Source: Patescibacteria group bacterium
GTDB taxonomy: Bacteria > Patescibacteriota > Minisyncoccia > UBA9983
Assembly (NCBI GenBank): GCA_018895015.1
Contig: JAHIOX010000027.1
Location: 1-58,940, forward strand
Reading direction: 5' to 3'
Length of the DNA stretch: 58,940 nt
In this document: in pieces, positions 1 to 58,940 of the stretch
Layout: the number at the start of each line of letters is the position of its first letter
How positions within the stretch are numbered: the stretch's first letter is position 1
Notes under the pieces: generated by a model
Seen by the model: the letters and a program-made list of their open reading frames with translations, nothing else
The model's database searches: none
Told to the model about the DNA's origin: nothing
Program-made: the position numbers and the translations under genes

Positions 1-876
1 AGCCTAAGAAACGCCCTTGCCCAATCCATAAACATACCCGCTGTCAAAACTTTGTATCTTTCCGGGATAAACGATTCGCTCGCGACAATCCAAGATATGG
101 GAATTACCACGTTAAACGATCCTTCCAGATACGGGCTTACCCTGGTGCTCGGAGGCGGCGAAGTTTCTCTTTTGGAAATGACGGGCGGTTATTCGGTTTT
201 CGCCAACAACGGAATTAAAAATCCTGTCAGCGGAATATTAAAAATAGAAGACAGCGAAGGCAATGTTCTTGAAAAATTTTCTCCCAAACCGAAACAAGCT
301 CTTGATAAGAACATCAGTTTAACGATTACCGATATTCTTTCCGACAATGTCGCGCGCGCGCCCGCTTTCGGCGAAGCATCCTGGCTTTATTTTCCGGAAC
401 GGCCCGTTGCCGCTAAAACCGGCACCACCAACAACTACCGCGACGCGTGGGTCATAGGATACACCCCGAACATCGCCGTTGGCGTCTGGTGCGGAAATAA
501 TGACAATACGTCAATGGAGAAAAAAGTCGCCGGTTTTATCGCCGCCCCTTTATGGAACGCGTTTATGAAAGAAGTATTCAAAGTTTTGCCAAAAGAAGAT
601 TTTGAAAAACCCTATCCCCTTCCGGAAACAAAGCCAATTCTTGCCGGGGACTGGAAAAACATAAGCCAATATTATTTTTTCTCAAATATACCGCAAATTG
701 AACCGGCTCCGGATCCAAGCCAGCCCGCGAAACCAAAAGTTCACTCCATACTTTATTGGGTAAATAAAAACGACCCGCTCGGCCCGGCGCCGGCCAACCC
801 GAACGACGACCCCCAATTCCGCTTATGGGAAGCCCCGGTTCTTCGCTGGGCGACTTCGCAAGGATATAACGATTAA
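1..876 (+). CDS. Penicillin-binding protein (class A/1A-like), C-terminal transpeptidase part; 5' truncated by window
   Basis: Frame open from base 1 (SLRNALAQSINIPAVK = SxN motif); KTGT motif (AAKTGTTNNYRDAW); Pro-rich tail. Confidence 0.9.
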   Translation, partial: SLRNALAQSINIPAVKTLYLSGINDSLATIQDMGITTLNDPSRYGLTLVLGGGEVSLLEMTGGYSVFANNGIKNPVSGILKIEDSEGNVLEKFSPKPKQALDKNISLTITDILSDNVARAPAFGEASWLYFPERPVAAKTGTTNNYRDAWVIGYTPNIAVGVWCGNNDNTSMEKKVAGFIAAPLWNAFMKEVFKVLPKEDFEKPYPLPETKPILAGDWKNISQYYFFSNIPQIEPAPDPSQPAKPKVHSILYWVNKNDPLGPAPANPNDDPQFRLWEAPVLRWATSQGYND

Positions 877-878
877 AA

Positions 879-1151
879 CTACCCCACTCTTATGTCAAAG
901 GGAGGATGTTTGGAAAATTTTTGCTTTAAAAGCTCCAGAATTTGATTTTTCCGCATAAAAATTTCATTTTTCAAAACCGCGTTTGAGGTTTTTACAAACA
1001 CCGTTCCGTTTCGAAATTCAATATCCTCCGGCTTAAATTCCATGTTAAAAACTTGTTTTAAAACTTTGGCGATTTCCTCCTTAGCCCAATCCTTGGACGG
1101 CTTTATAACAGTAAACCTCTCTAAAAATTTATCTATTTTATCCCAAGGCAT
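879..1151 (-). CDS. DciA/DUF721-like small protein
   Basis: 90 aa directly downstream of dnaN; C-terminal VKTSNAVLKNEIFMRKNQILE pattern resembles DUF721. Confidence 0.55.
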   Translation of the reverse strand: MPWDKIDKFLERFTVIKPSKDWAKEEIAKVLKQVFNMEFKPEDIEFRNGTVFVKTSNAVLKNEIFMRKNQILELLKQKFSKHPPFDIRVG

Positions 1152-1152
1152 A

Positions 1153-2277
1153 TTACATGCTGTTCATCGGCATTACGAGGTATTGGAACGAGGTGTCTTC
1201 GGCGCCGGTTATGAGAAGCGGCTTGCCTTCCCCGGCGAAACGAAGAAGTATTTTTGAGGATAAAACATACTGCAAACAATCAAAAACATATTTATTGTTA
1301 AAAGTTATTTTAATATCGTCGCCGGTTATTTTCGCCGGAATGCTTACAATATGCTCTCCAACGTCAACGCTTGATGTTTTGAGCGTTAGAAAATTATTTT
1401 TTACTCCGGTAATAATATTAAGCTCATTGAGTTTTCCTGAAAAAATTCCCGCCGTTTTTAAAGAATTGATAAAAATATTTTTTTCAACAATAACGTCCGT
1501 AACGAATTTTTTAGGAATTATTTGCTCGTAATCCGGAAAAACTCCTTCTGTCAGCCGCGAAATAAATTTAATATTATCCAATTCAAGATTAATTTGATTC
1601 TTATCAAAAGATAATTTTATTTTTCCTTCCTTGCCGTCAAAAACCCTTAAAATTTCAGCTACAGCCCTTGATTGGACAAGTAATGGGCTTAATTCCGAAA
1701 AAGAATAATTAAATTTTTTCTCAGCCAGCCTGAAGGAGTCAGTCGCGACAAAAGTTATCGGTTTTTTGCCGGAAAATATAAAAACTGAAGAAATTTCCGG
1801 TTTTATGTTTGAAAAAGAGCATGAATACCATACGCTTTTTAATCCGGATATAAAATCATTAACCGGAATCATAATATGATTATCCGTATTAATATCAGGA
1901 ATTATAGGAAAATCCTCCGGCGACTGCCCTTTTATTAAGGTGGAGCTGTTTTGAGTTGATATCAAAAGATTATTATTTTGCGATTCAAATGTAATATTTT
2001 CCTGTCCTGACGCTGATGACGCGTCTCCTGAAAAATTTGAAATAAAATTATTAACAACTCCGGCCGCAACGGTTATTTTTCCCTTTTTTTCTATTTTTGC
2101 CGGTATTTCAACTTCAATTCCAAGTTCAAGATTTGTGGCGATAAATTTCAAACTCCTGTTGGATTCAGCGGAAATTAAAATATTATTCAAAATAGGTAAA
2201 CTTAAATTTTTACCAGTGATTTTTTCACATAAACCTATCGCTTCTTTTAAATGATTTTTTAAACAAATTAATTTCAT
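1153..2277 (-). CDS. dnaN: DNA polymerase III beta clamp
   Basis: 374 aa; SLPILNNILI, ATNLELGI, ATDSFRLAE, FPDYEQIIP, YLVMPM motifs; follows dnaA. Confidence 0.97.
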   Translation of the reverse strand: MKLICLKNHLKEAIGLCEKITGKNLSLPILNNILISAESNRSLKFIATNLELGIEVEIPAKIEKKGKITVAAGVVNNFISNFSGDASSASGQENITFESQNNNLLISTQNSSTLIKGQSPEDFPIIPDINTDNHIMIPVNDFISGLKSVWYSCSFSNIKPEISSVFIFSGKKPITFVATDSFRLAEKKFNYSFSELSPLLVQSRAVAEILRVFDGKEGKIKLSFDKNQINLELDNIKFISRLTEGVFPDYEQIIPKKFVTDVIVEKNIFINSLKTAGIFSGKLNELNIITGVKNNFLTLKTSSVDVGEHIVSIPAKITGDDIKITFNNKYVFDCLQYVLSSKILLRFAGEGKPLLITGAEDTSFQYLVMPMNSM

Positions 2278-2497
2278 ACTTTAGATATTACTATAATAAT
2301 TAAATATATATAAATATTTGTTGTTGTATATATTGTGGATATGTTAATAAACTTATTTTGTTGTTGTATTTTAGTCTTTTATAAAAAATTAAATGTGTAT
2401 AAACAACTGGATAAAATGTAACTGATTATGGAAGCTTTTATTTTAAATTTTTTAATGCACATTTAATTAATAATTTATACGCTGCCTTATTCACAAC
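2278..2497. other. Putative replication origin (oriC) between dnaA and dnaN
   Basis: Very AT-rich spacer with DnaA-box matches: TTATACACA (2394-2402, minus), TTATTCACA (2487-2495), ATATCCACA (2334-2342, minus); AT-only stretch near 2284-2318. Confidence 0.75.
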
Positions 2498-3871
2498 TTA
2501 TGCGCTTTTTTCGTATAGAATATTTCTAATAATAGCTAATTCCTGGTTTAATCGATCGTTGTTTTTTATTGAATTATTAATTTTTTTGTAAGCGTGAATA
2601 ACTGTTGTGTGGTCCCTCTGTCCGAATTTTTGTCCTATGTATGGGTAAGAAATACTTAAGTCTTCTCTTAATAAGTACATCGCGATTTGGCGCGGCATAA
2701 CTATTTCTTTTTTTCTTGTTTTTTCAAAAAGATTTTTTTCTTCAATATTGTAAAAATCAGCGATAGTTTTTATGACATGATTGATTGTTAATGTTTTTAT
2801 CGGTTTAGCGTTCTTTTTTAAAATATCTTTGACTTCTTGCTGGTTTAATATTTTTCCTTTTATTTTTGATTGTCCTATAACTGAATTTAACGCTCCTTCA
2901 AGTTCTCTGATATTTTCTTGGATCGCGGATGCTATGTATTCTAAAATTTCATCTGAAAGCGGATATCCCTTTAATCTGGCTTTTTCTCTTATAATCGCCA
3001 GGCGCGCTTCAAATTCAGGCGGAGAAACATCAACTATCATTCCGCCTTCAAATCTTGACCTTAATCTTTCTTCCAGCCCGACGATGTATTTCGGCGGCTT
3101 GTCTGACGAGAAAACAATCTGGCTGTTTCTTTCGTAAAGCGTGTTAAAAATATGGAAAAATTCTTCCTGAACTTTTAATTTGTTGGCGAAAAATTGGATG
3201 TCATCTATTATCAAAAAATTATATTTTCTGTATTTTTCTTTAAAAGAATAAGTATTTTTGTTTTGAATGGAGTTTATAAATTCAGTGGTGAATTTTTCAG
3301 AGGTCAAATAAAGAACTTTATTCTCCGGATTGTTTTCTTTAACTTTATTTCCTATAGCCTGGATTAAATGAGTTTTACCTAATCCTACGCCGCCGTAAAT
3401 AAAAAGAGGATTGTATGCCGTGCCGAGATTTTTTGCCACTGACAGCGCGGCGGCGTTAGCCACCTCGTTAAAAGAACCGACGATATATGAATCAAACGTG
3501 TATTTAGGATTAAGATTGGCTTCTTTGTCCGCGTAAAATTCATTGAAGCCGAGCTGCTCTTCCGCGTGAGCTGGTGCCGACGCCATTTTTGCTTGCTCGT
3601 TTTTAACCGGAGGGATGGTTTGCGCGACAATGCAATACTCAATATTCCTGATATTGGAATTTATATCGCGCAAAGCTTTAATGATAAACTTATGATATTT
3701 GTTGCTAAGCCATTCCTTAACAAATCCGCTGGGAACGTTTATAAAAATGACGCCGTTTTCATATCCGCTGATGCTGGTATTTTTGAACCAAGTGGCAAAA
3801 TTAGCCCTGGAAAGATTGAATTCTATTTCAACAAGAGCATCTTTCCAAAGTTTTTCATAATCTATTGCCAT
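2498..3871 (-). CDS. dnaA: Chromosomal replication initiator DnaA
   Basis: NPLFIYGGVGLGKTHL Walker A, IIDDIQF, RLRSRFEGG, RDHTTVIHA; start moved to ATG 3871 (MAIDYEKLW) because the longer ORF overlaps rnpA. Confidence 0.97.
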   Translation of the reverse strand: MAIDYEKLWKDALVEIEFNLSRANFATWFKNTSISGYENGVIFINVPSGFVKEWLSNKYHKFIIKALRDINSNIRNIEYCIVAQTIPPVKNEQAKMASAPAHAEEQLGFNEFYADKEANLNPKYTFDSYIVGSFNEVANAAALSVAKNLGTAYNPLFIYGGVGLGKTHLIQAIGNKVKENNPENKVLYLTSEKFTTEFINSIQNKNTYSFKEKYRKYNFLIIDDIQFFANKLKVQEEFFHIFNTLYERNSQIVFSSDKPPKYIVGLEERLRSRFEGGMIVDVSPPEFEARLAIIREKARLKGYPLSDEILEYIASAIQENIRELEGALNSVIGQSKIKGKILNQQEVKDILKKNAKPIKTLTINHVIKTIADFYNIEEKNLFEKTRKKEIVMPRQIAMYLLREDLSISYPYIGQKFGQRDHTTVIHAYKKINNSIKNNDRLNQELAIIRNILYEKSA

Positions 3872-3877
3872 GTTTTT

Positions 3878-3886
3878 ATTATACCA
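3878..3886 (-). promoter_or_regulatory. Extended -10 promoter (TGGTATAAT) for dnaA
   Basis: TGnTATAAT ending 6 nt before the dnaA ATG. Confidence 0.6.
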
Positions 3887-4007
3887 GCTTATCAATATTA
3901 CCAAACGTGCCGGTATTTGCGTAAACCTTAATACACATGTTAATATCTTGTGGATTAGAAGTGAATATTGATTGTTGGCGGTTTTATTGTATAATGAAAA
4001 AATACTG

Positions 4008-4349
4008 ATGTTGCCCAAGAAACACAGAATTACAAAAAAATCTTTTGAAGACATTTTTAAGCGGGGAAAAAATTATTTTTCCGATTATATATCTCTAAAG
4101 GTTTGCCCCATTCCGGAAAACCGCAGCATTTTTACTTTTGTTGTTTCTTCAAAAGTTGCTAAAAAGGCCGTGGAGCGCAATAAATTAAAGCGCAGATCAA
4201 GATATATCGTGAAAAAAATTCTGGATAAGGCGAAAAAAGGCTGCGGAGTGATAGTTTTTTTTAAAAAAGACAGCAATAAATTAAATTTTTACGATTTAGA
4301 GCGTGAAATTATAGTTATTTTGGAAAAAGCCAAAATATTGGATAATTAA
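4008..4349 (+). CDS. rnpA: Ribonuclease P protein component
   Basis: MLPKKHRI start, VVSSKVAKKAVERNKLKRR RNR motif; divergent from dnaA. Confidence 0.93.
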   Translation: MLPKKHRITKKSFEDIFKRGKNYFSDYISLKVCPIPENRSIFTFVVSSKVAKKAVERNKLKRRSRYIVKKILDKAKKGCGVIVFFKKDSNKLNFYDLEREIIVILEKAKILDN

Positions 4350-4356
4350 AAAATAT

Positions 4357-5130
4357 ATGATATCAAACTTTTTTTATACCGTTTTTTACGAGCCGCTGTT
4401 GAACAGCTTGATTTGGATTATAGGCGTTGTTCCCTATCACGATGTTGGATTCGCAATAATTATTTTAACGCTGCTTGTGCGCGCCATTATTTTCCCATTT
4501 AACCATAGGGCGATTGTAACTCAAAGAAAAATAAAGCAATTAGAGCCGAAGCTTAAAGAAATTAAAGAAAAATTCAAGAAAGACAATCAAGAGCAAGCGA
4601 AAAAGATAATGGAATTGTACAAAGGCCACGGGATCAATCCATTTTCCGGGTTTCTTACCCTTTTAATACAGCTTCCTTTGATATTCGCCCTTTATAAAGT
4701 TTTTTCAAGCGGCATAAATTTTGACCACGCGCGCTTATATTCTTTTATTTCCGTTCCGGACAAAATAAACATAAATTTTTTGGGTATCTTTGACATTACA
4801 CAAAAAAGCTATATCTGGGCTTTTTTAACGGCCGGCTCCCAATTTCTTCAAATGCGGCTGGCCATACCGCCGGTAAAAAACTTTCAGAAGGCGGTTGGCA
4901 CGTTTAAAGAGGATTTCGCGAAAAATATGAGCATGCAAATGCGCTATGTGCTGCCATTTTTTATATTTTTTGTTGCGTTAAGATTCTCGGCCGCGATTTC
5001 TGTTTATTGGACGACTATGAATATTTTTGCTATAGTGCATGAAACGATTGTTAAAAATAAGGCGGAAAAATATTTAGAAAATGGAACAGCAAAAACAAAT
5101 AATAAAAGAATTACTGGAGGCGATGCTTGA
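4357..5130 (+). CDS. yidC: Membrane protein insertase YidC/Oxa1 (short form)
   Basis: AIIILTLLVR, ELYKGHGINPFSG, LIQLPLIFALY, SVYWTTMN. Confidence 0.93.
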   Translation: MISNFFYTVFYEPLLNSLIWIIGVVPYHDVGFAIIILTLLVRAIIFPFNHRAIVTQRKIKQLEPKLKEIKEKFKKDNQEQAKKIMELYKGHGINPFSGFLTLLIQLPLIFALYKVFSSGINFDHARLYSFISVPDKININFLGIFDITQKSYIWAFLTAGSQFLQMRLAIPPVKNFQKAVGTFKEDFAKNMSMQMRYVLPFFIFFVALRFSAAISVYWTTMNIFAIVHETIVKNKAEKYLENGTAKTNNKRITGGDA

Positions 5131-5545
5131 AAAATTGAATGTAAGCGCCGAGGTTAATTTAATAGAAAGCGTTGAATGCCCGCAGTTTGTTGTCAGGACC
5201 CAGGAAGGCGGCGTATTGATAGGAGAAAAAGGGAAAAATTTAATCGCGTTTAACCATTTGCTTAAAAAAATCGCGGAAAAAGAGTTTGAAAGAAACAACC
5301 TTGAAAAAATCCAATTTTTTTTGGATATAAATGATTATCACGCGAAAAGGATTGAAGAACTGAAAAATTTGGCCAGAATGGCCGCGCAAAGAGTGCGTTA
5401 TTTTAAGAAAGACATTGAAATGAGCCCGTTAACTTCTTATGAAAGAAGAATTGTCCACGCTTTTTTAGCTGAATATCCGGATGTAACCACTGAAAGCAAG
5501 GGCGAAGACCCCAACCGCCGGGTCGTAATAAAGCTATACGAGTAA
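5081..5545 (+). CDS. Jag/KhpB-like KH-R3H RNA-binding protein (short form)
   Basis: LIGEKGKNL KH loop, SYERRIVH R3H motif, GEDPNRRVVI; follows yidC. Confidence 0.88.
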   Translation: MEQQKQIIKELLEAMLEKLNVSAEVNLIESVECPQFVVRTQEGGVLIGEKGKNLIAFNHLLKKIAEKEFERNNLEKIQFFLDINDYHAKRIEELKNLARMAAQRVRYFKKDIEMSPLTSYERRIVHAFLAEYPDVTTESKGEDPNRRVVIKLYE

Positions 5546-5547
5546 AT

Positions 5548-5784
5548 ATGAATGTAATCACTATTCCTAAGAATATGGCAAAAAATGACGACTTGGTGAT
5601 TATTCCCCGCAAAGAATACGAGGAGTTTTTAGCGTCAAAAGAAAAAAAAGAGCAAGTTACCGAATCTGATGTTTTGCGCTGGTCGCGAGAAGCCAAGAAA
5701 CTAAAAAAGGCGGGGAAATTGCCTCTGTTTAAGGATTTAATCAAAAAAGAATATCCATCTTTGGCAAAGAAATATAGTTTATGA
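5548..5784 (+). CDS. Putative antitoxin
   Basis: 78 aa, overlaps the start of a RelE-like toxin by 4 nt; DDLVIIPRKEYEEF N-terminus. Confidence 0.6.
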   Translation: MNVITIPKNMAKNDDLVIIPRKEYEEFLASKEKKEQVTESDVLRWSREAKKLKKAGKLPLFKDLIKKEYPSLAKKYSL

Positions 5785-6035
5785 AAATTGTTCATACTCC
5801 GAAGTTTGAACGGACATTTAAGAAATTACCTGTTTCTCTCGCGGAAAAAATAATTGAACGGACTTTAATGTTTGAGAAAAACCCTTTTGATTCTCGCCTT
5901 GAAACGCACAAACTTCACGGCAAATTGAAAGAGCAATGGAGTTTTTCAATTGATAAAAAATACCGGATTTTGTTTGAGTTTGATAATTCCGACGTTGTTT
6001 TCCTTGACGTAGGCGACCACAATTTGTATAAATAA
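5781..6035 (+). CDS. RelE/ParE-superfamily type II toxin
   Basis: 84 aa basic protein; NPFDSRLETHKLHG, WSFSIDKKYRILF, DVGDHNLY are RelE-fold hallmarks. Confidence 0.85.
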   Translation: MKIVHTPKFERTFKKLPVSLAEKIIERTLMFEKNPFDSRLETHKLHGKLKEQWSFSIDKKYRILFEFDNSDVVFLDVGDHNLYK

Positions 6036-6050
6036 GTTTTTAACAGAAAC

Positions 6051-7070
6051 ATGCAGGTAGAAATCAAAAAACTTCCGGGGTCGGAGATTGAGATTATCGG
6101 TGGGATATCAGCCGATAATTTTGAAGTTTTTAGGCCGCGGGCCGTAAAAGAAATTTCTGACAGCATTGGAATTGACGGTTTTAGGCCAGGCAAAGCGCCG
6201 GAGAAAATTTTAATTGAAAAAGTGGGAGAAATGGCCGTTCTTGAAAAAATGGCAAATTTCGCTTTGGACAAGGAATATATTAAAATTATTGAAGAAAATA
6301 AAATAAAGGCGATTGGAAGGCCGGAAATCACAATTACTAAAATTGCCAAAAATAATCCGTTGGAATTTAAGATAAAGACAGCGGTTCTTCCTGAAATAGA
6401 ACTTCCCGATTACAAAGAGATTGCCGGTGAAATTATTGGAAAAGAAGAAGAAATTATTGTTGAAGACAGCGAAGTTGCCAAGGCGCTGGATTATTTGGTA
6501 AAAGCGCGCGCTGAAAAAAAGGAAAACGGAGAAGCGGTTATTCCGGAGCTGAATGATGAATTTGCCAAAAGCGTCGGCAAATTTGGTTCATTGGAAGAGC
6601 TTAAGCGTGCTATTAAAAACAATTTAAAAGAAGAAAAAACAGTAAATTCAGCGCAAAAGAAAAGAATTGAGATTTTGGATAAAATTATAGAATCCTCAAA
6701 AATGGATGTGCCGAATATCCTTGTTGTAGCGGAAAAAAACAAAATGAGGGAAGAAATGAAGGCGAGCATAACCCAAATGGGCGTTAAGTGGGAAGATTAT
6801 TTAAGCCATATTAAAAAAACAGAGGAAGAAATTGAGAAAGACTGGGATCAAGACGCGTTAAAGCGCGCGAAATATAATTTGGCGATAGAAGAAATCGCCG
6901 TTTTGGAGAAAATAGACGTTCCTGAAGAAGAATTGGGGCCGGAAACAGATAAATTAATGGAATATTATTCAGCGCGCTATAAAGATATTGACCGAGACCG
7001 GGTTAAGGCGTACACTTATGACATGATTAAAAACCAAAAAGTCTTTAATTTGCTGGAAAATAAAAAGTAA
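6051..7070 (+). CDS. tig: Trigger factor lacking the FKBP domain
   Basis: [10 protein letters not shown] ribosome-binding signature, ELNDEFAK, C-terminal domain; only 339 aa; precedes clpP. Confidence 0.9.
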
Positions 7071-7074
7071 AACC

Positions 7075-7653
7075 ATGTTAATACCGACAGTTATTGAAAA
7101 AACTCAATACGGAGAAAGGGCTTATGATATTTATTCTCGCTTGCTTAAAGAAAGAATCGTGTTTGTGGGCGGGTTGATCAGCGATCCGATGGCTAATACT
7201 GTTATTGCCCAGCTTTTGTTTTTGGAAAATGCGGACCCGCAAAAGGATATTCATCTTTATATAAATTCGCCAGGCGGGTCGGTAACTGCAACTCTTGCCA
7301 TGTATGACGTTATGAATCATGTTAAGCCGGATGTCGCCACTTATTGTGTCGGGCTAGCCGCTTCCGGAGGGGCGATACTTTTGGCCGGCGGCAAGAAAGG
7401 AAAGAGATTCGCTTTGCCAAACTCGGAGATTATGATTCACCAGGTGATGGGAGGCGCTGAGGGCCAAGCAGTTGATATTGATATTCAGGCGCGCCATATT
7501 TTAAGAATAAAAGATAAATTAAATCAGCTTCTTGCCAAGCACACAAATCAGCCTCTTTCTAAAATTGAAAAAGACACCGACCGAGACTTTTTTATGACTG
7601 CCGAAGAGGCCAAAAAATACGGCTTGATAGACAATATTTTGAAGGTGAAGTAA
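7075..7653 (+). CDS. clpP: ATP-dependent Clp protease proteolytic subunit
   Basis: [26 protein letters not shown] (Ser), IMIHQ (His), DTDRD. Confidence 0.97.
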
Positions 7654-7660
7654 GAGCGCT

Positions 7661-9283
7661 TTATTTCAATTTTTCCAGCAGGCTTTTGCTGGTCATTGAT
7701 TCCAGTTTTTTTATGCCCATCAGCTCTAAAATCGTTGGCGCGACATCGGTGAGGGTTCCCTTCACCGTTTTATAGCTTTCCTTTATTTCTTCTTCAGACG
7801 CGGGTTTTTCTTTTTTTGCTTCGCTGCTGATTAAATAAAAAGGCACGGGGTTGATTGAATGCTTTGTTTTTTCTTCACCGGTGGTTTTGTAGATTTTTTC
7901 TTCCGCGTTGCCATGGTCTGAAGTTATAACCATGGCGCCGCCCAAGCCCAGCACTTTTTCCATGATTTTACCGACGCAGATATCAAGAACTTCAAAGGCC
8001 TTTGCGGTTGCCGTAAAATTGCCGGTATGCCCAACCATGTCCGCGTTCGCGAAGTTAATTGCTATAAAGTCATATTTTTCAATATTGGAAACAACATCTT
8101 CAGTGATTTTTTTTGCTGACATTTCAGGCGCCTGGTCGTATGAAGGCACATCAGGAGATTCCACAAGTATTCTGTCTTCGTTCGCAAAAGGCGTTTCTCT
8201 GCCGCCGTTGAAAAAATAAGTAATGTGGGCGTATTTTTCAGTTTCAGCTATGTGCAGCTGCTTGAGGCCGTTTTCAGAAAGCACTTTTGCCAGCGGATGC
8301 TCCACTTCGGCTGATTTAAAAGCGACAAGAGATTGAAGCGTTTTGTCGTAGTCAGTCATTGTCACAAAAACAACGTTACTCAGGTTTTTTCTTGGAAATT
8401 TATTAAATTCTTTATCAATGAAAGAATGAGCCAGCTGGCGCATACTGTCTTCGCGGAAATTAAAAAATATTATTGCGTCGTTATCTTTGATTCTGGAATT
8501 TGGACTTGGACATCCAGTGTCCAAGTGGACACTGGATGTCCTTAAAAGCCCAGGTTCAATTATTTGGTCAAAAATGTCTTTTTCGTACTGATTTTGAATG
8601 TACGAGGAAGCAGAATCAAACTCTTTTCCTTCCCCATTAACGAAAAGATTATACGCTTTTTCTGTTTTTGCCCATTTGTTGTCGCGGTCCATCGCGAAAT
8701 TCCGGCCTATGACGGAAGCGATTTTTGTATTTGGATAATTTTGCTCAAGGTCTTTTTCCAGTTTTTTGTAAAATTCGGCGCCCTCTTTTTTGTAAGCGTC
8801 TTTGCCGTCTGCAAAAAGATGCAAACAAACGTTTTTTACTTTTTTCTGTTTTGCAAAATCCAAAAGCGCGTAGAGATGTTCAAAGTAGGCATGCACTGTT
8901 CCTGTGGAAAAAAGTCCAATAAGATGCAAGGATTTGGTTTCGTCCGGCAATCCGCCAGCAGGCGGATTTATATGCGCGACAGCTTTTAAAAAGGCCTCAT
9001 TGTTAAAAAAAGTATGGTCATTAATGGATCTTGATATGCGCGGCAGGTAATTAAAGATGATTTTTCCGGCTCCCATAGTGAGGTGCCCGACCTCGCTGTT
9101 CCCTGCTTCTCCCCAAGGAAGCCCGACTGCCATTCCGGACGCTTGGATAGCGGTGAACGGATAAAATTTTTCTATTTCCGAAAAAACAGTATGGCTGGCG
9201 ATTTCCCACGGAGAGCCGATTTTGTCAGGCGAAATTCCGAATCCGTCTATTATGATTAAAACGACAGGGCTATATTTTTTCAT
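7661..9283 (-). CDS. gpmI: 2,3-bisphosphoglycerate-independent phosphoglycerate mutase
   Basis: LIIIDGFG, GNSEVGH, AETEKYAH, NADMVGHTG, TSDHGNAE; start moved to ATG 9283. Confidence 0.95.
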   Translation of the reverse strand: MKKYSPVVLIIIDGFGISPDKIGSPWEIASHTVFSEIEKFYPFTAIQASGMAVGLPWGEAGNSEVGHLTMGAGKIIFNYLPRISRSINDHTFFNNEAFLKAVAHINPPAGGLPDETKSLHLIGLFSTGTVHAYFEHLYALLDFAKQKKVKNVCLHLFADGKDAYKKEGAEFYKKLEKDLEQNYPNTKIASVIGRNFAMDRDNKWAKTEKAYNLFVNGEGKEFDSASSYIQNQYEKDIFDQIIEPGLLRTSSVHLDTGCPSPNSRIKDNDAIIFFNFREDSMRQLAHSFIDKEFNKFPRKNLSNVVFVTMTDYDKTLQSLVAFKSAEVEHPLAKVLSENGLKQLHIAETEKYAHITYFFNGGRETPFANEDRILVESPDVPSYDQAPEMSAKKITEDVVSNIEKYDFIAINFANADMVGHTGNFTATAKAFEVLDICVGKIMEKVLGLGGAMVITSDHGNAEEKIYKTTGEEKTKHSINPVPFYLISSEAKKEKPASEEEIKESYKTVKGTLTDVAPTILELMGIKKLESMTSKSLLEKLK

Positions 9284-9458
9284 CGTTTTTTTATTATACT
9301 TTATAATTCGTTTTAGGACAAAAATATAATCTCTGGACAATTGCCGCGGAAATTGTTAATATAAATTTATTAATTCATTAATTCTGTTATTTATTGATTT
9401 AATTTAAGCAAATTTGTTCAAACATATTTTATGAAATCGAACATTATGCTTCATTTAT

Positions 9459-10988
9459 ATGAATTTAACCAAAATTGTAATTTTGGCCGTTTTTTCTGGC
9501 TTGGGCGGAATGGCAGCAGGATATCTTTTGCACAAGCTCATTGTTCTTCAGCAGAAAAGTTCGGCCGAGGTCAAAATAAAGCAAATTTTATTAGACGCGA
9601 AGACAAAGGCCCAAGGCTCGCTTGAGGAGGCGACTAAAAAGAGCGAAAAAATATTAGAAAGCGCGAAACGCGAGGAAAAAAACGCTCTAGTTCAAATTAG
9701 AAAGCTGGAGGAAAGAGTTCTCCACAAAGAAGAAAGTCTTGAGAAACAAAGGCTGTCTATTGAGAAAGAAAAAGTCGAAATTCAAAGCAGTGTTGAAAAA
9801 CTGAAAAAGAAAAAAGAAGAAATAGACGCTTTGGAAGACCAAAAACGCCTTGAGCTTGAGCGCGTGGCGTCTCTTTCAGAGGAGGACGCCAAAAGCGAGC
9901 TGTTAAAGATAGTTGAAAAGAAATATGAAGACGATATTTTGTCCCGAATTAAAAAAATTGAATCAGCCAGCAAGGACGAATTTGAAAATAGGGCGCGCGA
10001 CATACTGTCATCCGTTATCCAGCGCCTTGCTTCGTCAACAGCCTCAGAAATAACCACGACAGCGGTTCCTATCGTTTCTGACGATTTAAAGGGGAAGATA
10101 ATTGGCAAAGAAGGAAGAAATATAAGGGCTTTTGAGCGCGCGGCAGGAGTGGAAATTATTGTTGATGACACGCCCGGCTCTATTGTTATTTCCAGTTTTG
10201 ACCCAATGAGGCGGCATGTTGCGAGGATCGCTTTGGAAAATCTCATTTTGGATGGCAGGATTCAGCCGGCAAGAATTGAAGAAATGGTGGAGCGCGCCAA
10301 AATTGAAGTTGAAAAATTAACTAAACAAAAAGGCGAGGCCGCCGCGTATGACGCAGGCGTAATTGACCTTGACAGCCGCCTGGTTTCTATTTTAGGAAGG
10401 CTGTATTTTAGAACTAGCTATGGGCAAAATGTTCTTCAGCATTCTGTTGAAGTGGCGCATTTGGCCGGAATGCTTGCTTCCGAGCTTCATGCCGATGTCC
10501 AGACAGCGAAAAAAGGAGCGCTTCTCCACGACATAGGCAAGGCCATGGATCACGAAATCCAAGGAACGCATGTTGAGATAGGAAAAAGAATTTTGCAAAA
10601 ATTTAATGTTGACGAAAAAATAATCAAGGCGATGCAATCGCATCATGAAGAATACGCTTTTGAGACAATTGAATCTATTATTGTTCAATCCGCTGACGCG
10701 ATTTCAAGCTCAAGGCCCGGAGCGCGAAGGGACACTCTTGAGAACTATCTTAAAAGGCTTGAAGACCTTGAAAATATCGCGAATTCTTTTGAAGGCATTG
10801 AAAAAAGCTATGCCATACAAGCCGGGAGAGAAATTAGAGTTTTTGTCAGCCCTGAAAAAATTTCCGATTTGGAGGCGAAAAATCTTGCCAGAGAGATTGC
10901 CGACCGCATTGAAAAAGAATTAAAATATCCAGGAGAAATTAAGGTTCATGTGATTAGAGAAAATAGAATTATTGAATACGCCAGATAG
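9459..10988 (+). CDS. rny: Ribonuclease Y
   Basis: N-terminal TM, coiled coil, KGKIIGKEGRNIR KH, LLHDIGK HD, SRPGARR. Confidence 0.97.
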   Translation: MNLTKIVILAVFSGLGGMAAGYLLHKLIVLQQKSSAEVKIKQILLDAKTKAQGSLEEATKKSEKILESAKREEKNALVQIRKLEERVLHKEESLEKQRLSIEKEKVEIQSSVEKLKKKKEEIDALEDQKRLELERVASLSEEDAKSELLKIVEKKYEDDILSRIKKIESASKDEFENRARDILSSVIQRLASSTASEITTTAVPIVSDDLKGKIIGKEGRNIRAFERAAGVEIIVDDTPGSIVISSFDPMRRHVARIALENLILDGRIQPARIEEMVERAKIEVEKLTKQKGEAAAYDAGVIDLDSRLVSILGRLYFRTSYGQNVLQHSVEVAHLAGMLASELHADVQTAKKGALLHDIGKAMDHEIQGTHVEIGKRILQKFNVDEKIIKAMQSHHEEYAFETIESIIVQSADAISSSRPGARRDTLENYLKRLEDLENIANSFEGIEKSYAIQAGREIRVFVSPEKISDLEAKNLAREIADRIEKELKYPGEIKVHVIRENRIIEYAR

Positions 10989-11086
10989 GGGTTACCCCGA
11001 GCGGAGTCGAGGGGGTTGCCTAAAAAATGGCTTATTATATAATTATTTATAAGGGTCGAAATATTATAAACCACAAATATATTACT

Positions 11087-11359
11087 ATGAACAAAGCAGG
11101 AATCGTAGATGCTGTCCATGAAGTGATTGGCGGCACAAAAACATTAGCCGAACAAGCTGTTGAAAAAATGCTTGATTCAATTGTTTCTTCTCTTAAGAAA
11201 GGAGACGAGGTGTCAATCGCAGGACTTGGAATTTTTTCAGTAAAGCAAAGAGCCGCGCGCCAGGCTCGTAATCCAAAAACCGGCGCGGTAGTAAACGTGC
11301 CGGCAATGAAAGTTCCGAAATTCAGAGCAAGCAAGACATTAAAAGACACGGTAAAATAA
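11087..11359 (+). CDS. hup: DNA-binding protein HU
   Basis: VSIAGLGIF, RAARQARNPKTG, VPKFRASKTLKD; start moved to ATG 11087. Confidence 0.95.
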   Translation: MNKAGIVDAVHEVIGGTKTLAEQAVEKMLDSIVSSLKKGDEVSIAGLGIFSVKQRAARQARNPKTGAVVNVPAMKVPKFRASKTLKDTVK

Positions 11360-11417
11360 GCGAAGTGAAACCCCGCACTTTTTAGTAGCGCGTGGGTAAC
11401 TTCTTTTCCCTGATCAG

Positions 11418-11460
11418 GAAAATTAAAATTCTCCGGCAATATCGGAGAATTTTAATTTTC
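11418..11460. terminator. Perfect 18-bp inverted repeat, probable bidirectional terminator between HU and tRNA-Gly
   Basis: GAAAATTAAAATTCTCCG-gcaatat-CGGAGAATTTTAATTTTC between convergent genes. Confidence 0.7.
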
Positions 11461-11462
11461 TG

Positions 11463-11533
11463 TGCGGGATGGGAGAATCGAACTCCCAACCTCAGTTTGG
11501 AAAACTGATATTTTACCATTAAACTAATCCCGC
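11463..11533 (-). tRNA. tRNA-Gly (TCC)
   Basis: Acceptor GCGGGAT/ATCCCGC, anticodon arm TCAGT-TTTCCAA-ACTGA, GTTCGATTC T loop; no encoded CCA. Confidence 0.93.
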
Positions 11534-11571
11534 GATGAATTGAATTTTAGCAAAAACAAGAGATTTTGTCT

Positions 11572-11606
11572 AAAAACCCCGTCGCGTTAAACGCGACGGG
11601 GTTTTT
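11572..11606. terminator. Bidirectional intrinsic terminator
   Basis: AAAAACCCCGTCGCGT-taa-ACGCGACGGGGTTTTT, T-tract on both strands, just past the stop at 11610. Confidence 0.75.
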
Positions 11607-11609
11607 ATG

Positions 11610-11771
11610 TTAGTCCTCTTCTTCTATGTCAGCTTCCGGGGTCTCCTCTTCTCCCGCATCTTCCATTTCAGTTTCTTCTTCTTTTTCCTCTTCTTCTGTC
11701 GCGGCTGTGTCTGTGTCGCAAGCTCCACAAGCGCTACACCCGCCACAGCTCATTAAAATTTCATCGGCCAT
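11610..11771 (-). CDS. Small protein with CxxCxxCxxC motif and acidic tail
   Basis: 53 aa MADEILMSCGGCSACGACDTD followed by an E/D-rich tail; AT-rich leader and own terminator. Confidence 0.6.
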   Translation of the reverse strand: MADEILMSCGGCSACGACDTDTAATEEEEKEEETEMEDAGEEETPEADIEEED

Positions 11772-11913
11772 GTTTTTTAAGTTTGTTTTTATGTTTGCAA
11801 TTATCCTAATACAAGCCCTCAAATAAAATCGACCCGATAACAGGGCTATATAGCTCTTATGTTATATGGCTTTTATAAAAAGTCAATTTTTTGAAAAAAT
11901 ATCCTAATTAGTT

Positions 11914-11984
11914 TCGGGGTACTCGGATTCGAACCGAGATTAAATCTTCCCAAAAGACTCGTGCTGCCGTTGCACTATACCCCG
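11914..11984 (-). tRNA. tRNA-Pro (TGG)
   Basis: Acceptor CGGGGTA/TACCCCG, anticodon loop TTTGGGA, GTTCGAATC T loop; no encoded CCA. Confidence 0.9.
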
Positions 11985-11998
11985 CCTCTTGCCTGCCA

Positions 11999-12361
11999 TC
12001 AAAGAATCACATTCTTTGTAATCCTTATTTTAGCTTTTTTTGAATTAAAATCAAGGAAAACTGCCATTATGTCAATTTGCCATTCAGTTTCACTCTCCTT
12101 TTCTAAAAGATATGTTTGGATAGCCCGTGCTAAGCGTTTTCTTTTCCATGGATGAACGTTTTCCTCGGGCATATGTTCAGTTTCACGGGAAACAGTTTTT
12201 ACTTCTATAAAATGAAGCATATTATCTTTTCGCGCGACAACATCAATCTCTCCCCATTTTTTTCGGTAATTTCTGTCCAAAATTTCATGGCCATGTTTCA
12301 TGAGAAACTTACAGGCAATATTTTCACCCAACTCGCCTATCTTTTGTTTTTCAGTTTGCAT
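11999..12361 (-). CDS. YraN/UPF0102 family endonuclease-like protein
   Basis: GELGENIA, RNYRKKWGEIDVV, FIEVKT, QIDIMAV. Confidence 0.9.
   Translation of the reverse strand: MQTEKQKIGELGENIACKFLMKHGHEILDRNYRKKWGEIDVVARKDNMLHFIEVKTVSRETEHMPEENVHPWKRKRLARAIQTYLLEKESETEWQIDIMAVFLDFNSKKAKIRITKNVIL
12179..12194. promoter_or_regulatory. parS-like site (2 mismatches) inside yraN
   Basis: AGTTTCACGGGAAACA vs consensus TGTTTCACGTGAAACA; encodes VSRET. Confidence 0.5.
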
Positions 12362-12459
12362 TAATATATTTTATTGGACATTTGTTTGCCGGCTGGCAGA
12401 TAACGGACATGTCCGATAGATGTATATAACTTGTGGAAATCTTGTGCATTAGCTGTTTG

Positions 12460-12531
12460 CGCCCCTGCCAGGATTTGAACCTGGAATACGACGTCCGAAG
12501 CGTCGCGTGATATCCGTTTCACCACAGGGGC
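12460..12531 (-). tRNA. tRNA-Arg (TCG)
   Basis: Acceptor GCCCCTG/CAGGGGC, anticodon arm CGACG-CTTCGGA-CGTCG, GTTCAAATC T loop; no encoded CCA. Confidence 0.92.
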
Positions 12532-12577
12532 ATATATCTATTTTAGCACAAAGATGGTAAAATGTTAATCACAAAAT

Positions 12578-14059
12578 ATGATAAAAAAATATAACATTCC
12601 GGAAATAATTACGCAAACAGGTAAAGCGTTAACAAACGAGGGTTTTGATGCCTATTTAGTCGGCGGATGCGTTCGGGATTTATTGTCAGGCAATAAGCCA
12701 AAAGACTGGGATATTACAACTAATGCCAAGCCGGAGCAAATTCAAAAAATATTTTCAAAAACAGTATATGAAAATAAATACGGCACAGTAGCTGTTATTA
12801 ACGAAGATGTTGATGATTCAAGCTTGAGAGCGATTGAAATAACTCCTTATCGGCTAGAATCAAAATATTCTGACAAAAGGCATCCTGACAAAGTAAGTTT
12901 CACATGTAACCTGGAAGAAGACTTAAAAAGAAGAGATTTTACAATAAATGCTATGGCCATAAATATGGCTAAAGGTGTTTCACGCGAAACAATTGATTTC
13001 TTTGGTGGCAAAAAAGACTTAAAAAATAAGGTTATAAAAGCGGTTGGCAATCCGGAAGACAGATTTAATGAAGACGCTTTGCGTATTTTACGCGCGATTC
13101 GTTTGTCAACAGAGCTAGGTTTTACAATTGACGATGAAACAGAAAATGCCATAAAAAATTGTTCCCATCTTTTAGAAATAATTGCCAAAGAAAGAGTGCG
13201 TGAAGAATTTGTAAAAATTGTCATGAGTCAAAAGCCAAGCGCGGGCATTGAACAAATGCGCAAATTTGGCGTATTAAAGCATATTTCTCCGGAATTAGAA
13301 CAAGGATATGGCGTTGGACAAAACAAAGCGCACAAATTTAATGTTTGGGAGCACAATTTATTTAGTTTGGAGCATGCCGCTTTGAAAAATTGGCCTTTAG
13401 AAATCCGCTTGTCAGCTCTTTTCCATGACGTTGGAAAACCGGCTTCCAGGCGTTGGAATAAGGAAAAAGGCGATTGGACTTTTTATAATCATGAAGTTAT
13501 TGGCGCTAAAATGACCGCGAAAATTCTTTCTCGATTAAAATTTCCCAAAAAAACAATTGATTTAGTCGCTAAGCTTGTCCGTTACCATTTATTTTTTTCA
13601 GACACAGAAAAAATTACTCTTTCCGCTGTTAGAAGGACCGTTAGAAATGTTGGCCCTGAAAATGTGTGGGATTTAATGAAAGTTCGTTTTTGCGACCGTA
13701 TCGGCATGGGTAGGCCTAAAGAAACTCCGTACAGATTGCGAAAATATGAGTCTATGATTGAAGAAGCGATGAGGTCGCCTTTGGCTGTTTCCATGTTGAA
13801 AATTGACGGTAGCCGCGTAATGGCGTTGTTAAAAATACCGCCTGGCCCTAAAATAGGCAATATTTTGCATATTTTGCTTGAGGAAGCAATTGACGTTCCG
13901 GAAAATAATACTAAAGAATGGCTGGAAAATAGGGTTTTGGAATTGGGTAAATTAAACGATAAAGAATTGGAAAAGCTTGGCAAAATGGCAAAGGAATCAA
14001 AAGTAGGTAAAGAGCAGGCAGAAATTAATGAAATCCGCAAACGTTGGTGGGTTAAGTAG
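12578..14059 (+). CDS. cca: CCA tRNA nucleotidyltransferase / poly(A) polymerase family with HD domain
   Basis: YLVGGCVRDLL, DWDITT, DLKRRDFTINAMA, EDALRILRA, LFHDVGK. Confidence 0.88.
   Translation: MIKKYNIPEIITQTGKALTNEGFDAYLVGGCVRDLLSGNKPKDWDITTNAKPEQIQKIFSKTVYENKYGTVAVINEDVDDSSLRAIEITPYRLESKYSDKRHPDKVSFTCNLEEDLKRRDFTINAMAINMAKGVSRETIDFFGGKKDLKNKVIKAVGNPEDRFNEDALRILRAIRLSTELGFTIDDETENAIKNCSHLLEIIAKERVREEFVKIVMSQKPSAGIEQMRKFGVLKHISPELEQGYGVGQNKAHKFNVWEHNLFSLEHAALKNWPLEIRLSALFHDVGKPASRRWNKEKGDWTFYNHEVIGAKMTAKILSRLKFPKKTIDLVAKLVRYHLFFSDTEKITLSAVRRTVRNVGPENVWDLMKVRFCDRIGMGRPKETPYRLRKYESMIEEAMRSPLAVSMLKIDGSRVMALLKIPPGPKIGNILHILLEEAIDVPENNTKEWLENRVLELGKLNDKELEKLGKMAKESKVGKEQAEINEIRKRWWVK
12976..12991. 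promoter_or_regulatory. parS-like site (1 mismatch) inside cca
   Basis: TGTTTCACGCGAAACA vs TGTTTCACGTGAAACA; encodes VSRET; about 10 kb from oriC. Confidence 0.65.
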
Positions 14060-14992
14060 CTATTTTTTTTGTTTCCCATGAAACATTTTGTGTATTTCAC
14101 GGAGCTGTTTATCTGTAATATGCGTATAAATCTGGGTAGTACTGATGTTGGAATGGCCGAGCATTGATTGCACAGACCTTATATCTGCCCCAGCGCTTAA
14201 AAGATCTGTGGCAAAGCAATGCCTTAGAGTGTGCGGGGTGACCTTTTTAGATATGCCGGCTTTTATGGCGTAATATTTAATAATTCTTTGGATTGAGCGA
14301 GGCGTTAATCGTGAAATATTTTCTAAAAGCCCTTTTCCGTTGGATTGGCTGCCGAAGTTTATAAATAAGGCTTCTTCCGCGTCTGCTCTTTTGCCCAAAT
14401 AATTTTTTAAAGATTGTTCGGCGCTTTCGGATATAAAAACTACTCTTATTTTACCGCCTTTCCCTCTTATTGAAATTTCGCTGTTTTTTGCTTCGTCTAT
14501 TTGGTTTCTGTTAAGTGAGCAAAGTTCGGAAACGCGCAAGCCAGAGGAGAACAAAAGCTCCAATATGGCTTTATCTCGCAGGTTTTTGAAAACATCAGCC
14601 GGTTTATCTGTTTCACTGCTTTTACTTATCGCGCTAAATAGTCTTATTAGTTCGTCCTGGCTTATTATTTCAATTTGGCGTTGGGCTATTTTTGAAAGTT
14701 CAATTCTCTCCGAGCTTAAAGAATGTATATCCCGCTTTGCCAGATATTTTAAAAACATTCTTAAGGCGATTAGGTGATAGTTTTGAGTTTTGCGGTCCAT
14801 TGTGCCCAGCCGGTTAAGCCACAGGCGGTATTTTCTGACTATTTCATCGTTAATTTCAGCCGGGTTTTGCAGTTTGGAAAACTCCAAAAAGCGTTTTAAA
14901 TATCGGTCATAATTATCCAGAGTCTTTAAACTGCGTCCTTTTTCTATCTCAAGGTATTCCAAAAAATCATTTTTTAGATCAAAAAGTTTCAT
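14060..14992 (-). CDS. XerC/XerD-like tyrosine recombinase
   Basis: RDKAILELLFSSGLRVSEL, GKGGKIR, TPHTLRH, LGHSNISTTQIY catalytic set; start moved to ATG 14992. Confidence 0.9.
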   Translation of the reverse strand: MKLFDLKNDFLEYLEIEKGRSLKTLDNYDRYLKRFLEFSKLQNPAEINDEIVRKYRLWLNRLGTMDRKTQNYHLIALRMFLKYLAKRDIHSLSSERIELSKIAQRQIEIISQDELIRLFSAISKSSETDKPADVFKNLRDKAILELLFSSGLRVSELCSLNRNQIDEAKNSEISIRGKGGKIRVVFISESAEQSLKNYLGKRADAEEALFINFGSQSNGKGLLENISRLTPRSIQRIIKYYAIKAGISKKVTPHTLRHCFATDLLSAGADIRSVQSMLGHSNISTTQIYTHITDKQLREIHKMFHGKQKK

Positions 14993-15060
14993 GAGAAACA
15001 AAATTGTTTAATTTTTAATACCATGTCGCACAATATTATTATAGCAAAAAGCATATTTAT

Positions 15061-15088
15061 TTGCAAAAAAAAATTATTCTGATATAAT
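15061..15088 (+). promoter_or_regulatory. Sigma70-type promoter for rpsO operon
   Basis: TTGCAA (15061-15066), 16 nt, TATAAT with TGn extension (15080-15088), 6 nt before ATG 15095. Confidence 0.65.
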
Positions 15089-15094
15089 TTGATT

Positions 15095-15427
15095 ATGCTA
15101 AAAACCAAACAAAAACAATCCGTTATAGAGAAATTCAAGGCCCACGATAAAGATACAGGGTCTCCGGAAGTGCAAATAGGGCTTTTGACTGAGCAGATTA
15201 GCGAGCTTGCCAAGCATCTCAAAACGCATAAAAAGGACAACCATTCAAGACTGGGTCTTTTAAAGATGGTTGCTCGAAGAAGGGCATTAACAAGCTATCT
15301 TGCTAAAAAGGACGAGAAAAGGCATTCTTTTTTGGCTAAAAAACTTGAAACTGAAAAAACGGTTTCCACTAAAACTAAAACTAAAACTAAGGTTAAAGCT
15401 AAAGCTATAAATAAAGCTAAAAAATAA
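15095..15427 (+). CDS. rpsO: 30S ribosomal protein S15 with Lys-rich C-terminal extension
   Basis: HDKDTGSPEVQI, HLKTHKKDNHSRLGLLKMV; tail KTKTKTKVKAKAINKAKK. Confidence 0.95.
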   Translation: MLKTKQKQSVIEKFKAHDKDTGSPEVQIGLLTEQISELAKHLKTHKKDNHSRLGLLKMVARRRALTSYLAKKDEKRHSFLAKKLETEKTVSTKTKTKTKVKAKAINKAKK

Positions 15428-15948
15428 TGTTGGAAATATTTTATTCAACGAAGTATAAAAATCAGCGCGTTGCCGTGCTGATTGATGTTCAGAATTTATA
15501 TCATTCCGCGAGAGCGCTTTTTCAAAAGCGCGTAAATTTTAAAGAGCTTTTAGAGACAGCGGTTGGCGACAGGCAATTAATTCGCGCCTTTGCCTATGTT
15601 GTTTCAACAAAAACAGGCGAAGAAAAGCCTTTTTTTGAGGCGCTTTCTAAGCTTGGAATTGAAATCCGCGTTAAGGAATTGCAAGAATACTATGACGGCA
15701 TGAAAAAGGCGGATTGGGATGTTGGAATTGCCGTTGACGCGATAAAAACAGCAAGTATTGTTGATGTCATAGTTTTGGCAAGCGGAGACGGCGATTACAC
15801 CCCTCTTGTTGAATACCTTAAAAATCAGGGGAGAAGGGTAGAGGTGATGGCTTTTGGCAAATCTACTTCTACGAAATTAAGGGAAATCGCGGATAATTTT
15901 ATTGATCTGGACGAAAATCCAAAGAAATTTTTAATTAAAAGTTATTAG
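15427..15948 (+). CDS. NYN/LabA (PIN-like) domain protein
   Basis: VLIDVQNLY, KKADWDVGIAVD, SGDGDYTPLV, GRRVEV acidic tetrad. Confidence 0.9.
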   Translation: MLEIFYSTKYKNQRVAVLIDVQNLYHSARALFQKRVNFKELLETAVGDRQLIRAFAYVVSTKTGEEKPFFEALSKLGIEIRVKELQEYYDGMKKADWDVGIAVDAIKTASIVDVIVLASGDGDYTPLVEYLKNQGRRVEVMAFGKSTSTKLREIADNFIDLDENPKKFLIKSY

Positions 15949-15951
15949 ATT

Positions 15952-18150
15952 ATGCAAATAAAAAAATACGAAACCGATTTTGGCGGTAAGAAATTAGTAG
16001 TGGAAATATCTGATTTGGCAGACCAGGCAAACGGGTCTGTTTTAGTGCGTTACGGAGACACGGCTGTTTTCGCGACCGCGGTTATGTCAAACCAGAAAAA
16101 AGAAGGGCTTGGCTATTTTCCGCTCTCTGTGGATTACGAGGAAAAATTTTATGCCGCAGGCATGATTTTGGGAAGCAGATTTGTCAGGCGCGAAGGCAAG
16201 CCATCTGAAGAGGCTATTTTGACCAGCCGTTTGATAGACCGCACGATCAGGCCTTTGTTTAATGAACAAATTAGAAACGAAATTCAGGTTGTTGTGCTCG
16301 CATTGTCAGTTGACGGAGTAAATGACCCTGATGTTCCGGCAATAATTGCCGCCTCTTTGGCTCTTGGAATATCTGACATTCCGTGGGACGGCCCTGTTGG
16401 TGCGGTTAGAATGGGATATTGCGGCGGAAAATTTATTGTCAATCCTTCGTATGGAGAACGGAAAGAAGCGCTTTTAGACAATGTTGTTTGTGGAAAAGAC
16501 GAATTAATAAATATGGTTGAGGCAAGCGCGAAAGAAGCGCCTGAAGATATTGTCGCAAGCAGTTTTGCCGAGGCTGTTAAGGAAATTGAAAAAATCGAGG
16601 AATTTCAAAAGGGCATTATAAAAGAAATAGGCAAAGAAAAAGCTGAAATTGAAATAAGTAAAGAGCCGGCAGGAATTCGGGATTTTTTTAAGAAGAATAT
16701 TTTGAAAAAACTTGAAGAAGCTTTGTATTATCAAGATACAACAAAAAAGAGCGGTTTAATCGCCGAGGTTAAAAATTATTGGATGCAGATTGCAAAAGAA
16801 GAATTTGAAGAGCTGAATCTGCATATGGCTGATGACATTTTTGAAAAAAATATTAATGACATACTCCATGACGGAATAATAAATGCTCCTGACGGGCAAG
16901 AGAAAAGGCCGGACGGAAGGAAAATTGACAAAGTGAGGCCGCTTTCTGCTGTTGTGGGCATGCTCCCCCTTTCTCATGGTTCGGGGGTATTTTTTAGGGG
17001 AGGAACGCATGTTTTGTCTGTTGTTACTCTTGGCGGTCCGGCAGATGTATTGTTGATTGAGGGAATGGAAATGAAAACAACCAAGCATTTTATGCATCAT
17101 TACAATTTCCCGCCATTTTCAACAGGAGAAACAGGCAGAATGGCATGGCCTGGCAGGCGCGAGGTTGGGCACGGCGCTTTGGCTGAACGAGCTTTGTCTC
17201 CGGTTATACCCGCGAAAGAAGATTTCCCTTATACTATCAGGGTTGTGTCAGAATCCATGGCTTCAAACGGTTCAACTTCCCAAGGGTCTGTTTGCGCCGC
17301 CACTCTTGCTTTAATGGACGCGGGAGTTCCTATAAAAAACCCAATCGCGGGCATTGCCATCGGGTTGATGTCGCAGGATAAAAAATACAAAATTTTAACA
17401 GATATTCAGGGCCCCGAAGACCATCATGGGGATATGGATTTTAAATGCGCCGGAAGCAAAGACGGCGTTACTGCTATTCAAATGGATGTTAAAGTGCAGG
17501 GCGTTACAGTTGAAATTCTTGAAAAAAGTTTGATCCAAGCAAAAAAGGCGAGAATGGAAATTTTAGAAGAAATGCTTGAAGTGATGCCAGAACCTCGCAA
17601 AGAGCTTTCAAGGTATGCCCCTTGTATTTTAAGACTGCAGATAAATCCTGATAAAATAAGAGATGTCATCGGTCCCGGCGGAAAGGTGATTAATGATATT
17701 ATCGCGAGAACCGGCGCTGAAATTGACATAGAACAGGACGGCTTGGTTTTTATTACGGGAAGGAATCATGAAGATTCGGAAAAGGCAAAAAAAATTATTG
17801 AAGAATTGACGCATGAGTATAAGGAAGGAGATATTGTTACAGGACCGGTAACCCGCTTGTTTGAGTTTGGCGCGATGGTGGGAATCGGCCCGGCGCAAGA
17901 AGGATTAATCCACATATCAGAACTTGCTCCTTCAAGGGTTGATAAAGTTACTGATGTTGTAAGATCGGGAGATGTTGTTACTGTAAAGGTGATAGGAATT
18001 GATGAAAAAGGAAGAGTCAATCTTTCGCTAAAGCAAGCAAATTCAAGCTATAGCCCGGAACTTGACCAGAGAAATAATAGAAACAACAACGATGTTAAAC
18101 CAAACAGCTTCAAACAACGCGATAACCGAAGGCAAGGGAGAAGAGAGTAA
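15952..18150 (+). CDS. pnp: Polyribonucleotide nucleotidyltransferase
   Basis: SRLIDRTIRPLF, HHYNFPPFS, RREVGHG, SNGSTSQG, GDMDFK, KH and S1 domains. Confidence 0.97.
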   Translation: MQIKKYETDFGGKKLVVEISDLADQANGSVLVRYGDTAVFATAVMSNQKKEGLGYFPLSVDYEEKFYAAGMILGSRFVRREGKPSEEAILTSRLIDRTIRPLFNEQIRNEIQVVVLALSVDGVNDPDVPAIIAASLALGISDIPWDGPVGAVRMGYCGGKFIVNPSYGERKEALLDNVVCGKDELINMVEASAKEAPEDIVASSFAEAVKEIEKIEEFQKGIIKEIGKEKAEIEISKEPAGIRDFFKKNILKKLEEALYYQDTTKKSGLIAEVKNYWMQIAKEEFEELNLHMADDIFEKNINDILHDGIINAPDGQEKRPDGRKIDKVRPLSAVVGMLPLSHGSGVFFRGGTHVLSVVTLGGPADVLLIEGMEMKTTKHFMHHYNFPPFSTGETGRMAWPGRREVGHGALAERALSPVIPAKEDFPYTIRVVSESMASNGSTSQGSVCAATLALMDAGVPIKNPIAGIAIGLMSQDKKYKILTDIQGPEDHHGDMDFKCAGSKDGVTAIQMDVKVQGVTVEILEKSLIQAKKARMEILEEMLEVMPEPRKELSRYAPCILRLQINPDKIRDVIGPGGKVINDIIARTGAEIDIEQDGLVFITGRNHEDSEKAKKIIEELTHEYKEGDIVTGPVTRLFEFGAMVGIGPAQEGLIHISELAPSRVDKVTDVVRSGDVVTVKVIGIDEKGRVNLSLKQANSSYSPELDQRNNRNNNDVKPNSFKQRDNRRQGRRE

Positions 18151-18988
18151 AAGAAAAATTTTCGGGATTCGCACTCTTAAAACAGACACGGCAGAATATG
18201 TTAAGGATAAAAAAATATCTCTTATTGATGTTGCCGCGGCAGAATCAAAAAAAGGCGGATTAGTTTCTGAAACAAAGACAGAAAAGCTGAATTTTAAAAA
18301 ATTGACATTGATATTGCTGGCCGCGATCGCGGTTGGCGCGATTGCTTTTGGGAGTTACTGGTTTTTTATAAGGGAAGAAAGCGATACCCGGCAGGCTTCT
18401 TTTTCCGCAAAGCCAATTCTTGTCGCGGACGAGACGGTTGAGATTATTGCCATTGCGGATGACCCTAGAAATTTTTTAGCCGCTCTCCGCGGCGCGCTGG
18501 AAACGCCGACGAGAATAAACAGTTTTCTGCACGTATCAATAGTTAAAGAGCTGGAAGAGGGAGGGAAGCGCTCAATCACCACTAAAGAATTTTTTAATCT
18601 CGCCGGAATAAAGGCGTATGCCGGGATTCTGGATTATATTGGAGACAGGTTTATGCTCTCAAAATTTTATTTTAGCAAGGAATGGCCGATTCTTATTTTT
18701 AAAATCAGTTCTTACGACCATGTTTTTCCCGGAATGCTCAAATGGGAATCGTCAATGGCGGAAGATTTTCAGGAAATTTTTTCTATTGAAAATATAGGCG
18801 ATTCAAAAGGTTTTTTTGAAGACAGAGAAATCCAAAACCGCGACACGAGAGTTTTATATGATACGGACGGCAATGTTTTATTGATTTATTCTTTTATAGG
18901 CAAAGATTACATGGTGATTACGGTTAACGAAGAATCTATAAAAGAAATTTATCGCCGTTTTGCTTCGCCCCAGTATTTGAACGAATAA
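18092..18988 (+). CDS. Hypothetical single-pass membrane protein (start uncertain, overlaps pnp end)
   Basis: About 298 aa ORF, TM segment LTLILLAAIAVGAIAFGSYWFF; no start codon downstream of the pnp stop before the TM. Confidence 0.65.
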   Translation: MLNQTASNNAITEGKGEESKRKIFGIRTLKTDTAEYVKDKKISLIDVAAAESKKGGLVSETKTEKLNFKKLTLILLAAIAVGAIAFGSYWFFIREESDTRQASFSAKPILVADETVEIIAIADDPRNFLAALRGALETPTRINSFLHVSIVKELEEGGKRSITTKEFFNLAGIKAYAGILDYIGDRFMLSKFYFSKEWPILIFKISSYDHVFPGMLKWESSMAEDFQEIFSIENIGDSKGFFEDREIQNRDTRVLYDTDGNVLLIYSFIGKDYMVITVNEESIKEIYRRFASPQYLNE

Positions 18989-19015
18989 TTTAAATGTGAT
19001 AGTATTAACTTTGCC

Positions 19016-19390
19016 ATGTTATCAAAAGAAAAAATTGAATATTTCGCAAAAAAGCTTGAGGATGAAAAAAAGCAATTGGAGGAAGAGCTTGGCCATATAG
19101 GGAAAAAAAATCCTGATATCCCCGGCGATTGGGAAGTGTCTTCCGATGATTTTAATTTTGATTCGGCTGACAAAAGCGATTTGGCGGATTCTTTTGAAGA
19201 TTTGGGAAATCGTATTGCCATTGAGGACGCGCTTGAAGAAAAATTAATTTATGTCAACGAGGCGCTCCAGCGCCTTAAAAAAAAGGCGTATGGAGTTTGT
19301 TTGATTTGCAAAAAACCAATACAGGAGAAGCGGCTTGAAGCGTATCCCGCGGCAAAACATTGCATAGAACATGCGAAAAATAATCAATAA
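19016..19390 (+). CDS. TraR/DksA-family zinc-finger protein
   Basis: Coiled coil, DLADSFE tip, YGVCLICKKPI, RLEAYPAAKHCIEH. Confidence 0.85.
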   Translation: MLSKEKIEYFAKKLEDEKKQLEEELGHIGKKNPDIPGDWEVSSDDFNFDSADKSDLADSFEDLGNRIAIEDALEEKLIYVNEALQRLKKKAYGVCLICKKPIQEKRLEAYPAAKHCIEHAKNNQ

Positions 19391-19402
19391 GAAAGCGGAG
19401 CG

Positions 19403-20944
19403 ATGGCTGTAAAAGTATATTCGGCGCAGGTTGTCGGGCTAAAGGCGAATATTGTTGAAGTAGAAGTGGACCTTTCGCAAGGTCTTCATTCTTTTTCAGT
19501 GGTAGGGCTTCCGGACAAGGCGGTAGAGGAGTCAAAGGATAGAATCTCGGCAGCCATTAAAAACTCCGGCTTTATTTCGCCTCAAAAGAAAAATCAGCGG
19601 GTTACGATTTCTCTTGCTCCGGCAGACCTCAAAAAAGAGGGTCCGGTTTTTGATTTGTCTATCGCTCTCGCGTATCTTCTCGCGTCCAAGCAGATAAATT
19701 TTGACGTAAAAGATAAAATTTTTTTCGGCGAGCTCGCGCTTGATGGATTGATAAGACCGGTTAAAGGTGTTTTGGCGCTTGTAAAATACGCCAAAAAGGC
19801 GGGGTTCCAAGAGGTTTTTGTTCCAAAAAGCAATGCGGCAGAAGCGGCGCTTATAAAAGGAATAAAAATTTTCGGCTGTAGCCGCTTGCAAGAAATCGTG
19901 AGCCATTTTGACAAAAAAGAACTTTTTAATTTGAATGAACAGGAAGAAACGGAAATTGATTTTAACGGAACGCGCGAAGATTTTTTAATTGATTTTTCAG
20001 ACATAAAAGGGCAGGAAAGCGCGAAGCGCGGGTTGGAAATCGCGGCCGCTGGCGGACATAATATTTTAATGGTTGGTCCGGCAGGAACAGGCAAAACCAT
20101 GCTTGCAAAAGCATTCGCGGGCATTTTGCCTCCGCCTTCTTTTGACGAAGCATTGGAAATGACTTTGATTCATAGCGTCGCAGGCGCGTTAAATGAGAAT
20201 ATTGTTATACGGAGGCCTTTTCGCAGTCCGCATCATACGGCTTCTTATGTCGCTTTGGTTGGCGGAGGAACTTATCCAAAACCAGGCGAAATAACATTAA
20301 GCCATCGAGGCGTTCTTTTTCTTGATGAATTTCCTGAATTTGAAAGAAAAGTCATTGAATCTTTGCGCCAGCCTCTGGAGGAAGGTTTTATAAATATATC
20401 GCGCGCAAGGGATTCAATAACTTTCCCGGCCAGATTTATATTGATTTGCGCCATGAACCCGTGCCCTTGCGGGAATTTGGGCTCAAAAACAAAGCCATGC
20501 GTGTGTTCTCAGGGCTCGCTGATGCGTTATCAAAGAAAAATTTCAGGGCCTATTGTGGACAGAATTGATTTGTGGCTTGAGGTTCCGCAGGTTGAGCACG
20601 AAAAAATGTCAGACATGAGCAAAACAGGCGAAGGTTCTGACGCGATAAGAGCCAGGGTTTTAAAGGCAAGAGAAATTCAGAGGGACAGATTCGGGATTTT
20701 GGAGCATGGCAAAAAAAAGCAGTTTTTGATAAACAGCGAGATGGGCGTAAGAGATCTTAAAACATTTGCTCCGCTTTCGGAAAAAGTGAAGAATATTTTG
20801 AACCATGCCGCGGAGCGGCTGGATTTGTCAGGCAGGGGATATCATCGCGTCATCAAATTAGCCCGTACCATAGCGGATTTGGAGGGCTCGGAAAACATTT
20901 ACGAAAACCATATTTTTGAAGCCATTCAATACAGGCCGAAGTAA
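19403..20944 (+). CDS. comM: ComM/YifB-family AAA+ ATPase
   Basis: VGLPDKAVEESKDR, GELALDG, GPAGTGKT, FRSPHH, LFLDEFPEF, MNPCPCG. Confidence 0.9.
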   Translation: MAVKVYSAQVVGLKANIVEVEVDLSQGLHSFSVVGLPDKAVEESKDRISAAIKNSGFISPQKKNQRVTISLAPADLKKEGPVFDLSIALAYLLASKQINFDVKDKIFFGELALDGLIRPVKGVLALVKYAKKAGFQEVFVPKSNAAEAALIKGIKIFGCSRLQEIVSHFDKKELFNLNEQEETEIDFNGTREDFLIDFSDIKGQESAKRGLEIAAAGGHNILMVGPAGTGKTMLAKAFAGILPPPSFDEALEMTLIHSVAGALNENIVIRRPFRSPHHTASYVALVGGGTYPKPGEITLSHRGVLFLDEFPEFERKVIESLRQPLEEGFINISRARDSITFPARFILICAMNPCPCGNLGSKTKPCVCSQGSLMRYQRKISGPIVDRIDLWLEVPQVEHEKMSDMSKTGEGSDAIRARVLKAREIQRDRFGILEHGKKKQFLINSEMGVRDLKTFAPLSEKVKNILNHAAERLDLSGRGYHRVIKLARTIADLEGSENIYENHIFEAIQYRPK

Positions 20945-20991
20945 TATTGCTTAAAATCATTAGAATGATAAAATAAAACAAATATAGAAAT

Positions 20992-21426
20992 TTGAAAATT
21001 GAGTTTGTGAGGAGAAAAATATGCGCACAAAAAAAAGGCGGAATAGCTGAAAAAATGGGAATCAAGTATTGTCCAAATATAACCACCTTGTCGCTGCGCA
21101 ACCATTCAGGTCATGGTCCAAGCAAGTGCTCGGATGAAATGTTTTTAAGGCAAGGAAGTAAAGAACCTTTAAAATTTAAGCCCATAGATAAGGAAGAAAT
21201 AAAAATATTCGTGGATTTAGATGATGAAATTCTCGCGGATTCTAAAATTAGTCCCGAAGAAGAATATCTTAAAAATCACAGAAGGCATATGGAAGGTGGT
21301 AATCATGAAGTAAAATTAATTCAAGATGTAGTCGTTCCAGACGTAATTCAGCGGTTAAAGGAAGAGGATGAAAAAACCATTGAAGGGACAAAAAAGTTTT
21401 TAGAAAAACTAAAAAAATCGCGCTAA
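20992..21426 (+). CDS. Hypothetical protein (start TTG 20992 or ATG 21055)
   Basis: Only sizeable ORF in the comM-M23 gap; charged composition. Confidence 0.55.
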   Translation: MKIEFVRRKICAQKKGGIAEKMGIKYCPNITTLSLRNHSGHGPSKCSDEMFLRQGSKEPLKFKPIDKEEIKIFVDLDDEILADSKISPEEEYLKNHRRHMEGGNHEVKLIQDVVVPDVIQRLKEEDEKTIEGTKKFLEKLKKSR

Positions 21427-21492
21427 TAATGGCGCAAATGATAACACCGACCCGCAGGGCCGGTTTTTTATTTTGAAAGCATTTTTCCAGCC

Positions 21493-22560
21493 CTAAAACG
21501 GGTTTTTGGCACCGCGGACTTCAAAGTGTACGTGGCAACCGGTAGATTTTCCTGTTGAGCCGATGTAGCCGATAACTTGGCCTTTTACCACATGCCATCC
21601 GGCCCACACTATATTTTTACTTAAATGGGAGTAAAGGGTTTGAGTCCCGTTGGGGTGCCTTATAACAATATAATTTCCATATCCCGCGTTCCAGCCATAG
21701 TCTTTGCTTATGATTACATCTCCGTTTGCGGAGGCGAAAATCGGAGTGCCGCAGGAATCCGCTAAGTCAACGGCGTTATAACCGTGCAATCCTTGAGATT
21801 TTCTGCCGTCAGCAATCGGCCTTAAATAATAACCGGCATAAAATGGAGTGTTTGTTGTAGCTGTATTTTTATATGCGGCAACAGGAGCTGTTTTTTCTTT
21901 TTGCTGAGACGAATAATCTTCGCCGTTGGGTATTATTATTTCTTGTCCTTCCAATAAACTGCTCTCTGACGCAAGCCCGTTGAATTGGGTAATTTCATCA
22001 ATGTCGCCATTGAATTTTTTAGCTATGCTTTTTACGCTGTCGCCTTTTTTAACTGTGTATTGAATGCCTTGCACAGGCAAAATGATAAGCGTTTGTCCCG
22101 GAGTGATTTTGCCTCCTGACTTTATGTCATTGGCCCAAATAATGGTGTTTACGGAAACGCCGAACATTTCGGCGATTTGAGATAAGTTATCGCCTTTGCG
22201 CACAACATAGACGCTAATCTGGTCTTGCGTTGGTTTTGCTTCTTCAATATCTGCGATTGTTCCCATCGGGCCGGAGTTTGGCAAAAGGGCGTTGTTATTT
22301 ACGATTGTTATGTCGCCGCCGCCTTTTGCCGCGTTCATATCCGGATTTAGCGCGGCTTCAAGCAAGGGAATAGTTTGAGAGTTTGAAATAATTGTTTTCG
22401 CGCCAGTGTCGTTAATGCCAAGTAAATTTTCTATAAAAGAGAAAATGCCGGCATGGGCAAGTTTTGGCAAAACAACAAAAGCGGCTATGAATATAGCCAA
22501 AATAAAAAACTTCAATATATGGCTCTGCGCCGGTGTTTTAGCGGCATCAGAGCTTTGCAA
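21493..22560 (-). CDS. Secreted 2xLysM + M23 peptidase
   Basis: Signal peptide (LAHA), YVVRKGDNLSQIA and YTVKKGDSVKSIA LysMs, YSHL and TGCHVHFEV M23 motifs. Confidence 0.92.
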   Translation of the reverse strand: MQSSDAAKTPAQSHILKFFILAIFIAAFVVLPKLAHAGIFSFIENLLGINDTGAKTIISNSQTIPLLEAALNPDMNAAKGGGDITIVNNNALLPNSGPMGTIADIEEAKPTQDQISVYVVRKGDNLSQIAEMFGVSVNTIIWANDIKSGGKITPGQTLIILPVQGIQYTVKKGDSVKSIAKKFNGDIDEITQFNGLASESSLLEGQEIIIPNGEDYSSQQKEKTAPVAAYKNTATTNTPFYAGYYLRPIADGRKSQGLHGYNAVDLADSCGTPIFASANGDVIISKDYGWNAGYGNYIVIRHPNGTQTLYSHLSKNIVWAGWHVVKGQVIGYIGSTGKSTGCHVHFEVRGAKNPF

Positions 22561-22692
22561 GTTAGTAGAAATAGGCTTAAATTAAATAGGATTTACGGTA
22601 AAATTAAGAAAAAAAACGACCATTTGCGACATTTCAATCCTAGTCTTAATTTTATCTAACCTGTTTGGCAAGTCAACCCCGTTAGAAATTGG

Positions 22693-22759
22693 TGTGGATA
22701 AGTAAATTGAGAGAAAAAAATGAAATAAAATTTCTAACGGGGTCAATGAGTTATCCACA
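22693..22759. promoter_or_regulatory. Two perfect DnaA boxes between M23 gene and pcrA/uvrD
   Basis: TGTGGATAA 22693-22701 and TTATCCACA 22751-22759. Confidence 0.6.
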
Positions 22760-22792
22760 GAGCATTGTTTTGTGTTAATATAGAAGTTGCCT

Positions 22793-24706
22793 ATGAATAA
22801 TCTACTGGAAAATCTTAATGAGGCGCAGAAAAAAGCGGTTTTGCATAAAAACGGGCCCTTGATTGTGCTTGCCGGCGCTGGCGCAGGAAAAACGCGCGCA
22901 ATAAGCCATCGCGTCGCGTATCTCGCCAGCCAAGGAGTCGCGCCGGATAAAATTTTGGCAATAACTTTTACCAATAAAGCGGCTGAAGAAATGAAAGAAC
23001 GAATTCATAATTTGTTATCATTAACCGGCCATCATTCATCAAAGCCGTTTGTCAGCACCTTTCACGCGCTTGGCGTTTTTATTTTGCGCAATAGCGGGAA
23101 GAGCGTGGGAGTGCCAAAAAATTTTTCAATTTTTGACAAAGAAGATTCTTTATCTGTGATTAAATCCGTTATGAAAGATCTGGAGATCGACCCTAAGCAG
23201 TTTCAGCCGATAAAAATGCAGTCAATGATATCCAGACACAAAGGCGATTTGATGACCAGCGAAGATTTTTCAATTTTCGCGGGCAACGAATTTTTTTTAA
23301 GCGCTGTGTCTAAAATATGGAATAAATATGAAGAAAACTTAATTAAGCAAAAAGCTTTGGATTTTGACGATTTGATTTTAAAAACCGCGCTGTTGTTTAA
23401 AAAAGATAAAGCCGTTGCTGACTATTACAATAATTTATGGCAATACATTCTTATAGACGAGTATCAAGATACGAATAAGGCGCAGTATGAACTTTCTAAA
23501 TTTTTAGCTAAAAAACACAGGAACATATGCATTATAGGCGATTTGGACCAGGCAATATACGGCTGGCGAGGCGCCGATTTAAGGAATATTATAAATTTTG
23601 AAAGGGATTTTCCGGAACATGTCGCGATTGTTTTTGAAGAGAATTACCGTTCCACCCAAAATATTCTTGAGGCGGCCGCGAGAGTGATAGAAAAAAATAA
23701 AATACGAAAGCCGAAAAATCTTTTTACCAAAAAAGAAAAAGGCGCTGAAATTTCTTTGTTTGAAGCAATGAATGAACAAGAGGAGGCCGAATTCGTGGTC
23801 CATAAAATAAAAGAAATTACAGGGAAGGGGGCAAATCCTTCCGATATCGCGGTTTTGTTTCGCGCCAATTTCCAGTCAAGAATATTGGAAGAGTTTTGTT
23901 TGAAGCGCAAAGTTCCGTATCAAATGCTTGGAACGCAGTTTTACCAGCGCAAAGAGATAAAAGATATTTTCGCGTATATTAAAGCGGCCATGAATACGAA
24001 CGATTTAATGAGCGTAAAAAGAATTATTAATGTTCCGCCGCGCGGAATAGGCAAGGTTACTATATTAAATTATTTCGCGGGCAAAAAATTGCCGGAAGAA
24101 ACGCAAAAAAAAATAACGCGCTTTTTAAATATTCTGGTGTTAATTAATGAAAAAATTAAAAAAGAAAAGGCGTCAACCGCGGTCCGTTTCGCCATAGAAG
24201 AGAGCGGTTTGCGCGATTTTTTTCAAAACGGGAGCGACGACGACAAAGAAAGAATGGAAAATTTAAAAGAACTGGTGACAATTGCCACGCGCTATGATGG
24301 CTTGAAACCATGCGAAGGAATTGAAAAAATGCTTACGGACGCCGCGTTGATGAGCGAGCAGGACTCAATTGACAGAAAGAAAAACTCGGTTCGGCTAATG
24401 ACGGCGCATTCCGCCAAAGGATTGGAGTTTAAAACTGTTTTTATCGTTGGCTTGGAAGAAGGGCTATTTCCGCATTCGGGCTGGGGAGGGAATTTTGAAG
24501 AAAAAAACGAAGAAGAAAGGAGATTGTTTTATGTCGCGCTGACAAGGGCGCAGGAGAAATTATTCCTTTCTTTCAGCGTAAGCAGGATGATTTACGGGTC
24601 TAAGCAATTAAACTTAGCGTCAAGATTTTTGTCTGACATTCCCGAACATCTTGTTAAATTGGAGGAATTTTGCCCGGGAGCGGAAGATGTGATTGAATAT
24701 GATTGA
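22793..24706 (+). CDS. pcrA: UvrD/PcrA superfamily 1 helicase
   Basis: LAGAGAGKT, AITFTNKAA, LIDEYQD, HSAKGLEF, EERRLFYVALTRA. Confidence 0.95.
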   Translation: MNNLLENLNEAQKKAVLHKNGPLIVLAGAGAGKTRAISHRVAYLASQGVAPDKILAITFTNKAAEEMKERIHNLLSLTGHHSSKPFVSTFHALGVFILRNSGKSVGVPKNFSIFDKEDSLSVIKSVMKDLEIDPKQFQPIKMQSMISRHKGDLMTSEDFSIFAGNEFFLSAVSKIWNKYEENLIKQKALDFDDLILKTALLFKKDKAVADYYNNLWQYILIDEYQDTNKAQYELSKFLAKKHRNICIIGDLDQAIYGWRGADLRNIINFERDFPEHVAIVFEENYRSTQNILEAAARVIEKNKIRKPKNLFTKKEKGAEISLFEAMNEQEEAEFVVHKIKEITGKGANPSDIAVLFRANFQSRILEEFCLKRKVPYQMLGTQFYQRKEIKDIFAYIKAAMNTNDLMSVKRIINVPPRGIGKVTILNYFAGKKLPEETQKKITRFLNILVLINEKIKKEKASTAVRFAIEESGLRDFFQNGSDDDKERMENLKELVTIATRYDGLKPCEGIEKMLTDAALMSEQDSIDRKKNSVRLMTAHSAKGLEFKTVFIVGLEEGLFPHSGWGGNFEEKNEEERRLFYVALTRAQEKLFLSFSVSRMIYGSKQLNLASRFLSDIPEHLVKLEEFCPGAEDVIEYD

Positions 24707-24745
24707 TATTTCAAGTAAAATAATAAATATATGCGAATACGCGGT

Positions 24746-25030
24746 ATGCTTAATTTGTCCAAAGAAAATATCGTTAAAGATTTAGGTCCGGAAACATTGT
24801 TCGGCATTGAAAAAATTATTTTCCAATCTGTTTTATTGAGGATAATTGAACGGCTAAGCGATGATGACGCTGATAATTTTGAAAAATTGCTTGAGGAAAA
24901 GCCGGATGACGAAGAAGCGATTTTAAGTTATTTGCGTTCTAAAAATTCTAATTTTGACATAATTGTCAATGAAGAGGCTGATAAATTTAAGAAAGAAGCC
25001 GTTGATTTTATGAATAAGATAAAAGAATAA
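24746..25030 (+). CDS. Small acidic helical hypothetical protein (CPR-type)
   Basis: About 94 aa acidic ORF between pcrA and the next gene; start 24731 or 24746. Confidence 0.65.
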   Translation: MLNLSKENIVKDLGPETLFGIEKIIFQSVLLRIIERLSDDDADNFEKLLEEKPDDEEAILSYLRSKNSNFDIIVNEEADKFKKEAVDFMNKIKE

Positions 25031-25034
25031 AAAT

Positions 25035-26078
25035 ATGGACGATGAGATATTAGATGAAATTTTAAAGGGCGCGGGAGAAAATGGCGCTGTTGAAATTAAA
25101 ACAAAGTCTACAGAGCCGGCAAAGCCTTCTGAAAGCATAGCGTCCGGGCAAGAGGGTATTTTTAATGGCGCGAGGGATGAGTATGTCCGGGTTTACAATA
25201 GCTACAAAGGAGCTTTTGGAAAATTTAAACAAAAAGGAAAATTGGCGGCTCTTATTTTTGAAAAATCGCTTGAAGACGCGAAAAAAATGTTTATTTTGGC
25301 AGGAGACGCCGTGAAATTGAAATCGGGAAAAGAGGAGGAAAGAAAAGAGGCCGAAGAGAGGCAATGTAATTTTGTTGATAAATTGATAATGGAGGGAATG
25401 GGACAGGCGCAAGCCGAAGCGCTTTATAATGTTGAATTGAAGAAAGCGGAATATGATAAAGCCAAGATTAATTTTGGAAGAGAATTGTACAGGAGCGGGA
25501 TTAAACCGGAAGAAATATTCAAAAAACTTGTAATCGGCGATGAAGAATTTTTGAACGCGGTAAGGATTGAGAGTTGGCCTCCTAATGACAAAAAACACGC
25601 CCAAAAAATAATGGAATGGTGGCTTGGCAAGAAAATAGATGTTTTGGAAACAAAAAATGCGGACGTATTTAAATTGACGGATGATTTTTGGAATTTGGCG
25701 CAAAAAAAGCTTGAGCAAAAAGGATATTTTGTTCAATTAAGCGGCAGTCCGGAGGATGTGATGGCAAAAAAGATTTATCTTATTGATTTTGCCAAGAATA
25801 AAATTGTTGAGAGCCAAGGTCAAATTAACATTGATTCTTTATTGGAGAATAAGGATATTTGGCCTCAGGCTGTTAAAAGCGCGGAAAATCTTACCGCGCA
25901 TGAGCTCGGAGAGATTATAAAAAACAACGCCGCTATCGGAGAATGGATGAAAAATAATCCCGGAAGGACTTTAACTGTTGAAAAAATGGAGGAGATTCTG
26001 CGATCTTCCGTGTCAACGCAGGAAATACGGCCGTGGGAAAAAACGGCGCATGATTTGGCGATAAAAAATGCGCAATAA
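25035..26078 (+). CDS. Hypothetical charged alpha-helical protein
   Basis: 347 aa, K/E-rich, no TM or catalytic motif recognised. Confidence 0.7.
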   Translation: MDDEILDEILKGAGENGAVEIKTKSTEPAKPSESIASGQEGIFNGARDEYVRVYNSYKGAFGKFKQKGKLAALIFEKSLEDAKKMFILAGDAVKLKSGKEEERKEAEERQCNFVDKLIMEGMGQAQAEALYNVELKKAEYDKAKINFGRELYRSGIKPEEIFKKLVIGDEEFLNAVRIESWPPNDKKHAQKIMEWWLGKKIDVLETKNADVFKLTDDFWNLAQKKLEQKGYFVQLSGSPEDVMAKKIYLIDFAKNKIVESQGQINIDSLLENKDIWPQAVKSAENLTAHELGEIIKNNAAIGEWMKNNPGRTLTVEKMEEILRSSVSTQEIRPWEKTAHDLAIKNAQ

Positions 26079-26904
26079 GCCAATAAAGCATCTTGGCCAA
26101 AACTTTCTTACTTCAAAAAAGATTATTGAGGATATAATTCGCGCGGCTGATTTAAGCCCGGATGATGTTGTTTTGGAGGCTGGGCCGGGCAAGGGTATTT
26201 TGACAGAAGCGATTTTGGAAAAAATTCCTCGCGGAAAATTGATTGCCGTTGAAAAAGACAAGCGATTAGTCGAATATCTTAATAAAAAATTTGCGGCGGT
26301 GTATTCTAATCTGGGAATAATTTATGGCGATATTTTAAAATTTGATTCCGGCAGGCTAAAAGCCAATGAAGCTAAAAGTTATAAAATTGTAGCCAATATA
26401 CCTTATTACATCACATCGCGGTTTTTGCGGAAATTTTTAGAGAGCGATTACCAGCCATCGCGGATGGTTTTGATGCTGCAAAAAGAAGTGGCGGAAAGGA
26501 TTGCTTGCCCTGAGCGAAGCCAAAATGGCTGCAAAGAATCAATTCTCTCAATTAGCGTTAAGGCGTACGGCGAGCCGAAAATAATAAAAAAAGTTCCGGC
26601 AGAATTTTTTTCGCCAAAGCCAAAAGTTGATTCAGCTATTTTGCTTATTAACAATATTTCCAAAGATTTTTTCACAAAAAACAAATTGGACGAGAAAAAG
26701 TTTTTTGAGTTAGTGCGGCTTGGATTTAGCCACAAGCGCAAATTGCTAAAGAGCAATTTGAAAAATGTTAGCCACTTAGTGGCTAACATCGAGGAGGTGT
26801 TTGATAAATGTAAAATTCCTCAAAATGCCCGGGCGGAGGACTTAAAATCGGAGGATTGGAAGTGTTTTTCCAAGGGCTTGCATTTTTTTGAACATCTGGT
26901 ATAA
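26068..26904 (+). CDS. rsmA: 16S rRNA m6,2A dimethyltransferase
   Basis: KHLGQNFL, VLEAGPGKGILT, VANIPYYITS, FSPKPKVDSA, RAEDL. Confidence 0.96.
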   Translation: MRNKPIKHLGQNFLTSKKIIEDIIRAADLSPDDVVLEAGPGKGILTEAILEKIPRGKLIAVEKDKRLVEYLNKKFAAVYSNLGIIYGDILKFDSGRLKANEAKSYKIVANIPYYITSRFLRKFLESDYQPSRMVLMLQKEVAERIACPERSQNGCKESILSISVKAYGEPKIIKKVPAEFFSPKPKVDSAILLINNISKDFFTKNKLDEKKFFELVRLGFSHKRKLLKSNLKNVSHLVANIEEVFDKCKIPQNARAEDLKSEDWKCFSKGLHFFEHLV

Positions 26905-26977
26905 TTTAAAAAATGGGCTAAAAAGCTCAAAGCTTAAAAATAAAAAATTGAGACAATAAAAGAGAGGGGTGGGAGAA

Positions 26978-27439
26978 ATGAAAAAGAAAGAGATGAAAGG
27001 ATTTTGTTTTGCGTTTTTGGCATTAGCGGCGCTGTTATTGAGTTCTTGCGCCGCGGCGCCAATGGCAATGTATGCCGGCTCAGCAGTAGCTGGCGGGTAT
27101 CATTACGGTTCCACAATGACGTCACTGGGGTTTGGCGGTGGTAGCAACGGAACCCAACAGGACGGAGTTATTGTTTATCGTGACGGTGAGTATGCTAAGG
27201 GCTTGGCAAAAAAAGCCCTAAAAAATCTTGGGATCCAAGTTGACACTAGTATCCCTGTCACAGATGCTATCGTTGGTGTTACAAATGATAGTGTTAGGGT
27301 GCAAGTAACCATTATTGAGAAAACCAAGAAGTTGACCGAGATGAAAATCTCGGCAAAGAAGAATTTCGTGGTCAATGACCCGATGGTGGCAAAGTCGGTG
27401 TGCGACGAAATCAAACGCCTAGCAGGAATAAGAAGCTAG
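26978..27439 (+). CDS. Lipoprotein, DUF3568-like
   Basis: MKKK, hydrophobic stretch, LSSC lipobox; GGAG before ATG; DUF3568 resemblance is by eye only. Confidence 0.6.
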   Translation: MKKKEMKGFCFAFLALAALLLSSCAAAPMAMYAGSAVAGGYHYGSTMTSLGFGGGSNGTQQDGVIVYRDGEYAKGLAKKALKNLGIQVDTSIPVTDAIVGVTNDSVRVQVTIIEKTKKLTEMKISAKKNFVVNDPMVAKSVCDEIKRLAGIRS

Positions 27440-27471
27440 GCAAAGGAGGAATTTTTGGAGGTCTCAAACTA

Positions 27472-27509
27472 AAAGGGCGTATATCGTGTAAACTTGATAT
27501 GCGCCCTTT
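27472..27509. terminator. Hairpin terminator between convergent genes
   Basis: AAAGGGCGTATATC-10 nt-GATATGCGCCCTTT. Confidence 0.65.
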
Positions 27510-27532
27510 ACTAATTTTAACCGCTTAAATTT

Positions 27533-28408
27533 TTATCCACAGCCGCAGATTCCGCCCATCGGATCCCAGATTGACGAATTGGCGTATCCGCACACTCCGT
27601 TTATGCACCCGGTGTTAATTTGGCATCCTCCGACTCCGCAATCCGGCACAAACCAACAGCCGTGCTTGCCGCAATTATATCCGCAGTTACAGCATGGCGC
27701 CCACAGGTTGGCTCCAATCGGTTTTGGCGCGCCAATCCAAAAACAACTAACAATGGCGCAAGCTTTTTCTCCAAACGCGACCAATGCCAATTTTTCAATG
27801 CTTTTTTTAATGTAAATTTGCGATATTGATTTTGCCTGTTTTTCTTTTTCATTAAGCTCCGGAAGCGTATTGTTAACGCCGAATTTAAATCCTATTTTTT
27901 GGCCTTCTGTTATTGCGCCCTGAGCCGCAAGATAGTCTATGTATTTGTTGAGAAAGGCGATGATTTTTTCTTCTGACGTGAATTGTTTTTCGTCAGCGCT
28001 TATGGGATAGCCGTTATCCTCCATCATTTTTGCCATAGCGTTAAGGTATTCAATGTAATAATCAGGATAAGCGATTTTAAAATATTCTTCGTCGTTCATC
28101 GCTTTTTTCTCCTGAACAGGCAAAGATTCTTGGCTCTTGTCCGATAGGGGATTGTCCGATAGAAAAGAAAAGCCCGATTGTTTTATGAACGGGTCAATAA
28201 ATGTTTGCTTAAATTGGTTTTGCTGGTTTTGCGGCAGAGAGTAAGAAGTTTTAATTTTTTCTATTTCTAAATTTGATGCCGGCATTTTTTCTTCTTTGTT
28301 TTCTTTCTTTTCAGGCAAAGCAGTATAATTAAAAATCAAAAAAATAAAAATAATTGCGGTAGCAAGAGACGCTGACAGCAGCGCGATTTTTTTATTTTTT
28401 TCTGCCAT
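27533..28408 (-). CDS. Membrane-anchored protein with 13-Cys C-terminal domain
   Basis: N-terminal TM, charged middle, last 75 aa contain 13 Cys and end IWDPMGGICGCG. Confidence 0.8.
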   Translation of the reverse strand: MAEKNKKIALLSASLATAIIFIFLIFNYTALPEKKENKEEKMPASNLEIEKIKTSYSLPQNQQNQFKQTFIDPFIKQSGFSFLSDNPLSDKSQESLPVQEKKAMNDEEYFKIAYPDYYIEYLNAMAKMMEDNGYPISADEKQFTSEEKIIAFLNKYIDYLAAQGAITEGQKIGFKFGVNNTLPELNEKEKQAKSISQIYIKKSIEKLALVAFGEKACAIVSCFWIGAPKPIGANLWAPCCNCGYNCGKHGCWFVPDCGVGGCQINTGCINGVCGYANSSIWDPMGGICGCG

Positions 28409-28481
28409 AAATTTATTTTAACTTAAATTTCGTTATTTATCCACAAATAAAGTTTGCGTAATAATAATTTTTTTATAAAGA

Positions 28482-28490
28482 TGCTATAAT
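28482..28490 (+). promoter_or_regulatory. Extended -10 promoter heading the T4SS-like operon
   Basis: TGCTATAAT, 34 nt before TTG 28525; perfect DnaA box upstream at 28437-28445. Confidence 0.55.
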
Positions 28491-28524
28491 AAATAAGGCG
28501 CAATAATGCCGAATTTTATCATAT

Positions 28525-29505
28525 TTGCCGAGCAAAAAGTTTATTTACATAATTTTGGCGTTAGTCCTGCTGGTTGTTGCGGGATATTTGAGTTTTTTTA
28601 AAAACAAAAAAACCGGAGAATCGCTTTCAGGCAAAGAAAAAGGTTTTTTGTCATCATTTTTGGAGAAGAACCAAAATGACAAAGACAATGACGGGTTAAA
28701 AGATTGGGAAGAAAATCTTTGGAAAACCGACCTGAATAATCCTGATACTGACGGAGATGGAGCGCTGGACGGCGAAGAAACAAGAACAGGCAGAGATCCG
28801 CTAAAAGCCGGGCCTGATGATTTGATGGAAAATAAATTTTCCGCTTCCGCAAGTTCTTCAAAAAATAATTTTTCGGACAATGAAAGTTCTTTGACTGACA
28901 ATTTTTCAAAACAGTTTTTCTCGGAGTATTTGAAATTAAGGGAAGAGGGCGGGATTGACGAGTCGGATAAGGAAAAGCTGATCAATTCTTTTATGGAAAG
29001 CGTCCAGAACGAGCCGATTGGCGATTATCAGACATATAAAATTTCGGATATTAAAATCATTGATGATAATTCTGCTGTCGCGGCCAGGCGATACGGCAAT
29101 CAAGTTGGAAAAGTTTTGGATAATTTTAAAAATTTGACGGGGAACGAAATGGATATTATGCGCGCGGCGCTGGAAGAAGACAAGCCGGAAGAATTGAGCA
29201 AGCTGAATTTGTTCGCGTCAGCTTACAGGAAAAGCGCCGACGATTTTTTAAAAATTCAATGCCCGCCTTCTTTTTCCCAGACGCACCTTGATTTGATAAA
29301 CAGCTTTTTGGCCGTAGAATACGCGGTGGTTCAGGCGCAAAAAATATTTGACGATCCGATACGCGCCATGCAGGGAATAAAATTATATTTTGACCAAGGA
29401 AAAAAAATTATAGAAATATTTTCAAAAATGGGAGCGGAATTTGAAAAAAAAGATGTTTATTTCGGTTCGGATGAGCCAGGGTCTAATCTTTTACAATATT
29501 TTTAA
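28525..29505 (+). CDS. Membrane-anchored protein with TSP3-like Ca-binding repeats
   Basis: N-terminal TM; DKDNDGLKDWEE and DTDGDGALDGEE DxDxDG motifs. Confidence 0.8.
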   Translation: MPSKKFIYIILALVLLVVAGYLSFFKNKKTGESLSGKEKGFLSSFLEKNQNDKDNDGLKDWEENLWKTDLNNPDTDGDGALDGEETRTGRDPLKAGPDDLMENKFSASASSSKNNFSDNESSLTDNFSKQFFSEYLKLREEGGIDESDKEKLINSFMESVQNEPIGDYQTYKISDIKIIDDNSAVAARRYGNQVGKVLDNFKNLTGNEMDIMRAALEEDKPEELSKLNLFASAYRKSADDFLKIQCPPSFSQTHLDLINSFLAVEYAVVQAQKIFDDPIRAMQGIKLYFDQGKKIIEIFSKMGAEFEKKDVYFGSDEPGSNLLQYF

Positions 29506-29512
29506 AGCTTAT

Positions 29513-30805
29513 ATGAATAATAAAAAAACAAAAAAAATTATACCGGCGATTTTGCTGATTTTCATGCTTTTGCCGCCGATATTTTTATTTAATATTCAGA
29601 AAGCCAATGCCATAGTGCCTGTAGCTGATATGGTAAACAATCCTAAAGAGCAAATACTTGATGCTGTCGGCTGGATGGCCGCTAAAACAGTTATCCGACA
29701 ATTTACAACCGGAATTGTAAATTGGATAAATACCGGTTTTGAAGGCAATCCCGTGTTTATAACGGATTTTAACGCGTTTTTGAAGGATATCGCGAATGAG
29801 GCGACTGGCATATTTATTGAGGAATTGGAACTGACTGACTTGTGCAGTCCGTTTAGGCCCCAGTTGCTGGCGGCATTTAAAAAAGGAAAGCCGTATGAAT
29901 GGCGGATGAAGTGCACACTTAACGATGTTGTTGACAATATTGAAGCGTTTGAGAAAGATTTTAACGCCGGCGGGTGGAAAGCGTGGATGTCAATGACGAC
30001 TCAAAGCCAGAACAATGTTTATGGCGCTTATTTGGAATCACTGGACGAACTTGAAGCAAAAAAAGCGGCGGCAATGCGCGCCGCGGAAAAAGAAGCTGAA
30101 ATGGGCAATGGTTTTATGAGCATGAAGGTCTGCGCTTCCAGAACGGCTAAAGGCAGTTGCGAGAAATGGGAGATAACTACTCCGGGCAAAATTATTGAAG
30201 GCCAGTTAAACGAAACTCTTGGCACAGACCTTAGGCAGTTGGAAATCGCGGATGAGTTGAATGAAATTGCCGCGGCCGCGGTAAATCAGATGTTTACATG
30301 GGTTATAACCGGAGGAAGCGGAGGCGGCGGGTTAAGAGGAACTTCCGGAGCTTCGGTTAAAACAGCGGCTGTTGATTTTGAAAAGATACGCAGGGATTTT
30401 ATCAGCGAAATTGATAAAACCGTCAGCCAGGAGATTGTTTACAGAAACATAAAACAGCGCTCAGCAGACACATTAAAAGACATTAAAGATGCTTACATAA
30501 AATTGGAAAATTGCGATAAATTGGACCATGCAACAGAAATAAGCGCGGCAGATTCCAAAATCGCCTCTTTGCAAAACGAGGTGTCAAGGTCAAATGTTCT
30601 TATTGATAATTTGAATTATATCAGGGGCAAAGCGCTGACGGCTGCCGACGCGGTTCAGTTGGCTTATTTGTCCAGCGATTACGTTAAGTTAAGCGAGCAA
30701 GTAAGAAGCCATGACCAGATTAGCGCGCAGAACGAATTGGACGGGTATAAAACACAATTAACACAGGTTCAGAATACATTGACGCGATGTCTTAGGAAAA
30801 ATTAG
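29513..30805 (+). CDS. Secreted hypothetical protein of CPR T4SS-like clusters
   Basis: Signal peptide ending KANA; paired Cys; C-terminal coiled coil; start moved to ATG 29513. Confidence 0.7.
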   Translation: MNNKKTKKIIPAILLIFMLLPPIFLFNIQKANAIVPVADMVNNPKEQILDAVGWMAAKTVIRQFTTGIVNWINTGFEGNPVFITDFNAFLKDIANEATGIFIEELELTDLCSPFRPQLLAAFKKGKPYEWRMKCTLNDVVDNIEAFEKDFNAGGWKAWMSMTTQSQNNVYGAYLESLDELEAKKAAAMRAAEKEAEMGNGFMSMKVCASRTAKGSCEKWEITTPGKIIEGQLNETLGTDLRQLEIADELNEIAAAAVNQMFTWVITGGSGGGGLRGTSGASVKTAAVDFEKIRRDFISEIDKTVSQEIVYRNIKQRSADTLKDIKDAYIKLENCDKLDHATEISAADSKIASLQNEVSRSNVLIDNLNYIRGKALTAADAVQLAYLSSDYVKLSEQVRSHDQISAQNELDGYKTQLTQVQNTLTRCLRKN

Positions 30806-30817
30806 AAATGAATAATT

Positions 30818-32686
30818 ATGAATAATAAATTTAAAAAATTCCGCCCGCTTGCTTTGTTCGGAGTCATAAGCGTTTTGGCTGTTTTGTTTTTTTTTGATAT
30901 TCATTACGCTCACGCCGGCGTATGGGATTTGATTTGGAATACAACGAAAAATGGCATTGCCACTCTCGCGGCGTATATATTGTATTATCTTGTGTTTATG
31001 CCAATATCCGGCGTATTTTGGGCAGCCGGCCAATTTTTTAATGTTTGCGTCGCCATTTCGCTGAACAGCGAAGTTTTTAACACAAAAATGGTTGTTGATG
31101 GATGGGCCATATCGCGAGATGTCGCGAACCTGTTTTTTATATTTATTCTTCTTTATATCGCTATCGCGACAATTCTGCAGCTAAGCAATTACGGGACGAA
31201 GCAACTGTTAGGCAAGATTATAATTATCGCTTTGCTTGTGAATTTCAGCTTGCTCATAACAAGAGTAATTGTTGATTCGTCAAATATTTTGGCTTTGGAG
31301 TTTTATGATTCCATTTCTGTTGAGGGAGGGACAGCGACTTCAATAATGGCCGGCGGAACCGCCAAAGATTTGTCCCAGGTTTTTGTGAGCGGTTTTAATC
31401 CTCAAAATTTATTAAAATCCAAAAATTTCGCAAGCACCATAGATGAAGGGGTTATAGACACTCTGCTGGTGGTTGTGGTTTCAATGTTGCTTGCCTCAAT
31501 ATTGGTGTTGGTCGCGGCATTTGTTCTTTTTGCCGCGGGCATCCTTTTTGTGATTCGTACTGTTACGCTGTGGCTTTTAATGGTTTTGGCGCCATTGGCT
31601 TTTTTGGCAATGACGCTTCCGGCGACAAAAGGCCACGCGTCTAAGTGGTGGACAAAATTATTTGAGCAGTCGTTTTTCGCTCCGGTTTTTATGTTTTTAT
31701 TTTATCTTGTCGCGAAAATAATCGATTCCGGCTTTCTTAATAATATGGTAACAAGCATAGATGTCGGCGGCGGAGTGAGCGAGGGCTTTAAAGAAACTTT
31801 TTCAACTTTCGCGGTTGTTTCAATACAATTTGTTTTTCTAGGCGCTTTGATGATAGCATGTCTTGTTATCGCGAAACAAATGGGCGCGTACGGGGCGACA
31901 ACAATGCAAAGCTGGGGCCAGAGCGCAAGAAAATGGGGGCAGGGATACGCGGGCAAGGTCGCGCTCCGCCGTCTGTCTCCGCTCGCGCGCGAAATGGAAT
32001 CAGGCAAAGCGCAGGAGCGCAGCAAATATAATCCCATGCGGCTTCCAATGTGGGCGGCGCGCAAGGCTGGAAAAGCCGCGCCGTATATTCCGGGAGCGCA
32101 GGCTGGGTTGCAGACTTTGGGAACGCATTATGGCAGGGACGTTGAAGATCGGGCAAAAAATTTGGACAAATTCAGTTCGGATGAATTATCAAGAAGAATC
32201 AAGATCGCGACTTTACCTGTTGATCGCGCGGCAATAATGAAAAAACTTACCGAAAGAGGCGATATTGGCAAATTAAATGATGTTGATGTTAGAAAGGGCA
32301 AGGCATTATTGTCTAATGTGGGAATGGCAGGCGCCATAAAAGATATTGATAGATTAAGGCCTGATCTTGCCGGCACATCTGCGGAGATTAAAAAAGCCGT
32401 TAGTTATCAGAACCCCGAGCATGTGGCTAAACTTAATAAATCATTAAGTTCAAACAATGACGTTATTGAAGGCATGCTGGATCATTATAAAGCGGGGCAT
32501 ATCAGCGCGCTGGTTAATAGGGGGGATGAATTGTTTGCTGAATACGCAAAAGCGCTGGAGGCATTGGATGCATCTGGTGCTAAAAATACGGCGAATATTG
32601 CGGCGGCATTGCGAAGCCGAAAAAATGAAGGCGCGGCAAAATGGATAGAAACGACAACCGCTAAACAACTTTTGGGGCTTTCCTAA
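30818..32686 (+). CDS. VirB6/TrbL-like polytopic membrane protein
   Basis: Many TMs; RDVANLFFIFILLY, LLVNFSL, RTVTLWLLMVLAPLAF, WWTKL; upstream of prgI and virB4. Confidence 0.7.
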   Translation: MNNKFKKFRPLALFGVISVLAVLFFFDIHYAHAGVWDLIWNTTKNGIATLAAYILYYLVFMPISGVFWAAGQFFNVCVAISLNSEVFNTKMVVDGWAISRDVANLFFIFILLYIAIATILQLSNYGTKQLLGKIIIIALLVNFSLLITRVIVDSSNILALEFYDSISVEGGTATSIMAGGTAKDLSQVFVSGFNPQNLLKSKNFASTIDEGVIDTLLVVVVSMLLASILVLVAAFVLFAAGILFVIRTVTLWLLMVLAPLAFLAMTLPATKGHASKWWTKLFEQSFFAPVFMFLFYLVAKIIDSGFLNNMVTSIDVGGGVSEGFKETFSTFAVVSIQFVFLGALMIACLVIAKQMGAYGATTMQSWGQSARKWGQGYAGKVALRRLSPLAREMESGKAQERSKYNPMRLPMWAARKAGKAAPYIPGAQAGLQTLGTHYGRDVEDRAKNLDKFSSDELSRRIKIATLPVDRAAIMKKLTERGDIGKLNDVDVRKGKALLSNVGMAGAIKDIDRLRPDLAGTSAEIKKAVSYQNPEHVAKLNKSLSSNNDVIEGMLDHYKAGHISALVNRGDELFAEYAKALEALDASGAKNTANIAAALRSRKNEGAAKWIETTTAKQLLGLS

Positions 32687-32714
32687 TTAAAATCTTAATT
32701 TTTTAACAATTATT

Positions 32715-33296
32715 ATGCCAAAATTAACACCCGAACAAATTAGAAAAATTTATTTAAATCTTCCAAAAGATTTGCAAGAGGCGATTTTGAGCGTTGACAG
32801 CGCTGAAAAGATTAGAGCCATAGGAGAAAAATACCATTTGGCCATTGATAAAATGGGAGAGATGGCTGATGAGACCGGCTTGGTTATGCTTGGCTTGACC
32901 AGCCCGCGCGAATTTATTCCCAATCTGGCGGCAAGACTTAATGTTGACAAGGAGATGGCAAGAAAAATAGCGGAAGAAATTAACGGCCAGGTGTTTGTTC
33001 GCGTCAGAGAATCATTAAAAAAAGTGCATGCGATTAAGGAAGAAGGCGGTGGCAAAGAAGAGCATCCGCAAAAAGCGGAAATATTAAATGAGATAGAAAA
33101 AGAGGATGGCAAAGAAGAAACCCCGTCTATTTTAAAAGGGATTGCAGTGCCGCTTGCGCCGAGCCTGCCTGCGCAGGCAGGTGAAGTCGAGGTGCCCCAT
33201 CCTTTTGAAGCAAAGATAAAGAATGAAGTTTTCAGAATACCTCCGGAGGAAAGAAAATATAAAGGGAGCGACCCTTATAAGGAACCAATAATATGA
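32715..33296 (+). CDS. Conserved CPR-type hypothetical protein
   Basis: LPKDLQEAILS, GLVMLGL, ends DPYKEPI; inside the operon. Confidence 0.75.
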   Translation: MPKLTPEQIRKIYLNLPKDLQEAILSVDSAEKIRAIGEKYHLAIDKMGEMADETGLVMLGLTSPREFIPNLAARLNVDKEMARKIAEEINGQVFVRVRESLKKVHAIKEEGGGKEEHPQKAEILNEIEKEDGKEETPSILKGIAVPLAPSLPAQAGEVEVPHPFEAKIKNEVFRIPPEERKYKGSDPYKEPII

Positions 33297-33700
33297 GATT
33301 CCAAGTCCCTCAATTTATAGAAGTGGAAAGCAAAATTTTCGGTCCGTTAACGCTCAAGCAGTTTATTTATCTGTTGGGCGGGGCAGGAGTGATTTTCCTT
33401 TTGTATGTTGTTTTGCCATTTTGGCTTATGATTATTTTCGCTTTGCCAGTCGGCGCTTTTTCTTTAGCTTTGGCGTTTTATAAAATAAATAACCGCCCTT
33501 TTATAAAAGTGGCTGAAAGCGCTTTGAAGTATTTTATTGCGGATAATTTATATTTATGGAAGAAAAAACAACGCAAATCCGATGTTCCGCAAACTAAGGT
33601 CGTGAAAGAAACACCGCCTTCTCTTTATGTGCCTAAGCTTACGGAAAGCAAATTAAAGGATTTATCATGGAGTCTGGATATTAAAGATACGCTCAAATAA
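33293..33700 (+). CDS. PrgI-family (VirB3-like) protein
   Basis: FQVPQFIEVESKIFGPLTLKQF, two TMs, KINNRPF. Confidence 0.85.
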   Translation: MRFQVPQFIEVESKIFGPLTLKQFIYLLGGAGVIFLLYVVLPFWLMIIFALPVGAFSLALAFYKINNRPFIKVAESALKYFIADNLYLWKKKQRKSDVPQTKVVKETPPSLYVPKLTESKLKDLSWSLDIKDTLK

Positions 33701-33702
33701 TT

Positions 33703-34335
33703 ATGGCTATAGCTTCAAAAGCAACTCAAGAATTTATCCCGATAAAGGAAATTCGCGACGGAGTCGTTATTTTAAAGGACAATTCTTTGCATATTATTTT
33801 AATGGCTTCAACTTTGAACTTTGCCTTAAAGTCAGAGGATGAGCAGACCGCGATTCTTATGCAATATCAGAATTTTTTAAACTCCCTTGATTTTTCAGTC
33901 CAGTTTTTTGTTGAATCAAGAAAGCTGAATATCGGTCCGTACATCGCGACTTTAAAAAATGCGGAAGAAGAGCAGGCGAATGAATTGCTTAAAATCCAAA
34001 CGAGGGAATACATAGAATTTGTCAAAAATTTTGTGAAATCAACAAATATAGTAGCGAAAACTTTTTATGTAACGGTCGCGTATAACCCTTCTGTTTTCGG
34101 TATTAACAATAAAGGATTTCTTGGAGATATTGGGAAAAAATTTACAAGCAAAAGCGATAGCGCGCCAGGAGAACGTTTTGAAGAGCATGTGTTACAGCTT
34201 CAGCAGAGAGCATCTGTGGTTCAGCAGGGATTGGCCGGCGCCGGCGTCAGGACAGTCGCTCTTAATACGGAAGAGCTTATAGAATTATTTTATAAACTGT
34301 TTAATCCGGGGGAATTGGAAAAAGAAATAAAATAA
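33703..34335 (+). CDS. T4SS-associated protein (VirB4/TraC N-terminal-like)
   Basis: NFALKSEDEQ, FLNSLDF, LNTEELIELFY; between prgI and virB4. Confidence 0.65.
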   Translation: MAIASKATQEFIPIKEIRDGVVILKDNSLHIILMASTLNFALKSEDEQTAILMQYQNFLNSLDFSVQFFVESRKLNIGPYIATLKNAEEEQANELLKIQTREYIEFVKNFVKSTNIVAKTFYVTVAYNPSVFGINNKGFLGDIGKKFTSKSDSAPGERFEEHVLQLQQRASVVQQGLAGAGVRTVALNTEELIELFYKLFNPGELEKEIK

Positions 34336-34340
34336 AATTT

Positions 34341-36143
34341 ATGTCATTTTCAGATTTTTTTAAAAAAGAAAAAAAAGAAGAGGATATTACTCCGATTATT
34401 CCGCAAGAAATTTACGAGACCGGCGTTTTGCAGCTTCAGGACGTTATTGCTCCTTCGGCTTTGCAAATAACTCAAAATTATATCCGCATAGGGAGCAAAG
34501 TGGCAAAAATTATTTTTGTGATGGCATATCCCCGTTTTTTGGCAAGCGGGTGGTTTTCGCCGGTTATTAACCTGGATAAAGTTTTTGATATTTCTATTTT
34601 TGTGCATCCGGTTGATACGGCTTCAACTCTTAGGCAGCTTCAAAAAAAGGTTGCCGAGGTCCAGTCTCAAATCCATACAAGAGAAGAAAAAGGGCTCGTA
34701 CGCGATCCGATGCTTGATACCGCTTATCAGGACCTTGAGGATTTAAGGGATAAGCTTCAGCAGGCGCAAGAAAAACTTTTTAATGTCGGGCTTTACATCA
34801 CTATTTACGCTGACGACCTTGAAGAGCTTGACAGGCTTGAGATAGAAATAAGGTCGCTTCTTGAATCCAAGCTTGTCTATGTAAAACCGGCTCTTTTTCA
34901 GCAAAAAGAAGGCCTTGAAAGCGTTCTCCCGATTGGAATGGATAATCTGGGAATCAACACTCAACTTAATTCCTCGCCGGTCTCAAGCATATTCCCGTTC
35001 GTGTCTTTTGACCTTTCTTCGGACAAAGGAATTCTTTACGGCATCAACAGGCACAACAACAGTTTGGTTTTGTTTGACAGGTTTTCTATGGAAAATTACA
35101 ATTCAGTTATTTTCGCAAAGGCCGGTTCCGGAAAATCATACGCCGCTAAGCTGGAGGTGTTGCGGAGTTTGATGTTTGAAACAGAGGTGATTGTTATTGA
35201 CCCGGAAAAGGAATACGAATATTTAGCTGAAGTTGTTGACGGCAGATATTTTAATATCTCTTTGACTTCAAACCATCATATTAATCCGTTTGACCTTCCG
35301 CCGGTAAGGGAAGACGAATCTCCGGCGGATGTTCTGCGTTCAAACATTATCAGCCTTGTCGGCCTTTTCCGCCTTATGCTCGGCGGAATAACTCCGGAGG
35401 AAGATTCTATTATGGATAGAGCAATCACTGAAACTTACGCGGCGCGCGACATAACGCCGGAAAGCGATTTTTCTCATGCCATAGCCCCGACTCTTTCCGA
35501 TCTGGAGCTTGTTTTGGCCGGCATGGAGGGCGGGGAATCTTTGGCCCAGCGATTAAGCAAATATACCAAGGGCACATGGGCCGGTTTTATAAACCAGCCG
35601 ACAAATGTTGATATAAACAAGAAATTGGTCGTGTTTTCAATTAGAGACATGGAAGACGAGTTAAGGCCGATCGGAATGTATTTGATAACTCATTATGTAT
35701 GGAACGCGGTTAGAAAAGACATAAAGAAAAGGCTTCTTGTAATTGATGAGGCGTGGTGGATGATGAAATACGAAGACACTGCTTCGTTTTTGTTCGGCAT
35801 CGCTAAAAGGTGCAGAAAATACTATTTGGGGCTCGCGACGATTACCCAGGATGTGAATGATTTTCTTTCTTCTCCGTATGGCGCTCCGATTATCACTAAC
35901 TCCTCAATTCAGATTTTGCTTAAGCAGTCGCCGGCGACAATTGATTTGGTGCAGAAAACTTTTAATCTCACTGACGAAGAAAAATTCCTGCTTTTGGAGG
36001 CGGACGTCGGCGAGGGAATATTTTTTGCCGGCATGAAGCACGTCGCGATAAAAATTTTGGCTTCTTACACGGAAGACCAGATAATCACTTCCGACCCGTC
36101 GCAATTATTGGCAATTAAAAAGGCGAAAGAGGAATTAAAATAA
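34341..36143 (+). CDS. virB4: VirB4-like ATPase
   Basis: Walker A AKAGSGKS, VIDPEKEY, INPFDL, Walker B VIDEAW, RKYYLG, ITQD. Confidence 0.85.
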   Translation: MSFSDFFKKEKKEEDITPIIPQEIYETGVLQLQDVIAPSALQITQNYIRIGSKVAKIIFVMAYPRFLASGWFSPVINLDKVFDISIFVHPVDTASTLRQLQKKVAEVQSQIHTREEKGLVRDPMLDTAYQDLEDLRDKLQQAQEKLFNVGLYITIYADDLEELDRLEIEIRSLLESKLVYVKPALFQQKEGLESVLPIGMDNLGINTQLNSSPVSSIFPFVSFDLSSDKGILYGINRHNNSLVLFDRFSMENYNSVIFAKAGSGKSYAAKLEVLRSLMFETEVIVIDPEKEYEYLAEVVDGRYFNISLTSNHHINPFDLPPVREDESPADVLRSNIISLVGLFRLMLGGITPEEDSIMDRAITETYAARDITPESDFSHAIAPTLSDLELVLAGMEGGESLAQRLSKYTKGTWAGFINQPTNVDINKKLVVFSIRDMEDELRPIGMYLITHYVWNAVRKDIKKRLLVIDEAWWMMKYEDTASFLFGIAKRCRKYYLGLATITQDVNDFLSSPYGAPIITNSSIQILLKQSPATIDLVQKTFNLTDEEKFLLLEADVGEGIFFAGMKHVAIKILASYTEDQIITSDPSQLLAIKKAKEELK

Positions 36144-36146
36144 TAT

Positions 36147-36443
36147 ATGGAAAACGCGGAGGCAAAAACATCGCCGCTATCTTTCGGCAAAAAGATTTCA
36201 GAGCACTGGATTATTTTGCTGGCAGCCGTTATTTTTGATATTTTTGCCTTGATTCCGTTTATCAGCGTTATTTTTAATTTATGCTTTGCCGGAATTTTGT
36301 ATTTGTATTTTGCCAGCAGGGGCGATTCTAATTTTTTGAAAACAGGCCTTTTAATTGGAGGGGCAAGCGCCATTGATTTAATTTTAAGCTTTCTGCCGGT
36401 TAATGTCGGCGCCGCGTTATATAAAATTTTGAGCAAAAAATGA
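36147..36443 (+). CDS. Small membrane protein
   Basis: 98 aa with 2-3 hydrophobic segments; in operon. Confidence 0.65.
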   Translation: MENAEAKTSPLSFGKKISEHWIILLAAVIFDIFALIPFISVIFNLCFAGILYLYFASRGDSNFLKTGLLIGGASAIDLILSFLPVNVGAALYKILSKK

Positions 36444-36474
36444 TTAGTGTTATAATTAAATTAAATAAAGATTT

Positions 36475-37431
36475 ATGAAAAGAGGCGTTATAATGATTTT
36501 TTTGATAGTTTTGTTAGTCGGCATGCTGTGGTTGTCTAATTACGCAAGCGCGATTGGCGAAGATTTTATTGTTGGATTTACTCCAGAAAACCCGGGCCCT
36601 AACACAGAGATTATCGCAAAGGCGGCGAGTTATGTTTTTGACATAAATAGAGCGACTATCACATGGATTGTTAATGATAAGACAGCGCTAAAGGGCGTTG
36701 GTGAGAAAGAATTTTCTTTTAAAACAGGCGATTCGCTGTCTAGCACGCGGCTGTCGGTCGCGGTTGTTACGGAGGACGGGGAATACATAAGAAAAGATTT
36801 TTCTTTTAAGGGCACGGATGTTGACATATTATGGGAAGCTCTGACTTATACTCCTTCCGCGTATCAAGGCAAGGCGCTCCCTTCTTCTGAGTCCATGGTT
36901 AGGATAACCGCGGTGCCGCATTTTTCTGTTTTGCCGTCAAAATTGATTTATGAATGGAAAGTTGGTTACAAAAATATGCCTAGCTTGTCCGGAGCGGGGA
37001 AGCAATCATTTGTTTTAAAAATGCCTGAAAATTTTAATTCAGTTAAGGTGAGCGTGAATGTTTCCAGCTATAATAAAACTATTACGGCGGAGGAAAGTAT
37101 CAGCATATCGTCCGGAAAGCCAAAGATATTATTTTATGAATACAGCGAATTGGATGGCGCGCGGTACAACAAAGCGCTTAATAAAGAAATTCAATTAAAC
37201 GATAGCGAAATAACCATTAACGCGGAGCCATACTTTTTTTCCAGAAAAGACCTTGAGTATCTTTCATATAATTGGTCTATAAATAATCAAAAAGCGGAAA
37301 CCGAGAAATTTCCAAACTCTATTTTTTTGAAAAAAGGCGAGGGAAGCGGCGTATCCGTGATAGGATTAAAGATAGAGAACACTTTGAATATTTTGCAATT
37401 TGCAGAGAATTTTTTGCGAATAAATTTTTGA
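36475..37431 (+). CDS. Secreted beta-rich (Ig-like) hypothetical protein
   Basis: Signal peptide (YASA); repeated Y/I-x-W beta motifs; TGTTATAAT at 36448-36456. Confidence 0.7.
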   Translation: MKRGVIMIFLIVLLVGMLWLSNYASAIGEDFIVGFTPENPGPNTEIIAKAASYVFDINRATITWIVNDKTALKGVGEKEFSFKTGDSLSSTRLSVAVVTEDGEYIRKDFSFKGTDVDILWEALTYTPSAYQGKALPSSESMVRITAVPHFSVLPSKLIYEWKVGYKNMPSLSGAGKQSFVLKMPENFNSVKVSVNVSSYNKTITAEESISISSGKPKILFYEYSELDGARYNKALNKEIQLNDSEITINAEPYFFSRKDLEYLSYNWSINNQKAETEKFPNSIFLKKGEGSGVSVIGLKIENTLNILQFAENFLRINF

Positions 37432-37440
37432 CATAAAAAA

Positions 37441-38268
37441 ATGAACAAAAAAATTAAAAATTTGATAATCGCGCTGTCTGCTTGTCTGGTAATATTCCCT
37501 GTTTATGCTTTCGCTTACACGCTTTTGCAGCCATTGCCCGGGATTACGGAAGTCAGCGGAGGACAGGGATTTTCGCAATATCTGTCGTGGATTTTTAAAT
37601 TCGCGCTTATTGCCGCCGCTTTTTTGGCCGTTATCCAAATAGTCATAGCCGGTGTTGAGATGGTTGGAAGCGCCGCGAGTGAAAAGGCGCGCGGGGACGC
37701 GGAACAAAGAATTCGCGACGCGGTTTTGGGCCTTTTGCTGGCTTTTGGCGCGTGGCTTATTTTGTACACAATAAACCCGGATTTAGTAAAAATGGAATTA
37801 AACATTCCGGATATTAATATCAAAGCGGTTTCATTGTTAGAGTCTGGAGAGTTTGCCACCGTAGATAGAAATAAAATTAGCGCGGCTGCGGCGCGCGATC
37901 AGTTTTCCGAAATTGGAATTGACGTTAAATCTGAATGTCCGCTGGGCGTGAGTACGGGATGCGTTAAATTGGAAGGCATAAGGCAATCTACCATAGATGA
38001 ATTAAAAAATCTTAAAGAGCAATTTCCCGGAGCTCAAATATATGTAACAGGCGGGACAGAATCGGGGCATTCATCTGGCGCAACTTCTCACAGCAACGGC
38101 TATAAAGTTGATTTAAGATTGAACACGGAGTTAGATAAATACATTATGAAAAATTTTACTCAGGCCGGCGTGCGGAGTGATGGAGCGGAAAAATGGATAA
38201 ATCCCAAAACAGGAGCGGTTTACGCTTTGGAGCGCGGAGGCGATCCGCATTGGGATGTAGTCAGGTAG
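37441..38268 (+). CDS. Pilin-like (TrbC/VirB2-type) N-terminus fused to M15/LAS-type metallopeptidase domain
   Basis: Signal peptide, two TMs, AKGDAEQRIRDA-like helix, ILYTINPDL; C-terminal SHSNGYKVD (HxxxxxxD) and PHWDV. Confidence 0.7.
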   Translation: MNKKIKNLIIALSACLVIFPVYAFAYTLLQPLPGITEVSGGQGFSQYLSWIFKFALIAAAFLAVIQIVIAGVEMVGSAASEKARGDAEQRIRDAVLGLLLAFGAWLILYTINPDLVKMELNIPDINIKAVSLLESGEFATVDRNKISAAAARDQFSEIGIDVKSECPLGVSTGCVKLEGIRQSTIDELKNLKEQFPGAQIYVTGGTESGHSSGATSHSNGYKVDLRLNTELDKYIMKNFTQAGVRSDGAEKWINPKTGAVYALERGGDPHWDVVR

Positions 38269-38292
38269 CAAAATAAATAAGCAATAAAAGAT

Positions 38293-39477
38293 ATGAACAA
38301 AAAAACAATTATAATTTTATCGGCAATAATATTTTTTCTTTTGCTTGGAGCGGGAATTTTTTGGTTTTATTTTAAAAATGGAGGGACGCCTTTTGAAGAA
38401 GGAAGCGTGCTTTCAAAATTATTTCCATTTGCGGAAAAGCGCGATTTGGAAAATCAGACTCCGGGAACTGAAATTCCGTTGGCAGAGCGCGAGGGAGGGG
38501 CGTTAATTCAAATTACAAGAAACGCGGTAAGCGGGGCCGGATTCGGGACATCAACGGTCAGATATGTGGATAAGCAAACTGGCCATATTTATGAGAGCGA
38601 TGTTGACGGCAAGAACAGCAAAAGAATTTCCAACACTACTTTTTTGAAAACTTTTGAATCCGAGTGGTCATATAACGCGGATAAGTTAGTGCTTAAATAT
38701 TTTTCAGACGAAGATTACGAGTCGTATCTTCCGGTAAAAATGTTTTCCGCCTCTCTTGGGAGCGGCGATGAGCAGTCTCCGCTAAAAGGCGTTTTCCTCC
38801 CTTTGGCGGCAAAGGAAGTTGCTGTTTCGCCTTTTGAGGATAAGATTTTTTATCTTGCCTCTGAAGAAGGGCAAACGCTTGGGATTGTCGCTGATTTTGA
38901 AAATAAAAACCAAAAGAATATTTTTAGCATGCCGTTTGGAGAATTTAACGCAAGCTGGCCCTCAAAGAAGTTAATCACATTGCTTACTAAGCCCTCTTTC
39001 GGGTCTGAAGGTTTTTTTTATTCACTTGAGCCGGTTAGCGGGAAATTTGAAAAAATAATTGGAGACATAAAAGGTTTGACGGCTTTGCTTTCGTCAAATG
39101 GCGAAATGGCAATTTACAGCAAAAGCGCGGATAAAACAATCGATACAAAGATTTTTGATGTTAAAAATAAAACATCGCAGGATTTTAATTTGACGACCTT
39201 TCCGCAGAAATGCGTTTGGGGAAAAATTTATGAAGATGTTTTGTATTGCGGAACGCCTATTGATTTAGCCAGGGCGGATTATCCGGACGAGTGGTACCAA
39301 GGAGTAGTTTCTTTTAATGACTCAATATGGATGATTAATTTTTCAACGGACGAGTCGAAAATTTTGGCCGGCGATACCGGCAGCGATGTTATTAGCCCGT
39401 TTTTAAGCAAGGACGAAGATTATTTATTTTTCATCAACAAAAAAGACAATACTCTGTGGAGTTTTAAATTAAGATAG
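38293..39477 (+). CDS. Membrane-anchored beta-propeller-like hypothetical protein
   Basis: N-terminal TM; TolB-like repeats (SEWSYNAD, AVSPFED, ASWPS, ISPFLS). Confidence 0.65.
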   Translation: MNKKTIIILSAIIFFLLLGAGIFWFYFKNGGTPFEEGSVLSKLFPFAEKRDLENQTPGTEIPLAEREGGALIQITRNAVSGAGFGTSTVRYVDKQTGHIYESDVDGKNSKRISNTTFLKTFESEWSYNADKLVLKYFSDEDYESYLPVKMFSASLGSGDEQSPLKGVFLPLAAKEVAVSPFEDKIFYLASEEGQTLGIVADFENKNQKNIFSMPFGEFNASWPSKKLITLLTKPSFGSEGFFYSLEPVSGKFEKIIGDIKGLTALLSSNGEMAIYSKSADKTIDTKIFDVKNKTSQDFNLTTFPQKCVWGKIYEDVLYCGTPIDLARADYPDEWYQGVVSFNDSIWMINFSTDESKILAGDTGSDVISPFLSKDEDYLFFINKKDNTLWSFKLR

Positions 39478-40392
39478 GATTTTTAAAATCGGCGGCAGCA
39501 TTTGTTTTTTTCTGGAAACAATTCCCGGGAGAATCGCCGGATTGCCGCCCGTCTTTGTTTTAAAAGCTTTTTCCGCAACGTTTTTTTCTTTTTCGCCAAT
39601 CAAATAAAGGAAGCTTTTTCGCTTGAGAATATCAACTATGGCGAAAAATATTAAATCCAGGTTGTCGCGCGTTTTCTTTTCATCAAGCGCCTTTATTATT
39701 TTTTTTTCTTTTTTAAAAAGGCATTCCGGATCCGTTGTTTCGCATACGCCGAATCCAAGAGTCGCTTTGCCGGCTTCGAATTTTTTGTAATCCGCGCTGA
39801 TAATTTCATCCGCGCTTTTCCCCGAAAGGTTTGATTTCGCGTTAAACATTTTTTCGGCGATCGCGTTTATGTTTATTTTTGAAATCTTTGCCAGTTCAAA
39901 CGCGATTTTTTTATCGCACGTTGTTGTTGTCGGGGATGTGAGGTTTAATGTGTCCGAAATTATGCCGCATAGCAAAAGCCCGGCCCATTTTTTGTTAAAA
40001 GGAATTTTTTCTTCCGTGAAAATTTTTGCTATAATCGCGCTCGTGCTTCCAATAGGTTCTGTCCTGTAAAAGATTGTCTCCGCGGTGACAAGCCCGCTCA
40101 TTTTATGGTGGTCAATCACTTCAATGATTTCGGCCTTTTCTATGCCGCGATACGCTTCATTAAAGCTGCCGTGGTCTACGAGAATCACTTTTTTGTTGGC
40201 AAGAGTTTTTATTTTTTGCGGTTTTTTTATTTTGAAATAATTTAATACAAATTCGGTTTCTTTATTAAGCTTGCCGGCAAGGCAGGCAGTTGCTTTTTGG
40301 CCTTTTTTATTTTTGAATTCAGAATAGACGATGCTTGAAACAACGCTATCCGTATCCGGATTTATGTGCCCAGCTATAATGTATCGTTCCAT
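39469..40392 (-). CDS. ppaC: Manganese-dependent inorganic pyrophosphatase (family II)
   Basis: GHINPDTDS, LVDH, IDHH, GIISDTL, SRKKQ; start moved to ATG 40392. Confidence 0.93.
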   Translation of the reverse strand: MERYIIAGHINPDTDSVVSSIVYSEFKNKKGQKATACLAGKLNKETEFVLNYFKIKKPQKIKTLANKKVILVDHGSFNEAYRGIEKAEIIEVIDHHKMSGLVTAETIFYRTEPIGSTSAIIAKIFTEEKIPFNKKWAGLLLCGIISDTLNLTSPTTTTCDKKIAFELAKISKININAIAEKMFNAKSNLSGKSADEIISADYKKFEAGKATLGFGVCETTDPECLFKKEKKIIKALDEKKTRDNLDLIFFAIVDILKRKSFLYLIGEKEKNVAEKAFKTKTGGNPAILPGIVSRKKQMLPPILKILS

Positions 40393-40394
40393 TT

Positions 40395-41576
40395 TTATTC
40401 TGCTTCTTCGGATTCCGGCCCTTGTTCTATTTCTGCAATTTCTCCTTCTTCCGTAGCTTTTGCCATTGATTTTCCCTCTCTTGACCTGATGTCTAATTTC
40501 CACCCGGTAAGTTTTGCCGCCAAGCGGACATTTTGGCCGGATTTTCCTATCGCCAAAGACAGCTGGTCTTCTTCAACCATTACTTTCGCTTCTTTTGTTT
40601 TTTCGTTAATTTCTATGTCAAGAATTTTTGCGGGAGAAAGGGCATTGGAAATAAATTGCGCCGTGTCAGGAGACCACTCTATGATGTCAATTTTTTCTCC
40701 GCCTAGCTCAGAAATTATAGTGTTTACCCGAATGCCTTTTTGGCCTACGCAGGAGCCGATAGGGTCGATGCCTTCTTGGTTTGAGACAACCGCGATTTTT
40801 GAACGCGACCCGGCCTCTCTGGCAAGATTTTTAATTTCCACGACCCCGTTTGTTATTTCTGGAACTTCCATTTCAAAAAGTTTGGCGATAAATTTGGGAT
40901 GCGAACGGGAAAGGAAAAGGTTGATTCCCTTGGGAGTATCTTCAACAAGAAAAAGCAATGCTTTGGCGCGCTCGCCAATTCGGTAGCGTTCGCCCCTGAT
41001 TTGTTCGTCTCTTGGCAAAATGGCCGTTGTGCGCCCGAGGTCTATAAAAACATTTCCGTTTTCAATTCTTTGCACTATTCCGTTTATTATTTCGCCCTGG
41101 TTGTTTTTAAATTCGCTGTAGATTGATTCTTTTTCCGCCTCCCTGATGCGCTGGATTATTACTTGTTTTGCCGTTTGGCTCGCGATTCGGCCGTAGTCTT
41201 TTTTTGTTTCCAGCGGGAAAACCAATTCGTCATTTGGCTGGACGCCTTTTTTGATTTTTCTCGCTTCTTCTATTATTATATGGTGTTCCGGATTGAACTT
41301 GATTTTTTTGTTGTCCTCGTCTTCTTCAGCCATTTCTGTTTCTTCCTCGTCCTCTGGTTTTAACATTGATTCGTCAACCGCGATTTTGATTTGAGAAAAA
41401 GTTGTCGCTCCGGTCTCAATATCAAAATTAGCCCGAACAATCTGGCCTTTTTTCCCATAGTCTTTTTTATAAGCGGCAGCCAGGGCGTCTTGTATGGTTT
41501 CTATAATTTTTTCCTTTGGTATGCCTTTTTCTTCTTCTATTTGTTCAAGCGCCGATTTTAATAGTTTTAAGTCCAT
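40395..41576 (-). CDS. nusA: Transcription termination factor NusA
   Basis: YGRIASQTAKQVI, S1, REAGSRSKIAV, DPIGSCVG, LSLAIGKSGQNVRLA; start moved to ATG 41576. Confidence 0.97.
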   Translation of the reverse strand: MDLKLLKSALEQIEEEKGIPKEKIIETIQDALAAAYKKDYGKKGQIVRANFDIETGATTFSQIKIAVDESMLKPEDEEETEMAEEDEDNKKIKFNPEHHIIIEEARKIKKGVQPNDELVFPLETKKDYGRIASQTAKQVIIQRIREAEKESIYSEFKNNQGEIINGIVQRIENGNVFIDLGRTTAILPRDEQIRGERYRIGERAKALLFLVEDTPKGINLFLSRSHPKFIAKLFEMEVPEITNGVVEIKNLAREAGSRSKIAVVSNQEGIDPIGSCVGQKGIRVNTIISELGGEKIDIIEWSPDTAQFISNALSPAKILDIEINEKTKEAKVMVEEDQLSLAIGKSGQNVRLAAKLTGWKLDIRSREGKSMAKATEEGEIAEIEQGPESEEAE

Positions 41577-41672
41577 ATTGATAAATATTACGCAGTTTGA
41601 TTTTTTTGTCAACGTTATCCACTATCTTATTTTGCAATAACGCCTGGATTAAAGTATAATTTTGATGATACC

Positions 41673-42620
41673 ATGGATATAAAAAGCGCGTTTGATTGTT
41701 TTAATTTTAAGAAACAGTGTGAAAAATACGGCGTCGGCATTTGGCAATGTCCGCAATTTCTGTTTTTGGTAATGGGCGCTGTTATTGTTTTTGCGATTAT
41801 TATTACAAATAGCGTAGCGCAAAAATACGCGGAGCCGTCCGTTGTCGCGCTTATTGTTTTAGCCGTTGCCGCAGTGCTATTTGTTATCAGCTTCATTATA
41901 GTTTCTTCTTTTGAGCGTGTTGTCCAGGCGTCGCTGGCAAAGTCGGAATTTATCAGAATAATGTCACATCAGTTACGCACTCCTCTTTCTGCGATAAAAT
42001 GGCAGATAGAGCTTTTGTTTAATAAAAAAATAAATCCGGACCAAGAGACTGTTAACCGCGCGCTTTTGGAAATTAAAGATAAAAATGAAAAAATGATCTG
42101 GGTTGCCAATAATCTTTTGGACGTTAATTTGATTGAAGATAAAAATTTAGCGCTTTCATCGTCGATATTTTCTTTAAAGGACATTGTTAGTGAGGTGGTG
42201 GATATGTTGAATGAATCGGCAGTCAGGGCGAATTTGCAGATTTTTGTTACTTCGCCGCAGGAAATTCCGAATGTTTCAGCCGATAAAATGAGAATAAAAA
42301 ATATTGTTTACCATTTTATAGATAACGCCATTCGTTATAGCACCGGAAAGGGCATTGTGGCAGTCGCGCTTGAGAGCCTGCCGGGGTCAGTTCGTTTTTT
42401 GGTTACTGACGAAGGCGTTGGAATTTCCAAAGAAGATTCAAAAAATATTTTCAAAAAATTATTTAGAAGCCAGAATACTCTTACCGGACAAACTAGCGGG
42501 TCAGGAGTCGGTTTGTTTATAGCGAAAGTAATTGTTGAAAGATCCGGCGGGAAAATAGGATTTACCAGCGCGGAAGGCAAAGGTTCAACGTTTTGGTTTA
42601 CTTTGCCGGCGAGCGTTTAA
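41673..42620 (+). CDS. Membrane sensor histidine kinase
   Basis: Two TMs, SHQLRTP H-box, IDNAIRYS, DEGVGI, GSGVGLFI. Confidence 0.92.
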   Translation: MDIKSAFDCFNFKKQCEKYGVGIWQCPQFLFLVMGAVIVFAIIITNSVAQKYAEPSVVALIVLAVAAVLFVISFIIVSSFERVVQASLAKSEFIRIMSHQLRTPLSAIKWQIELLFNKKINPDQETVNRALLEIKDKNEKMIWVANNLLDVNLIEDKNLALSSSIFSLKDIVSEVVDMLNESAVRANLQIFVTSPQEIPNVSADKMRIKNIVYHFIDNAIRYSTGKGIVAVALESLPGSVRFLVTDEGVGISKEDSKNIFKKLFRSQNTLTGQTSGSGVGLFIAKVIVERSGGKIGFTSAEGKGSTFWFTLPASV

Positions 42621-42660
42621 CAATAAGCATCAGATTATTAAATTAAGTTAAGCAAATAAT

Positions 42661-43053
42661 ATGAAAAAGATTCTTTTTGTAGAAGACGAAATAAGATTTC
42701 AGAAAATGATTGAAGACCTATTCCGGGTTGAAGGTTTTGAATTGCTTTCCGCTTACGACGGCGAATCAGGGTTAAGGATGGCTAGAGAGAAGAGCCCGGA
42801 TTTAATTCTGCTTGATTTGATTTTGCCGAAACGAAACGGTTTTGAAGTGCTGGAAGAATTAAAAAACGACCAGCAGCTTTCCAAAATTCCGGTAATCATT
42901 CTGACTAATCTTGAGGGGGTCCGAGATGTGGAAAGGGCTTTTTCTTTAGGGGCTCGCACCTATCTTGTAAAAGCCAATTATTCCGTTAGCGATATTTTAG
43001 AAAAGATTAAGGAAGTCTTTAAAGAGAATGAGAGTAGAGCCTCAACAACTTAA
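42661..43053 (+). CDS. Stand-alone response regulator receiver
   Basis: ILFVEDE, PDLILLDLILP, IILTN, YLVKA; no output domain. Confidence 0.93.
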   Translation: MKKILFVEDEIRFQKMIEDLFRVEGFELLSAYDGESGLRMAREKSPDLILLDLILPKRNGFEVLEELKNDQQLSKIPVIILTNLEGVRDVERAFSLGARTYLVKANYSVSDILEKIKEVFKENESRASTT

Positions 43054-44776
43054 ATTATTTTTGTTGGACAGCGGGCTTGCAACAAGCAAAGATATTGAAA
43101 ATGCCGGCAAAAAGGCCGAGAAAGAAAAAAAAGATTTGGGGGAAGTTTTAGTTAGCGAAGGCAAACTGTCGCAAGATGATCTATCTCGCCTCCAGGCGTA
43201 TATTTTGGGCATACCCTTTGTAAGTCTTGAGAAGGAAAAAATAGACCTCAGTATTTTAAGTTTGATACCGGAACCCATAGCGCGCAGTCATAATATAGTT
43301 GCATATAAAAAGCGAGAAAACGAGCTGGAAGTGGCAATGCTGGATCCACAGGATTTGGAAACTATTGATTTCATAAAAAAGAAATTAAATCTAAAAGTTC
43401 TTTCGCGTCTTACCGATCCAAATTCCATAAAAAGCGTTCTTTCGCAATATCAAAAAACTTTGCAGGCGGAATTTGGCGATATTGTAAAACAAGAAGTTGA
43501 ATCTTTTAAAATAGTGCGGGAAGAAGGAACTGGATTGGAGAACGAAGATTTAAAAAAATTGGCCGAAGATCTTCCGATTGTCAGAATCGTTGATACGCTT
43601 TTGCGCCACGCGATTCTTCAGCGCGCAAGCGATATACACATAGAGCCGATGGAAAAAGAGGTTGTAGTACGATATAGAATAGACGGTATTTTGCATGATG
43701 CGATGGTTCTTCCCGTCAAAGTCGCGTCCGGGATAATCGCAAGAATAAAAATTCTTTCAAACTTAAAGGTTGATGAAAAACGTTTGCCTCAAGACGGCAG
43801 GTTTAAAATAGAAACGCCAGACGAAAAAGTTTCTTTTCGTGTTTCCACTTTGCCGGTTTATAACGGCGAAAAGGCGGTTCTTAGATTGCTTCCGGAGAAT
43901 TCAAAAGGGTTTACTCTTGAAGGATTGGGTTTTACCGCGGAGCAGATTGAAACAGTGCATTACGCGGTTAAAAGGCCGGTTGGCATGATTTTGGCCACAG
44001 GGCCAACCGGTTCCGGCAAAACCACCACGCTGTACACCGTTTTGGATATTTTAAACACTCCGGAGGTTAATATCTCAACAATTGAAGACCCTATTGAATA
44101 TCAAATGCCGCGGATAAATCAAACGCAGGTAAAGCCGGACATAGGCCTTACTTTCGCGAACGGCTTGCGCACTTTGGTCAGGCAGGACCCGGACATTATA
44201 ATGGTTGGAGAAATTAGGGATAATGAAACAGCCGCGCTCGGCATTAACGCGGCTTTGACAGGGCACCTTGTTTTGTCCACCCTGCACACTAATTCCGCCG
44301 CAGGCGCGATTCCAAGATTATTAGACATGAAAGTTGAGCCATTTTTACTGGCGTCAACGCTGGCTATAATTATCGCGCAACGCCTTGTAAGAAGATTGTG
44401 CGATTCAAAAGAAAAATATTATTTAAGCAAAGACCAGTTAAAAAATTTAGGCAAAGAAGTTGACCTTGACAGGATGTTGCAGTTTTTAAAAGCGGAAAAA
44501 GTTATTGCTCCGAGCGCGGGTTGGGACGAAGTTCCTTTTTATAATCCGAAACCGTCAAAAGAGTCTCCTGACGGCTATAAAAGCAGAGTGGGCATTCACG
44601 AGGTATTAAAGGTTACAGAAACAATTAAAAGTCTTTTGATGTCAAATATTTCCTCGGATGCCATTGAAAAGCAAGCGAAAGAAGAAGGGATGATGACAAT
44701 GTTAGAGGACGGAATTGTAAAATCTGCCCAAGGCATTACAACAATTGAAGAAATTTTAAGAGTGACTAGAGAGTAA
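43028..44776 (+). CDS. pilB: Type IV pilus assembly ATPase (PilB/GspE)
   Basis: ASDIHIEP, RLPQDGR, GPTGSGKTT, TIEDPIE, RQDPD, GHLVLSTLH. Confidence 0.93.
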   Translation: MRVEPQQLKLFLLDSGLATSKDIENAGKKAEKEKKDLGEVLVSEGKLSQDDLSRLQAYILGIPFVSLEKEKIDLSILSLIPEPIARSHNIVAYKKRENELEVAMLDPQDLETIDFIKKKLNLKVLSRLTDPNSIKSVLSQYQKTLQAEFGDIVKQEVESFKIVREEGTGLENEDLKKLAEDLPIVRIVDTLLRHAILQRASDIHIEPMEKEVVVRYRIDGILHDAMVLPVKVASGIIARIKILSNLKVDEKRLPQDGRFKIETPDEKVSFRVSTLPVYNGEKAVLRLLPENSKGFTLEGLGFTAEQIETVHYAVKRPVGMILATGPTGSGKTTTLYTVLDILNTPEVNISTIEDPIEYQMPRINQTQVKPDIGLTFANGLRTLVRQDPDIIMVGEIRDNETAALGINAALTGHLVLSTLHTNSAAGAIPRLLDMKVEPFLLASTLAIIIAQRLVRRLCDSKEKYYLSKDQLKNLGKEVDLDRMLQFLKAEKVIAPSAGWDEVPFYNPKPSKESPDGYKSRVGIHEVLKVTETIKSLLMSNISSDAIEKQAKEEGMMTMLEDGIVKSAQGITTIEEILRVTRE

Positions 44777-44789
44777 TTAGCAAAAAATT

Positions 44790-46001
44790 ATGCCGATTTT
44801 TAATTATTACGCGAAAAAAATTACAGGGGAGGAAACAAAGGGAGTAAGGGAGGCGCAGGACCGCCGCGATTTATCGCAGTCTTTGAAACAGGACGGATAT
44901 ATTTTAATTTCTTGCGAGGAGAAGAAAGAGGGCCGGAAGCTTAATTTTTCTTTTTTAAGTTTTGGCAGAGCGTCGGTTACTGATAAAATGATGTTCAGCC
45001 GCAATCTTGGCGTTATGATCGCGGCAGGCCTTTCTATTGTGAAAGCGCTGGAAATTTTGAGCCATCAAACCAAAAATAAGAAATTTAAAAAAATTATTAT
45101 CGCGCTCAAAGACAGCGTTCAGAAAGGAAATCCATTGAGTGAGGCGATGAAAAATTACCCTGAAGTTTTTTCTTCTCTGTTCACGGCAATGGTCAGGGTC
45201 GGGGAAGAAAGCGGCCAATTAAGCCAGTCGTTGAAACTGGTCGGGGAGCAGTTGGATCGCGACCACACTTTGACAAAAAGGATAAAGGGCGCCTTGATAT
45301 ACCCGTCAATCATTGTCGTTGCGATGCTTTTGATCGGTGTTTTTATGCTTATCTATGTGGTGCCGACGCTTGTTTCCACTTTTAAAGAGCTTAATATGGA
45401 TTTGCCAATTAGCACCAAGATTGTTATTTTTGTAAGCGATCTTTTGGTTTCGCACACGATTATAGTTTTCGCGGTTCTTTTGCTTGCCGCTTTTTTCGTT
45501 ACCGGTTTTTTCAGAACAGAGAGAGGAAAAAGAATTGTCAGCAGTATTTTATTGCGGCTTCCTGTTTTTTCAACAATTGTCAAAAAAATAAATTCCGCCC
45601 GGACAAGTCGGACACTTGCTTCTCTTGTCAGCGCCGGCGTTAATGTTTTGGAGGCGCTTTCAATAACGAGAGACGTATTGCAGAACTATCGTTACAAAAA
45701 AGTTTTGGAAGAGGCGAGAGACATAGTTCAAAAAGGACAGCCAATCTCCGAGGCGTTTAAGAAAGCGGATAATCTTTACCCGATTTTGGTTGGTGAAATG
45801 ATGTCTGTCGGGGAAGAGACAGGCAAGCTTTCGGATATGCTAATTCGGCTGGCTGATTTTTTTGAAGAGGAAGTAAATACCGCGACAAAAGATATGACAA
45901 CGGTTGTTGAGCCGGTGCTTATGATAATTGTCGGCTTAGTTGTTGGTTTTTTTGCCATTTCAATGATTAATCCTATGTATTCAATGATGGGAGCAGTATA
46001 A
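44790..46001 (+). CDS. pilC: Type IV pilus platform protein (PilC/GspF)
   Basis: FSRNLGVMIAAG, GEESGQL, ALIYP, GEETGKL, VEPVLM. Confidence 0.93.
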   Translation: MPIFNYYAKKITGEETKGVREAQDRRDLSQSLKQDGYILISCEEKKEGRKLNFSFLSFGRASVTDKMMFSRNLGVMIAAGLSIVKALEILSHQTKNKKFKKIIIALKDSVQKGNPLSEAMKNYPEVFSSLFTAMVRVGEESGQLSQSLKLVGEQLDRDHTLTKRIKGALIYPSIIVVAMLLIGVFMLIYVVPTLVSTFKELNMDLPISTKIVIFVSDLLVSHTIIVFAVLLLAAFFVTGFFRTERGKRIVSSILLRLPVFSTIVKKINSARTSRTLASLVSAGVNVLEALSITRDVLQNYRYKKVLEEARDIVQKGQPISEAFKKADNLYPILVGEMMSVGEETGKLSDMLIRLADFFEEEVNTATKDMTTVVEPVLMIIVGLVVGFFAISMINPMYSMMGAV

Positions 46002-47770
46002 TGAAATTTCAAATCTCAAATCTTAAATCTCAAAACAAAGGGTTTTCGCTTATTGAGACCCTTGTCGGGATGGCGCTTATTCTTGTTGTTTTTGTCGGCA
46101 TTTTTGGAGTTTTTCAGCTAGCCATAAAGATTGTTAATAAGTCAAAAGCAAAGGTTGGCGCCCTCGCGCTTGCCAACGAAAGAATAGAATTTATTCGTAA
46201 TCTTCCCTATAATAGCGTTGGAACGCTTGGCGGAATACCTCCAGGAAATATTCCGCAAACGGAAAATATTTCTTTGAATGATATAAATTATACTCGCAGA
46301 ACGATAATTCAGTATATAGATGACCCGAAAGACGGGTTAGACGCAATCGATGAAAATGGCATTACAACTGATTACAAGGTAGCGAAAGTAGAGGTTACTT
46401 GGCAGGCGAATTACGTTATCACTCCTGTTTTTTTAACAACAAATATTGTTTCAAAGGGCATAGAAACGACTGTCGGCGGAGGAACTCTTAAACTCAATGT
46501 GTTTGACGCCGCAATCATTCCTGTGGCTTCCGCTAATGTGCATATTGAAAACAGCACAGTGTCGCCTCCTGTTTCCATTGATATTTTAACAAACGCCAGC
46601 GGCAAAGTGGTTTTTCCGGGCACTCCTTCCGCTTCAAACTATAAAATAACGGTGAGCAAGGTCGGTTATAGTTCCACGCAGACTTACGACGCAACGGCGC
46701 CGAATGTCAATCCCGACCCTGGGCATTTGACTATATTAGAGGGCCAGACAACAGAGGCGAGTTTTGCGATTGATTTGGTAAGCGCGAAAACAATAAAAAC
46801 ATGGGAACCGATTGGCGGTTTTTCATGGCAAGACCTTTTTAACGACGACTCTAAAATTTCCGAATCTTTTGATGTTGTTGTTGCCAGCGGTTATGTTGAG
46901 CTGGATCAGAGCGAGCCATCGGTGTATAAAACATCAGGCTATGTTGTGTCAATGGATATAGGCGGTATCGCTGATTTGAAAAATTGGAGTGAATTTTCAT
47001 GGAATGACAATGAGCCGGCAGGCGCGAATATAAAATATTTCATTTATTACATAAATGAGTTTTCAAATCTTGTGCCAATACCGGATTCTGATTTGCCCGG
47101 GAATGAATCCGGGTTTGAAACATCGCCGATTGATTTGTCCGGGCTGGATATAAATAAATATCAAACCTTAAGATTAAAAGCCGAATTATCAACATCCGAC
47201 ACGAGCGTTTCGCCGCAACTTTTAAATTGGAATTTAAGCTGGAACGCCGGACCGTTTCCTCTTCCAAACATCGGCTTTCATATGCAAGGCCAGAAAATTA
47301 TAGGCAGGGATGTTGCCAATAATCCTATTTATAAATATTCAGAAAATCTTTCAACCGGAGCCGGCGGAAGTGTTTTATTGGGAAATTTGGAATGGGATAT
47401 TTATAACATAACTATTGATGGCGTTTCTACCGGTTATGACATCGCGGAATCCTGCCCGTTTCAGCCGGTGAATATCGCGCCGAACACGAATAACACCACA
47501 GATCTTTATTTGGTTGGCCATGCCAATAATACTTTGTTGGTTTTTGTAAAAAATTCTTTAGGCGAAGCTATTGGCCAGGCAAGCGTCAGGTCATACAGAA
47601 CGCTTTACGACAAAACCCAAACAACATCTTTATGCGGGCAGACATTTTTTACCCCTTTGTCCGCCGTTGATTATACAATAGAAGCAAGCAAGGCAGGATA
47701 TGCGACTGGAACTTCAACTGTTTCCGTAAGCGGCCAAAGCAAATTGGAAATAATATTGAACGCGATATGA
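46001..47770 (+). CDS. Large minor pilin with beta-sandwich domains
   Basis: Prepilin site KG/FSLIE with E5; 589 aa. Confidence 0.85.
   Translation: MKFQISNLKSQNKGFSLIETLVGMALILVVFVGIFGVFQLAIKIVNKSKAKVGALALANERIEFIRNLPYNSVGTLGGIPPGNIPQTENISLNDINYTRRTIIQYIDDPKDGLDAIDENGITTDYKVAKVEVTWQANYVITPVFLTTNIVSKGIETTVGGGTLKLNVFDAAIIPVASANVHIENSTVSPPVSIDILTNASGKVVFPGTPSASNYKITVSKVGYSSTQTYDATAPNVNPDPGHLTILEGQTTEASFAIDLVSAKTIKTWEPIGGFSWQDLFNDDSKISESFDVVVASGYVELDQSEPSVYKTSGYVVSMDIGGIADLKNWSEFSWNDNEPAGANIKYFIYYINEFSNLVPIPDSDLPGNESGFETSPIDLSGLDINKYQTLRLKAELSTSDTSVSPQLLNWNLSWNAGPFPLPNIGFHMQGQKIIGRDVANNPIYKYSENLSTGAGGSVLLGNLEWDIYNITIDGVSTGYDIAESCPFQPVNIAPNTNNTTDLYLVGHANNTLLVFVKNSLGEAIGQASVRSYRTLYDKTQTTSLCGQTFFTPLSAVDYTIEASKAGYATGTSTVSVSGQSKLEIILNAI
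46004..46031 (+). repeat. Four degenerate 7-nt tandem repeats in the prepilin leader
   Basis: AAATTTC AAATCTC AAATCTT AAATCTC. Confidence 0.7.
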
Positions 47771-48363
47771 TAAAATACGCAAGAGGGTTTACAATAATTG
47801 AAACGATCGTGACTATCGTCATATTTACTATGATGATAGCGGTAGTTTCGTTTTCAATCGCGTATTTTTATCGCGCCAATAGTTATGTGATTGAGCAATC
47901 ATACGCCATTAACAGCGCGAGATTGGGAATTGAAACAATGGTTCGGGAAATTCGCGAAGCCACTTATTCCGACACGGGCGCTTATCCGGTCGTTGCGGTA
48001 AGCGAGACTTCGTTTGAATTTTACAGCGATATTGATCGCGACAACAACATAGAAAAAATAAGGTATTTTTTGGACGGCAATAATTTTAAAAAAGGGGAAA
48101 TTCAGGCAACCGGCAATCCGCCGGTATACCAGCCAGGCGATGAGACAATAAATATTTTGTCAGAATATGTTCGCAACACGGCGGTTCAATCGGTTTTTAT
48201 GTATTACGACGAAAGCGGGGCTGAAATTTCCGATTTTACTAACGTAGCCGATATTTCTTTAATTAAAGTTCATTTAATTGTTAACGCCATTGAGGGGCGG
48301 GCGCCGGATGAGTTCACGCTTTATTCATTTGCGCAGTTAAGAAATTTAAAAAGTAATTTATGA
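47767..48363 (+). CDS. Minor pilin (PilW/PulJ-like)
   Basis: RG/FTIIE prepilin site. Confidence 0.85.
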   Translation: MIKYARGFTIIETIVTIVIFTMMIAVVSFSIAYFYRANSYVIEQSYAINSARLGIETMVREIREATYSDTGAYPVVAVSETSFEFYSDIDRDNNIEKIRYFLDGNNFKKGEIQATGNPPVYQPGDETINILSEYVRNTAVQSVFMYYDESGAEISDFTNVADISLIKVHLIVNAIEGRAPDEFTLYSFAQLRNLKSNL

Positions 48364-49721
48364 CAAGCGATTTTGTGATAAAAAATAAAAAAGGGACAAT
48401 TACTTTACTGGTGCTTGTTTTTAGCAGCATTATGATACTTTTATTCGGAGGCATGGTCGGTTTTATTTTTGTCCAGCACCGCGCGCAGGTTAAAAAAATC
48501 GACAAAGAAAAATCTCTTCAAATCGCGGAGGCCGGCTTGGATTATTACAAGTGGTTTTTATCCCATTATCCCGGCGACCTTCAGGATGGAACCGGTCTTC
48601 CCGGCCCTTACGAGCATGAATATTATGACCCGGAGGGCGGAGCAATCGGCAAATTCTCATTGGAAGTTACGGCTTTGAGCCAATGCGGAACAATTAGCTC
48701 AATAAATATTATTTCTACCGGATGGACTTATGATAGTCCAAATATTAAGAAAACGCTTATAGGGCGATATGCGAGACCATCTTTGGCCAAATACGTTTTT
48801 GTTAGCGATACCAATGTTTGGTGGGGAGTGGGTGAGACATTGAATGGTATTTCGCATAACAACGGCGGCATTCATATGGATGGAGAACATAATTCTTTGG
48901 TAACAAGCGCAAAAACCACTTGGAATTGCACTTCTGCTTTTGGCTGTAGCGGTACTCAAGTGAAGCCTGGCATTTTTGGAAACGGCGGCAACCCGGTATT
49001 GTGGCAATTCCCGGTAGAGCCGATTGATTTTGTAGGAATATCCGCCAACCTTCTCCAGATGAAAAACGCGGCGCAATCGTTTGGAATATATCTGCCGAAA
49101 TCAACCGCTATTAAACCTTCTGGCAAGGGGTATTATGTGCATTTTAAGAATGATGGCACTTTTGATGTGGACATAGTAACTAATGTAAATGGTAAAACTA
49201 TACAGAATAAAATTTTTCATCAAACTTATACATTGCCGGCTTCTTGCGGCCTTGTGTTTTTTGAAGACAATGTCTGGGTTGACGGAATAGTAAAAGGCAA
49301 GCAAACAGTAGTTTCTGCAAATCTTATTGATGCTGGCGTAGATACAGATGTGGTTTTGCACGATAGCATAGAATATACAACCAAAGACGGGTCAGACGGG
49401 TTACTGCTTATTGCCGAAAAAAATATGGTTATTCCTAGCTATTCCCCGGATATTCTTAAAATGGAAGGAATCTATGTGGCTCAAACGGGCCAATTTTATC
49501 GCCCCTTTTATAATAGTAACGTGAGAAGCAAAATAGAAATATATGGGTCAATAATTTCTAAAGGCCAGGAGATAACGACATGGTGGGGTGGGAGCGGGGT
49601 TGTTTCCGGGTACATAACCACTGAACGAATGTCAGACAGTAAATTAATGTATAATCCGCCGCCAATGACACCTTACGCCGATGATGAATATATGTTTATT
49701 AAATGGGAAGAAGAAAATTGA
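48360..49721 (+). CDS. PilX/PulK-like minor pilin
   Basis: KG/TITLLVL without E5; IAEAGLDYY. Confidence 0.75.
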   Translation: MTSDFVIKNKKGTITLLVLVFSSIMILLFGGMVGFIFVQHRAQVKKIDKEKSLQIAEAGLDYYKWFLSHYPGDLQDGTGLPGPYEHEYYDPEGGAIGKFSLEVTALSQCGTISSINIISTGWTYDSPNIKKTLIGRYARPSLAKYVFVSDTNVWWGVGETLNGISHNNGGIHMDGEHNSLVTSAKTTWNCTSAFGCSGTQVKPGIFGNGGNPVLWQFPVEPIDFVGISANLLQMKNAAQSFGIYLPKSTAIKPSGKGYYVHFKNDGTFDVDIVTNVNGKTIQNKIFHQTYTLPASCGLVFFEDNVWVDGIVKGKQTVVSANLIDAGVDTDVVLHDSIEYTTKDGSDGLLLIAEKNMVIPSYSPDILKMEGIYVAQTGQFYRPFYNSNVRSKIEIYGSIISKGQEITTWWGGSGVVSGYITTERMSDSKLMYNPPPMTPYADDEYMFIKWEEEN

Positions 49722-50563
49722 TGAAAAAAATAATTATAGCGAATTGGAAAATGAACCCGTTGTCGCTTAAGGAAGCGAAGCGGATTTTTAATGAGATTAA
49801 GCGAACCGCGCGCAAAATGCTGAAAGTGGAAACTGTTGTTTGCCCGCCTTTTGTGTATTTGCAAGCCCTGCGAAGGACGGTCCTTCGCAGGGCTGCGAAG
49901 GACGGTCCTTCGCTTTCGCTTGGAGCGCAGGATGTTTTTTGTGAAAATCCGCCAAAAGTGGAAGGCGGAGGCGCTCACACCGGAGAAATTTCAGCAAAAA
50001 TGCTTAAGAATTTGGGCGTAAAATATGTTATTGTCGGTCATTCAGAGCGACGGGATCCGCCAACCGGCCTGCCTGCGCAGGCAGGCGGAGGAGAGACAAA
50101 TGAAATTATTAACAAGAAAATAAAAGCTGTTTTGGGCGCTGGGATGAAAGTGATTTTTTGCGTCGGCGAAAAAGAGAGAGATGAAGAAGGGGAATATTTG
50201 CGTTTTATAAAAGATGAAATTAACGAAGGATTAAAAGGCGTTCAAAAAAATTTTTTTAATCCGCCGGCTGGCGGACTGATTTTCGCGTATGAGCCGATAT
50301 GGGCAATCAGCTCAAACAAGGGAGCGCATGTCGATAATCCGGAGTCTGCCTTAAGAATAGCTATTTTTATAAGACGGACTATTATGGAAATCGCGGACGG
50401 GCAGATAGCGCGTTCGGTCCCGATTCTTTACGGCGGCTCAATATGCCCGCAAAACGCCGAAGCTTTTTTAAAAGACGGCGGAATGCAGGGATTGCTGGTT
50501 GGCCACGAAAGTTTAAATCCCAAGCATTTTAACGAAATTTTAAAAATAGCAAACCAGATTTAA
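49721..50563 (+). CDS. tpiA: Triosephosphate isomerase with several in-frame insertions
   Basis: IANWKMN, HTGEISA, VGHSERR, AYEPIWAI, LYGGS, GLLVG; 280 aa. Confidence 0.95.
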   Translation: MKKIIIANWKMNPLSLKEAKRIFNEIKRTARKMLKVETVVCPPFVYLQALRRTVLRRAAKDGPSLSLGAQDVFCENPPKVEGGGAHTGEISAKMLKNLGVKYVIVGHSERRDPPTGLPAQAGGGETNEIINKKIKAVLGAGMKVIFCVGEKERDEEGEYLRFIKDEINEGLKGVQKNFFNPPAGGLIFAYEPIWAISSNKGAHVDNPESALRIAIFIRRTIMEIADGQIARSVPILYGGSICPQNAEAFLKDGGMQGLLVGHESLNPKHFNEILKIANQI

Positions 50564-50585
50564 AAAACTATTCTAAATTATTATT

Positions 50586-51668
50586 ATGTTGCCAAGCGTT
50601 AAAAATGCGAATGTGAAAGGGAAGAGAGTGATTTTACGCGTTGATTTTAACGTGCCTGTTGAAAAAAATTCCGTGGAAGGTGCGTATAGGATTGAGAAAA
50701 CATTGCCCACAATTGAATTTCTGCGTAAAAAAGGCGCGAAAATAATTTTAATCAGCCATATTACAACCGGCCGCGCTAACGGGTTAGCGCCGGTAGCGGA
50801 TTATTTAGGCAGATACTTCGCGTTGAAATTTATTGATGATAAAAATTTTGATTTGATATCGGAAAAAATTGGAAAAATGAAAAATGGAGATATTGTTTTG
50901 CTGGAAAATATCAGAAGTTACGAAGGGGAAGAAAAAAACGATAAAATTTTCGCGAAGCGGCTGGCATCGCTGGGAGATATTTATGTGAATGACGCTTTCA
51001 GCGCTTCGCATCGGAGCCACGCGTCAATTGTGGGAGTAACAGATTTTCTGCCGTCTTTTGCGGGGATGCTTTTTGAGAATGAGTTCGAGAATTTAAAAAG
51101 CGCTTTTAATCCAGGCCACCCGTTTTTGCTTATTTTGGGTGGCATAAAATTTGAGAGCAAGCTGGGAGTTTTGGAAAAATTTTTGAAAATTGCGGACAGA
51201 ATTTTTATTGGCGGTGGTTTGGCGAACAATTTTTTTAAGGCGCGCGGGTCGGATGTCGGGCGGTCTGTCGTTGACATAAGGGTGAATGTTGAAAAATTTT
51301 TAAAAAACCATAAAATTATTTTGCCTGTTGATATAAAAGAGGAAGACGGAATGATTTTGGACGCAGGAGACGAAACAATAAAGATTCTCTCGGAGATAAT
51401 AAAATATTCAAAATTTATTTTATGGAACGGCCCGATTGGGGATTTTGAAAAAAGTGGTTTTGAAAAGGGGACAGAGGAAATTGCGAAAGCAATCGCCGAG
51501 TCAAACGCCGTGTCAATAATCGGCGGCGGAGATACCGTAGCGGCCATTGGCAAGCTTGGCATTCTTGATAGATTCTCGTTTGTTTCAACCGCCGGAGGCG
51601 CGATGCTGGAATTTCTCGCCAAAGGCACCTTGTCTGGCATTGAGGCGTTAGAGAAATCCAAGAAATAA
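50586..51668 (+). CDS. pgk: Phosphoglycerate kinase
   Basis: RVDFNVP, LLENIR, NDAFSASHR, WNGPIG, GGGDT, STAGGA. Confidence 0.96.
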   Translation: MLPSVKNANVKGKRVILRVDFNVPVEKNSVEGAYRIEKTLPTIEFLRKKGAKIILISHITTGRANGLAPVADYLGRYFALKFIDDKNFDLISEKIGKMKNGDIVLLENIRSYEGEEKNDKIFAKRLASLGDIYVNDAFSASHRSHASIVGVTDFLPSFAGMLFENEFENLKSAFNPGHPFLLILGGIKFESKLGVLEKFLKIADRIFIGGGLANNFFKARGSDVGRSVVDIRVNVEKFLKNHKIILPVDIKEEDGMILDAGDETIKILSEIIKYSKFILWNGPIGDFEKSGFEKGTEEIAKAIAESNAVSIIGGGDTVAAIGKLGILDRFSFVSTAGGAMLEFLAKGTLSGIEALEKSKK

Positions 51669-51672
51669 ATTT

Positions 51673-52077
51673 TTACAAAAACCCTTTGATTTTTTCGGCG
51701 GTTTGAGCGGACTCGTCTTTTGGATAGGGTTTGCCGCGCCAGTGGATATGGCTGTCGTTTGAAAAGCGGGGCATTATGTGAAAATGCGCGTGAAAAACCA
51801 GCTGGCCGGCAGGGCGCTCATTATTCATTCCGATATTTATTCCTTCGGCATCAACGCCTTTTTTAATCGCAATTGCCAGTTTTTTAATTATTGGCGCGAG
51901 TTTGATTAAAATTTCATCCGGCAATTCGTAAAGATTTTCATAATGTTGTTTTGGAATTAAAAGAGTATGTCCAGGATTTATCGGCGTAATATCCAAAAAA
52001 GCGAAGCAATTCTCGTCCTCGTAAATTTTATCGCACGGAATTTCTCCTTTTGTTATTTTGCAAAAAATGCAATCCAT
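51673..52077 (-). CDS. HIT-family hydrolase
   Basis: MDCIFCKI, LDITPINPGHTL, HAHFHIMPR triad; start moved to ATG 52077. Confidence 0.95.
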   Translation of the reverse strand: MDCIFCKITKGEIPCDKIYEDENCFAFLDITPINPGHTLLIPKQHYENLYELPDEILIKLAPIIKKLAIAIKKGVDAEGINIGMNNERPAGQLVFHAHFHIMPRFSNDSHIHWRGKPYPKDESAQTAEKIKGFL

Positions 52078-52083
52078 AAAATT

Positions 52084-52111
52084 AAATCCGAAATCCAAAG
52101 CACGAAATCCG
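52084..52111 (+). repeat. Degenerate 7-nt tandem repeat upstream of HIT and the DGR
   Basis: AAATCCG AAATCCA AAGCACG AAATCCG. Confidence 0.6.
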
Positions 52112-52161
52112 AAACAAATTCTAATATTTAAATTCTAAGTTTTTTAAAGAACTCCGCAACC

Positions 52162-52247
52162 TTGACAGACTGTTTGTTTTGTGTATAATTAAAATAGAAT
52201 TCTTTAAAAAACCTTATTTAAAGGGCAAATATCACAATTAAGGAGGT
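52162..52247 (+). promoter_or_regulatory. Consensus promoter and Shine-Dalgarno of the DGR target gene
   Basis: TTGACA 52162-52167, 16 nt, TATAAT 52184-52189; AAGGAGGT 52240-52247, 5 nt before ATG. Confidence 0.8.
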
Positions 52248-52252
52248 TTGTC

Positions 52253-52912
52253 ATGGCTAAAAAAGTCGCAGGCGAATTATATGAAAGTATCACTGGTCAG
52301 TTGTTTGAAATCGGTCGCCAGTTAAGGCAACCGAAGGGGTATCCTTTTGATCCAGGGGTTTTACAGAAATACCTTCAAAATGCAATTGAAGGAAGATTCA
52401 ATCAAGTTATTAAAGTTGTTACTCCTGATGATAAAATTCTTGAGTTCGTGAGTACTGTTACTGTTTCAGCGACAACTAAAAAATTTGTTGTCCGGGATTA
52501 TGTCCAGAAACTACGAAAAACAAAAAATGTATATGCTAGTAGCAATTTCGAGAAATTGTTTTTTGATAAAACCGTAGAGCCAATTTCCGAGCAAGAACTC
52601 AATTATCACAAATTGACCAAAAACTCAGTGGATGGACCCATTATTGATGAGCTCGGTGGCGAAGCCAAAGTTGAAACCACTTTGGCTGAAATGTTTAGCC
52701 TCATAGCACTGCAGCCAAATGGCGAGGATGGGGTATCGCTTACTAATGGATACGCGAATGTCTTCTATATTCGCGACGTGGTTGGCGTGCTTCGTGCGGT
52801 CTGCTGCTACTGGCACGATGTCGGCTGGAACCTGAGCGCCTTCTCGGTTGAGCTTCCGTATGCGTGGTACGATGGCCGCCAGGTCTTCTCCCGCAATTCC
52901 TGTGAATCTTAG
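52253..52912 (+). CDS. DGR target protein with C-terminal variable region (CLec-like fold expected)
   Basis: 219 aa; 3' end contains VR and ends GRQVFSRNSCES. Confidence 0.92.
   Translation: MAKKVAGELYESITGQLFEIGRQLRQPKGYPFDPGVLQKYLQNAIEGRFNQVIKVVTPDDKILEFVSTVTVSATTKKFVVRDYVQKLRKTKNVYASSNFEKLFFDKTVEPISEQELNYHKLTKNSVDGPIIDELGGEAKVETTLAEMFSLIALQPNGEDGVSLTNGYANVFYIRDVVGVLRAVCCYWHDVGWNLSAFSVELPYAWYDGRQVFSRNSCES
52779..52903 (+). repeat. DGR variable repeat (VR)
   Basis: 125-nt ungapped match to 53236-53360; 14 mismatches, 13 opposite TR adenines. Confidence 0.95.
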
Positions 52913-52936
52913 GTCTTTAGTTCTTTTTTGACACTT

Positions 52937-52972
52937 AGACCCTTGGAAACTTTTCAAAGTTTCCAAGGGTCT
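52937..52972 (+). terminator. 16-bp perfect hairpin after VR (DGR cruciform and/or terminator)
   Basis: AGACCCTTGGAAACTT-ttca-AAGTTTCCAAGGGTCT followed by a T-tract. Confidence 0.8.
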
Positions 52973-53235
52973 TTTTTTATTTAAAATTTTTTGATAAAAT
53001 AAACTTGAAAGCATGCATACGCAACGGTTACGACTTTTGCGTCATGCTTTTAAGATATTTTTGCGAGAATCGCGCCGGTCAAGACTTGCGCGAGAGTGTA
53101 AAAATTTTCTTTCAAAAATACAGGAATTGGTGCAAAAAGCTGGCGGATTTCTAGATCCCAAATAAGATTCAACTCCGAGAGTTCGCCAATCGTCGAATCA
53201 AGGAGTGGTGGCACAGATGGTTTTTTGCACGAGAA

Positions 53236-53360
53236 TGGTTGGCGTGCTTCGTGCGGTCTGCTGCAACTGGAACGATGACGGCTGGAACCTGAACGCCAAC
53301 TCGGTTGAGAATCCGAATGCGTGGAACGATGGCAACCAGGTCTTCTCCCGAAACTCCTGT
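53236..53360 (+). ncRNA. DGR template repeat (TR)
   Basis: 26 adenines including 10 AAC/AAT codons in the VR frame; first 29 nt contain no A. Confidence 0.93.
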
Positions 53361-53376
53361 ATTGTATTTCTCCCGT

Positions 53377-53691
53377 TTAATTAGCGAGAGTTTTATTTTT
53401 CAGTCCCTTTTTCCATCCGCCGAACATTTTACCGATTTCCTCCAGTTTTTCTGATATTGCAGCGTAATGTTTATGGGATATAAATTTTGTTTCCCATGAT
53501 ATATAAATTAGAAATTTTAAAGTATCAAGAGAAAGAATGCATTGAGAGATTTTTTCCATTTTCTTTTCTCTTTCTGTAAAATAGGCAATATATGAAAATT
53601 CCAACAAATCAAGGAATTTATTTTCAATTCTGGCGCCGATAGTAAATCGGCTGCTTCTAGGAATATGATGGACCACACTAATCCATATCAA
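53377..53691 (-). CDS. avd: Avd-like four-helix-bundle accessory protein (N-terminus appears frame-disrupted)
   Basis: RFTIGARIENKFLDLL and EIGKMFGGW motifs; frame stays open upstream (NSASILQRIKEGY) with no in-frame start. Confidence 0.85.
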   Translation of the reverse strand: MIWISVVHHIPRSSRFTIGARIENKFLDLLEFSYIAYFTEREKKMEKISQCILSLDTLKFLIYISWETKFISHKHYAAISEKLEEIGKMFGGWKKGLKNKTLAN

Positions 53692-53701
53692 ATATCCCTC
53701 T

Positions 53702-54730
53702 TTGATTCTTTGGAGAATAGACGCGCTATTACGAGAGAGAGAGAGAGTAAAACGGCTTTGTCATATCTATAATGATATCATATCCGTTGAGAATCTGCTC
53801 GTTTCTTGGCAAGAATTTTTAAGAGGAAAAAGAAAACGGAAAGATATCGCGGAATTTTCTCTGCATTTTATGGATAACATTATTGCGCTCCAAAAAGAAC
53901 TTTTGAATAAAACATATAAACATGGCGAATATCAGGCATTTAAAATAAACGATCCCAGACCAAGAAATATTCATAAAGCCAGCGTGCGAGACAGATTAGT
54001 TCACCATGCCATTTACAGAATTTTATATCCGTTTTTTGACAAAAAATTCGTATCAGATTCTTTTTCTTGCAGGTTAGACAAAGGCACGCACAAAGCAATA
54101 AACAGATTTAGGAAATTTTATTACAAAGTCAGTAAAAACAGCACAAAAACTTGCTGGATTCTGAAATGCGACATCAGAAAGTTTTTTGCCAACATCAATC
54201 ACGGAATACTGAAAAATATTTTAGCAGAATATATTGGCGATAAAGATACCCTTTGGCTTCTGGGACAAGTGATAGATAGTTTTCGCACTGAAAACAAAAT
54301 TGGCGTCGGACTTCCACTTGGCAACCTAACTTCTCAATTATTTGTGAATATCTATATGAATGAGTTTGACCAGTTTGTTAAGTATAAACTAAAAGCCAAA
54401 TATTACATCAGATACTGCGATGATTTCGTTATTCTTTCGGAAGATAAAAGATATCTGCAAAATATCATTCCGTTTATCAGAGAGTTTTTGGACAGAGAAC
54501 TGAAACTTGAATTGCATCCTGATAAGGTTTCAATAAAAACTATGGCATCCGGAGTTGATTTTCTTGGCTGGATCAATTTTACCGACCACAGGATTTTGCG
54601 GACAACTACAAAAAGAAGAATGATTAAAAGAATAAAAATAAATAATTCTATAGAAACGATTAATTCATATCTAGGATTATTGGGTCACGGGAATACGAAT
54701 AAATTAAAGAAAGAAATTTTATTTTGTTAG
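53702..54730 (+). CDS. DGR reverse transcriptase
   Basis: RDRLVHHA, LKCDIRKFF, GLPLGNLTSQ, YIRYCDDF, GVDFLG; no maturase, endonuclease or RNase H domain; start uncertain. Confidence 0.94.
   Translation: MILWRIDALLRERERVKRLCHIYNDIISVENLLVSWQEFLRGKRKRKDIAEFSLHFMDNIIALQKELLNKTYKHGEYQAFKINDPRPRNIHKASVRDRLVHHAIYRILYPFFDKKFVSDSFSCRLDKGTHKAINRFRKFYYKVSKNSTKTCWILKCDIRKFFANINHGILKNILAEYIGDKDTLWLLGQVIDSFRTENKIGVGLPLGNLTSQLFVNIYMNEFDQFVKYKLKAKYYIRYCDDFVILSEDKRYLQNIIPFIREFLDRELKLELHPDKVSIKTMASGVDFLGWINFTDHRILRTTTKRRMIKRIKINNSIETINSYLGLLGHGNTNKLKKEILFC
53733..53747. repeat. (GA)7G simple-sequence tract at the avd/RT 5' overlap
   Basis: GAGAGAGAGAGAGAG read directly. Confidence 0.9.
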
Positions 54731-54748
54731 TGTTATAATTAATTTATT

Positions 54749-56476
54749 ATGAAGCAATGGGTTTTACGGGAGGAAATTCTTGGGAAAATAAATAAAGAAT
54801 TGGAGCAATGGCCGGAATTGGTTCGGCGGCTTTTATTTTATAGGGGTATAAAAACCAAAATAGAGGCGGAAAAATTTTTTAATCCGGATTATGAAAAAGA
54901 TTTGCATGACCCGTTTGAGATTTTAAATATGGAAAAGGCGGCTGGACGGATTTTGAAAGCGATCAAAGAAAATGAAAGAATAATTATTTTCGGAGATTAT
55001 GACGCGGACGGCGTTTGCGCCAGCGCCATTTTTCACGATTTTTTCAAGAAAATAGGATTTGAAAATTTTCATGTTCATATACCTGACAGGCATCTTGACG
55101 GCTATGGCCTTACGGTAGAGGCGATAAAGGAGTTTGCGGAACAAAAGGCCGGATTGCTGATAACTCTTGATTGCGGAATTACCGACTATGAAGAAGTTGA
55201 AAAGGCCAATTTTTTTGGGATTGATGTAATTATAACCGACCATCATCTTGTGCCGAAAAAATTGCCGAATGCTTTTGCCATTATTGATTCCAAGCAAAAG
55301 AAGGATGATTACTTTTTTAAGGATTTATGCGGAGCAGGGGTGGCGTTTAAGACAGTTCACGCGCTTATTAAAAAAGGCGGATTTAATATAGTCCATGGAT
55401 GGGAAAAATGGCTTTTGGATACTGTTGCCATAGCCACGATAGCAGACATGGTTCCGCTTGTTGGCGAAAATAGAGTTCTCGCTCATTATGGATTGCAGGT
55501 TTTGAAAAAGACGCAGCGCATGGGCCTTGTTTCGCTTTGCAAAAGGCTTGGAATAGCGCTTCTTAATGTTACAGAAGATGATATTGCTTTTATGATTGGC
55601 CCGAGAATAAATACTGCCAGCAGGATGGACCATGCCACGGCAAGTTTTACTCTTTTGACAACGCAGTCGGGCGGCGAAGCAAGCTGGGTCAGCGCCCGCT
55701 TGGAAGCGTTGAATGTTGATAGAAAAGCTATGGTGGAAGAAATTTTAAGCGGCATTGAGGAAAAAATTTCGGCTTATGGCGCTAAAATTCCGGGAGTAAT
55801 TGTGTGCGGCGATTTTAATTGGCATCCCGGCGTTTTGGGAATTGCCGCGAATCGGCTTATTGATAAATACGGGCGTCCGATTTTTTTGTGGGGGAAAGCG
55901 GAAGCAAAAGAGATCAAGGGTTCATGCCGCAGTAATGGTTCTATAAATTTGGTTGAATTGATGCGGAAAACGGCAAAAGGTTTTTTTAGTGATTTCGGAG
56001 GCCATGCTTTGGCCGGCGGCTTTTCTTTGGCTGAAGAAAAAATGCCGGATTTAGAAAAAGAAATTTTAAAAGCTTGGGAAAAAGCTTCAAAAGAAAAAAC
56101 AGAAAATAATACTATTTTTATTGATAAGGAAATTTCCATTGACGATATAAGCTGGGATTTTTATTCCATGATAGAAAAATTCCAGCCATTTGGCATTGAA
56201 AATCCCAAGCCTGTTTTTTTATTTTCAGGCGCGGAAGTCGTTGGAGTAAAAAAGTTTGGGAACAATGGCATACATATTCAAGTAGATTTTAAAAAATCTC
56301 CGTCATCTGGCGGAGATGAGATTGTTCCCGCGATAGGATTTTTCTTTAACGGCAATTTGGCGGACGTTAAAAAAGGTTCGCGCGTTGATCTTGCCGCGTC
56401 ATTGGAAAAATCATTTTTCAAGCCGAAGCCCGAATTGCGCTTGCGAATAATAGATATTAAACTAAAATCACAATGA
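54749..56476 (+). CDS. recJ: ssDNA-specific exonuclease RecJ
   Basis: GDYDADG, ITLDCG, TDHH, ADMVPL, GPRINTASR, KGSCRS, GGHALAGG; TGTTATAAT at 54731-54739. Confidence 0.96.
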   Translation: MKQWVLREEILGKINKELEQWPELVRRLLFYRGIKTKIEAEKFFNPDYEKDLHDPFEILNMEKAAGRILKAIKENERIIIFGDYDADGVCASAIFHDFFKKIGFENFHVHIPDRHLDGYGLTVEAIKEFAEQKAGLLITLDCGITDYEEVEKANFFGIDVIITDHHLVPKKLPNAFAIIDSKQKKDDYFFKDLCGAGVAFKTVHALIKKGGFNIVHGWEKWLLDTVAIATIADMVPLVGENRVLAHYGLQVLKKTQRMGLVSLCKRLGIALLNVTEDDIAFMIGPRINTASRMDHATASFTLLTTQSGGEASWVSARLEALNVDRKAMVEEILSGIEEKISAYGAKIPGVIVCGDFNWHPGVLGIAANRLIDKYGRPIFLWGKAEAKEIKGSCRSNGSINLVELMRKTAKGFFSDFGGHALAGGFSLAEEKMPDLEKEILKAWEKASKEKTENNTIFIDKEISIDDISWDFYSMIEKFQPFGIENPKPVFLFSGAEVVGVKKFGNNGIHIQVDFKKSPSSGGDEIVPAIGFFFNGNLADVKKGSRVDLAASLEKSFFKPKPELRLRIIDIKLKSQ

Positions 56477-56925
56477 TGAAGGCGGAGCGGAACAAAATTA
56501 TTGTTTATACTGATGGCGGGTCGCGCGGGAATCCCGGGCCGGCCGGAGTAGGCGTGGTTATCGCGGACGCCAAGGAAAATGTTGTCAAAGAATATTCCAA
56601 GGATATCGGCGCGCGGACGAACAATGAGGCGGAATACGAGGCGGTTATTTTGGCGCTTCAAAAAATCAAACAGCTTTTTGGAAAAGAGAAAGCGAAAAGC
56701 ATGGAAATTGAAATGCGGATGGACAGCCAGCTGGTGGCGCGCCAGCTTGGAGGAAAATATAAAATTATGGAGGAAAAACTTTTTCCGCTTTTTATAAAAA
56801 TTTGGAATCTGCGCATGGAATTCGGAAAAATTTCTTTTATTGAAATACCAAGAGAAAAAAATAAAGAGGCGGATCGTCTCGCAAATGAGGCAATGGACGT
56901 AAAACAAACTAAATCTATGTTCTAG
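56473..56925 (+). CDS. rnhA: Ribonuclease HI
   Basis: YTDGGSRGNPG, TNNEAEY, MDSQLV, PREKNKEADRLAN. Confidence 0.92.
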   Translation: MMKAERNKIIVYTDGGSRGNPGPAGVGVVIADAKENVVKEYSKDIGARTNNEAEYEAVILALQKIKQLFGKEKAKSMEIEMRMDSQLVARQLGGKYKIMEEKLFPLFIKIWNLRMEFGKISFIEIPREKNKEADRLANEAMDVKQTKSMF

Positions 56926-56927
56926 CG

Positions 56928-58382
56928 ATGTGTTATGATTTGGTTATTCTCGGAGGATTCGCTGTTGGAGTATTGATAAGGTCCTTTATTGATTTTGGCT
57001 TGGCGTTCGCCGGCCTTTTTATTTTCATTGGCGTTGTTTTTCTTTTATTGCGTCTTTTTAAATTTTCTCAGTTATTTTTAGTTATCGGCCTGGTTTTTTG
57101 TTGCGCTGGTTTTGGCATGTTTAGGTACGAAATTAAAGACGCGAAAGGCAATTTCGCGGAAATTGAAAAAAATCTCGGCTCAAAAACAATTGTACAAGGG
57201 ATAATTTGCGACGAGCCGGACGAGCGGGAAAATTACACCCGTTTGGTTGTTGATTTTGGCGGAACAAAAATTTTAATTACCGCGAAATCATTTCCAAAAT
57301 TTAATTACGGAGACGAAGTAAAATTCGCCGGGATTTTAAAAAGGGCCGAGGATTTTAACAATATCGATGGCAATGGCAATAATTTTAGTTGGCGTGATTA
57401 TTTGGCAAAGGACGATATTTATTTTGAAATGATTTATCCTGAAATTGAGCTTGTCGCCGTTAATCAAAAAAGCCGGGTCGCGCGCAATCTTTTTAGGGTT
57501 AAACAAAATTTTCTTTCAGCGATTTCAAAAGTCGTGCCAGAGCCTAACTCGGCGTTTTTGGGCGGGGTTACCGTTGGAGCGAAGCAGAGTATGCCGAAAA
57601 ATTTGCAAGAGGATTTTAAGAAAACAGGAATTATTCATGTAGTCGTTCTTTCAGGATACAATATAACGATTGTCGCCGCGTACATAATGCGCCTTTTTTC
57701 TTTCCTGCCGCAAATTTTGGGAATATCGCTCGGAATTTTCAGTATAATTTTGTTCGCGATAATGGTGGGCGCTTCCGCTACCGTTGTCCGCGCCTCAATT
57801 ATGGCAGTTTTTATTTTGGCGGCGCGCGCCACAGGAAGAATTTATATTGTAACCCGCGCGCTTTTTTTGGCCGGCTTTTTTATGCTTCTGCACAACCCAA
57901 AAATTTTAAGGTTTGACGCGTCTTTCCAATTATCTTTTCTCGCTACTCTGGGTTTAATTTATCTCGCTCCGTATTTTGAGAAAAAATTAAATTTTTTGCC
58001 GGCCAAATTCAAAATTCGCGAATTCGGCGCCGCGACTTTGTCGGCGCAGATTTTGGTTTTGCCTTTGCTTTTGTATAAAACCGGTGTTTTGTCGCTGGTG
58101 GCATTGCCGGTAAATCTTTTGGTTCTGATTTTGATTCCGGCGACAATGTTTTTTGGATTTCTTGCGGGCTTATCCAGAATGCTTGCCGGTTTTCTCGCCG
58201 CGCCATTTGGCTGGGTAAGTTATTTTTTAACGCAGTACGAGCTCGGAGTAGTTGGATTTTTCGCGGAATTTCCGTTCGCGTCAATGACAATTTCACAATT
58301 TCCGCTATGGCTTATGTTGTTTATGTATTGCGTTTATGGAATTATATTTTATAAAATATATAAAATAGATGCAAAGCGCTAA
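56928..58382 (+). CDS. comEC: ComEC/Rec2 competence channel (membrane domain)
   Basis: TGIIHVVVLSGYN, VVRASIMA, SFQLSFLA, multiple TMs. Confidence 0.92.
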   Translation: MCYDLVILGGFAVGVLIRSFIDFGLAFAGLFIFIGVVFLLLRLFKFSQLFLVIGLVFCCAGFGMFRYEIKDAKGNFAEIEKNLGSKTIVQGIICDEPDERENYTRLVVDFGGTKILITAKSFPKFNYGDEVKFAGILKRAEDFNNIDGNGNNFSWRDYLAKDDIYFEMIYPEIELVAVNQKSRVARNLFRVKQNFLSAISKVVPEPNSAFLGGVTVGAKQSMPKNLQEDFKKTGIIHVVVLSGYNITIVAAYIMRLFSFLPQILGISLGIFSIILFAIMVGASATVVRASIMAVFILAARATGRIYIVTRALFLAGFFMLLHNPKILRFDASFQLSFLATLGLIYLAPYFEKKLNFLPAKFKIREFGAATLSAQILVLPLLLYKTGVLSLVALPVNLLVLILIPATMFFGFLAGLSRMLAGFLAAPFGWVSYFLTQYELGVVGFFAEFPFASMTISQFPLWLMLFMYCVYGIIFYKIYKIDAKR

Positions 58383-58940
58383 GAAAAATTTTAAATACTA
58401 TTTTCTTGGTTTGCTGTTTTTGGCAACGTTTTTTGTTTGGTGCGCGGTTTTCGCGGAAACACGAGACGGGTTGGAAGTGGCGTTTTTGGATGTCGGGCAG
58501 GGGGACGCGATTTTTATACAGGCGCCAAACGGCAACCAGATTTTGATTGATGCCGGCCAGAACAAACAGGTTTTGCGCGAGCTGGCGAAGATGATGCCTT
58601 TTTATGACCGTTCCATTGACATGCTTATTGCCACGCATCCTGATTCTGACCACATAGGCGGCGTGCCGGAGATTCTTGAAAGATTCAAGGTTGATTATGT
58701 TCTGGAGTCCGGAGTTAATTCGGAAAGCGCTGTTTATGGCGCGGTGGAAAAAATTATTGACGAAAAAAACATCAAAAAAATTCAGGTGAGAAGAGGAATG
58801 AAAATTAATCTTGACCAAAATGCATATCTTCTAATTTTGTTTCCTGACCGCGATGTGGACGGCATGGATTCAAACGACGCGTCAATTGTCGCGAAGCTTG
58901 TTTACGGCAATACTTCTTTTTTGCTCACTGGCGATTCGCC
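58369..58940 (+). CDS. ComEC-type metallo-beta-lactamase protein, 3' truncated by window
   Basis: Not in the ORF track; ATG 58369 opens MQSAKKNF...FLDVGQGDA...ILIDAG...THPDSDHIGG...SNDAS...LLTGD to the window end. Confidence 0.9.
   Translation, partial: MQSAKKNFKYYFLGLLFLATFFVWCAVFAETRDGLEVAFLDVGQGDAIFIQAPNGNQILIDAGQNKQVLRELAKMMPFYDRSIDMLIATHPDSDHIGGVPEILERFKVDYVLESGVNSESAVYGAVEKIIDEKNIKKIQVRRGMKINLDQNAYLLILFPDRDVDGMDSNDASIVAKLVYGNTSFLLTGDS

Follow-up and report, generated by a model that had tools for sequence, protein, structure and literature searches.

The gene described here lies in a stretch of 58,940 nucleotides of Patescibacteria DNA, the whole of which we refer to as the window. The genome that holds the gene measures 570 kb and is about 98% complete. 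The Cys-rich C-terminal peptide that had drawn attention to this place is the exact end of a 291-aa ORF on the minus strand (Table 1), in which it is preceded by KLALVAFGEKACA. The coordinates originally assigned to the peptide, 27533-27760, comprise the stop codon and residues 217-291. These last 75 residues contain 13 Cys (17.3%), 15 Gly (20%) and 4 Trp (5.3%), compared to 0.59% Cys, 6.5% Gly and 0.93% Trp as background, calculated from 23 long ORFs of the window. The binomial probability of finding at least 13 Cys in 75 residues is approximately 9e-16. The other 216 residues of the protein contain no Cys at all.

As had been described, the gene is divergent from a secretion operon: the T4SS operon begins at 28525 on the plus strand, and both share one intergenic region. 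In addition to the genes listed in Table 1, the operon encodes a TraC-N-like protein, the VirB4 ATPase and a T4SS_pilin-like protein (a pilin fusion), as assigned by Pfam. The order of the T4SS genes is identical in every related locus of sufficient length, and the context of the gene matches the T4SS context described previously (PMC12102498). The other flank is formed by a Gly-rich lipoprotein gene, rsmA/ksgA, a gene of 347 aa for which no family match was found, uvrD and an M23/LysM peptidase gene. The hairpin between the target gene and the convergent lipoprotein gene is likely a bidirectional terminator. A promoter-like site on the minus strand (28443-28415) is suggested by its position only, its match to the consensus being no better than the shuffled expectation. 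Within the operon, the VirB4 function is divided between two proteins, one TraC-N-like with 210 aa (33703-34335, plus strand) and the other a 600-aa ATPase (34341-36143, plus strand), in agreement with the TrsD-plus-VirB4 arrangement that is reported to be common in Patescibacteria (PMC12102498). The secreted 454-aa protein (29441-30805, plus strand) is listed with a TTG start that would place its first 65 nt within the TSP3 gene; its translation probably begins at the ATG near 29513 (MNNKKTKK...), from which a signal peptide results.

Table 1. Features of the gene and its surroundings, in coordinates of the window.
Feature	Position	Strand	Basis or remark
Whole gene, 291 codons plus stop (27533-27535)	27533..28408	-	ORF; exported two-domain protein of an unannotated Patescibacteria family
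N-terminal signal-anchor helix, residues 4-28	28325..28399	-	AF2 helix 4-28; N-in/C-out
Linker, residues 29-100: low-complexity, little conserved, predicted disordered	28109..28324	-	AF2; alignments
Conserved all-helical domain, residues 101-204	27797..28108	-	motif EEYFxxxYPxxYIxYLxxMQ
Short amphipathic helix, residues 205-215 (...IEKLALVAFGEK), running into A-x-A	27764..27796	-	AF2 helix 205-212
Conserved A-x-A (A216-C217-A218)	27755..27763	-	putative type I signal-peptidase-type processing site
C-terminal disulfide-rich domain, residues 219-291, end IWDPMGGICGCG	27536..27754	-	12 conserved Cys; alignments A1-A3
Hairpin with 15-bp stem	27472..27509	.	between target gene and convergent lipoprotein gene
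Divergent intergenic region, 116 bp	28409..28524	.	common to target gene and first gene of the T4SS operon
T4SS operon: TSP3-repeat anchor protein, secreted 454-aa protein, VirB6/TrbL, PrgI/VirB3 and others	28525..39477	+	Pfam matches

The membrane anchor that had been proposed for the protein is real and consists of an N-terminal hydrophobic helix (about residues 4-33). Of 155 homologues, 137 have such a hydrophobic N-terminal segment. Family-wide, the N-terminal flank of this first helix carries a mean charge of +2.4 and the C-terminal flank of -0.15; the N-flank is the more positive one in 106 sequences and the reverse holds in 3. The rest of the protein is therefore located outside the cell. 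This charge bias also excludes an alternative topology in which the middle domain is cytoplasmic and an internal signal peptide crosses the membrane, for which the second helix is moreover too weakly hydrophobic. In two homologues (P0137 and P0058) the anchor seems from the sequence to be replaced by a cleavable N-terminal signal peptide, with the internal A-x-A kept.

An AF2 model of the full-length protein, based on an alignment of 124 sequences, had a mean pLDDT of 80. The linker scored between 45 and 72, with residues 60-81 below 50, and the region is gap-rich in alignments A1 and A2. For the helical domain, with helices at residues 106-196, the pLDDT was 94-98 over residues 111-190. It is followed by a low-confidence linker that includes A-x-A (residues 195-220, pLDDT ~57-68), in which helix 205-212 was modelled with a pLDDT of about 57. 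In the C-terminal domain, hereafter the head, residues 222-291 form a small beta-rich fold with a pLDDT of 83-96. When modelled alone, the head gave a pLDDT of 86.8 and a pTM of 0.72.

The original prediction of a 13-cysteine domain holds for the protein itself, in which all 13 Cys are present, but not for the family: 12 of them are conserved, and C217 is found in 4% of homologues. Over 124 aligned homologues the conserved Cys were lost in pairs. C239 and C242 were lost together in 12 of 12 cases (ratio 1.00), C257 and C262 in 33 of 34 (0.97), C273 and C290 in 12 of 13 (0.92), C246 and C251 in 62 of 69 (0.90), and C222 and C240 in the single case that occurred (1/1). No loss was seen for C268 and C288 in these homologues, such that C268-C288 is paired by elimination. 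From this pairwise loss we predict six disulfides (C222-C240, C239-C242, C246-C251, C257-C262, C268-C288 and C273-C290) rather than a Zn or Fe-S site. As judged from the alignment, the co-loss thus supports the disulfide-bonded nature that had been suggested for the C-terminal domain. An export signal that leaves the domain outside the cell, together with Cys that are conserved and pairwise lost, is characteristic of an extracytoplasmic disulfide-bonded domain.

A possible oxidant is encoded in the genome as a membrane-anchored Thioredoxin_4 protein with a CPFC motif (G000:C4, L039 1414-2118); a search of the genome for VKOR found none. MdbA-like oxidoreductases are enriched in CPR genomes (bioRxiv 10.1101/335083). 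The gene of the CPFC protein is flanked by a flavoprotein ORF of 306 aa and a tubulin/FtsZ-like ORF of 369 aa (G000:C4, L039 416-3254), which we read from their motifs as thioredoxin reductase and FtsZ. Homologues of the secreted 454-aa T4SS protein contain 8-10 Cys in the three loci counted (L025, L026 and L028), and this protein may need disulfide formation too.

Ahead of the head lies the A-x-A motif. In 123 sequences, A occupies position -3 in 84% (otherwise V, T, I or L) and position -1 in 98%. Residues at -2 are bulky or polar; at +1, Q is the residue in 40%, and P does not occur. These residues agree with the rule for type I signal peptidase (small residues at -3 and -1, no Pro at +1). 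The distance from A-x-A to the first conserved Cys is mostly 2-13 residues and rarely longer, neither AF2 model gives the motif an ordered structure, and the genome encodes a single S26 signal peptidase. The resemblance to a processing site is not due to chance; the motif is the best-conserved linear one of the linker, and its pattern fits a type I signal-peptidase site. The stretch before it had been called hydrophobic; it turned out to be amphipathic and is not a membrane-spanning h-region. The longest uncharged run in this stretch has a family-wide median of 8 aa, and a transmembrane-grade hydrophobicity over 15 aa is reached in only 3% of the sequences. No membrane-spanning h-region, which type I signal peptidase would require directly upstream of its site, was found at this position, and the topology puts the helix outside the membrane. 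Since the preceding helix is amphipathic and located outside the membrane, A-x-A does not belong to a canonical internal signal peptide. Judged by its residues, the motif is nevertheless a plausible site of signal-peptidase cleavage. The family might thus provide an example of a conserved internal processing site of the A-x-A type that has no membrane-spanning signal sequence before it.

An exhaustive phmmer search against 1.84 billion representatives provided 171 clusters (50% identity) at E<=1e-3, of which 83 were found at E<=1e-10; a word-indexed search gave 9 relatives. Nearly all family members are 280-360 aa long and share one architecture: a hydrophobic N-terminal helix, a variable linker, a helical region, A-x-A and a Cys-rich end. 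The consensus of the latter is CY[KR]...G.N.WA.CCNCG..C...GC.....DCG.....C...GCLN..C....AIWDP.TGICGCG, it finishes with the motif IWDPxxGICGCG, and most members stop exactly at ...CGCG. Two forms exist, one with 12 Cys and one with 8 Cys that lacks the central CG..C...C...DCG...C insert. In the longer members (480-830 aa) no extra Pfam domain was recognised. Short sequences of 98-199 aa, which could have been natural forms made of a signal peptide and a head, are in fact truncated gene calls.

The family is real and unannotated. That no known family could be recognised, as noted at the outset, was confirmed by each of the searches. In a Pfam-A scan the best match had E=0.15, far under the cut-off, and neither NCBIfam nor PHROGs returned a match. 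A profile search of PDB sequences gave no match for the head at E<=10 and noise only for the full length. Foldseek comparisons with the PDB provided best E values of 0.99 and 7.2 for the full-length and head models, respectively, and the best E value for the head model in BFVD was 4.4. For the helical domain no fold match was found in the PDB either. The AlphaFold models that had been called for are confident, yet without a structural match in these comparisons. The homologues preserve the Cys spacing, and no housekeeping Fe-S or Zn family could be assigned. A possible kinship with the neighbouring TSP3-anchor protein was rejected at an hhalign probability of 17%. No match was obtained by tblastn against phage and plasmid collections, such that an origin from a mobile element is unsupported. 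A description of the family was not found in the literature.

The gene evolves under purifying selection. In comparison to the closest relative (L040), dN/dS was 0.22 for the whole gene; it was lowest in the helical domain (0.11) and reached 0.20 in the head and 0.30 in anchor and linker. These values indicate that the gene is functional, and the helical domain is constrained beyond what a simple pro-region would show. Between loci the protein shares 25-39% identity, the range also seen for the exposed T4SS parts (TSP3 protein, 454-aa protein and TrbL); the corresponding ranges are 68-79% for VirB4, 43-68% for UvrD and 42-58% for RsmA.

The distribution of the family is patchy. An even sample of 400 genomes across the phylum contained no true match beyond the class of the window. 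In the class-wide sample, a full-length member was found in about 46 of 401 genomes (~12%), belonging to many families; this is a lower bound, as the best five first-look candidates per genome were scored. In the order of the window the family occurs in 2 of 18 genomes. The order's only other copy (L035, G008:C17, 3607-4508 and 2033-3650) is split by a frameshift into ORFs of 96 and 215 aa and may be a pseudogene or an assembly error; this locus also has two extra membrane-protein ORFs (128 and 401 aa) between rsmA and the split copy. Among 41 sampled relatives, VirB4 was present in 40 and the family in 4. Given these frequencies, the family is an accessory to a nearly universal T4SS.

Where the gene is present, it is linked to the T4SS. 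In all 28 genomes with both genes on one contig, the gene is located at the 5' end of the operon and at a distance of 5.9-10.2 kb from virB4, which answers the earlier question of co-occurrence with VirB4 clusters. On short contigs the neighbours of the gene are alike. The gene is divergent from the operon in 22 genomes, and in the other 6 (from family f5, and G577) it is co-directional. It is the first gene of the cluster in all four co-directional loci that were fetched (L025-L028). In G577 the linkage to the T4SS persists without rsmA or uvrD nearby, showing that the gene is tied to the T4SS rather than to rsmA. The linkage is thus independent of orientation and of the other neighbours, with the exception of a distant variant in G040 (E=2e-5), which is not linked to a T4SS. 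This variant (L034, G040:C7, 4393-5355) has a high GC content and encodes 320 aa with a transmembrane anchor and 12 Cys (...IWDQETLTCGCG...). It adjoins a 581-aa gene, and a remoter branch of the domain may exist beyond the T4SS context.

In relatives without the gene, the place beside the operon is either empty or taken by other genes. In L014, L015, L018 and L022 rsmA directly abuts the operon. Exported proteins occupy the slot in L016 (PG_binding_1 and TIG domains, 7674-8324, minus strand) and in L020 (TSP3 and TIG domains, 6354-7076, minus strand). A small secreted family of 122-230 aa is also encoded there, in L016 (7298-7666), L020 (5981-6349) and L021 (7172-7864), each on the minus strand. 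Its members have a signal peptide and an A-x-A followed by ...PFGG[RK]I..., and no Pfam match was found for them. These observations suggest a variable slot for secreted proteins, some of which have binding-type domains.

We tentatively propose, with a confidence that falls a little short of even, that the protein is an accessory, lineage-variable, exported, disulfide-bonded binding module of the Patescibacteria T4SS, possibly cut at A-x-A. What the analysis shows is the architecture of the protein, the direction of its export, the pattern of Cys pairing, the conservation of the family, the purifying selection on the gene and its unvarying place at the 5' edge of the operon. That the protein binds or acts as an adhesin, contributes to T4SS function and is cleaved is what we infer here, as are the readings of the head as adhesin or toxin-like and as possibly released in the original prediction. 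In the proposed mechanism, the protein would be exported by Sec and kept in the membrane by its N-terminal signal anchor, and the disordered linker and the helical domain, acting as a stalk, would hold the 70-residue head outside the cell. There the head would be oxidised to six disulfides, probably by the membrane-anchored DsbA/MdbA-like CPFC oxidoreductase. The module would then help the T4SS to engage the envelope of a partner or host. The A-x-A would most likely be a maturation site, at which a type I signal-peptidase-like enzyme could part the head from the stalk. Such a role would resemble the reliance of monoderm T4SSs on surface adhesins (PMC12102498). Homology or fold likeness to any adhesin or T4SS protein was not detected in Pfam, NCBIfam, PHROGs, PDB or BFVD. 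As only ~12% of the class genomes have the gene, the T4SS itself does not need it.

Host recognition and attachment of Patescibacteria are largely unexplained, and only for the T4SS has it been shown, in one cultured strain, that epibiotic growth requires it (PMC12102498). As related bacteria need this machine to live on a host, a protein encoded at the edge of its operon is a plausible candidate for a part of the host contact. The variable slot at the operon edge and a compact six-disulfide domain without known relative therefore represent testable candidates for host contact. The head is small and, according to the models, confidently folded, such that it should be amenable to expression, disulfide mapping and binding tests. 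A more far-reaching version of the proposal would see the six-disulfide head as a new fold and the determinant of host specificity in these epibionts. The head would be displayed or shed at the T4SS contact once an unusual internal cleavage of the signal-peptidase type has taken place, and lineages would exchange it for other binding modules in a dedicated 'adhesin slot' at the 5' edge. We regard this version as speculative and rather unlikely.

An alternative explanation is that the protein is a pre-pro-peptide, in which the anchor and the helical domain serve export and folding, and cleavage at A-x-A frees a diffusible 70-aa agent with six disulfides, which works at a distance from the T4SS as a toxin, a signal or a bacteriocin-like factor. 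The A-x-A as the best-conserved linear feature of the disordered linker, the spacer of variable length behind it, the S26 peptidase of the genome and the end of most members at ...CGCG, as expected for a compact mature peptide, all fit this explanation. Sec-exported pre-pro forms with a disulfide-rich C-terminal peptide are known, for example of the heat-stable enterotoxin type. The supposed pro domain is, however, the most constrained part of the protein (dN/dS of 0.11 compared to 0.20 for the head, with a pLDDT of 94-98), which is unusual for a pro-region. In addition, the helix before A-x-A is amphipathic and provides no signal-peptide h-region, and the conserved neighbourhood holds no linked immunity or transporter gene. 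Taken together we consider a freed peptide unlikely, though it keeps appreciable weight.

The synteny with the T4SS could also reflect the gene order of the class rather than function, the protein then being an unrelated envelope protein whose place beside the operon was inherited. In agreement with this, the block of M23 peptidase, uvrD, rsmA and T4SS is syntenic across the class, ksgA/rsmA has been reported as a common neighbour of virB4 (PMC12102498), and the gene possesses a promoter region and a terminator of its own. An inherited order does not readily account for an adjacency to the 5' end that outlasts both the inversion to the co-directional arrangement in 6 genomes and the loss of rsmA and uvrD in G577, nor for the slot of relatives being filled by other extracellular proteins of the binding type. 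We therefore consider mere inheritance of the order improbable.

Very improbable is a role as a core structural part of the T4SS, e.g. as a functional stand-in for extracellular components of the VirB7, VirB5 or VirB8 type. The invariant position of the gene at the operon edge speaks for such a part, and export and anchoring are as in many monoderm T4SS parts. It is largely refuted by the presence of VirB4 in 40 of 41 relatives compared to 4 of 41 for the family (~46 of 401 genomes in the class), and by the several relatives in which rsmA stands against the operon and the slot is empty. A metal-binding domain (Zn, Fe-S or metallothionein-like) or a RiPP precursor core, of which the dense Cys with CC, CxC and CxxC spacing are reminiscent, is hardly credible for an outward-facing domain whose Cys are lost in pairs and not in ligand sets of three or four, which matches no metal-domain family in Pfam or NCBIfam, and whose precursor is 291 aa long with a transmembrane anchor and neighboured by rsmA, uvrD, a lipoprotein gene and T4SS genes only. 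Modifying enzymes, be they of the radical-SAM, YcaO, lanthipeptide or another type, are absent from the conserved neighbourhood.

The accessory binding module proposed here has counterparts in several known systems, which we regard as functional analogies only. These are the adhesins of monoderm T4SSs, TraN of F-type T4SSs and pre-pro peptides of the enterotoxin type. TraN is an extracytoplasmic, Cys-rich and disulfide-dependent protein for mating-pair stabilisation, which contacts the partner surface and sets partner specificity. Like TraN, the target would be an extracytoplasmic Cys-rich protein encoded together with a T4SS. TraN is an outer-membrane protein of diderms with roughly 600 aa, and the target matched it neither in Pfam at E<=1 nor by fold. 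Peptides of the heat-stable enterotoxin type combine an export signal, a pro region, a processing site and a C-terminal disulfide-rich peptide that depends on DsbA. Their overall length is about 70 aa, they contain three disulfides and their pro region evolves fast, whereas the 'pro' part of the target is a strongly conserved folded domain of 100 aa and its cleavage is putative.

The adhesins of monoderm conjugative T4SSs (MPF-FATA type), such as PrgA, PrgB and PrgC upstream of the pCF10 channel genes, are exported surface proteins whose genes directly precede those of the channel on the 5' side. Like them, the target appears to be a lineage-variable accessory of the channel, and the T4SS of Patescibacteria is homologous to the monoderm class (PMC12102498). 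In contrast to the target, with its N-terminal anchor and 70-aa six-disulfide head, the MPF-FATA adhesins are large, LPXTG-anchored and not Cys-rich, and there is no similarity in sequence or fold. In size, CC-containing Cys pattern and extracellular location the head is also similar to chitin-binding domains of the hevein/CBM18 type ('CCS..G.CG') and to pacifastin-like domains, the latter having recently been claimed in CPR MAGs (PMC13388995). The Cys spacing of the target differs from that of these domains, however, and no match to Chitin_bind_1 or Pacifastin_I was found in Pfam at E<=1, nor any match among PDB sequences or by Foldseek. The genomic contexts of the claimed domains (rpoB/C, dnaK and mltG; PMC13388995) also differ from that of the target.

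Two further observations concern copies and neighbours of the gene. Two or three copies per MAG were found on short contigs in G728 (C5 and C11) and G765 (C52, C53 and C120). Each of them adjoins a TSP3 gene or a T4SS fragment, and they could represent mixed strains in the bin or duplicated loci. A Gly-zipper lipoprotein gene (YMGG type) accompanies the target in some loci on differing sides: in the window it is convergent with the target (26969-27439, plus strand), and in L004 (2844-3281) it is located upstream and co-directional. This lipoprotein gene evolves fast, with a dS of 0.92 in comparison to L040.

What the first reader, a model, noticed from the sequence alone, without database searches (positions are those of the whole stretch)
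37441..38268. T4SS-type pilin fused to a putative peptidoglycan-cleaving Zn peptidase
Seen: pilin-like hydrophobic N-half ending YTINPDL, then CPLGVSTGC, VTGGTESGH, SHSNGYKVD and PHWDV. Known: HxxxxxxD plus a later His is the Zn-ligand set of M15/LAS (DD-peptidase, Hedgehog) folds. Inference: a pilus subunit displaying a wall-lytic domain, useful to an epibiont breaching its host wall.
Basis: partly seen in the sequence, partly recalled or inferred. Interest (0 to 1): 0.72.

Follow-up and report, generated by a model that had tools for sequence, protein, structure and literature searches.

The report
Secretion pilin fused to wall-cutting domain
In the type IV secretion operon of an ultrasmall (Patescibacteria-type) bacterium, the only pilin-like gene is fused to a conserved, so far unnamed extracellular domain that looks like a zinc cell-wall peptidase; this may explain how these machines get through a cell wall without a separate wall-opening enzyme.

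Summary
It has a Sec signal peptide, a VirB2-like two-helix pilin module (PF18895 at family level), a disordered ~30-aa linker and a confidently folded 130-aa C-terminal domain. It lies two genes downstream of VirB4 in a monoderm-type T4SS operon, and this position is conserved in a Portnoybacteria orthologue.

The C-domain belongs to a very large family with no Pfam model (2,688 clusters at 50% identity). Across 149 representatives, H210, H217, G220 and D224 are invariant; K222, E207, E264, H270, W271 and D272 are 96-99% conserved. The spacing matches the M15/Hedgehog (LAS) zinc motif.

Formal LAS membership is not established. There is no significant Pfam, PDB-sequence, hhalign or Foldseek-PDB match. 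The only significant fold hit is a Microviridae protein labelled "Sonic hedgehog".

A peptidoglycan role is supported by other evidence. Relatives fuse the same pilin module to VanY or SLT, including in the same operon position. The C-domain also occurs with SLT, with PG-binding repeats, and next to a GH25 lysozyme.

The domain also occurs as a stand-alone secreted protein in cultured Streptomyces, Kitasatospora, Janibacter and Deinococcus, so it can be tested directly.

Verdict: observation confirmed, interpretation partly supported, a new variant of a known kind.

The parts
37441..37515 (+). Sec-type signal peptide, residues 1-25 (MNKKIKNLIIALSACLVIFPVYAFA, A-x-A site before Y26)
   Evidence: Sequence; AF2 helix 3-23. 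Cleavage is inferred from the n/h/c-region pattern.
37516..37785 (+). VirB2-like T4SS pilin module, residues 26-115: LLQPLPG motif, hydrophobic helix 43-76, charged loop (EKARGDAEQRIRD), hydrophobic helix 81-111, ending LILYTINPDLV
   Evidence: PF18895 19.4 bits for this protein. All 42 homologues hit PF18895, best 4.5e-13, and 2 hit TrbC. NCBIfam NF045849 pilin-like 1.3e-5. AF2 hairpin. It is the only pilin-HMM hit in the window.
37786..37875 (+). Flexible linker, residues 116-145
   Evidence: pLDDT below 50 for residues 125-141. Length and sequence vary among homologues and are often Pro/Ser/Thr/Gly-rich.
37876..38268 (+). Conserved extracytoplasmic C-terminal domain, residues 146-275 plus stop; member of a large unnamed family with a LAS-like metal motif
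   Evidence: AF2 pLDDT 94.4, pTM 0.88. 2,688 representative clusters at E<=1e-3. No Pfam model matches.
37933..37959 (+). CPLGVSTGC: conserved cysteine pair C165/C173 (81% and 75% conserved), probably a disulfide in an extracytoplasmic domain
   Evidence: The disulfide is inferred.
38047..38112 (+). Core motif T203-G-G-T-E207-x-G-H210-x6-H217-x2-G220-x-K222-x-D224 (putative metal ligands H217 and D224; H210 and E207 putative catalytic helpers)
   Evidence: 100% conservation of H210, H217, G220 and D224 over 149 representatives. This is the stretch aligned to Shh T-E-G-W-D-E-D-G-H-H...H141...D148 and to VanY SNHGTGVAVD.
38230..38256 (+). E264 ... H270-W-D272 (putative catalytic Glu and third metal ligand; E-x-x-H-W-D in relatives that lack the 3-residue insertion)
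   Evidence: 96-97% conserved. E119 lies at the end of strand 5 and H125 at the start of strand 6 of the domain model.
30818..36143 (+). Upstream T4SS core genes of the same operon: VirB6/TrbL-like (30818-32686), 193-aa ORF (32715-33296), PrgI/VirB3-like (33293-33700), TraC-like N-domain protein (33703-34335), VirB4 ATPase (34341-36143)
   Evidence: Pfam and NCBIfam: VirB4 CD1110 family 4.4e-111, PrgI 1.5e-11, TrbL 1.7e-4, TraC_F_IV 6.6e-6.
36147..37431 (+). Two uncharacterised operon genes between VirB4 and the fusion: a 98-aa membrane protein (36147-36443) and a 318-aa secreted protein (36475-37431)
   Evidence: no family hits. A small protein occupies the same position after VirB4 in the Portnoybacteria locus.
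38293..39477 (+). Last operon gene, 394 aa with an N-terminal TM helix, no family hit; its positional counterpart (377 aa, faint Tricorn_2nd hit) follows the orthologue in L001

Best explanation
The gene encodes a T4SS-associated, pilin-tethered cell-wall hydrolase. Shown: (1) a signal peptide; (2) a VirB2-like two-helix pilin module; (3) a disordered ~30-residue linker; (4) a well-folded 130-residue domain with an invariant His/His/Asp/Glu/His/Asp constellation. The gene lies in a monoderm-type T4SS operon, and related genes carry VanY or SLT in place of, or next to, this domain. Inferred: after Sec export and leader cleavage, the hairpin sits in the membrane with both ends outside, so the C-domain hangs in the wall zone beside the T4SS. 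H217, D224 and H270 bind a metal, probably Zn, and E264 (helped by H210 and D272) activates water, as in LAS enzymes (VanX, VanY, M15 endolysins, Hedgehog N-domain). The enzyme cuts a peptide bond of peptidoglycan. This would supply the VirB1-type wall-opening function that Patescibacterial T4SS loci otherwise seem to lack. It is undecided whether it acts only from the membrane on the cell's own wall, or is also lifted into a VirB4-driven filament and carried to the host wall.
For: ORF and motifs. Pilin module. Operon; conserved synteny in Portnoybacteria. Confident C-domain model. Large family with an invariant polar constellation whose spacing, H-x2-G-x-x-x-D then E-x-x-H, is that of M15. 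The only sequence hits in PDB are Sonic/Indian hedgehog, on exactly this motif. hhalign to Shh-N gives P=0.0095 over 33 columns, and to VanY it aligns the Zn motif. The top BFVD fold hit is a 'Sonic hedgehog'-labelled microviral protein, E=2.1e-4, prob 1.0. UniProt names two members 'Peptidase M15' and 'Peptidase M15B domain-containing protein' (a lead only). Link to peptidoglycan: pilin-VanY fusions with classical SGYR / SxHxxGxAxD / ExWH motifs, one of them at the end of an equivalent VirB4 operon; pilin-SLT-Cdomain and pilin-Cdomain-SLT chains; C-domain fused to PG_binding_1 (1.8e-29) and PG_binding_3; a Streptomyces plasmid gene with two PG-binding repeats plus the C-domain, directly downstream of a GH25 lysozyme. 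The literature notes that most Patescibacteria with VirB2-like pilins lack VirB1 (PMC12102498).
Against: No statistically significant link to any named LAS family. Pfam finds nothing, even at E<=10. The broader profile A4 finds nothing in PDB. hhalign probabilities are 1.3-4.3%. Foldseek against PDB, with a pLDDT-94 model, returns no LAS structure among its top hits (MepA only at E=1.1, rmsd 12 Å). The one significant fold hit has only TM ~0.42 and carries an automated name. K222 is invariant where M15 enzymes have Ala, and the SGYR arginine is absent. Clustering of H/D/H in 3D was not measurable. Hedgehog N-domains show that a LAS-like site can serve as a ligand rather than an enzyme. Stand-alone homologues in free-living bacteria without an adjacent T4SS show the domain is not T4SS-specific. 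No activity, localisation or expression data exist.
Confidence: 0.6

Rival explanations
1. Enzyme-display pilus. The fusion is the structural VirB2 subunit. VirB4 extracts it from the membrane into a filament whose surface carries one lytic head per subunit, or it acts as a minor or tip subunit. The filament would digest the host bacterium's wall at the contact site.
For: It is the only pilin module in the operon and in the 58.9-kb window. The pilin module is conserved as strongly as in unfused pilins (LILYTINPDLV). The ~30-aa flexible linker could let heads pack outside a filament. Pilin genes are essential for epibiotic growth in S. epibionticum (PMC10633639). C-terminal display on conjugative pilins is tolerated in F-pili (my knowledge, not tested here).
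Against: No Patescibacterial T4SS pilus has been shown to contain such fusions. The rest of the genome could not be searched for unfused pilins because the genome search was shut. Monoderm T4SS hydrolases (PrgK, TraG) work membrane-anchored without a pilus. A 130-aa head on every subunit is sterically demanding.
Confidence: 0.2
2. The C-domain is not a peptidoglycan peptidase. It would instead be a metal-binding recognition or adhesion module (as the Hedgehog N-domain is a ligand with a vestigial site), or a hydrolase for another envelope polymer or a host-surface protein.
For: No significant match to any characterised enzyme. The invariant K222 and the missing SGYR arginine depart from M15. 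The Hedgehog precedent (my knowledge).
Against: Eight (near-)invariant polar residues over a family of 2,688 clusters are more than a structural metal site needs. The domain recurs with SLT, PG_binding_1/3 and GH25, and VanY replaces it in the syntenic gene.
Confidence: 0.13
3. The C-domain is an antibacterial toxin head delivered into or onto a target cell, and the pilin module serves merely as its T4SS export adaptor.
For: Single family members are fused to WXG100 (a T7SS substrate module) and to eCIS_core. Stand-alone secreted copies occur in antagonistic soil bacteria such as Streptomyces, Kitasatospora and Myxococcales.
Against: No conserved adjacent immunity gene: the two 114-aa neighbours are unrelated, and contexts are variable. 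No downstream immunity-like gene is conserved in the window or in L001. This reading mostly overlaps with the wall-hydrolase reading, since the toxic activity would still be wall lysis.
Confidence: 0.07

Closest known systems
VirB2-like pilins of Patescibacteria (Pfam PF18895 T4SS_pilin; surveyed by Quinonero-Coronel et al. 2025, PMC12102498; essential pilin genes of Ca. Southlakia epibionticum, PMC10633639)
   Same: Signal peptide, two hydrophobic helices with a charged loop, the INPDL end motif, and a location next to VirB4, PrgI and VirB6 in a chromosomal, relaxase-less, monoderm-type T4SS operon.
   Different: It carries a 160-residue C-terminal extension (linker plus globular domain). The published surveys treat these proteins as plain pilins, and they state that most genomes with VirB2-like pilins lack VirB1, without noting fusions to hydrolase domains.
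VirB1-class peptidoglycan hydrolases of monoderm T4SSs (PrgK of pCF10, TraG of pIP501, TcpG, CwlT)
   Same: Encoded in the T4SS operon, membrane-anchored at the N-terminus, with extracytoplasmic wall-degrading domain(s). Relatives combine a glycosidase (SLT) with a second domain in one chain, as PrgK and TraG do.
   Different: The anchor is a VirB2-type pilin hairpin instead of a single TM helix. The catalytic domain is neither SLT, CHAP, NlpC/P60 nor M23, but an unclassified domain.
LAS / MD-clan zinc peptidases: M15 (VanX, VanY, S. albus DD-carboxypeptidase, phage L-Ala-D-Glu peptidases) and the Hedgehog N-terminal domain
   Same: Motif H-x2-G-x-x-x-D followed ~45 residues later by E-x-x-H. 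A strand-loop(His)-strand(Asp)-helix-strands(His) order in the model. The family member with PG_binding repeats plus the catalytic-like domain mirrors the architecture of the S. albus enzyme (my knowledge).
   Different: No significant HMM, hhalign or PDB-Foldseek match. Lys replaces the conserved Ala two residues before the Asp. TGGTE replaces SGYR. There is an extra beta-hairpin between the helix and the last His, and the second motif is H-W-D.
Pilin-VanY and pilin-SLT fusions of other Patescibacteria
   Same: The same pilin module and linker logic, and the same position at the end of the VirB4 operon (L002).
   Different: Their C-terminal domains are recognisable Pfam families (PF02557, PF01464); the one here is not.

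Membership tests
PF18895 T4SS_pilin / VirB2-like pilins | HMM match at or above the curated cut-off | tested here: inconclusive
   The window protein scores 19.4 bits against a cut-off of 26.6 (E=0.0011). All 42 full-length homologues hit PF18895 at E<=0.1, best 4.5e-13, and 83 of 149 C-domain representatives hit at E<=1e-3. NCBIfam NF045849 scores 24.8 bits against a cut-off of 40.
PF18895 T4SS_pilin / VirB2-like pilins | Cleavable leader followed by two hydrophobic helices joined by a short charged loop | tested here: met
   Sequence; AF2 helices 3-23, 43-76 and 81-111.
PF18895 T4SS_pilin / VirB2-like pilins | Encoded in a T4SS locus near VirB4 and VirB3 | tested here: met
   VirB4 at 4.4e-111 two genes upstream, with PrgI, TraC-like and TrbL-like genes further upstream; the same order is found in L001.
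PF18895 T4SS_pilin / VirB2-like pilins | Polymerises into an extracellular filament | not testable with these tools
   Needs cryo-ET or biochemistry.
LAS / MD-clan Zn peptidases (M15, Hedgehog-N, M23, M74) | Conserved His...Asp plus a distal His metal triad with H-x(3-6)-D spacing | tested here: met
   H217-x6-D224 is 100% conserved and H270 is 96%. E264 (96%) lies at E-x-x-H spacing in most relatives.
LAS / MD-clan Zn peptidases (M15, Hedgehog-N, M23, M74) | Significant sequence or profile similarity to a member family | tested here: not met
   Pfam: no LAS family at E<=10 for 44 + 10 members. PDB hmmsearch: Shh at E~1 with profile A2, nothing with A4. hhalign: VanY profile 1.6%, Shh-N 4.3% (P=0.0095), Hedgehog profile 1.3%.
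LAS / MD-clan Zn peptidases (M15, Hedgehog-N, M23, M74) | Fold match to a solved LAS structure | tested here: inconclusive
   Foldseek against PDB gives no hit at E<=1e-3; MepA 1u10 appears at E=1.1, rmsd 12. Foldseek against BFVD gives a top hit to a 'Sonic hedgehog'-labelled Microviridae protein, E=2.1e-4, prob 1.0, TM 0.43/0.40.
LAS / MD-clan Zn peptidases (M15, Hedgehog-N, M23, M74) | The three ligands converge on one metal site in 3D; zinc is bound | not testable with these tools
VirB1-class T4SS wall hydrolases of monoderms | Encoded within the T4SS operon, with an N-terminal membrane anchor and an extracytoplasmic domain | tested here: met
   (topology is predicted, not measured).
VirB1-class T4SS wall hydrolases of monoderms | Recognised peptidoglycan-hydrolase domain (SLT, CHAP, NlpC/P60, M23) | tested here: not met
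   This protein has none. Relatives carry SLT or VanY on the same pilin module.
VirB1-class T4SS wall hydrolases of monoderms | Peptidoglycan-degrading activity required for T4SS function | not testable with these tools
   Needs zymography, muropeptide analysis and genetics.

The most novel reading that the evidence does not exclude
The Patescibacterial T4SS builds an enzyme-armed filament. The sole VirB2-like subunit of this operon carries a wall-cutting head on a flexible tether, and across the phylum the same polymerisation module bears interchangeable heads (this LAS-like domain, VanY, SLT). The machine would then drill through the host bacterium's wall with its own pilus, a mode of action not known for any T4SS.
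Probability: 0.2. Interest if true: 0.85.

Novelty: new variant of a known kind. Interest (0 to 1): 0.6.

Why it matters
Patescibacteria make up a large share of bacterial diversity, and their T4SS is essential for epibiotic growth (PMC10633639), yet its function and its way through the cell wall are unknown. The published survey (PMC12102498) concluded that most of these systems lack a VirB1 wall hydrolase. Pilin modules that carry their own hydrolase-like heads would explain that gap, and they link the machine physically to wall breaching. Separately, the C-terminal domain defines a very large family that no Pfam or NCBIfam model matched (about 2,700 clusters at 50% identity). This family reaches into cultured, genetically tractable bacteria such as Streptomyces clavuligerus, Kitasatospora, Janibacter and Deinococcus. 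Its biochemistry can therefore be settled with ordinary experiments and transferred to the uncultured lineages.

Tried and rejected
1. Lipase reading: the G209-H-S-S-G213 stretch gave a weak Pfam Lipase_3 hit (E 0.03-0.08). I rejected it because residue 211 is not conserved (S/A/T) across the family.

2. Full-length Foldseek: the top hits were histidine kinases with rmsd ~20 Å, an artefact of a helical hairpin plus an alpha/beta domain. I repeated the search with the C-domain alone.

3. A broader C-domain profile (A4) against PDB found nothing, so even the weak Hedgehog hit was lost. PHROGs showed no consistent family.

4. A VanY profile seeded from pilin-VanY fusions yielded only 6 sequences, and hhalign gave 1.6%. 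A Hedgehog profile did not improve on the single sequence.

5. tblastn for phage relatives, to reach the Microviridae fold hit transitively, found no match.

6. Immunity-partner idea: the unannotated 114-aa genes next to the Streptomyces and Janibacter stand-alone copies are unrelated, and the neighbourhoods are variable.

7. A second pilin in the window: the weak pilin-HMM hit at 21496-22581(-) is only the TM helix of a LysM-M23 protein.

9. The genome search and the fetch from genomes were shut, so the rest of the genome could not be searched for unfused pilins or for VirB1.

Full report
**1. Observation**

The ORF listing gives a single ATG-started ORF at 37441..38268 (+), 275 aa. I checked the key codons against the raw DNA.

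**2. Anatomy**

- Residues 1-25 form a typical Sec leader (KKIK, a hydrophobic core, AFA before Y26).
- An AF2 model built on 42 homologues shows helix 3-23 and a helical hairpin at 43-76 and 81-111, separated by the charged loop EKARGDAEQRIRD.
- A disordered segment follows (pLDDT below 50 at residues 125-141).
- The C-terminal domain is confidently folded. Modelled alone it reaches pLDDT 94.4 and pTM 0.88.
- Its element order is: helix, helix, strand (IYVT), a loop carrying H210 and H217, strand (KVDLR, with D224), helix, three strands (the third ending at E264), and a last strand starting at H270.
- After leader cleavage, a two-helix hairpin leaves both ends outside the membrane, so the C-domain is predicted to be extracytoplasmic. 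The conserved cysteine pair C165/C173 fits that location (inference).

**3. Context**

The gene is the second-to-last of a co-oriented operon:

- TrbL/VirB6-like (30818-32686)
- a 193-aa ORF
- PrgI/VirB3-like (33293-33700, 1.5e-11)
- a TraC-like N-domain protein (33703-34335)
- VirB4 ATPase of the monoderm CD1110 family (34341-36143, 4.4e-111)
- a 98-aa membrane protein
- a 318-aa secreted protein
- the fusion
- a 394-aa protein

This matches the monoderm-type, relaxase-less T4SS described for Patescibacteria (PMC12102498; PMC10633639). A Portnoybacteria orthologue (P0008, 40% identity) has the same gene order (L001). Local HMMs show that the fusion is the only pilin module and the only copy of the C-domain in the 58.9-kb window. 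The rest of the genome could not be searched because the genome search was shut.

**4. The N-half**

The window protein alone is below the Pfam cut-off for PF18895 T4SS_pilin (19.4 vs 26.6 bits). However, all 42 full-length homologues hit that model (best 4.5e-13), and two also hit TrbC. NCBIfam's Mbov_0395 pilin-like model gives 1.3e-5. Together with the hairpin architecture and the operon, the VirB2-like assignment is sound at family level. Polymerisation is untested.

**5. The C-domain family**

An exhaustive profile search of 1.84 billion representatives found 2,688 clusters at E<=1e-3 and 1,963 at E<=1e-10. In the top 149, the domain is nearly always C-terminal. Conservation there is as follows:

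| Residue(s) | Conservation |
|---|---|
| H210, H217, G220, D224 | 100% |
| K222 | 99% |
| G205, E207, E264, H270, W271, D272 | 96-97% |

No Pfam model touches the domain, even at E<=10, and no NCBIfam model does either.

The domain is not specific to Patescibacteria. A pattern scan of species-representative genomes confirmed at least 586 loci. These include about 40%-identical copies in Kitasatospora, Streptomyces, Nocardioides, Amycolatopsis, Micromonospora, Janibacter, Deinococcus and a Myxococcales MAG. In those genomes the protein is just a signal peptide plus the domain. RefSeq calls them hypothetical proteins. UniProt labels two members 'Peptidase M15' and 'Peptidase M15B domain-containing protein'; I could not reproduce this label with current Pfam, so I treat it as a lead only. 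Copies also lie on 42 plasmid records, including Streptomyces clavuligerus megaplasmids.

**6. Is it a LAS/M15 fold?**

For:
- The core H217-x2-G-x-K-x-D224 has the spacing of the M15 motif H-x2-G-x-A-x-D. In relatives without the small insertion, E264 and H270 form E-x-x-H, as in VanX and VanY.
- The only PDB sequence hits for the C-terminal domain are Sonic and Indian hedgehog, and they align on exactly this stretch (E~1).
- hhalign of the family profile to a verified Shh-N sequence aligns 33 columns at P=0.0095. Against pilin-VanY proteins it aligns the Zn motif.
- The top BFVD fold hit, and the only significant one, is a Microviridae protein whose depositors named it after Sonic hedgehog (E=2.1e-4, prob 1.0, TM 0.43/0.40, 108 columns).
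- The element order of the model parallels Shh-N plus an extra beta-hairpin (my comparison, from knowledge of Shh).

Against:
- Foldseek against PDB, with a very confident model, gives no significant hit and no LAS structure near the top (MepA at E=1.1, rmsd 12 Å).
- The broader profile loses the Hedgehog hit.
- hhalign probabilities are 1.3-4.3%.
- K222 and the TGGTE motif depart from M15.

I therefore describe the domain as LAS-like and put superfamily membership at roughly two in three, not as established.

**7. Link to peptidoglycan, independent of the fold question**

- The same pilin module is fused in relatives to VanY (P0087, P0103, P0263-P0267, with the classical SGYR, SNHGTGVAVD and EAWH motifs), to SLT and to SLT_3.
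- A pilin-VanY gene ends an equivalent VirB4 operon next to dnaA (L002). A recognised M15B peptidase thus occupies the position held here by the unnamed domain.
- The C-domain is combined with SLT in both orders on one pilin chain (P0032 and P0181). This resembles the glycosidase-plus-peptidase design of PrgK and TraG.
- Family members are fused to PG_binding_1 (1.8e-29) and PG_binding_3.
- On a conjugative Streptomyces plasmid, a protein with two PG-binding-type repeats plus the C-domain follows a GH25 lysozyme by 66 bp.
- Single fusions to WXG100 and eCIS_core hint that the domain can also serve as a secreted antibacterial head.

**8. Mechanism**

- Shown: the architecture, conservation, operon and fusion partners.
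- Inferred: Sec export, a hairpin topology with the C-domain outside, a metal site formed by H217, D224 and H270 with E264 as the base, cleavage of a peptidoglycan peptide bond, and a VirB1-like role for the T4SS.
- Undecided: whether the protein stays in the membrane and opens the bacterium's own wall, or is polymerised or lifted by VirB4 and carried to the host wall.

**9. Comparison and novelty**

The closest known entities are the VirB2-like pilins of Patescibacteria and the membrane-anchored VirB1-class hydrolases of monoderm T4SSs; the protein combines features of both. The main survey states that most genomes with VirB2-like pilins lack VirB1 and does not mention fusions. My other literature searches found no description of a pilin-hydrolase fusion.

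Earlier AI notes of this scan report the same theme in many other genomes, and one follow-up covers this domain family. They agree with my reading but are not independent evidence.

I class the finding as a new variant of a known kind, with interest 0.6.

Noticed in passing
window 21493-22560 (-): A conventional wall hydrolase: an N-terminal membrane helix, two LysM domains and a Peptidase_M23 domain (6.5e-27). So the genome also has an ordinary LAS-type (M23) hydrolase outside the T4SS operon.
   Followed up: partly
L005:730-7779 (a MAG labelled Nanoarchaeota archaeon, JBBSYF010000001.1): A 2,349-aa giant surface protein carries the same C-domain internally (…ITSGTEGNHAEGQYSHSNGYKVDLRLN…EVDHWDV…) and has a lysozyme/SLT-like stretch (…AYRESD…) near its C-terminus. 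P0186 (2,312 aa) looks similar. Either the bin is mislabelled, or a DPANN-type archaeon carries bacterial-wall-cutting domains.
   Followed up: no
L086:597-2908 (Streptomyces sp. NBC_00334 conjugative plasmid NZ_CP108010.1): A GH25 lysozyme gene is followed 66 bp later by a protein with two PG-binding-type repeats plus the C-domain, on a MOBF/MPF_T conjugative plasmid. This is a possible two-enzyme wall-lysis cassette in a cultured organism.
   Followed up: partly
L001:5078-5515 and 6224-6604: In the Portnoybacteria T4SS operon, small PDDEXK_3 and 23S_rRNA_IVP genes are inserted between PrgI, TraC-like and VirB4. They are absent from the window's operon.
   Followed up: no
L001 and L002: In both related genomes the T4SS operon, with its pilin-hydrolase gene, lies within a few kb of rnpA-yidC-dnaA (the replication origin region), as the published survey noted. 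In the window the operon is instead followed by DHH/DHHA2 and NusA genes.
   Followed up: no
P0121 (353 aa), P0196, P0218, P0229: Some family members contain two H-x2-G-x3-D motifs. P0121 has two hits to the C-domain profile, a probable tandem duplication of the domain.
   Followed up: no
window 36475-37431 and 38293-39477: The two secreted or membrane proteins flanking the fusion (318 aa and 394 aa) have no family hits. The 394-aa protein has a positional counterpart of 377 aa with a faint Tricorn_2nd (beta-propeller) hit in L001. Both are candidate uncharacterised T4SS surface components.
   Followed up: partly

What the first reader, a model, noticed from the sequence alone, without database searches (positions are those of the whole stretch)
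52253..54730. Complete chromosomal DGR with clear adenine-directed mutagenesis
Seen: VR 52779-52903 vs TR 53236-53360, 125 nt without gaps, 14 mismatches with 13 at TR adenines. These give nine amino-acid changes (N to Y, H, S, F, L, Y, Y, R and D to V). The RT has GNLTSQ and YCDD, and an Avd-like gene is present. Known: this is the mutagenic retrohoming signature of BPP-1-type DGRs. No phage genes flank it, so it looks cellular.
Basis: partly seen in the sequence, partly recalled or inferred. Interest (0 to 1): 0.88.

Follow-up and report, generated by a model that had tools for sequence, protein, structure and literature searches.

The report
Active chromosomal DGR in Patescibacteria
This is a genuine, recently active diversity-generating retroelement, a reverse-transcriptase cassette that rewrites the tip of one small protein, of the layout already known to be standard in ultra-small groundwater bacteria; its less ordinary parts are a folded RNA in front of the template and a slippery repeat at the start of its helper gene.

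Summary
VR 52779-52903 and TR 53236-53360 align without gaps, with 14 mismatches: 13 at TR adenines (P=8.5e-10) and 1 C-to-T.

The interpretation (a cellular DGR) is supported, and activity is shown. Three independent assemblies are identical over 2.66 kb except at 19 VR positions, all TR adenines. One groundwater sample carries two VR alleles as an assembly bubble.

- **Mismatches:** the two 3'-most (53351, 53354) are not mutagenesis. They are synonymous IMH/IMH* differences fixed in most relatives.
- **Layout:** avd lies on the reverse strand. This is Wu et al.'s B3 architecture, TR-(avd)-RT, which makes up 90% of CPR DGRs. The element is therefore a new member of a known kind, not a BPP-1 layout.

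Beyond the finding:
- A roughly 230-nt structured RNA lies 5' of TR, with its own promoter. It is supported by covariation in 32 loci and absent from Rfam at threshold.
- One strand of it pairs with the TR 3' end and is perfectly complementary to the VR's IMH. This suggests a permuted DGR RNA that carries the primer upstream.
- The (GA)7 tract in the overlapping avd/RT 5' ends varies in length within one sample. As assembled, it leaves full-length avd out of frame.

Both extras were already noted in other genomes of this scan.

The parts
52162..52189 (+). Promoter of the target gene: TTGACA, 16-nt spacer, TATAAT (12 of 12 consensus matches). It is followed by the Shine-Dalgarno sequence AAGGAGG at 52240-52246.
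   Evidence: Consensus scan; motif positions. This is a consensus match only; transcription was not tested.
52253..52912 (+). Target gene, 219 aa. It belongs to a large Patescibacteria family with no Pfam domain. It has no hydrophobic segment, so it is predicted to be soluble.
   Evidence: ORF list. 636 homologues, none with a Pfam domain. AlphaFold pLDDT 85. The best, non-significant fold hits are C-type lectin domains. The highest Kyte-Doolittle score over any 19-residue window is 1.14.
52779..52903 (+). Variable repeat (VR), covering residues 176-217. The mutable part is 52808-52878.
   Evidence: Alignment to TR. 19 positions differ among three natural alleles, all at TR adenines. An assembly bubble spans 52778-52907 in run X2.
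52880..52903 (+). IMH-like 3' end of VR (CAGGTCTTCTCCCGCAATTCCTGT). It never varies and differs from TR at 52894 (C) and 52897 (T).
   Evidence: The two differences are fixed in three alleles. VR CGCAATT against TR CGAAACT recurs in about 24 of 33 related loci. 52894-52903 is perfectly complementary to leader 53120-53129.
52937..52979 (+). Perfect 17-bp inverted repeat followed by a T run, downstream of VR. It is the target-gene terminator and/or the DGR hairpin/cruciform element.
   Evidence: A G+C-rich hairpin plus T run is present at the same place in the related loci.
52992..53000 (+). Extended -10 promoter-like element (TGATAAAAT) of the template RNA. The predicted transcription start is near 53007.
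   Evidence: TGnTAnAnT is conserved at the same alignment columns in most of the 32 loci. No RNA data are available.
53007..53235 (+). Structured leader of the template RNA. Helices: P1 53019-29/53032-42; P2 53061-64/53098-53101; P2a 53070-80/53083-93; and a three-way junction of P3 53130-42/53218-30, P3a 53145-48/53155-58 and P3b 53172-75/53203-06.
   Evidence: RNAalifold on 32 loci. 93% of cells are paired against 40-52% for slid controls, 44 of 58 pairs show compensatory changes, and 0 of 500 shuffles reach the observed value. Many G-U pairs fix the strand as +. The covariance model hits once in the window, at 211 bits. The ORF at the leader's 5' ATG is not conserved.
53120..53129 (+). Single-stranded linker ACAGGAAUUG, the candidate primer strand. 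53120-53123 form a pseudoknot with 53357-53360.
   Evidence: Pseudoknot: 85% paired against 23-65% for slid controls, 21 double-change cells, 0 of 500 shuffles. It gives 10 of 10 Watson-Crick pairs with VR 52894-52903 but 8 of 10 with TR 53351-53360. Compensatory cases are L051 and L083. The priming role is inferred.
53236..53360 (+). Template repeat (TR): 26 A and ten AAY codons. It is invariant in all assemblies.
   Evidence: 21 of the 26 adenines are changed in at least one of three VR alleles.
53370..53403 (+). Hairpin (53370-75/53385-90) plus U-rich tract, starting 10 nt after TR. It is an intrinsic-terminator-like 3' end of the template RNA and/or an Avd-binding stem-loop. The avd stop codon lies in its loop.
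   Evidence: Conserved, with compensatory changes. Its function is inferred.
53377..53691 (-). avd, 104 aa from TTG 53691. The frame stays open 23 codons further upstream, encoding the conserved start of helix 1, but without a start codon.
   Evidence: PF22296 at 3.9e-16; NF033474 at 69.8 bits, below its cut-off of 80. Upstream frame analysis.
53733..53747 (.). (GA)7G simple-sequence repeat in the overlapping 5' ends of avd and RT. ATG 53764-53762 (minus strand) is one base out of frame with avd as assembled.
   Evidence: A +GAGA variant is present at depth 11.3 beside 28 in run X1. The closest relative, L041, has a longer (GA)n tract. 26 of 34 related loci (27 counting this window's own tract, which the scan missed) have poly-G of 8-11 nt or a dinucleotide repeat at this spot.
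53702..54730 (+). DGR reverse transcriptase, 342 aa from TTG 53702. The start is uncertain, because homology to relatives begins at residues 13-26.
   Evidence: RVT_1 at 1.8e-23. GNLTSQ and YCDD motifs. 164 phage records with homologous RTs, including Bordetella phages.

Best explanation
The locus is a cell-encoded diversity-generating retroelement of the Patescibacteria (CPR) type.

**Shown**
- The RT, Avd, TR and VR are present.
- VR differs from TR almost only at TR adenines.
- In nature VR varies at exactly those sites, while the rest of the cassette is invariant. Mutagenic retrohoming has therefore operated recently in this population.

**Inferred mechanism**
1. A separate RNA of about 395 nt is transcribed from an extended -10 promoter (start near 53007). 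It consists of a 230-nt folded leader, the 125-nt TR and a terminator-like hairpin.
2. RT and Avd bind this RNA.
3. The leader strand ACAGGAAUUG (53120-53129) pairs with the 3' end of TR, as the Sp primer strand does in phage BPP-1.
4. cDNA synthesis then starts near G53350, misincorporates opposite adenines, and stops at the 13-bp helix P3 that abuts the 5' end of TR.
5. The cDNA replaces VR upstream of the IMH.
6. Because the same leader strand matches the VR's IMH perfectly but TR's IMH* imperfectly, it may also help choose VR as the recipient.

The product is a soluble 219-aa protein of unknown function. Twelve of its residues, in the last 34, are randomised.

A hypermutable (GA)n tract in the overlapping 5' ends of avd and RT probably gates expression of the machinery.
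For: - **TR/VR statistics:**
- **Natural alleles:** they differ only at TR-A sites over 2661 bp.
- **Within-sample VR bubble:** two unitigs at depth 12.9 and 6.9 between flanks at 22.5.
- **Contig breaks:** contigs of other runs break inside VR.
- **Protein families:**
- **Related loci:** 34 share the same layout, all with an A-biased spectrum. Pooled, 367 of 569 A sites differ against 43 of 1613 non-A sites.
- **Leader structure:** covariation, pseudoknot, and a covariance model specific to one site per DGR locus, including 13 loci outside the training set.
- **Antisense-avd stretch:** no conserved structure there.
- **IMH/IMH*:** differences and complementarity to the leader.
- **BPP-1 template:primer duplex:** taken from bioRxiv 10.1101/2023.10.23.563531.
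- **Repeat tract:** length polymorphism and recurrence in relatives.
- **Published context:** architecture B3 makes up 90% of the CPR set (PMC5758913). Clade 2 is cellular and restricted to Patescibacteria (PMC8144416).
Against: - No RNA data exist for this organism. The transcript ends, the terminator and priming are therefore untested.
- Only assembler contigs were available, not raw reads. Rare VR variants and exact allele frequencies are unknown.
- As assembled, the ATG-initiated full-length avd is out of frame. No tract length puts both that avd and the TTG-initiated RT in frame. How the two are co-expressed is unexplained.
- The GAAUUG/CAATTC complementarity is nearly invariant, so it rests on two compensatory cases only.
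- The U tract after the hairpin also encodes the lysine-rich C-terminus of Avd, so it may not be selected as a terminator.
- The target's fold and function remain unknown.
Confidence: 0.9

Rival explanations
1. The DGR works exactly as in BPP-1. The primer and protein-binding 'spacer' RNA lie 3' of TR, here as the antisense of avd, on one long TR-to-RT transcript. The upstream leader has some other role, such as stability or regulation.
For: In BPP-1 the essential Sp region is 3' of TR. Handa et al. report putative Avd-binding stem-loops just downstream of TR in 207 of 278 DGRs, CPR included. A conserved hairpin does sit 10 nt after TR. An earlier first-reader note (e1-5219204) proposed this reading.
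Against: RNAalifold on 29 loci finds no conserved pairs in the roughly 300 nt of antisense avd beyond that hairpin: 3 pairs and -1.2 kcal/mol, against 46 pairs in the leader. The hairpin is followed by a U-rich tract. The leader carries a strand that pairs, with covariation, to the TR 3' end.
Confidence: 0.12
2. The cassette is switched off or crippled in most cells today, and the VR differences between samples are a record of past activity. As assembled, the (GA)7 tract leaves the ATG-initiated avd out of frame, so only an Avd lacking the start of helix 1 can be made.
For: Frame analysis. All consensus assemblies carry (GA)7. Only 5 of 26 related loci have a canonical start in frame through their repeat. 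Roux et al. found lower-than-average activity in clade 2.
Against: Two VR alleles coexist in one sample. Tract length is heterogeneous, with (GA)9 at about 29% in X1, so ON variants can arise. The TTG 53691 start has a GAGGG motif 5 nt upstream, and the 104-aa product may be functional.
Confidence: 0.3
3. The element belongs to a prophage or another mobile element rather than to the cell.
For: Many DGRs are phage-borne, and the RT has homologues in 164 phage records.
Against: The immediate neighbours are TIM, PGK and HIT on one side and RecJ, RNase H and ComEC on the other. The context is identical in three assemblies. No integrase or phage structural gene is nearby, and identity to phage RTs is at most 39%.
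Confidence: 0.03
4. The repeat pair is an ordinary duplication that happens to have an A-biased difference, with no retrohoming.
For: None beyond the bare existence of a repeat.
Against: P=8.5e-10 for the bias. Natural variation is confined to TR-A sites. The same pattern holds in 34 loci.
Confidence: 0.01

Closest known systems
CPR/Patescibacteria DGRs of architecture B3, TR-(avd)-RT (Wu et al. 2018, PMC5758913). They correspond to the cellular, Patescibacteria-restricted DGR clade 2 of Roux et al. 2021 (PMC8144416) and were first surveyed by Paul et al. 2017 (cited from my own knowledge; the paper is not held).
   Same: The gene order is target-VR, TR, reverse-strand avd, RT. The host group and groundwater habitat match. 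The target has no recognisable domain or membrane segment, and the location is chromosomal.
   Different: Nothing in the layout differs. In the papers I could search, I found no description of the leader RNA, the leader-IMH complementarity or the repeat tract.
Bordetella phage BPP-1 DGR (mtd-avd-TR-brt) and its DGR RNA (Handa et al., bioRxiv 10.1101/2023.10.23.563531)
   Same: Both show adenine-specific mutagenesis, an Avd plus RT pair, IMH against IMH*, and a hairpin after VR. Both have a short template:primer RNA duplex at the 3' end of TR that includes non-standard pairs, and a stable duplex at the 5' end of TR that could stop the RT.
   Different: Here avd is inverted. The structured RNA and the candidate primer strand lie 5' of TR rather than in a 3' spacer. 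TR is followed at once by a terminator-like hairpin. The element is cellular, and its target is a small soluble protein rather than a tail fibre.
Rfam RT-9 (RF03080) and RT-7 (RF03028), RNA motifs found near RT genes (Weinberg et al. 2017, PMC5737381)
   Same: The first hairpin and the A-rich/ACA..AAUUG tail of the leader align to RT-9. The second hairpin aligns to the start of RT-7.
   Different: Scores are far below the gathering thresholds: 29 against 46.1 bits, and 24 against 116.8. None of 17 related loci reaches any RT-motif threshold. No function was assigned to these motifs.
Simple-sequence contingency loci (phase variation by slipped-strand mispairing in Campylobacter, Neisseria and Haemophilus)
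   Same: A repeat sits between the start codon and the body of a gene. Its length differs within one population and between close relatives, and the changes shift the reading frame.
   Different: The gated gene is part of a targeted mutator rather than a surface antigen. The tract is shared by two divergent overlapping genes. The effect on expression is untested.

Membership tests
Diversity-generating retroelement (DGR) | Reverse transcriptase of the DGR type: an RVT_1 domain, motif 4 ending in SQ ([LIV]GxxxSQ), and YxDD | tested here: met
   RVT_1 at 1.8e-23. LGNLTSQ at residues 206-212 and YCDD at 238-241. Homologous to RTs of Bordetella, crAss-like and Vibrio VP585 phages. No RT phylogeny was built.
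Diversity-generating retroelement (DGR) | A TR/VR near-repeat whose differences fall on TR adenines | tested here: met
   13 of 14 mismatches fall on A, P=8.5e-10.
Diversity-generating retroelement (DGR) | VR at the 3' end of a protein-coding target, with adenines in the first two codon positions (AAY codons) of TR | tested here: met
   VR covers residues 176-217 of 219, and TR has ten AAY codons.
Diversity-generating retroelement (DGR) | Accessory variability determinant (Avd) | tested here: met
   PF22296 at 59.9 bits, above its cut-off of 40. NCBIfam DivGenRetAVD at 69.8 bits, below its cut-off of 80. The N-terminal 13-24 residues are reachable only through a frame change in the (GA)n tract.
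Diversity-generating retroelement (DGR) | IMH at the 3' end of VR that differs from IMH* in TR and bounds mutagenesis | tested here: met
   No variation occurs 3' of 52878 in three alleles. There are fixed differences at 52894 and 52897, conserved across relatives. A run of 14 G/C as in BPP-1 is absent.
Diversity-generating retroelement (DGR) | Ongoing diversification of VR, with an invariant TR, in natural populations | tested here: met
   at the level of assembler contigs. Raw reads were not available.
Diversity-generating retroelement (DGR) | Variable residues displayed on a C-type lectin or Ig fold | tested here: inconclusive
   The model has pLDDT 85. No Foldseek hit reaches E<=1e-3. The top weak hits are C-type lectin domains, with E 0.26 and TM 0.25-0.34. 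There is no PDB sequence hit and no Pfam hit in 89 family members.
Architecture B3 of Wu et al. 2018 | Core order TR-(avd)-RT, with avd on the reverse strand | tested here: met
   ORF map. The same layout is seen in 34 related loci. Definition taken.
DGR clade 2 of Roux et al. 2021 | RT branches within the Patescibacteria-restricted cellular clade | not tested
   The host labels of homologues are Patescibacteria and the context is cellular. No tree with the reference RTs was built.
BPP-1-type DGR RNA | Structured spacer with the primer nucleotide 3' of TR | tested here: not met
   No conserved structure lies 3' of the post-TR hairpin. The conserved structure and the strand pairing to the TR 3' end lie 5' of TR.
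Rfam RT-9 (RF03080) | Score at or above the gathering threshold of 46.1 bits | tested here: not met
   29 bits in the window. No hit in 17 related loci at gathering thresholds.
Simple-sequence contingency locus | Repeat length heterogeneous within a population, with changes that shift the reading frame of the gene | tested here: met
   A (GA)9 unitig at depth 11.3 lies beside (GA)7 at 28 in run X1. Frame analysis. Near-identical relatives carry G8, G10 or G11. The effect on expression is not testable here.

The most novel reading that the evidence does not exclude
In the whole B3 (CPR) class, the DGR RNA is a stand-alone transcript that is circularly permuted relative to BPP-1.
- The protein scaffold, the stop helix and the primer strand all lie in a 5' leader.
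- The primer strand (ACAGGAAUUG) is imperfectly complementary to TR's IMH* but perfectly complementary to VR's IMH.
- The RNA-linked cDNA would then be guided to VR by RNA-DNA pairing, which would give the long-unexplained IMH a concrete molecular role.
- On top of this, a hypermutable repeat in the shared 5' ends of avd and RT would switch the mutator on and off stochastically.
Probability: 0.4. Interest if true: 0.75.

Novelty: new member of a known kind. Interest (0 to 1): 0.42.

Why it matters
As a DGR, the locus adds only one more well-documented, demonstrably active example to a class known from thousands of CPR genomes.

Its value is as a clean model locus:
- The cassette is compact at 2.6 kb.
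- Three natural VR alleles are available.
- One sample holds two VR alleles, and another holds two repeat-tract lengths.

The leader RNA and its complementarity to IMH make two open questions directly testable in vitro:
- How do DGRs with an inverted avd prime cDNA synthesis?
- How does IMH mark the recipient?

The repeat tract suggests that targeted hypermutation is itself phase-variable. That could explain the lower apparent activity reported for this clade.

Tried and rejected
- **Genome-wide search for remote VRs:** I could only show that the window holds no third copy and that contigs of eight runs lay no further TR-like piece at 80-85% likeness.
- **Raw-read polymorphism:** only Logan contigs were served, so rare variants could not be counted.
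- **RNA evidence:** no RNA run holds the stretch.
- **Target fold:** Foldseek against PDB and BFVD gave nothing significant. A profile search of PDB sequences and Pfam on 89 family members were also empty.
- **Rfam:** only sub-threshold RT-9 and RT-7 hits in the window, and none in 17 relatives.
- **Small protein encoded by the leader:** rejected. The ORF from the conserved 5' ATG ranges from 1 to 121 codons across loci.
- **Structure inside TR predicted by RNAalifold:** rejected. It shows almost no compensatory change: one pair in four sequences, one cell at another pair, none elsewhere.
- **First regex anchoring of IMH:** it failed and was redone from the pairwise alignments.
- **Paul et al. 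2017:** the paper is not held.
Full report
**1. Observation**

The window holds a 125-nt direct repeat, VR 52779-52903 and TR 53236-53360, offset by 457 nt and ungapped.
- There are 14 mismatches: 13 at TR adenines and one TR-C to VR-T.
- TR has 26 A and 99 other bases, so this bias has a hypergeometric P of 8.5e-10.
- VR covers residues 176-217 of a 219-aa ORF (52253-52912).
- A scan of both strands that ignored A positions found only these two copies.

**2. Genes**

- The RT ORF (53702-54730, +) has RVT_1 (1.8e-23), LGNLTSQ and YCDD. It has homologues in 164 phage records, among them Bordetella phages, crAss-like phages and Vibrio phage VP585, at 39% identity or less.
- The Avd gene is real: PF22296 scores 59.9 bits against a cut-off of 40, and NCBIfam DivGenRetAVD scores 69.8, below its cut-off of 80. 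It lies on the minus strand (53377-53691), between TR and RT.
- The flanks are TIM, PGK and HIT upstream, and RecJ, RNase H and ComEC downstream.
- This order, target-VR then TR-(avd)-RT, is architecture B3 of Wu et al. 2018. [quoted passage not shown]
- Roux et al. 2021 describe the matching RT clade 2 as cellular, aquatic and restricted to Patescibacteria. Its targets lack recognisable domains and its activity is lower than average.

**3. Activity in nature**

The target protein has 636 homologues, all unannotated and labelled Patescibacteria where labelled at all. Two of them (95% identical) differ from the window's protein only in VR, at positions that are Asn, Asp or Glu codons in TR.

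I fetched their contigs: a GenBank MAG (GCA_018896515.1) and a Logan assembly of another run.
- Over 2661 bp (52100-54760) the three assemblies are identical except at 19 positions.
- All 19 lie in VR and all are TR adenines. TR, avd, RT and the spacers are invariant.
- 21 of the 26 TR adenines are changed in at least one allele. The only non-A difference from TR is 53354.
- In run X2 the assembly graph opens into a bubble exactly at 52778-52907. Two 130-nt unitigs (depth 12.9 and 6.9) sit between flanks of depth 22.4-22.7, so two alleles coexist in one sample.
- In run X6 contigs break inside VR.

**4. IMH**

The two 3'-most differences are the same in all three alleles: 53351 A against VR C, and 53354 C against VR T.
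- In about 24 of 33 related loci VR reads CGCAATT where TR reads CGAAACT. Both encode Arg-Asn, so the difference is held at synonymous sites.
- These are IMH/IMH* differences, not mutagenesis. The window's VR therefore carries 12 mutagenic changes.
- In relatives the A of the preceding CAG codon is sometimes changed. The 3' limit of information transfer thus lies in the 12 nt between that A and CGA.
- Pooled over relatives, 367 of 569 A sites and 43 of 1613 non-A sites differ upstream of the IMH.

**5. Relatives**

A scan of one genome per species with the target-family profile gave 120 confirmed matching stretches, of which 80 loci were kept.
- 34 have the complete cassette in the same order, with the same spacing (VR to TR about 450-480 nt) and A-biased mismatches.
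- About 30 carry a target homologue with no DGR part within 4 kb.

**6. Template RNA**

The roughly 230 nt directly upstream of TR are conserved and full of compensatory changes.
- RNAalifold predicts two hairpin domains (P1; P2/P2a) and a three-way junction. Its closing 13-bp helix, P3, ends 5 nt before TR.
- On 32 loci, 93.3% of cells are paired against 40-52% when partners are slid. 44 of 58 pairs show double changes, and none of 500 shuffles reaches the observed values.
- Frequent G-U pairs show that the + strand is the RNA.
- An extended -10 element (TGnTAnAnT; 52992-53000 in the window) precedes the conserved block.
- The ORF that starts at the block's 5' ATG is not conserved.
- A hairpin with compensatory changes, followed by a U-rich tract, starts 10 nt after TR. 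The avd stop codon is in its loop.
- Beyond that hairpin, the 300 nt antisense to avd show no conserved pairing.
- A covariance model of the leader hits the window once (53007-53240, 211 bits). It hits one site per DGR locus, always downstream of the target gene, including 13 loci outside the training set.
- Rfam has no family for it at threshold. The window gives only weak partial matches to RT-9 and RT-7, and 17 relatives give none.
- Weinberg et al. 2017 assigned only RT-10 to a DGR, namely the BPP-1 spacer.

**7. Primer-like strand**

The single-stranded linker between P2 and P3 (53120-53129, ACAGGAAUUG) pairs with the 3' end of TR.
- The core 53120-53123/53357-53360 is paired in 85% of cells against 23-65% for slid controls. 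It has 21 double-change cells, and 0 of 500 shuffles reach this.
- In register, the next six bases (GAAUUG) face TR GAAACU with two mismatches. These fall exactly at the two IMH/IMH* sites.
- Against VR the whole 10-mer is perfectly complementary (52894-52903).
- Two lineages changed both partners: L051 (GAGUUG with CAACTC) and L083 (GAAUCG with TGATTC).

In BPP-1 the active site holds a 10-position TR:Sp duplex with seven canonical and three non-standard pairs. The primer A56 sits at its end, and synthesis starts at the next template base, a G.

By analogy I infer the following:
- The leader supplies the primer strand.
- cDNA starts near G53350, which would explain why the IMH is never overwritten.
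- P3 acts as the stop.
- The better match to IMH could help direct the RNA-linked cDNA to VR.

None of this is shown. I put it at roughly 0.4-0.6.

**8. Repeat tract (noted in passing)**

avd and RT are divergent, with 10 nt between TTG 53691 and TTG 53702.
- The avd frame is open for 23 more codons upstream. These encode the conserved start of helix 1, but there is no start codon.
- An ATG at 53764 reads through (CT)7 and is one base out of frame.
- The same spot holds poly-G of 8-11 nt, or (GT)n/(CT)n, in 26 of 34 relatives (27 counting this window's own (GA)7G tract, which the scan missed). Lengths differ between near-identical loci, and only 5 of 26 are in frame with a canonical start. The closest relative has a longer (GA)n.
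- In run X1 the contigs break at the tract. A unitig with +GAGA has depth 11.3 beside 28.

The tract is therefore hypermutable in nature. Its effect on Avd and RT expression is untested. With the canonical starts, no length puts both in frame, which I cannot explain.

**9. Target**

- AlphaFold on 89 sequences gives pLDDT 85.
- Foldseek finds nothing significant. The best weak hits are C-type lectin domains.
- There is no Pfam, PDB-sequence or NCBIfam relation.
- There is no hydrophobic segment.
- The gene has a 12-of-12 consensus promoter and a strong Shine-Dalgarno sequence.
- Its function is unknown.

**10. Earlier notes of this scan**

Earlier notes describe the same leader and the same repeat switch in many other Patescibacteria genomes. 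One note mentions a primer strand complementary to IMH. I used these as leads only. The tests above were run here.

**11. Verdict**

The finding is real and correctly interpreted, but it is a routine member of the CPR B3 class. The parts that may be new to the literature are the leader RNA topology, its complementarity to IMH, and the repeat switch. All three are inferred from comparative sequence only.

Noticed in passing
window 53733-53747 (and 53691-53764): A (GA)7G tract lies in the overlapping 5' ends of avd (-) and RT (+). ATG 53764 is one base out of frame with avd. Run X1 holds a (GA)9 variant at depth 11.3 beside (GA)7 at 28. 26 of 34 related loci have poly-G of 8-11 nt or a dinucleotide repeat at the same spot, mostly out of frame with any canonical start.
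   Followed up: partly
window 52162-52189 and 52240-52246: The target gene has a perfect sigma-70 consensus promoter (TTGACA, 16-nt spacer, TATAAT) and an AAGGAGG ribosome-binding site. The protein has no signal peptide or membrane segment.
   Followed up: partly
loci L007, L011-L013, L015, L021, L024-L026, L030, L031 and others: About 30 of 80 related loci carry a target-family gene with no leader, TR, avd or RT within 4 kb. These are orphan paralogues or remote targets. L026 and L059 hold two target paralogues, and L023 holds two leader copies.
   Followed up: no
loci L019, L029, L048, L056, L043, L032: These loci keep the target, leader and TR. Their avd and/or RT are absent, truncated or reduced to fragments. 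They may be decaying or 'satellite' cassettes.
   Followed up: no
window 53017-53131: There are sub-threshold Rfam matches to RT-9 (29 bits) and RT-7 (24 bits), two RNA motifs of unknown function found near RT genes. They may be distant relatives of parts of this leader.
   Followed up: partly
run X8 laid on window 52500-53500: A diverged relative (about 90-95% identity, probably the strain of protein P0004) has its own TR differences, including 53265 and 53271, and small indels near the VR hairpin and the TR 3' end.
   Followed up: no
window 52904-52936: Between VR and its hairpin lies a conserved pyrimidine-rich motif (repeats of CCTTTG / CTTTGAC) that is shared by most related loci. Its role is unknown.
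   Followed up: no
window 52779-53360: VR (61% G+C) and TR (57%) are much richer in G+C than the window (40%), avd (32%) and RT (33%).
   Followed up: no

What the first reader, a model, noticed from the sequence alone, without database searches (positions are those of the whole stretch)
53691..53764. (GA)n tract predicted to be a shared on/off switch for overlapping avd and RT genes
Seen: avd (minus) and RT (plus) overlap head-to-head across (GA)7G. As assembled, ATG 53764 reads MTKPFYSLSLS-stop, out of frame with avd. The avd frame has no start before TTG 53691 and so loses NSASILQRIKEGY, while RT is in frame only from TTG 53702. Adding one GA unit fuses ATG 53764 to avd (MTKPFYSLSLSRNSASILQRIK...) and puts TTG 53710 in frame with RT (MENRRAITRERERVKRL...). 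Removing one unit leaves neither gene with a start across the tract. Inference: slipped-strand phase variation gating hypermutation, a control layer I do not know to be described. An assembly error in the tract is the main alternative.
Basis: partly seen in the sequence, partly recalled or inferred. Interest (0 to 1): 0.92.

Follow-up and report, generated by a model that had tools for sequence, protein, structure and literature searches.

The report
Repeat-tract on/off switch in a DGR
A slippery (GA)n repeat lies where the two core genes of a bacterial targeted-mutation machine overlap head to head; its length differs between natural populations and decides whether both genes can be read, so it probably switches self-mutation on and off at random.

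Summary
(GA)7G at 53733-53747 lies in the overlapping 5' ends of avd (minus strand) and the DGR reverse transcriptase (plus strand). It is not an assembly error: five independent groundwater samples assemble (GA)7. A sixth sample, otherwise identical over about 20 kb, holds (GA)9 and (GA)10 side by side.

Of 137 related Patescibacteria DGRs, 131 (96%) carry a simple repeat at the same spot: poly-G, (GA)n or (GT)n. Only about one third are in frame. All six relatives without a repeat are in frame (p = 0.002).

In the window and 55 similar loci the RT has no ATG after the tract. It uses an ATG upstream of the tract instead. Because each gene's ATG is the antisense of an in-frame His codon of the other gene, one length rule (n = 8, 11, 14) restores both genes.

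The VR exists as two alleles that differ at 18 template adenines in otherwise identical genomes. The DGR was therefore active recently, although every consensus tract seen (7, 9, 10) is off.

Best reading: slipped-strand phase variation gating hypermutation. Effects on expression are inferred, not shown. I found no published description; earlier notes of this scan report the poly-G form.

The parts
53733..53747 (.). (GA)7G simple-sequence repeat. It reads as (TC)n = Ser-Leu repeats in the avd sense and as Arg-Glu repeats in the RT sense. This is the proposed switch.
   Evidence: Length polymorphism (7 versus 9 and 10) between samples with identical flanks.
53377..53764 (-). avd. The full coding span runs from ATG 53764 when n = 8, 11 or 14. 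As assembled (n = 7) the ATG frame stops after 11 codons, and only a 104-aa product from TTG 53691 is left.
   Evidence: Pfam bAvd PF22296, E 3.7e-16. Frames. Homologues start M-x-x-P-F-x-(SL)n-..ASILQRIKEGY. The AF2 model puts helix 1 at ORF residues 15-30, so the TTG product loses 9 of its 16 residues.
53762..53764 (-). avd start codon ATG, the antisense of the in-frame RT His codon CAT (in ..KRLCHIY..).
   Evidence: The position is conserved in relatives.
53665..54730 (+). DGR reverse transcriptase. The ON-state CDS starts at ATG 53665/53668, which is the antisense of the Avd His-His codons. As assembled, the ORF starts at TTG 53702.
   Evidence: RVT_1, E 1.8e-23. Frames. A conserved upstream ATG, open into the tract, is present in 52 of 56 loci that lack an RT ATG after the tract, against 13 of 75 loci that have one.
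53659..53662 (+). AGGA, a possible Shine-Dalgarno for RT ATG 53668. AGGAATATG is the antisense of the conserved Avd motif His-Ile-Pro.
   Evidence: Read directly from the sequence. Function is inferred only.
53236..53360 (+). Template repeat (TR).
52779..52903 (+). Variable repeat (VR) at the 3' end of the target gene 52253-52912. Two natural alleles differ at 18 positions, all of them TR adenines.

Best explanation
The (GA)n tract is a hypermutable simple-sequence repeat placed in the head-to-head overlapping 5' coding ends of avd and the DGR reverse transcriptase.

Slipped-strand mispairing during replication adds or removes GA units (shown at the DNA level). Because the unit is 2 nt, each step moves both reading frames.

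Only lengths with n = 2 mod 3 (8, 11, 14) join the conserved avd ATG 53764 to the Avd core and, at the same time, the conserved RT ATG 53665/53668 to the RT core. The rule is the same for both genes because each ATG is the antisense of an in-frame His codon of the other gene (shown by sequence geometry and by comparison of relatives).

In the other two phases Avd loses more than half of helix 1, including invariant residues. The RT has either a doubtful TTG start or none. Mutagenic retrohoming is then presumably off (inferred).

The population would therefore consist mostly of cells with a fixed VR, plus a small, stochastic and heritable but reversible fraction that diversifies its target protein (inferred).
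For: (1) (GA)7 is real. Five independent samples give contigs with 0 differences across the tract.

(2) Sample X6 matches the window over 19.9 kb except for one SNP that all the runs share. Its assembly graph breaks exactly at the tract, and it holds (GA)9 at 11.3x and (GA)10 at 5.7x against flanks of 28-29x.

(3) A simple repeat lies at the same spot in 131 of 137 non-redundant relatives, but its type differs: poly-G in 95, GA in 30, GT in 6. What is conserved is therefore repetitiveness, not a peptide or a motif.

(4) avd is in frame in 44 of 131 tract-bearing loci, which is the random third. It is in frame in 6 of 6 tract-less loci (Fisher p = 0.0019).

(5) The in-frame share falls as the tract gets longer: G6-8 11/23, G9 10/23, G10-13 10/49.

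(6) Near-identical pairs differ only in tract length and state. L027 and L120 have flanks 99.7-100% identical, with GT tracts of 19 nt (off) and 17 nt (on). L020 and L107 have G11 (off) and G10 (on).

(7) ASILQRIKEGY, upstream of TTG 53691, is at least 90% conserved, and K20 and Y23 are invariant. It forms the first half of helix 1 in the model. The tract-coded residues fall in a disordered leader.

(8) An upstream RT ATG in the coupled frame is present in 52 of 56 loci without a downstream RT ATG, against 13 of 75 with one (p = 3e-19).

(9) VR alleles A and B differ at 18 of 18 TR adenines in otherwise identical genomes, so the DGR was active recently.
Against: - No transcript, protein or activity data exist (no RNA runs).
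- None of the alleles seen for this strain (7, 9, 10) is a predicted ON length. About 11x of the depth in X6 is unaccounted for and could not be read.
- (GA)7 is the same in five samples, and no minor allele survives in the contigs even at 69x, so switching is not extremely fast. Logan contigs do drop rare variants.
- An in-frame share of one third is also what frame-independent decoding would give.
- In the n = 7 state the RT still has an in-frame TTG at 53702, so the RT may not be fully off.
- The relatives share ancestry, so the locus counts are not fully independent.
Confidence: 0.62

Rival explanations
1. Frame-independent decoding. The tract is a recoding site. RNA polymerase slippage, or ribosomal +1/-2 slippage on the CU repeat, yields some in-frame avd (and RT) product whatever the DNA length. 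The tract would then set a low expression level and would not act as an on/off switch.
For: The in-frame share among tract-bearing loci is exactly the random third (44 of 131), as expected if frame does not matter. avd and RT are otherwise intact in essentially all relatives. The DGR was active recently although all consensus alleles seen are out of frame. Long homopolymers of 9-13 nt, as in most relatives, are known substrates for transcriptional slippage (my own knowledge).
Against: There is no RNA evidence. The window's tract is a dinucleotide repeat of only 15 nt, and I know of no efficient bacterial RNA polymerase slippage on such repeats. Length change at the DNA level is seen directly, so a DNA switch needs no extra assumption. 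The two mechanisms do not exclude each other.
Confidence: 0.2
2. A microsatellite with no regulatory role. Either Avd starts downstream of the tract (TTG 53691 or a near-cognate codon such as ATT in SIL), or the cassette is drifting into decay. The repeat persists through mutational bias at this G-rich junction.
For: Many off-state relatives have an in-frame TTG, GTG or ATG shortly after the tract. The in-frame share is no higher than chance.
Against: All six tract-less relatives are in frame with the upstream ATG. That would be expected only one time in three if this ATG were irrelevant. The residues between the tract and TTG 53691 are conserved as protein, and two are invariant. In the window no canonical start lies between the tract and these residues. 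The repeat is kept in 96% of loci although its unit type changes. The Leu codon after the tract is not consistently TTG. The VR was diversified recently.
Confidence: 0.12
3. An assembly or sequencing error: the true tract is (GA)8 and both genes are simply intact.
For: Dinucleotide repeats are prone to stutter.
Against: Five independent runs give (GA)7 in k=31 contigs that span the 15-nt tract whole, at depths of 7x to 69x with 0 differences. Gene calls on four independent contigs give the 104-aa Avd, and on the three that reach the RT gene the 342-aa RT of the n = 7 state. X6 shows 9 and 10 units, and neither 7 nor 8.
Confidence: 0.03

Closest known systems
Intragenic SSR contingency loci (poly-G/C tracts of Campylobacter jejuni, and homopolymer or tetranucleotide tracts of Neisseria and Haemophilus; e.g. 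PMC6321876, PMC5084427, PMC3315296)
   Same: A non-triplet repeat lies in the 5' coding region. Its length varies between near-clonal populations. On and off states are mixed across genomes. The repeat-coded peptide sits in a tolerant N-terminal leader.
   Different: The gated product is not a surface structure or a restriction-modification enzyme. It is the machinery of a second, programmed hypermutation system. One tract lies in two genes at once, on opposite strands, and gates both with one length rule. The hosts are uncultured groundwater Patescibacteria, not host-adapted pathogens.
Bordetella phage BPP-1 DGR (mtd-avd-TR-brt; the bAvd-bRT complex, PMC6182149, PMC7826257)
   Same: An RT plus an Avd of the bAvd family, a TR/VR pair, and adenine-specific mutagenesis.
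   Different: In BPP-1, avd, TR and brt point the same way, do not overlap, and have no repeat tract. Here avd lies antisense between TR and RT and overlaps the RT head to head by about 100 nt across a simple repeat.
DGR architecture B3 of candidate phyla radiation bacteria (Wu et al. 2018, PMC5758913)
   Same: The same gene order and orientation. [quoted passage not shown]
   Different: That survey mentions no homopolymer, repeat tract or frame problem in avd.
Phasevarions (phase-variable DNA methyltransferases whose SSR switches a whole regulon; my own knowledge)
   Same: A simple repeat in one gene stochastically switches a system that itself generates population diversity.
   Different: Phasevarions change epigenetic regulation. 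Here the switch would control targeted rewriting of the DNA sequence of a protein-coding gene.

Membership tests
Diversity-generating retroelement (CPR type, TR-(avd)-RT) | A reverse transcriptase gene next to a template repeat | tested here: met
   RVT_1, E 1.8e-23. The TR (53236-53360) lies 305 nt upstream of the RT ATG at 53665. There are 573 RT relatives in genome contigs, and the 80 best were kept.
Diversity-generating retroelement (CPR type, TR-(avd)-RT) | A TR/VR pair whose differences lie at TR adenines | tested here: met
   Of 14 mismatches over 125 nt, 13 are at TR adenines. The two natural VR alleles differ at 18 of 18 TR adenines.
Diversity-generating retroelement (CPR type, TR-(avd)-RT) | An Avd accessory protein (four-helix bundle, bAvd family) | tested here: met
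   Pfam PF22296 at 60 bits against a cut-off of 40. The AF2 model is helical. The Foldseek match to bAvd 4dwl is weak only (E 1.2, TM 0.44-0.50). A PDB sequence search found nothing.
SSR-mediated phase-variable (contingency) locus | A non-triplet simple repeat inside the reading frame or the promoter | tested here: met
   (GA)7G lies between the avd ATG and the conserved Avd core, and between the RT ATG and the RT core.
SSR-mediated phase-variable (contingency) locus | Tract length varies within or between otherwise identical populations | tested here: met
   The tract has 7 units in five samples. X6 holds 9 and 10 units together, with one shared SNP and no other indel over 19.9 kb. Near-identical pairs of relatives differ in tract length.
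SSR-mediated phase-variable (contingency) locus | A length change switches the gene product on or off | tested here: inconclusive
   The frame consequences are shown in silico. They are supported by 6 of 6 tract-less loci being in frame. No expression data could be had.
SSR-mediated phase-variable (contingency) locus | High-frequency, reversible switching in clonal lineages | not testable with these tools
   Only assembled contigs are served for these runs. There is no culture and there are no raw reads.
SSR-mediated phase-variable (contingency) locus | The repeat is kept at the same site in homologues, with variable length | tested here: met
   131 of 137 loci carry a repeat: poly-G of 6-13 nt, GA of 10-40 nt, GT of 17-27 nt.
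Programmed transcriptional slippage / recoding site | Heterogeneous RNA tract length, or a frameshifted product, from one DNA length | not testable with these tools
   No RNA run holds the stretch.

The most novel reading that the evidence does not exclude
A large clade of Patescibacteria DGRs carries a built-in 'mutator of the mutator'. One hypermutable repeat lies in the head-to-head overlap of avd and RT, where each start codon is the antisense of a His codon of the other gene. It gates both genes with a single length rule.

Lineages would pass briefly through the ON length, rewrite their variable protein, and then slip out of frame again, which locks the new variant. In this strain the ON length n = 8 lies one step from each of the observed OFF alleles 7 and 9. 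The repeat itself would be kept by second-order selection for evolvability.
Probability: 0.45. Interest if true: 0.9.

Novelty: new variant of a known kind. Interest (0 to 1): 0.78.

Why it matters
How DGR activity is controlled in nature is largely unknown, and unrestrained targeted hypermutation should be costly once a good variant has been found.

A stochastic, heritable and reversible repeat switch on Avd and RT would be a simple answer for the DGR-rich candidate phyla radiation. It would couple two different localized-hypermutation mechanisms in a hierarchy.

It also has practical consequences:
- Gene callers truncate or mis-start avd and RT in about two thirds of these loci.
- DGR activity surveys in metagenomes should be stratified by tract phase.
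- The two-gene, one-tract antisense overlap is a compact design that could be tested and reused in engineered DGR mutagenesis systems.

Tried and rejected
- Assembly error: rejected by five independent assemblies of (GA)7 and by the 9/10 polymorphism in X6.
- Non-coding leader: rejected by the conservation of ASILQRIKEGY and by 6 of 6 tract-less loci being in frame.
- A conserved TTG start just after the tract in poly-G loci: rejected, because that Leu codon is not consistently TTG.
- The tract as a Shine-Dalgarno for the RT: unlikely. In most poly-G loci the ATG lies 14-21 nt after the tract, and the window has no ATG after the tract at all.
- Promoter scan: 5 weak sites against 2.8 +/- 1.8 expected, so uninformative.
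- Structure: Foldseek against the PDB gave no significant hit, and the PDB sequence search gave none.
- RNA runs: none.
- The metagenome scan gave relatives of at most 71% identity, so no further alleles of this strain were found.
About 11x of the X6 depth therefore stays unread.
Mismatch-repair genes and further DGRs in this genome could not be checked.
- Paul et al. 2017, the CPR DGR survey, is not held in the library.

Full report
**1. What is in the window**

The window holds a complete DGR of the type common in candidate phyla radiation bacteria.
- The target gene is 52253-52912 (+), with the VR at 52779-52903.
- The TR is at 53236-53360 (+).
- avd lies on the minus strand, starting from 53377.
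- The RT ORF, as assembled, is 53702-54730 (+).
- The avd product matches Pfam bAvd (E 3.7e-16) and the RT matches RVT_1 (E 1.8e-23).
- TR and VR differ at 14 of 125 positions, 13 of them TR adenines.

**2. The observation**

(GA)7G occupies 53733-53747. It is unique in the window, none is expected by chance, and it is the only long simple repeat in 58.9 kb.

On the minus strand, ATG 53764 reads MTKPFYSLSLS and then stops. The avd frame is open from just after that ATG. It reads QSRFTLSLSRNSASILQRIKEGY before the first possible start, TTG 53691.

An in-silico length series gives three phases.
- n = 2 mod 3 (8, 11, 14): Avd is whole from ATG 53764 and RT is whole from ATG 53665/53668.
- n = 1 mod 3 (7, 10, 13): Avd is cut to 104 aa, and RT reads from TTG 53702.
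- n = 0 mod 3 (6, 9, 12): Avd is cut to 104 aa, and RT has only an internal 286-aa ORF.

The one addition is that the ON frame of the RT holds a proper ATG pair at 53665/53668, preceded by AGGA, and not only TTG 53710.

**3. Is (GA)7 an assembly error? No.**

Public groundwater metagenomes hold the stretch. They are served only as Logan contigs.

Five independent samples (X1, X2, X3 = X4, X5, X7) give contigs that cross the tract with no difference, at depths of 7x to 69x. Gene calls on four of these independent contigs give the 104-aa Avd, and on the three that reach the RT gene the 342-aa RT, as expected for n = 7.

In X6 the assembly graph breaks exactly at the tract. One contig ends, and the next begins, four letters beyond the (GA)7G match. 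Short unitigs with the same flanks carry +GAGA, that is (GA)9, at 11.3x, and +GAGAGA, that is (GA)10, at 5.7x. The flanks are at 28-29x, and there is no (GA)7 or (GA)8.

About 11x is unaccounted for. Tracts of 11 or more units would fall below the tool's 80% likeness floor, so I could not read them.

Over 19.9 kb, X6 and X2 differ from the window only by one SNP that all the runs share, by the VR, and by this tract. There is no other indel. The tract is thus a true hot spot for length change at the DNA level.

It is not wildly unstable, since (GA)7 is the only allele kept in the contigs of five samples.

A second, diverged DGR in X1, X2 and X5 carries about (GA)13 at the same place.

**4. The DGR was active recently**

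Two VR alleles exist in this otherwise identical background.
- Allele A equals the window's VR. It is found in X6 and as a minor allele in X2 (6.9x).
- Allele B is the major allele in X2 (12.9x) and is also found in X3, X5 and X7.

The two differ at 18 positions, and every one is a TR adenine. Mutagenic retrohoming has therefore happened within this population. Yet every consensus tract seen (7, 9, 10) is a predicted OFF length. The ON length 8 lies one step from both 7 and 9.

**5. Relatives**

Avd homologues of about 130 aa very often begin M-x-x-P-F-x-(SL)n-..ASILQRIKEGY, with variable n. Others are cut to 103-104 aa, like the window's product, or have odd N-terminal extensions.

I fetched 160 loci through RT relatives of 59-75% identity. 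Of these, 137 are non-redundant and hold both genes in the same divergent arrangement.

A simple repeat lies at the junction in 131 of the 137 (96%):
- poly-G of 6-13 nt in 95 loci;
- (GA)n of 10-40 nt in 30 loci;
- (GT)n of 17-27 nt in 6 loci.

The coded peptide differs with the unit (Pro, Ser-Leu or Thr-His runs). What is conserved is therefore repetitiveness at this position.

**6. Frame census**

avd is in frame with an ATG beyond the tract in 44 of 131 tract-bearing loci (34%), which is indistinguishable from one third.

The control is decisive for the gene model. All six loci that lack a tract have avd in frame with the upstream ATG (Fisher p = 0.0019). The ATG beyond the tract is therefore the true start, and reading through the tract position is the functional arrangement. 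The out-of-frame states are caused by the tract.

The in-frame share falls with tract length: G6-8 11/23, G9 10/23, G10-13 10/49. This fits a picture in which mutation pressure scrambles the frame more as the tract becomes more slippery.

Near-identical pairs differ in tract length and in state.
- L027 and L120 have flanks 99.7-100% identical, with GT tracts of 19 nt (off) and 17 nt (on).
- L020 and L107 have G11 (off) and G10 (on).

**7. Is the switch shared with the RT?**

There are two classes of locus.
- In 75 loci, mostly poly-G, an RT ATG lies after the tract, so only avd reads through it.
- In 56 loci, which include the window and nearly all GA loci, no RT ATG follows the tract.

In the second class, a plus-strand ATG lies mostly 52-82 nt before the tract, open into it, in 52 of the 56 loci. 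The same is true of only 13 of the 75 loci in the first class (p = 3e-19).

Wherever both ATGs were found (51 of the 56 loci), the frame offset of this ATG to the RT core equals the offset of the avd ATG to the Avd core. The reason is geometric. Each ATG is the antisense of an in-frame His codon (CAT) of the other gene. In the window these are Avd His-His at 53665-53670 and RT His at 53762-53764. Any tract length that restores one gene therefore restores the other.

The two tract-less loci of this class (L067, L095) have both genes in frame.

**8. What the OFF product lacks**

The residues ASILQRIKEGY, upstream of TTG 53691, are at least 90% conserved, and K20 and Y23 are invariant.

An AlphaFold2 model (pLDDT 73.9) places helix 1 at residues 15-30 of the avd-frame ORF. 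The TTG product would therefore lose 9 of its 16 residues. The tract-coded residues lie in a disordered leader.

The fold search was inconclusive. bAvd 4dwl ranks third, at E 1.2.

**9. Interpretation**

The best-supported reading is slipped-strand phase variation of a contingency-type repeat that gates Avd and, in this locus class, the RT. It would thereby gate mutagenic retrohoming.

Shown:
- the tract and its frame consequences;
- length polymorphism at the DNA level in nature;
- conservation of a repeat at this site;
- the in-frame rule in tract-less loci;
- the coupled frame geometry;
- recent DGR activity.

Inferred:
- that off-frame alleles lack functional Avd and RT;
- that switching is frequent and reversible;
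- that the arrangement is adaptive.

The main rival is frame-independent decoding by RNA polymerase or ribosome slippage. It predicts the same random third and cannot be excluded without RNA or protein data. The two mechanisms could also act together.

**10. Novelty**

Five full-text searches found no paper that links DGRs with homopolymer, repeat-tract or phase-variable control of avd or RT. The large survey of Wu et al. (PMC5758913) describes the B3 architecture of CPR DGRs but mentions no repeat. Paul et al. 2017 could not be read.

Earlier notes of this scan report the poly-G form in other genomes and read it the same way. I reached the poly-G observation on my own before reading them.

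This window adds three things:
- the dinucleotide (GA)n form;
- direct evidence of within-sample and between-sample length change in an otherwise identical 20-kb background;
- the tract-less control.

**Limits**

Only contigs were available, not reads. There is no culture.

Noticed in passing
window 52779-52903: Two natural VR alleles exist in otherwise identical genomes. Allele A (the window's) is in X6 and is a minor allele in X2 (6.9x). Allele B is the major allele in X2 (12.9x) and is also in X3, X5 and X7. All 18 differences lie at TR adenines. Both alleles coexist in sample X2.
   Followed up: yes
window 53690-53744 (relative's contigs in runs X1, X2, X5): A second, diverged DGR lives in the same groundwater samples, at depths of 4.3x, 11.4x and 3.3x. 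It shows 5 mismatches in 55 nt on the avd side, carries about (GA)13 at the same junction, and has a different RT-side flank (TAGAAGTTCCGCGCG).
   Followed up: partly
window 53659-53670: AGGAATATGATG on the plus strand (a Shine-Dalgarno-like AGGA followed by the RT ATG pair) is the exact antisense of the conserved Avd motif His-His-Ile-Pro. One protein motif thus doubles as the other gene's translation start signal.
   Followed up: partly
window 43876: All four runs that were laid read A where the window has G. This is either a variant private to the window's assembly or an error.
   Followed up: no
window 55764-56041: In X6 the contigs break into short unitigs (164, 35 and 139 nt, at 18-24x) inside the recJ-like gene. 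This suggests a second polymorphic site in that sample.
   Followed up: no
window 53574-53579: In X5 the contigs break inside avd, away from the tract. I did not look for the cause.
   Followed up: no
L012 2970-3000; L014 2419-2435; L095 junction: Some relatives have interrupted or decayed GA tracts (for example GAGAGAGAGATAGAGAGAGAGGGAGAGAGG). L014 and L095 are in frame with the conserved ATG, and L012 only with an ATG further upstream. Interruption may lock the switch on.
   Followed up: partly
window 53361-53700: avd lies antisense in the stretch directly 3' of the TR. In the Bordetella phage DGR the equivalent stretch supplies the priming spacer RNA. The TR-RT transcript would therefore be antisense to the avd mRNA.
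   Followed up: no
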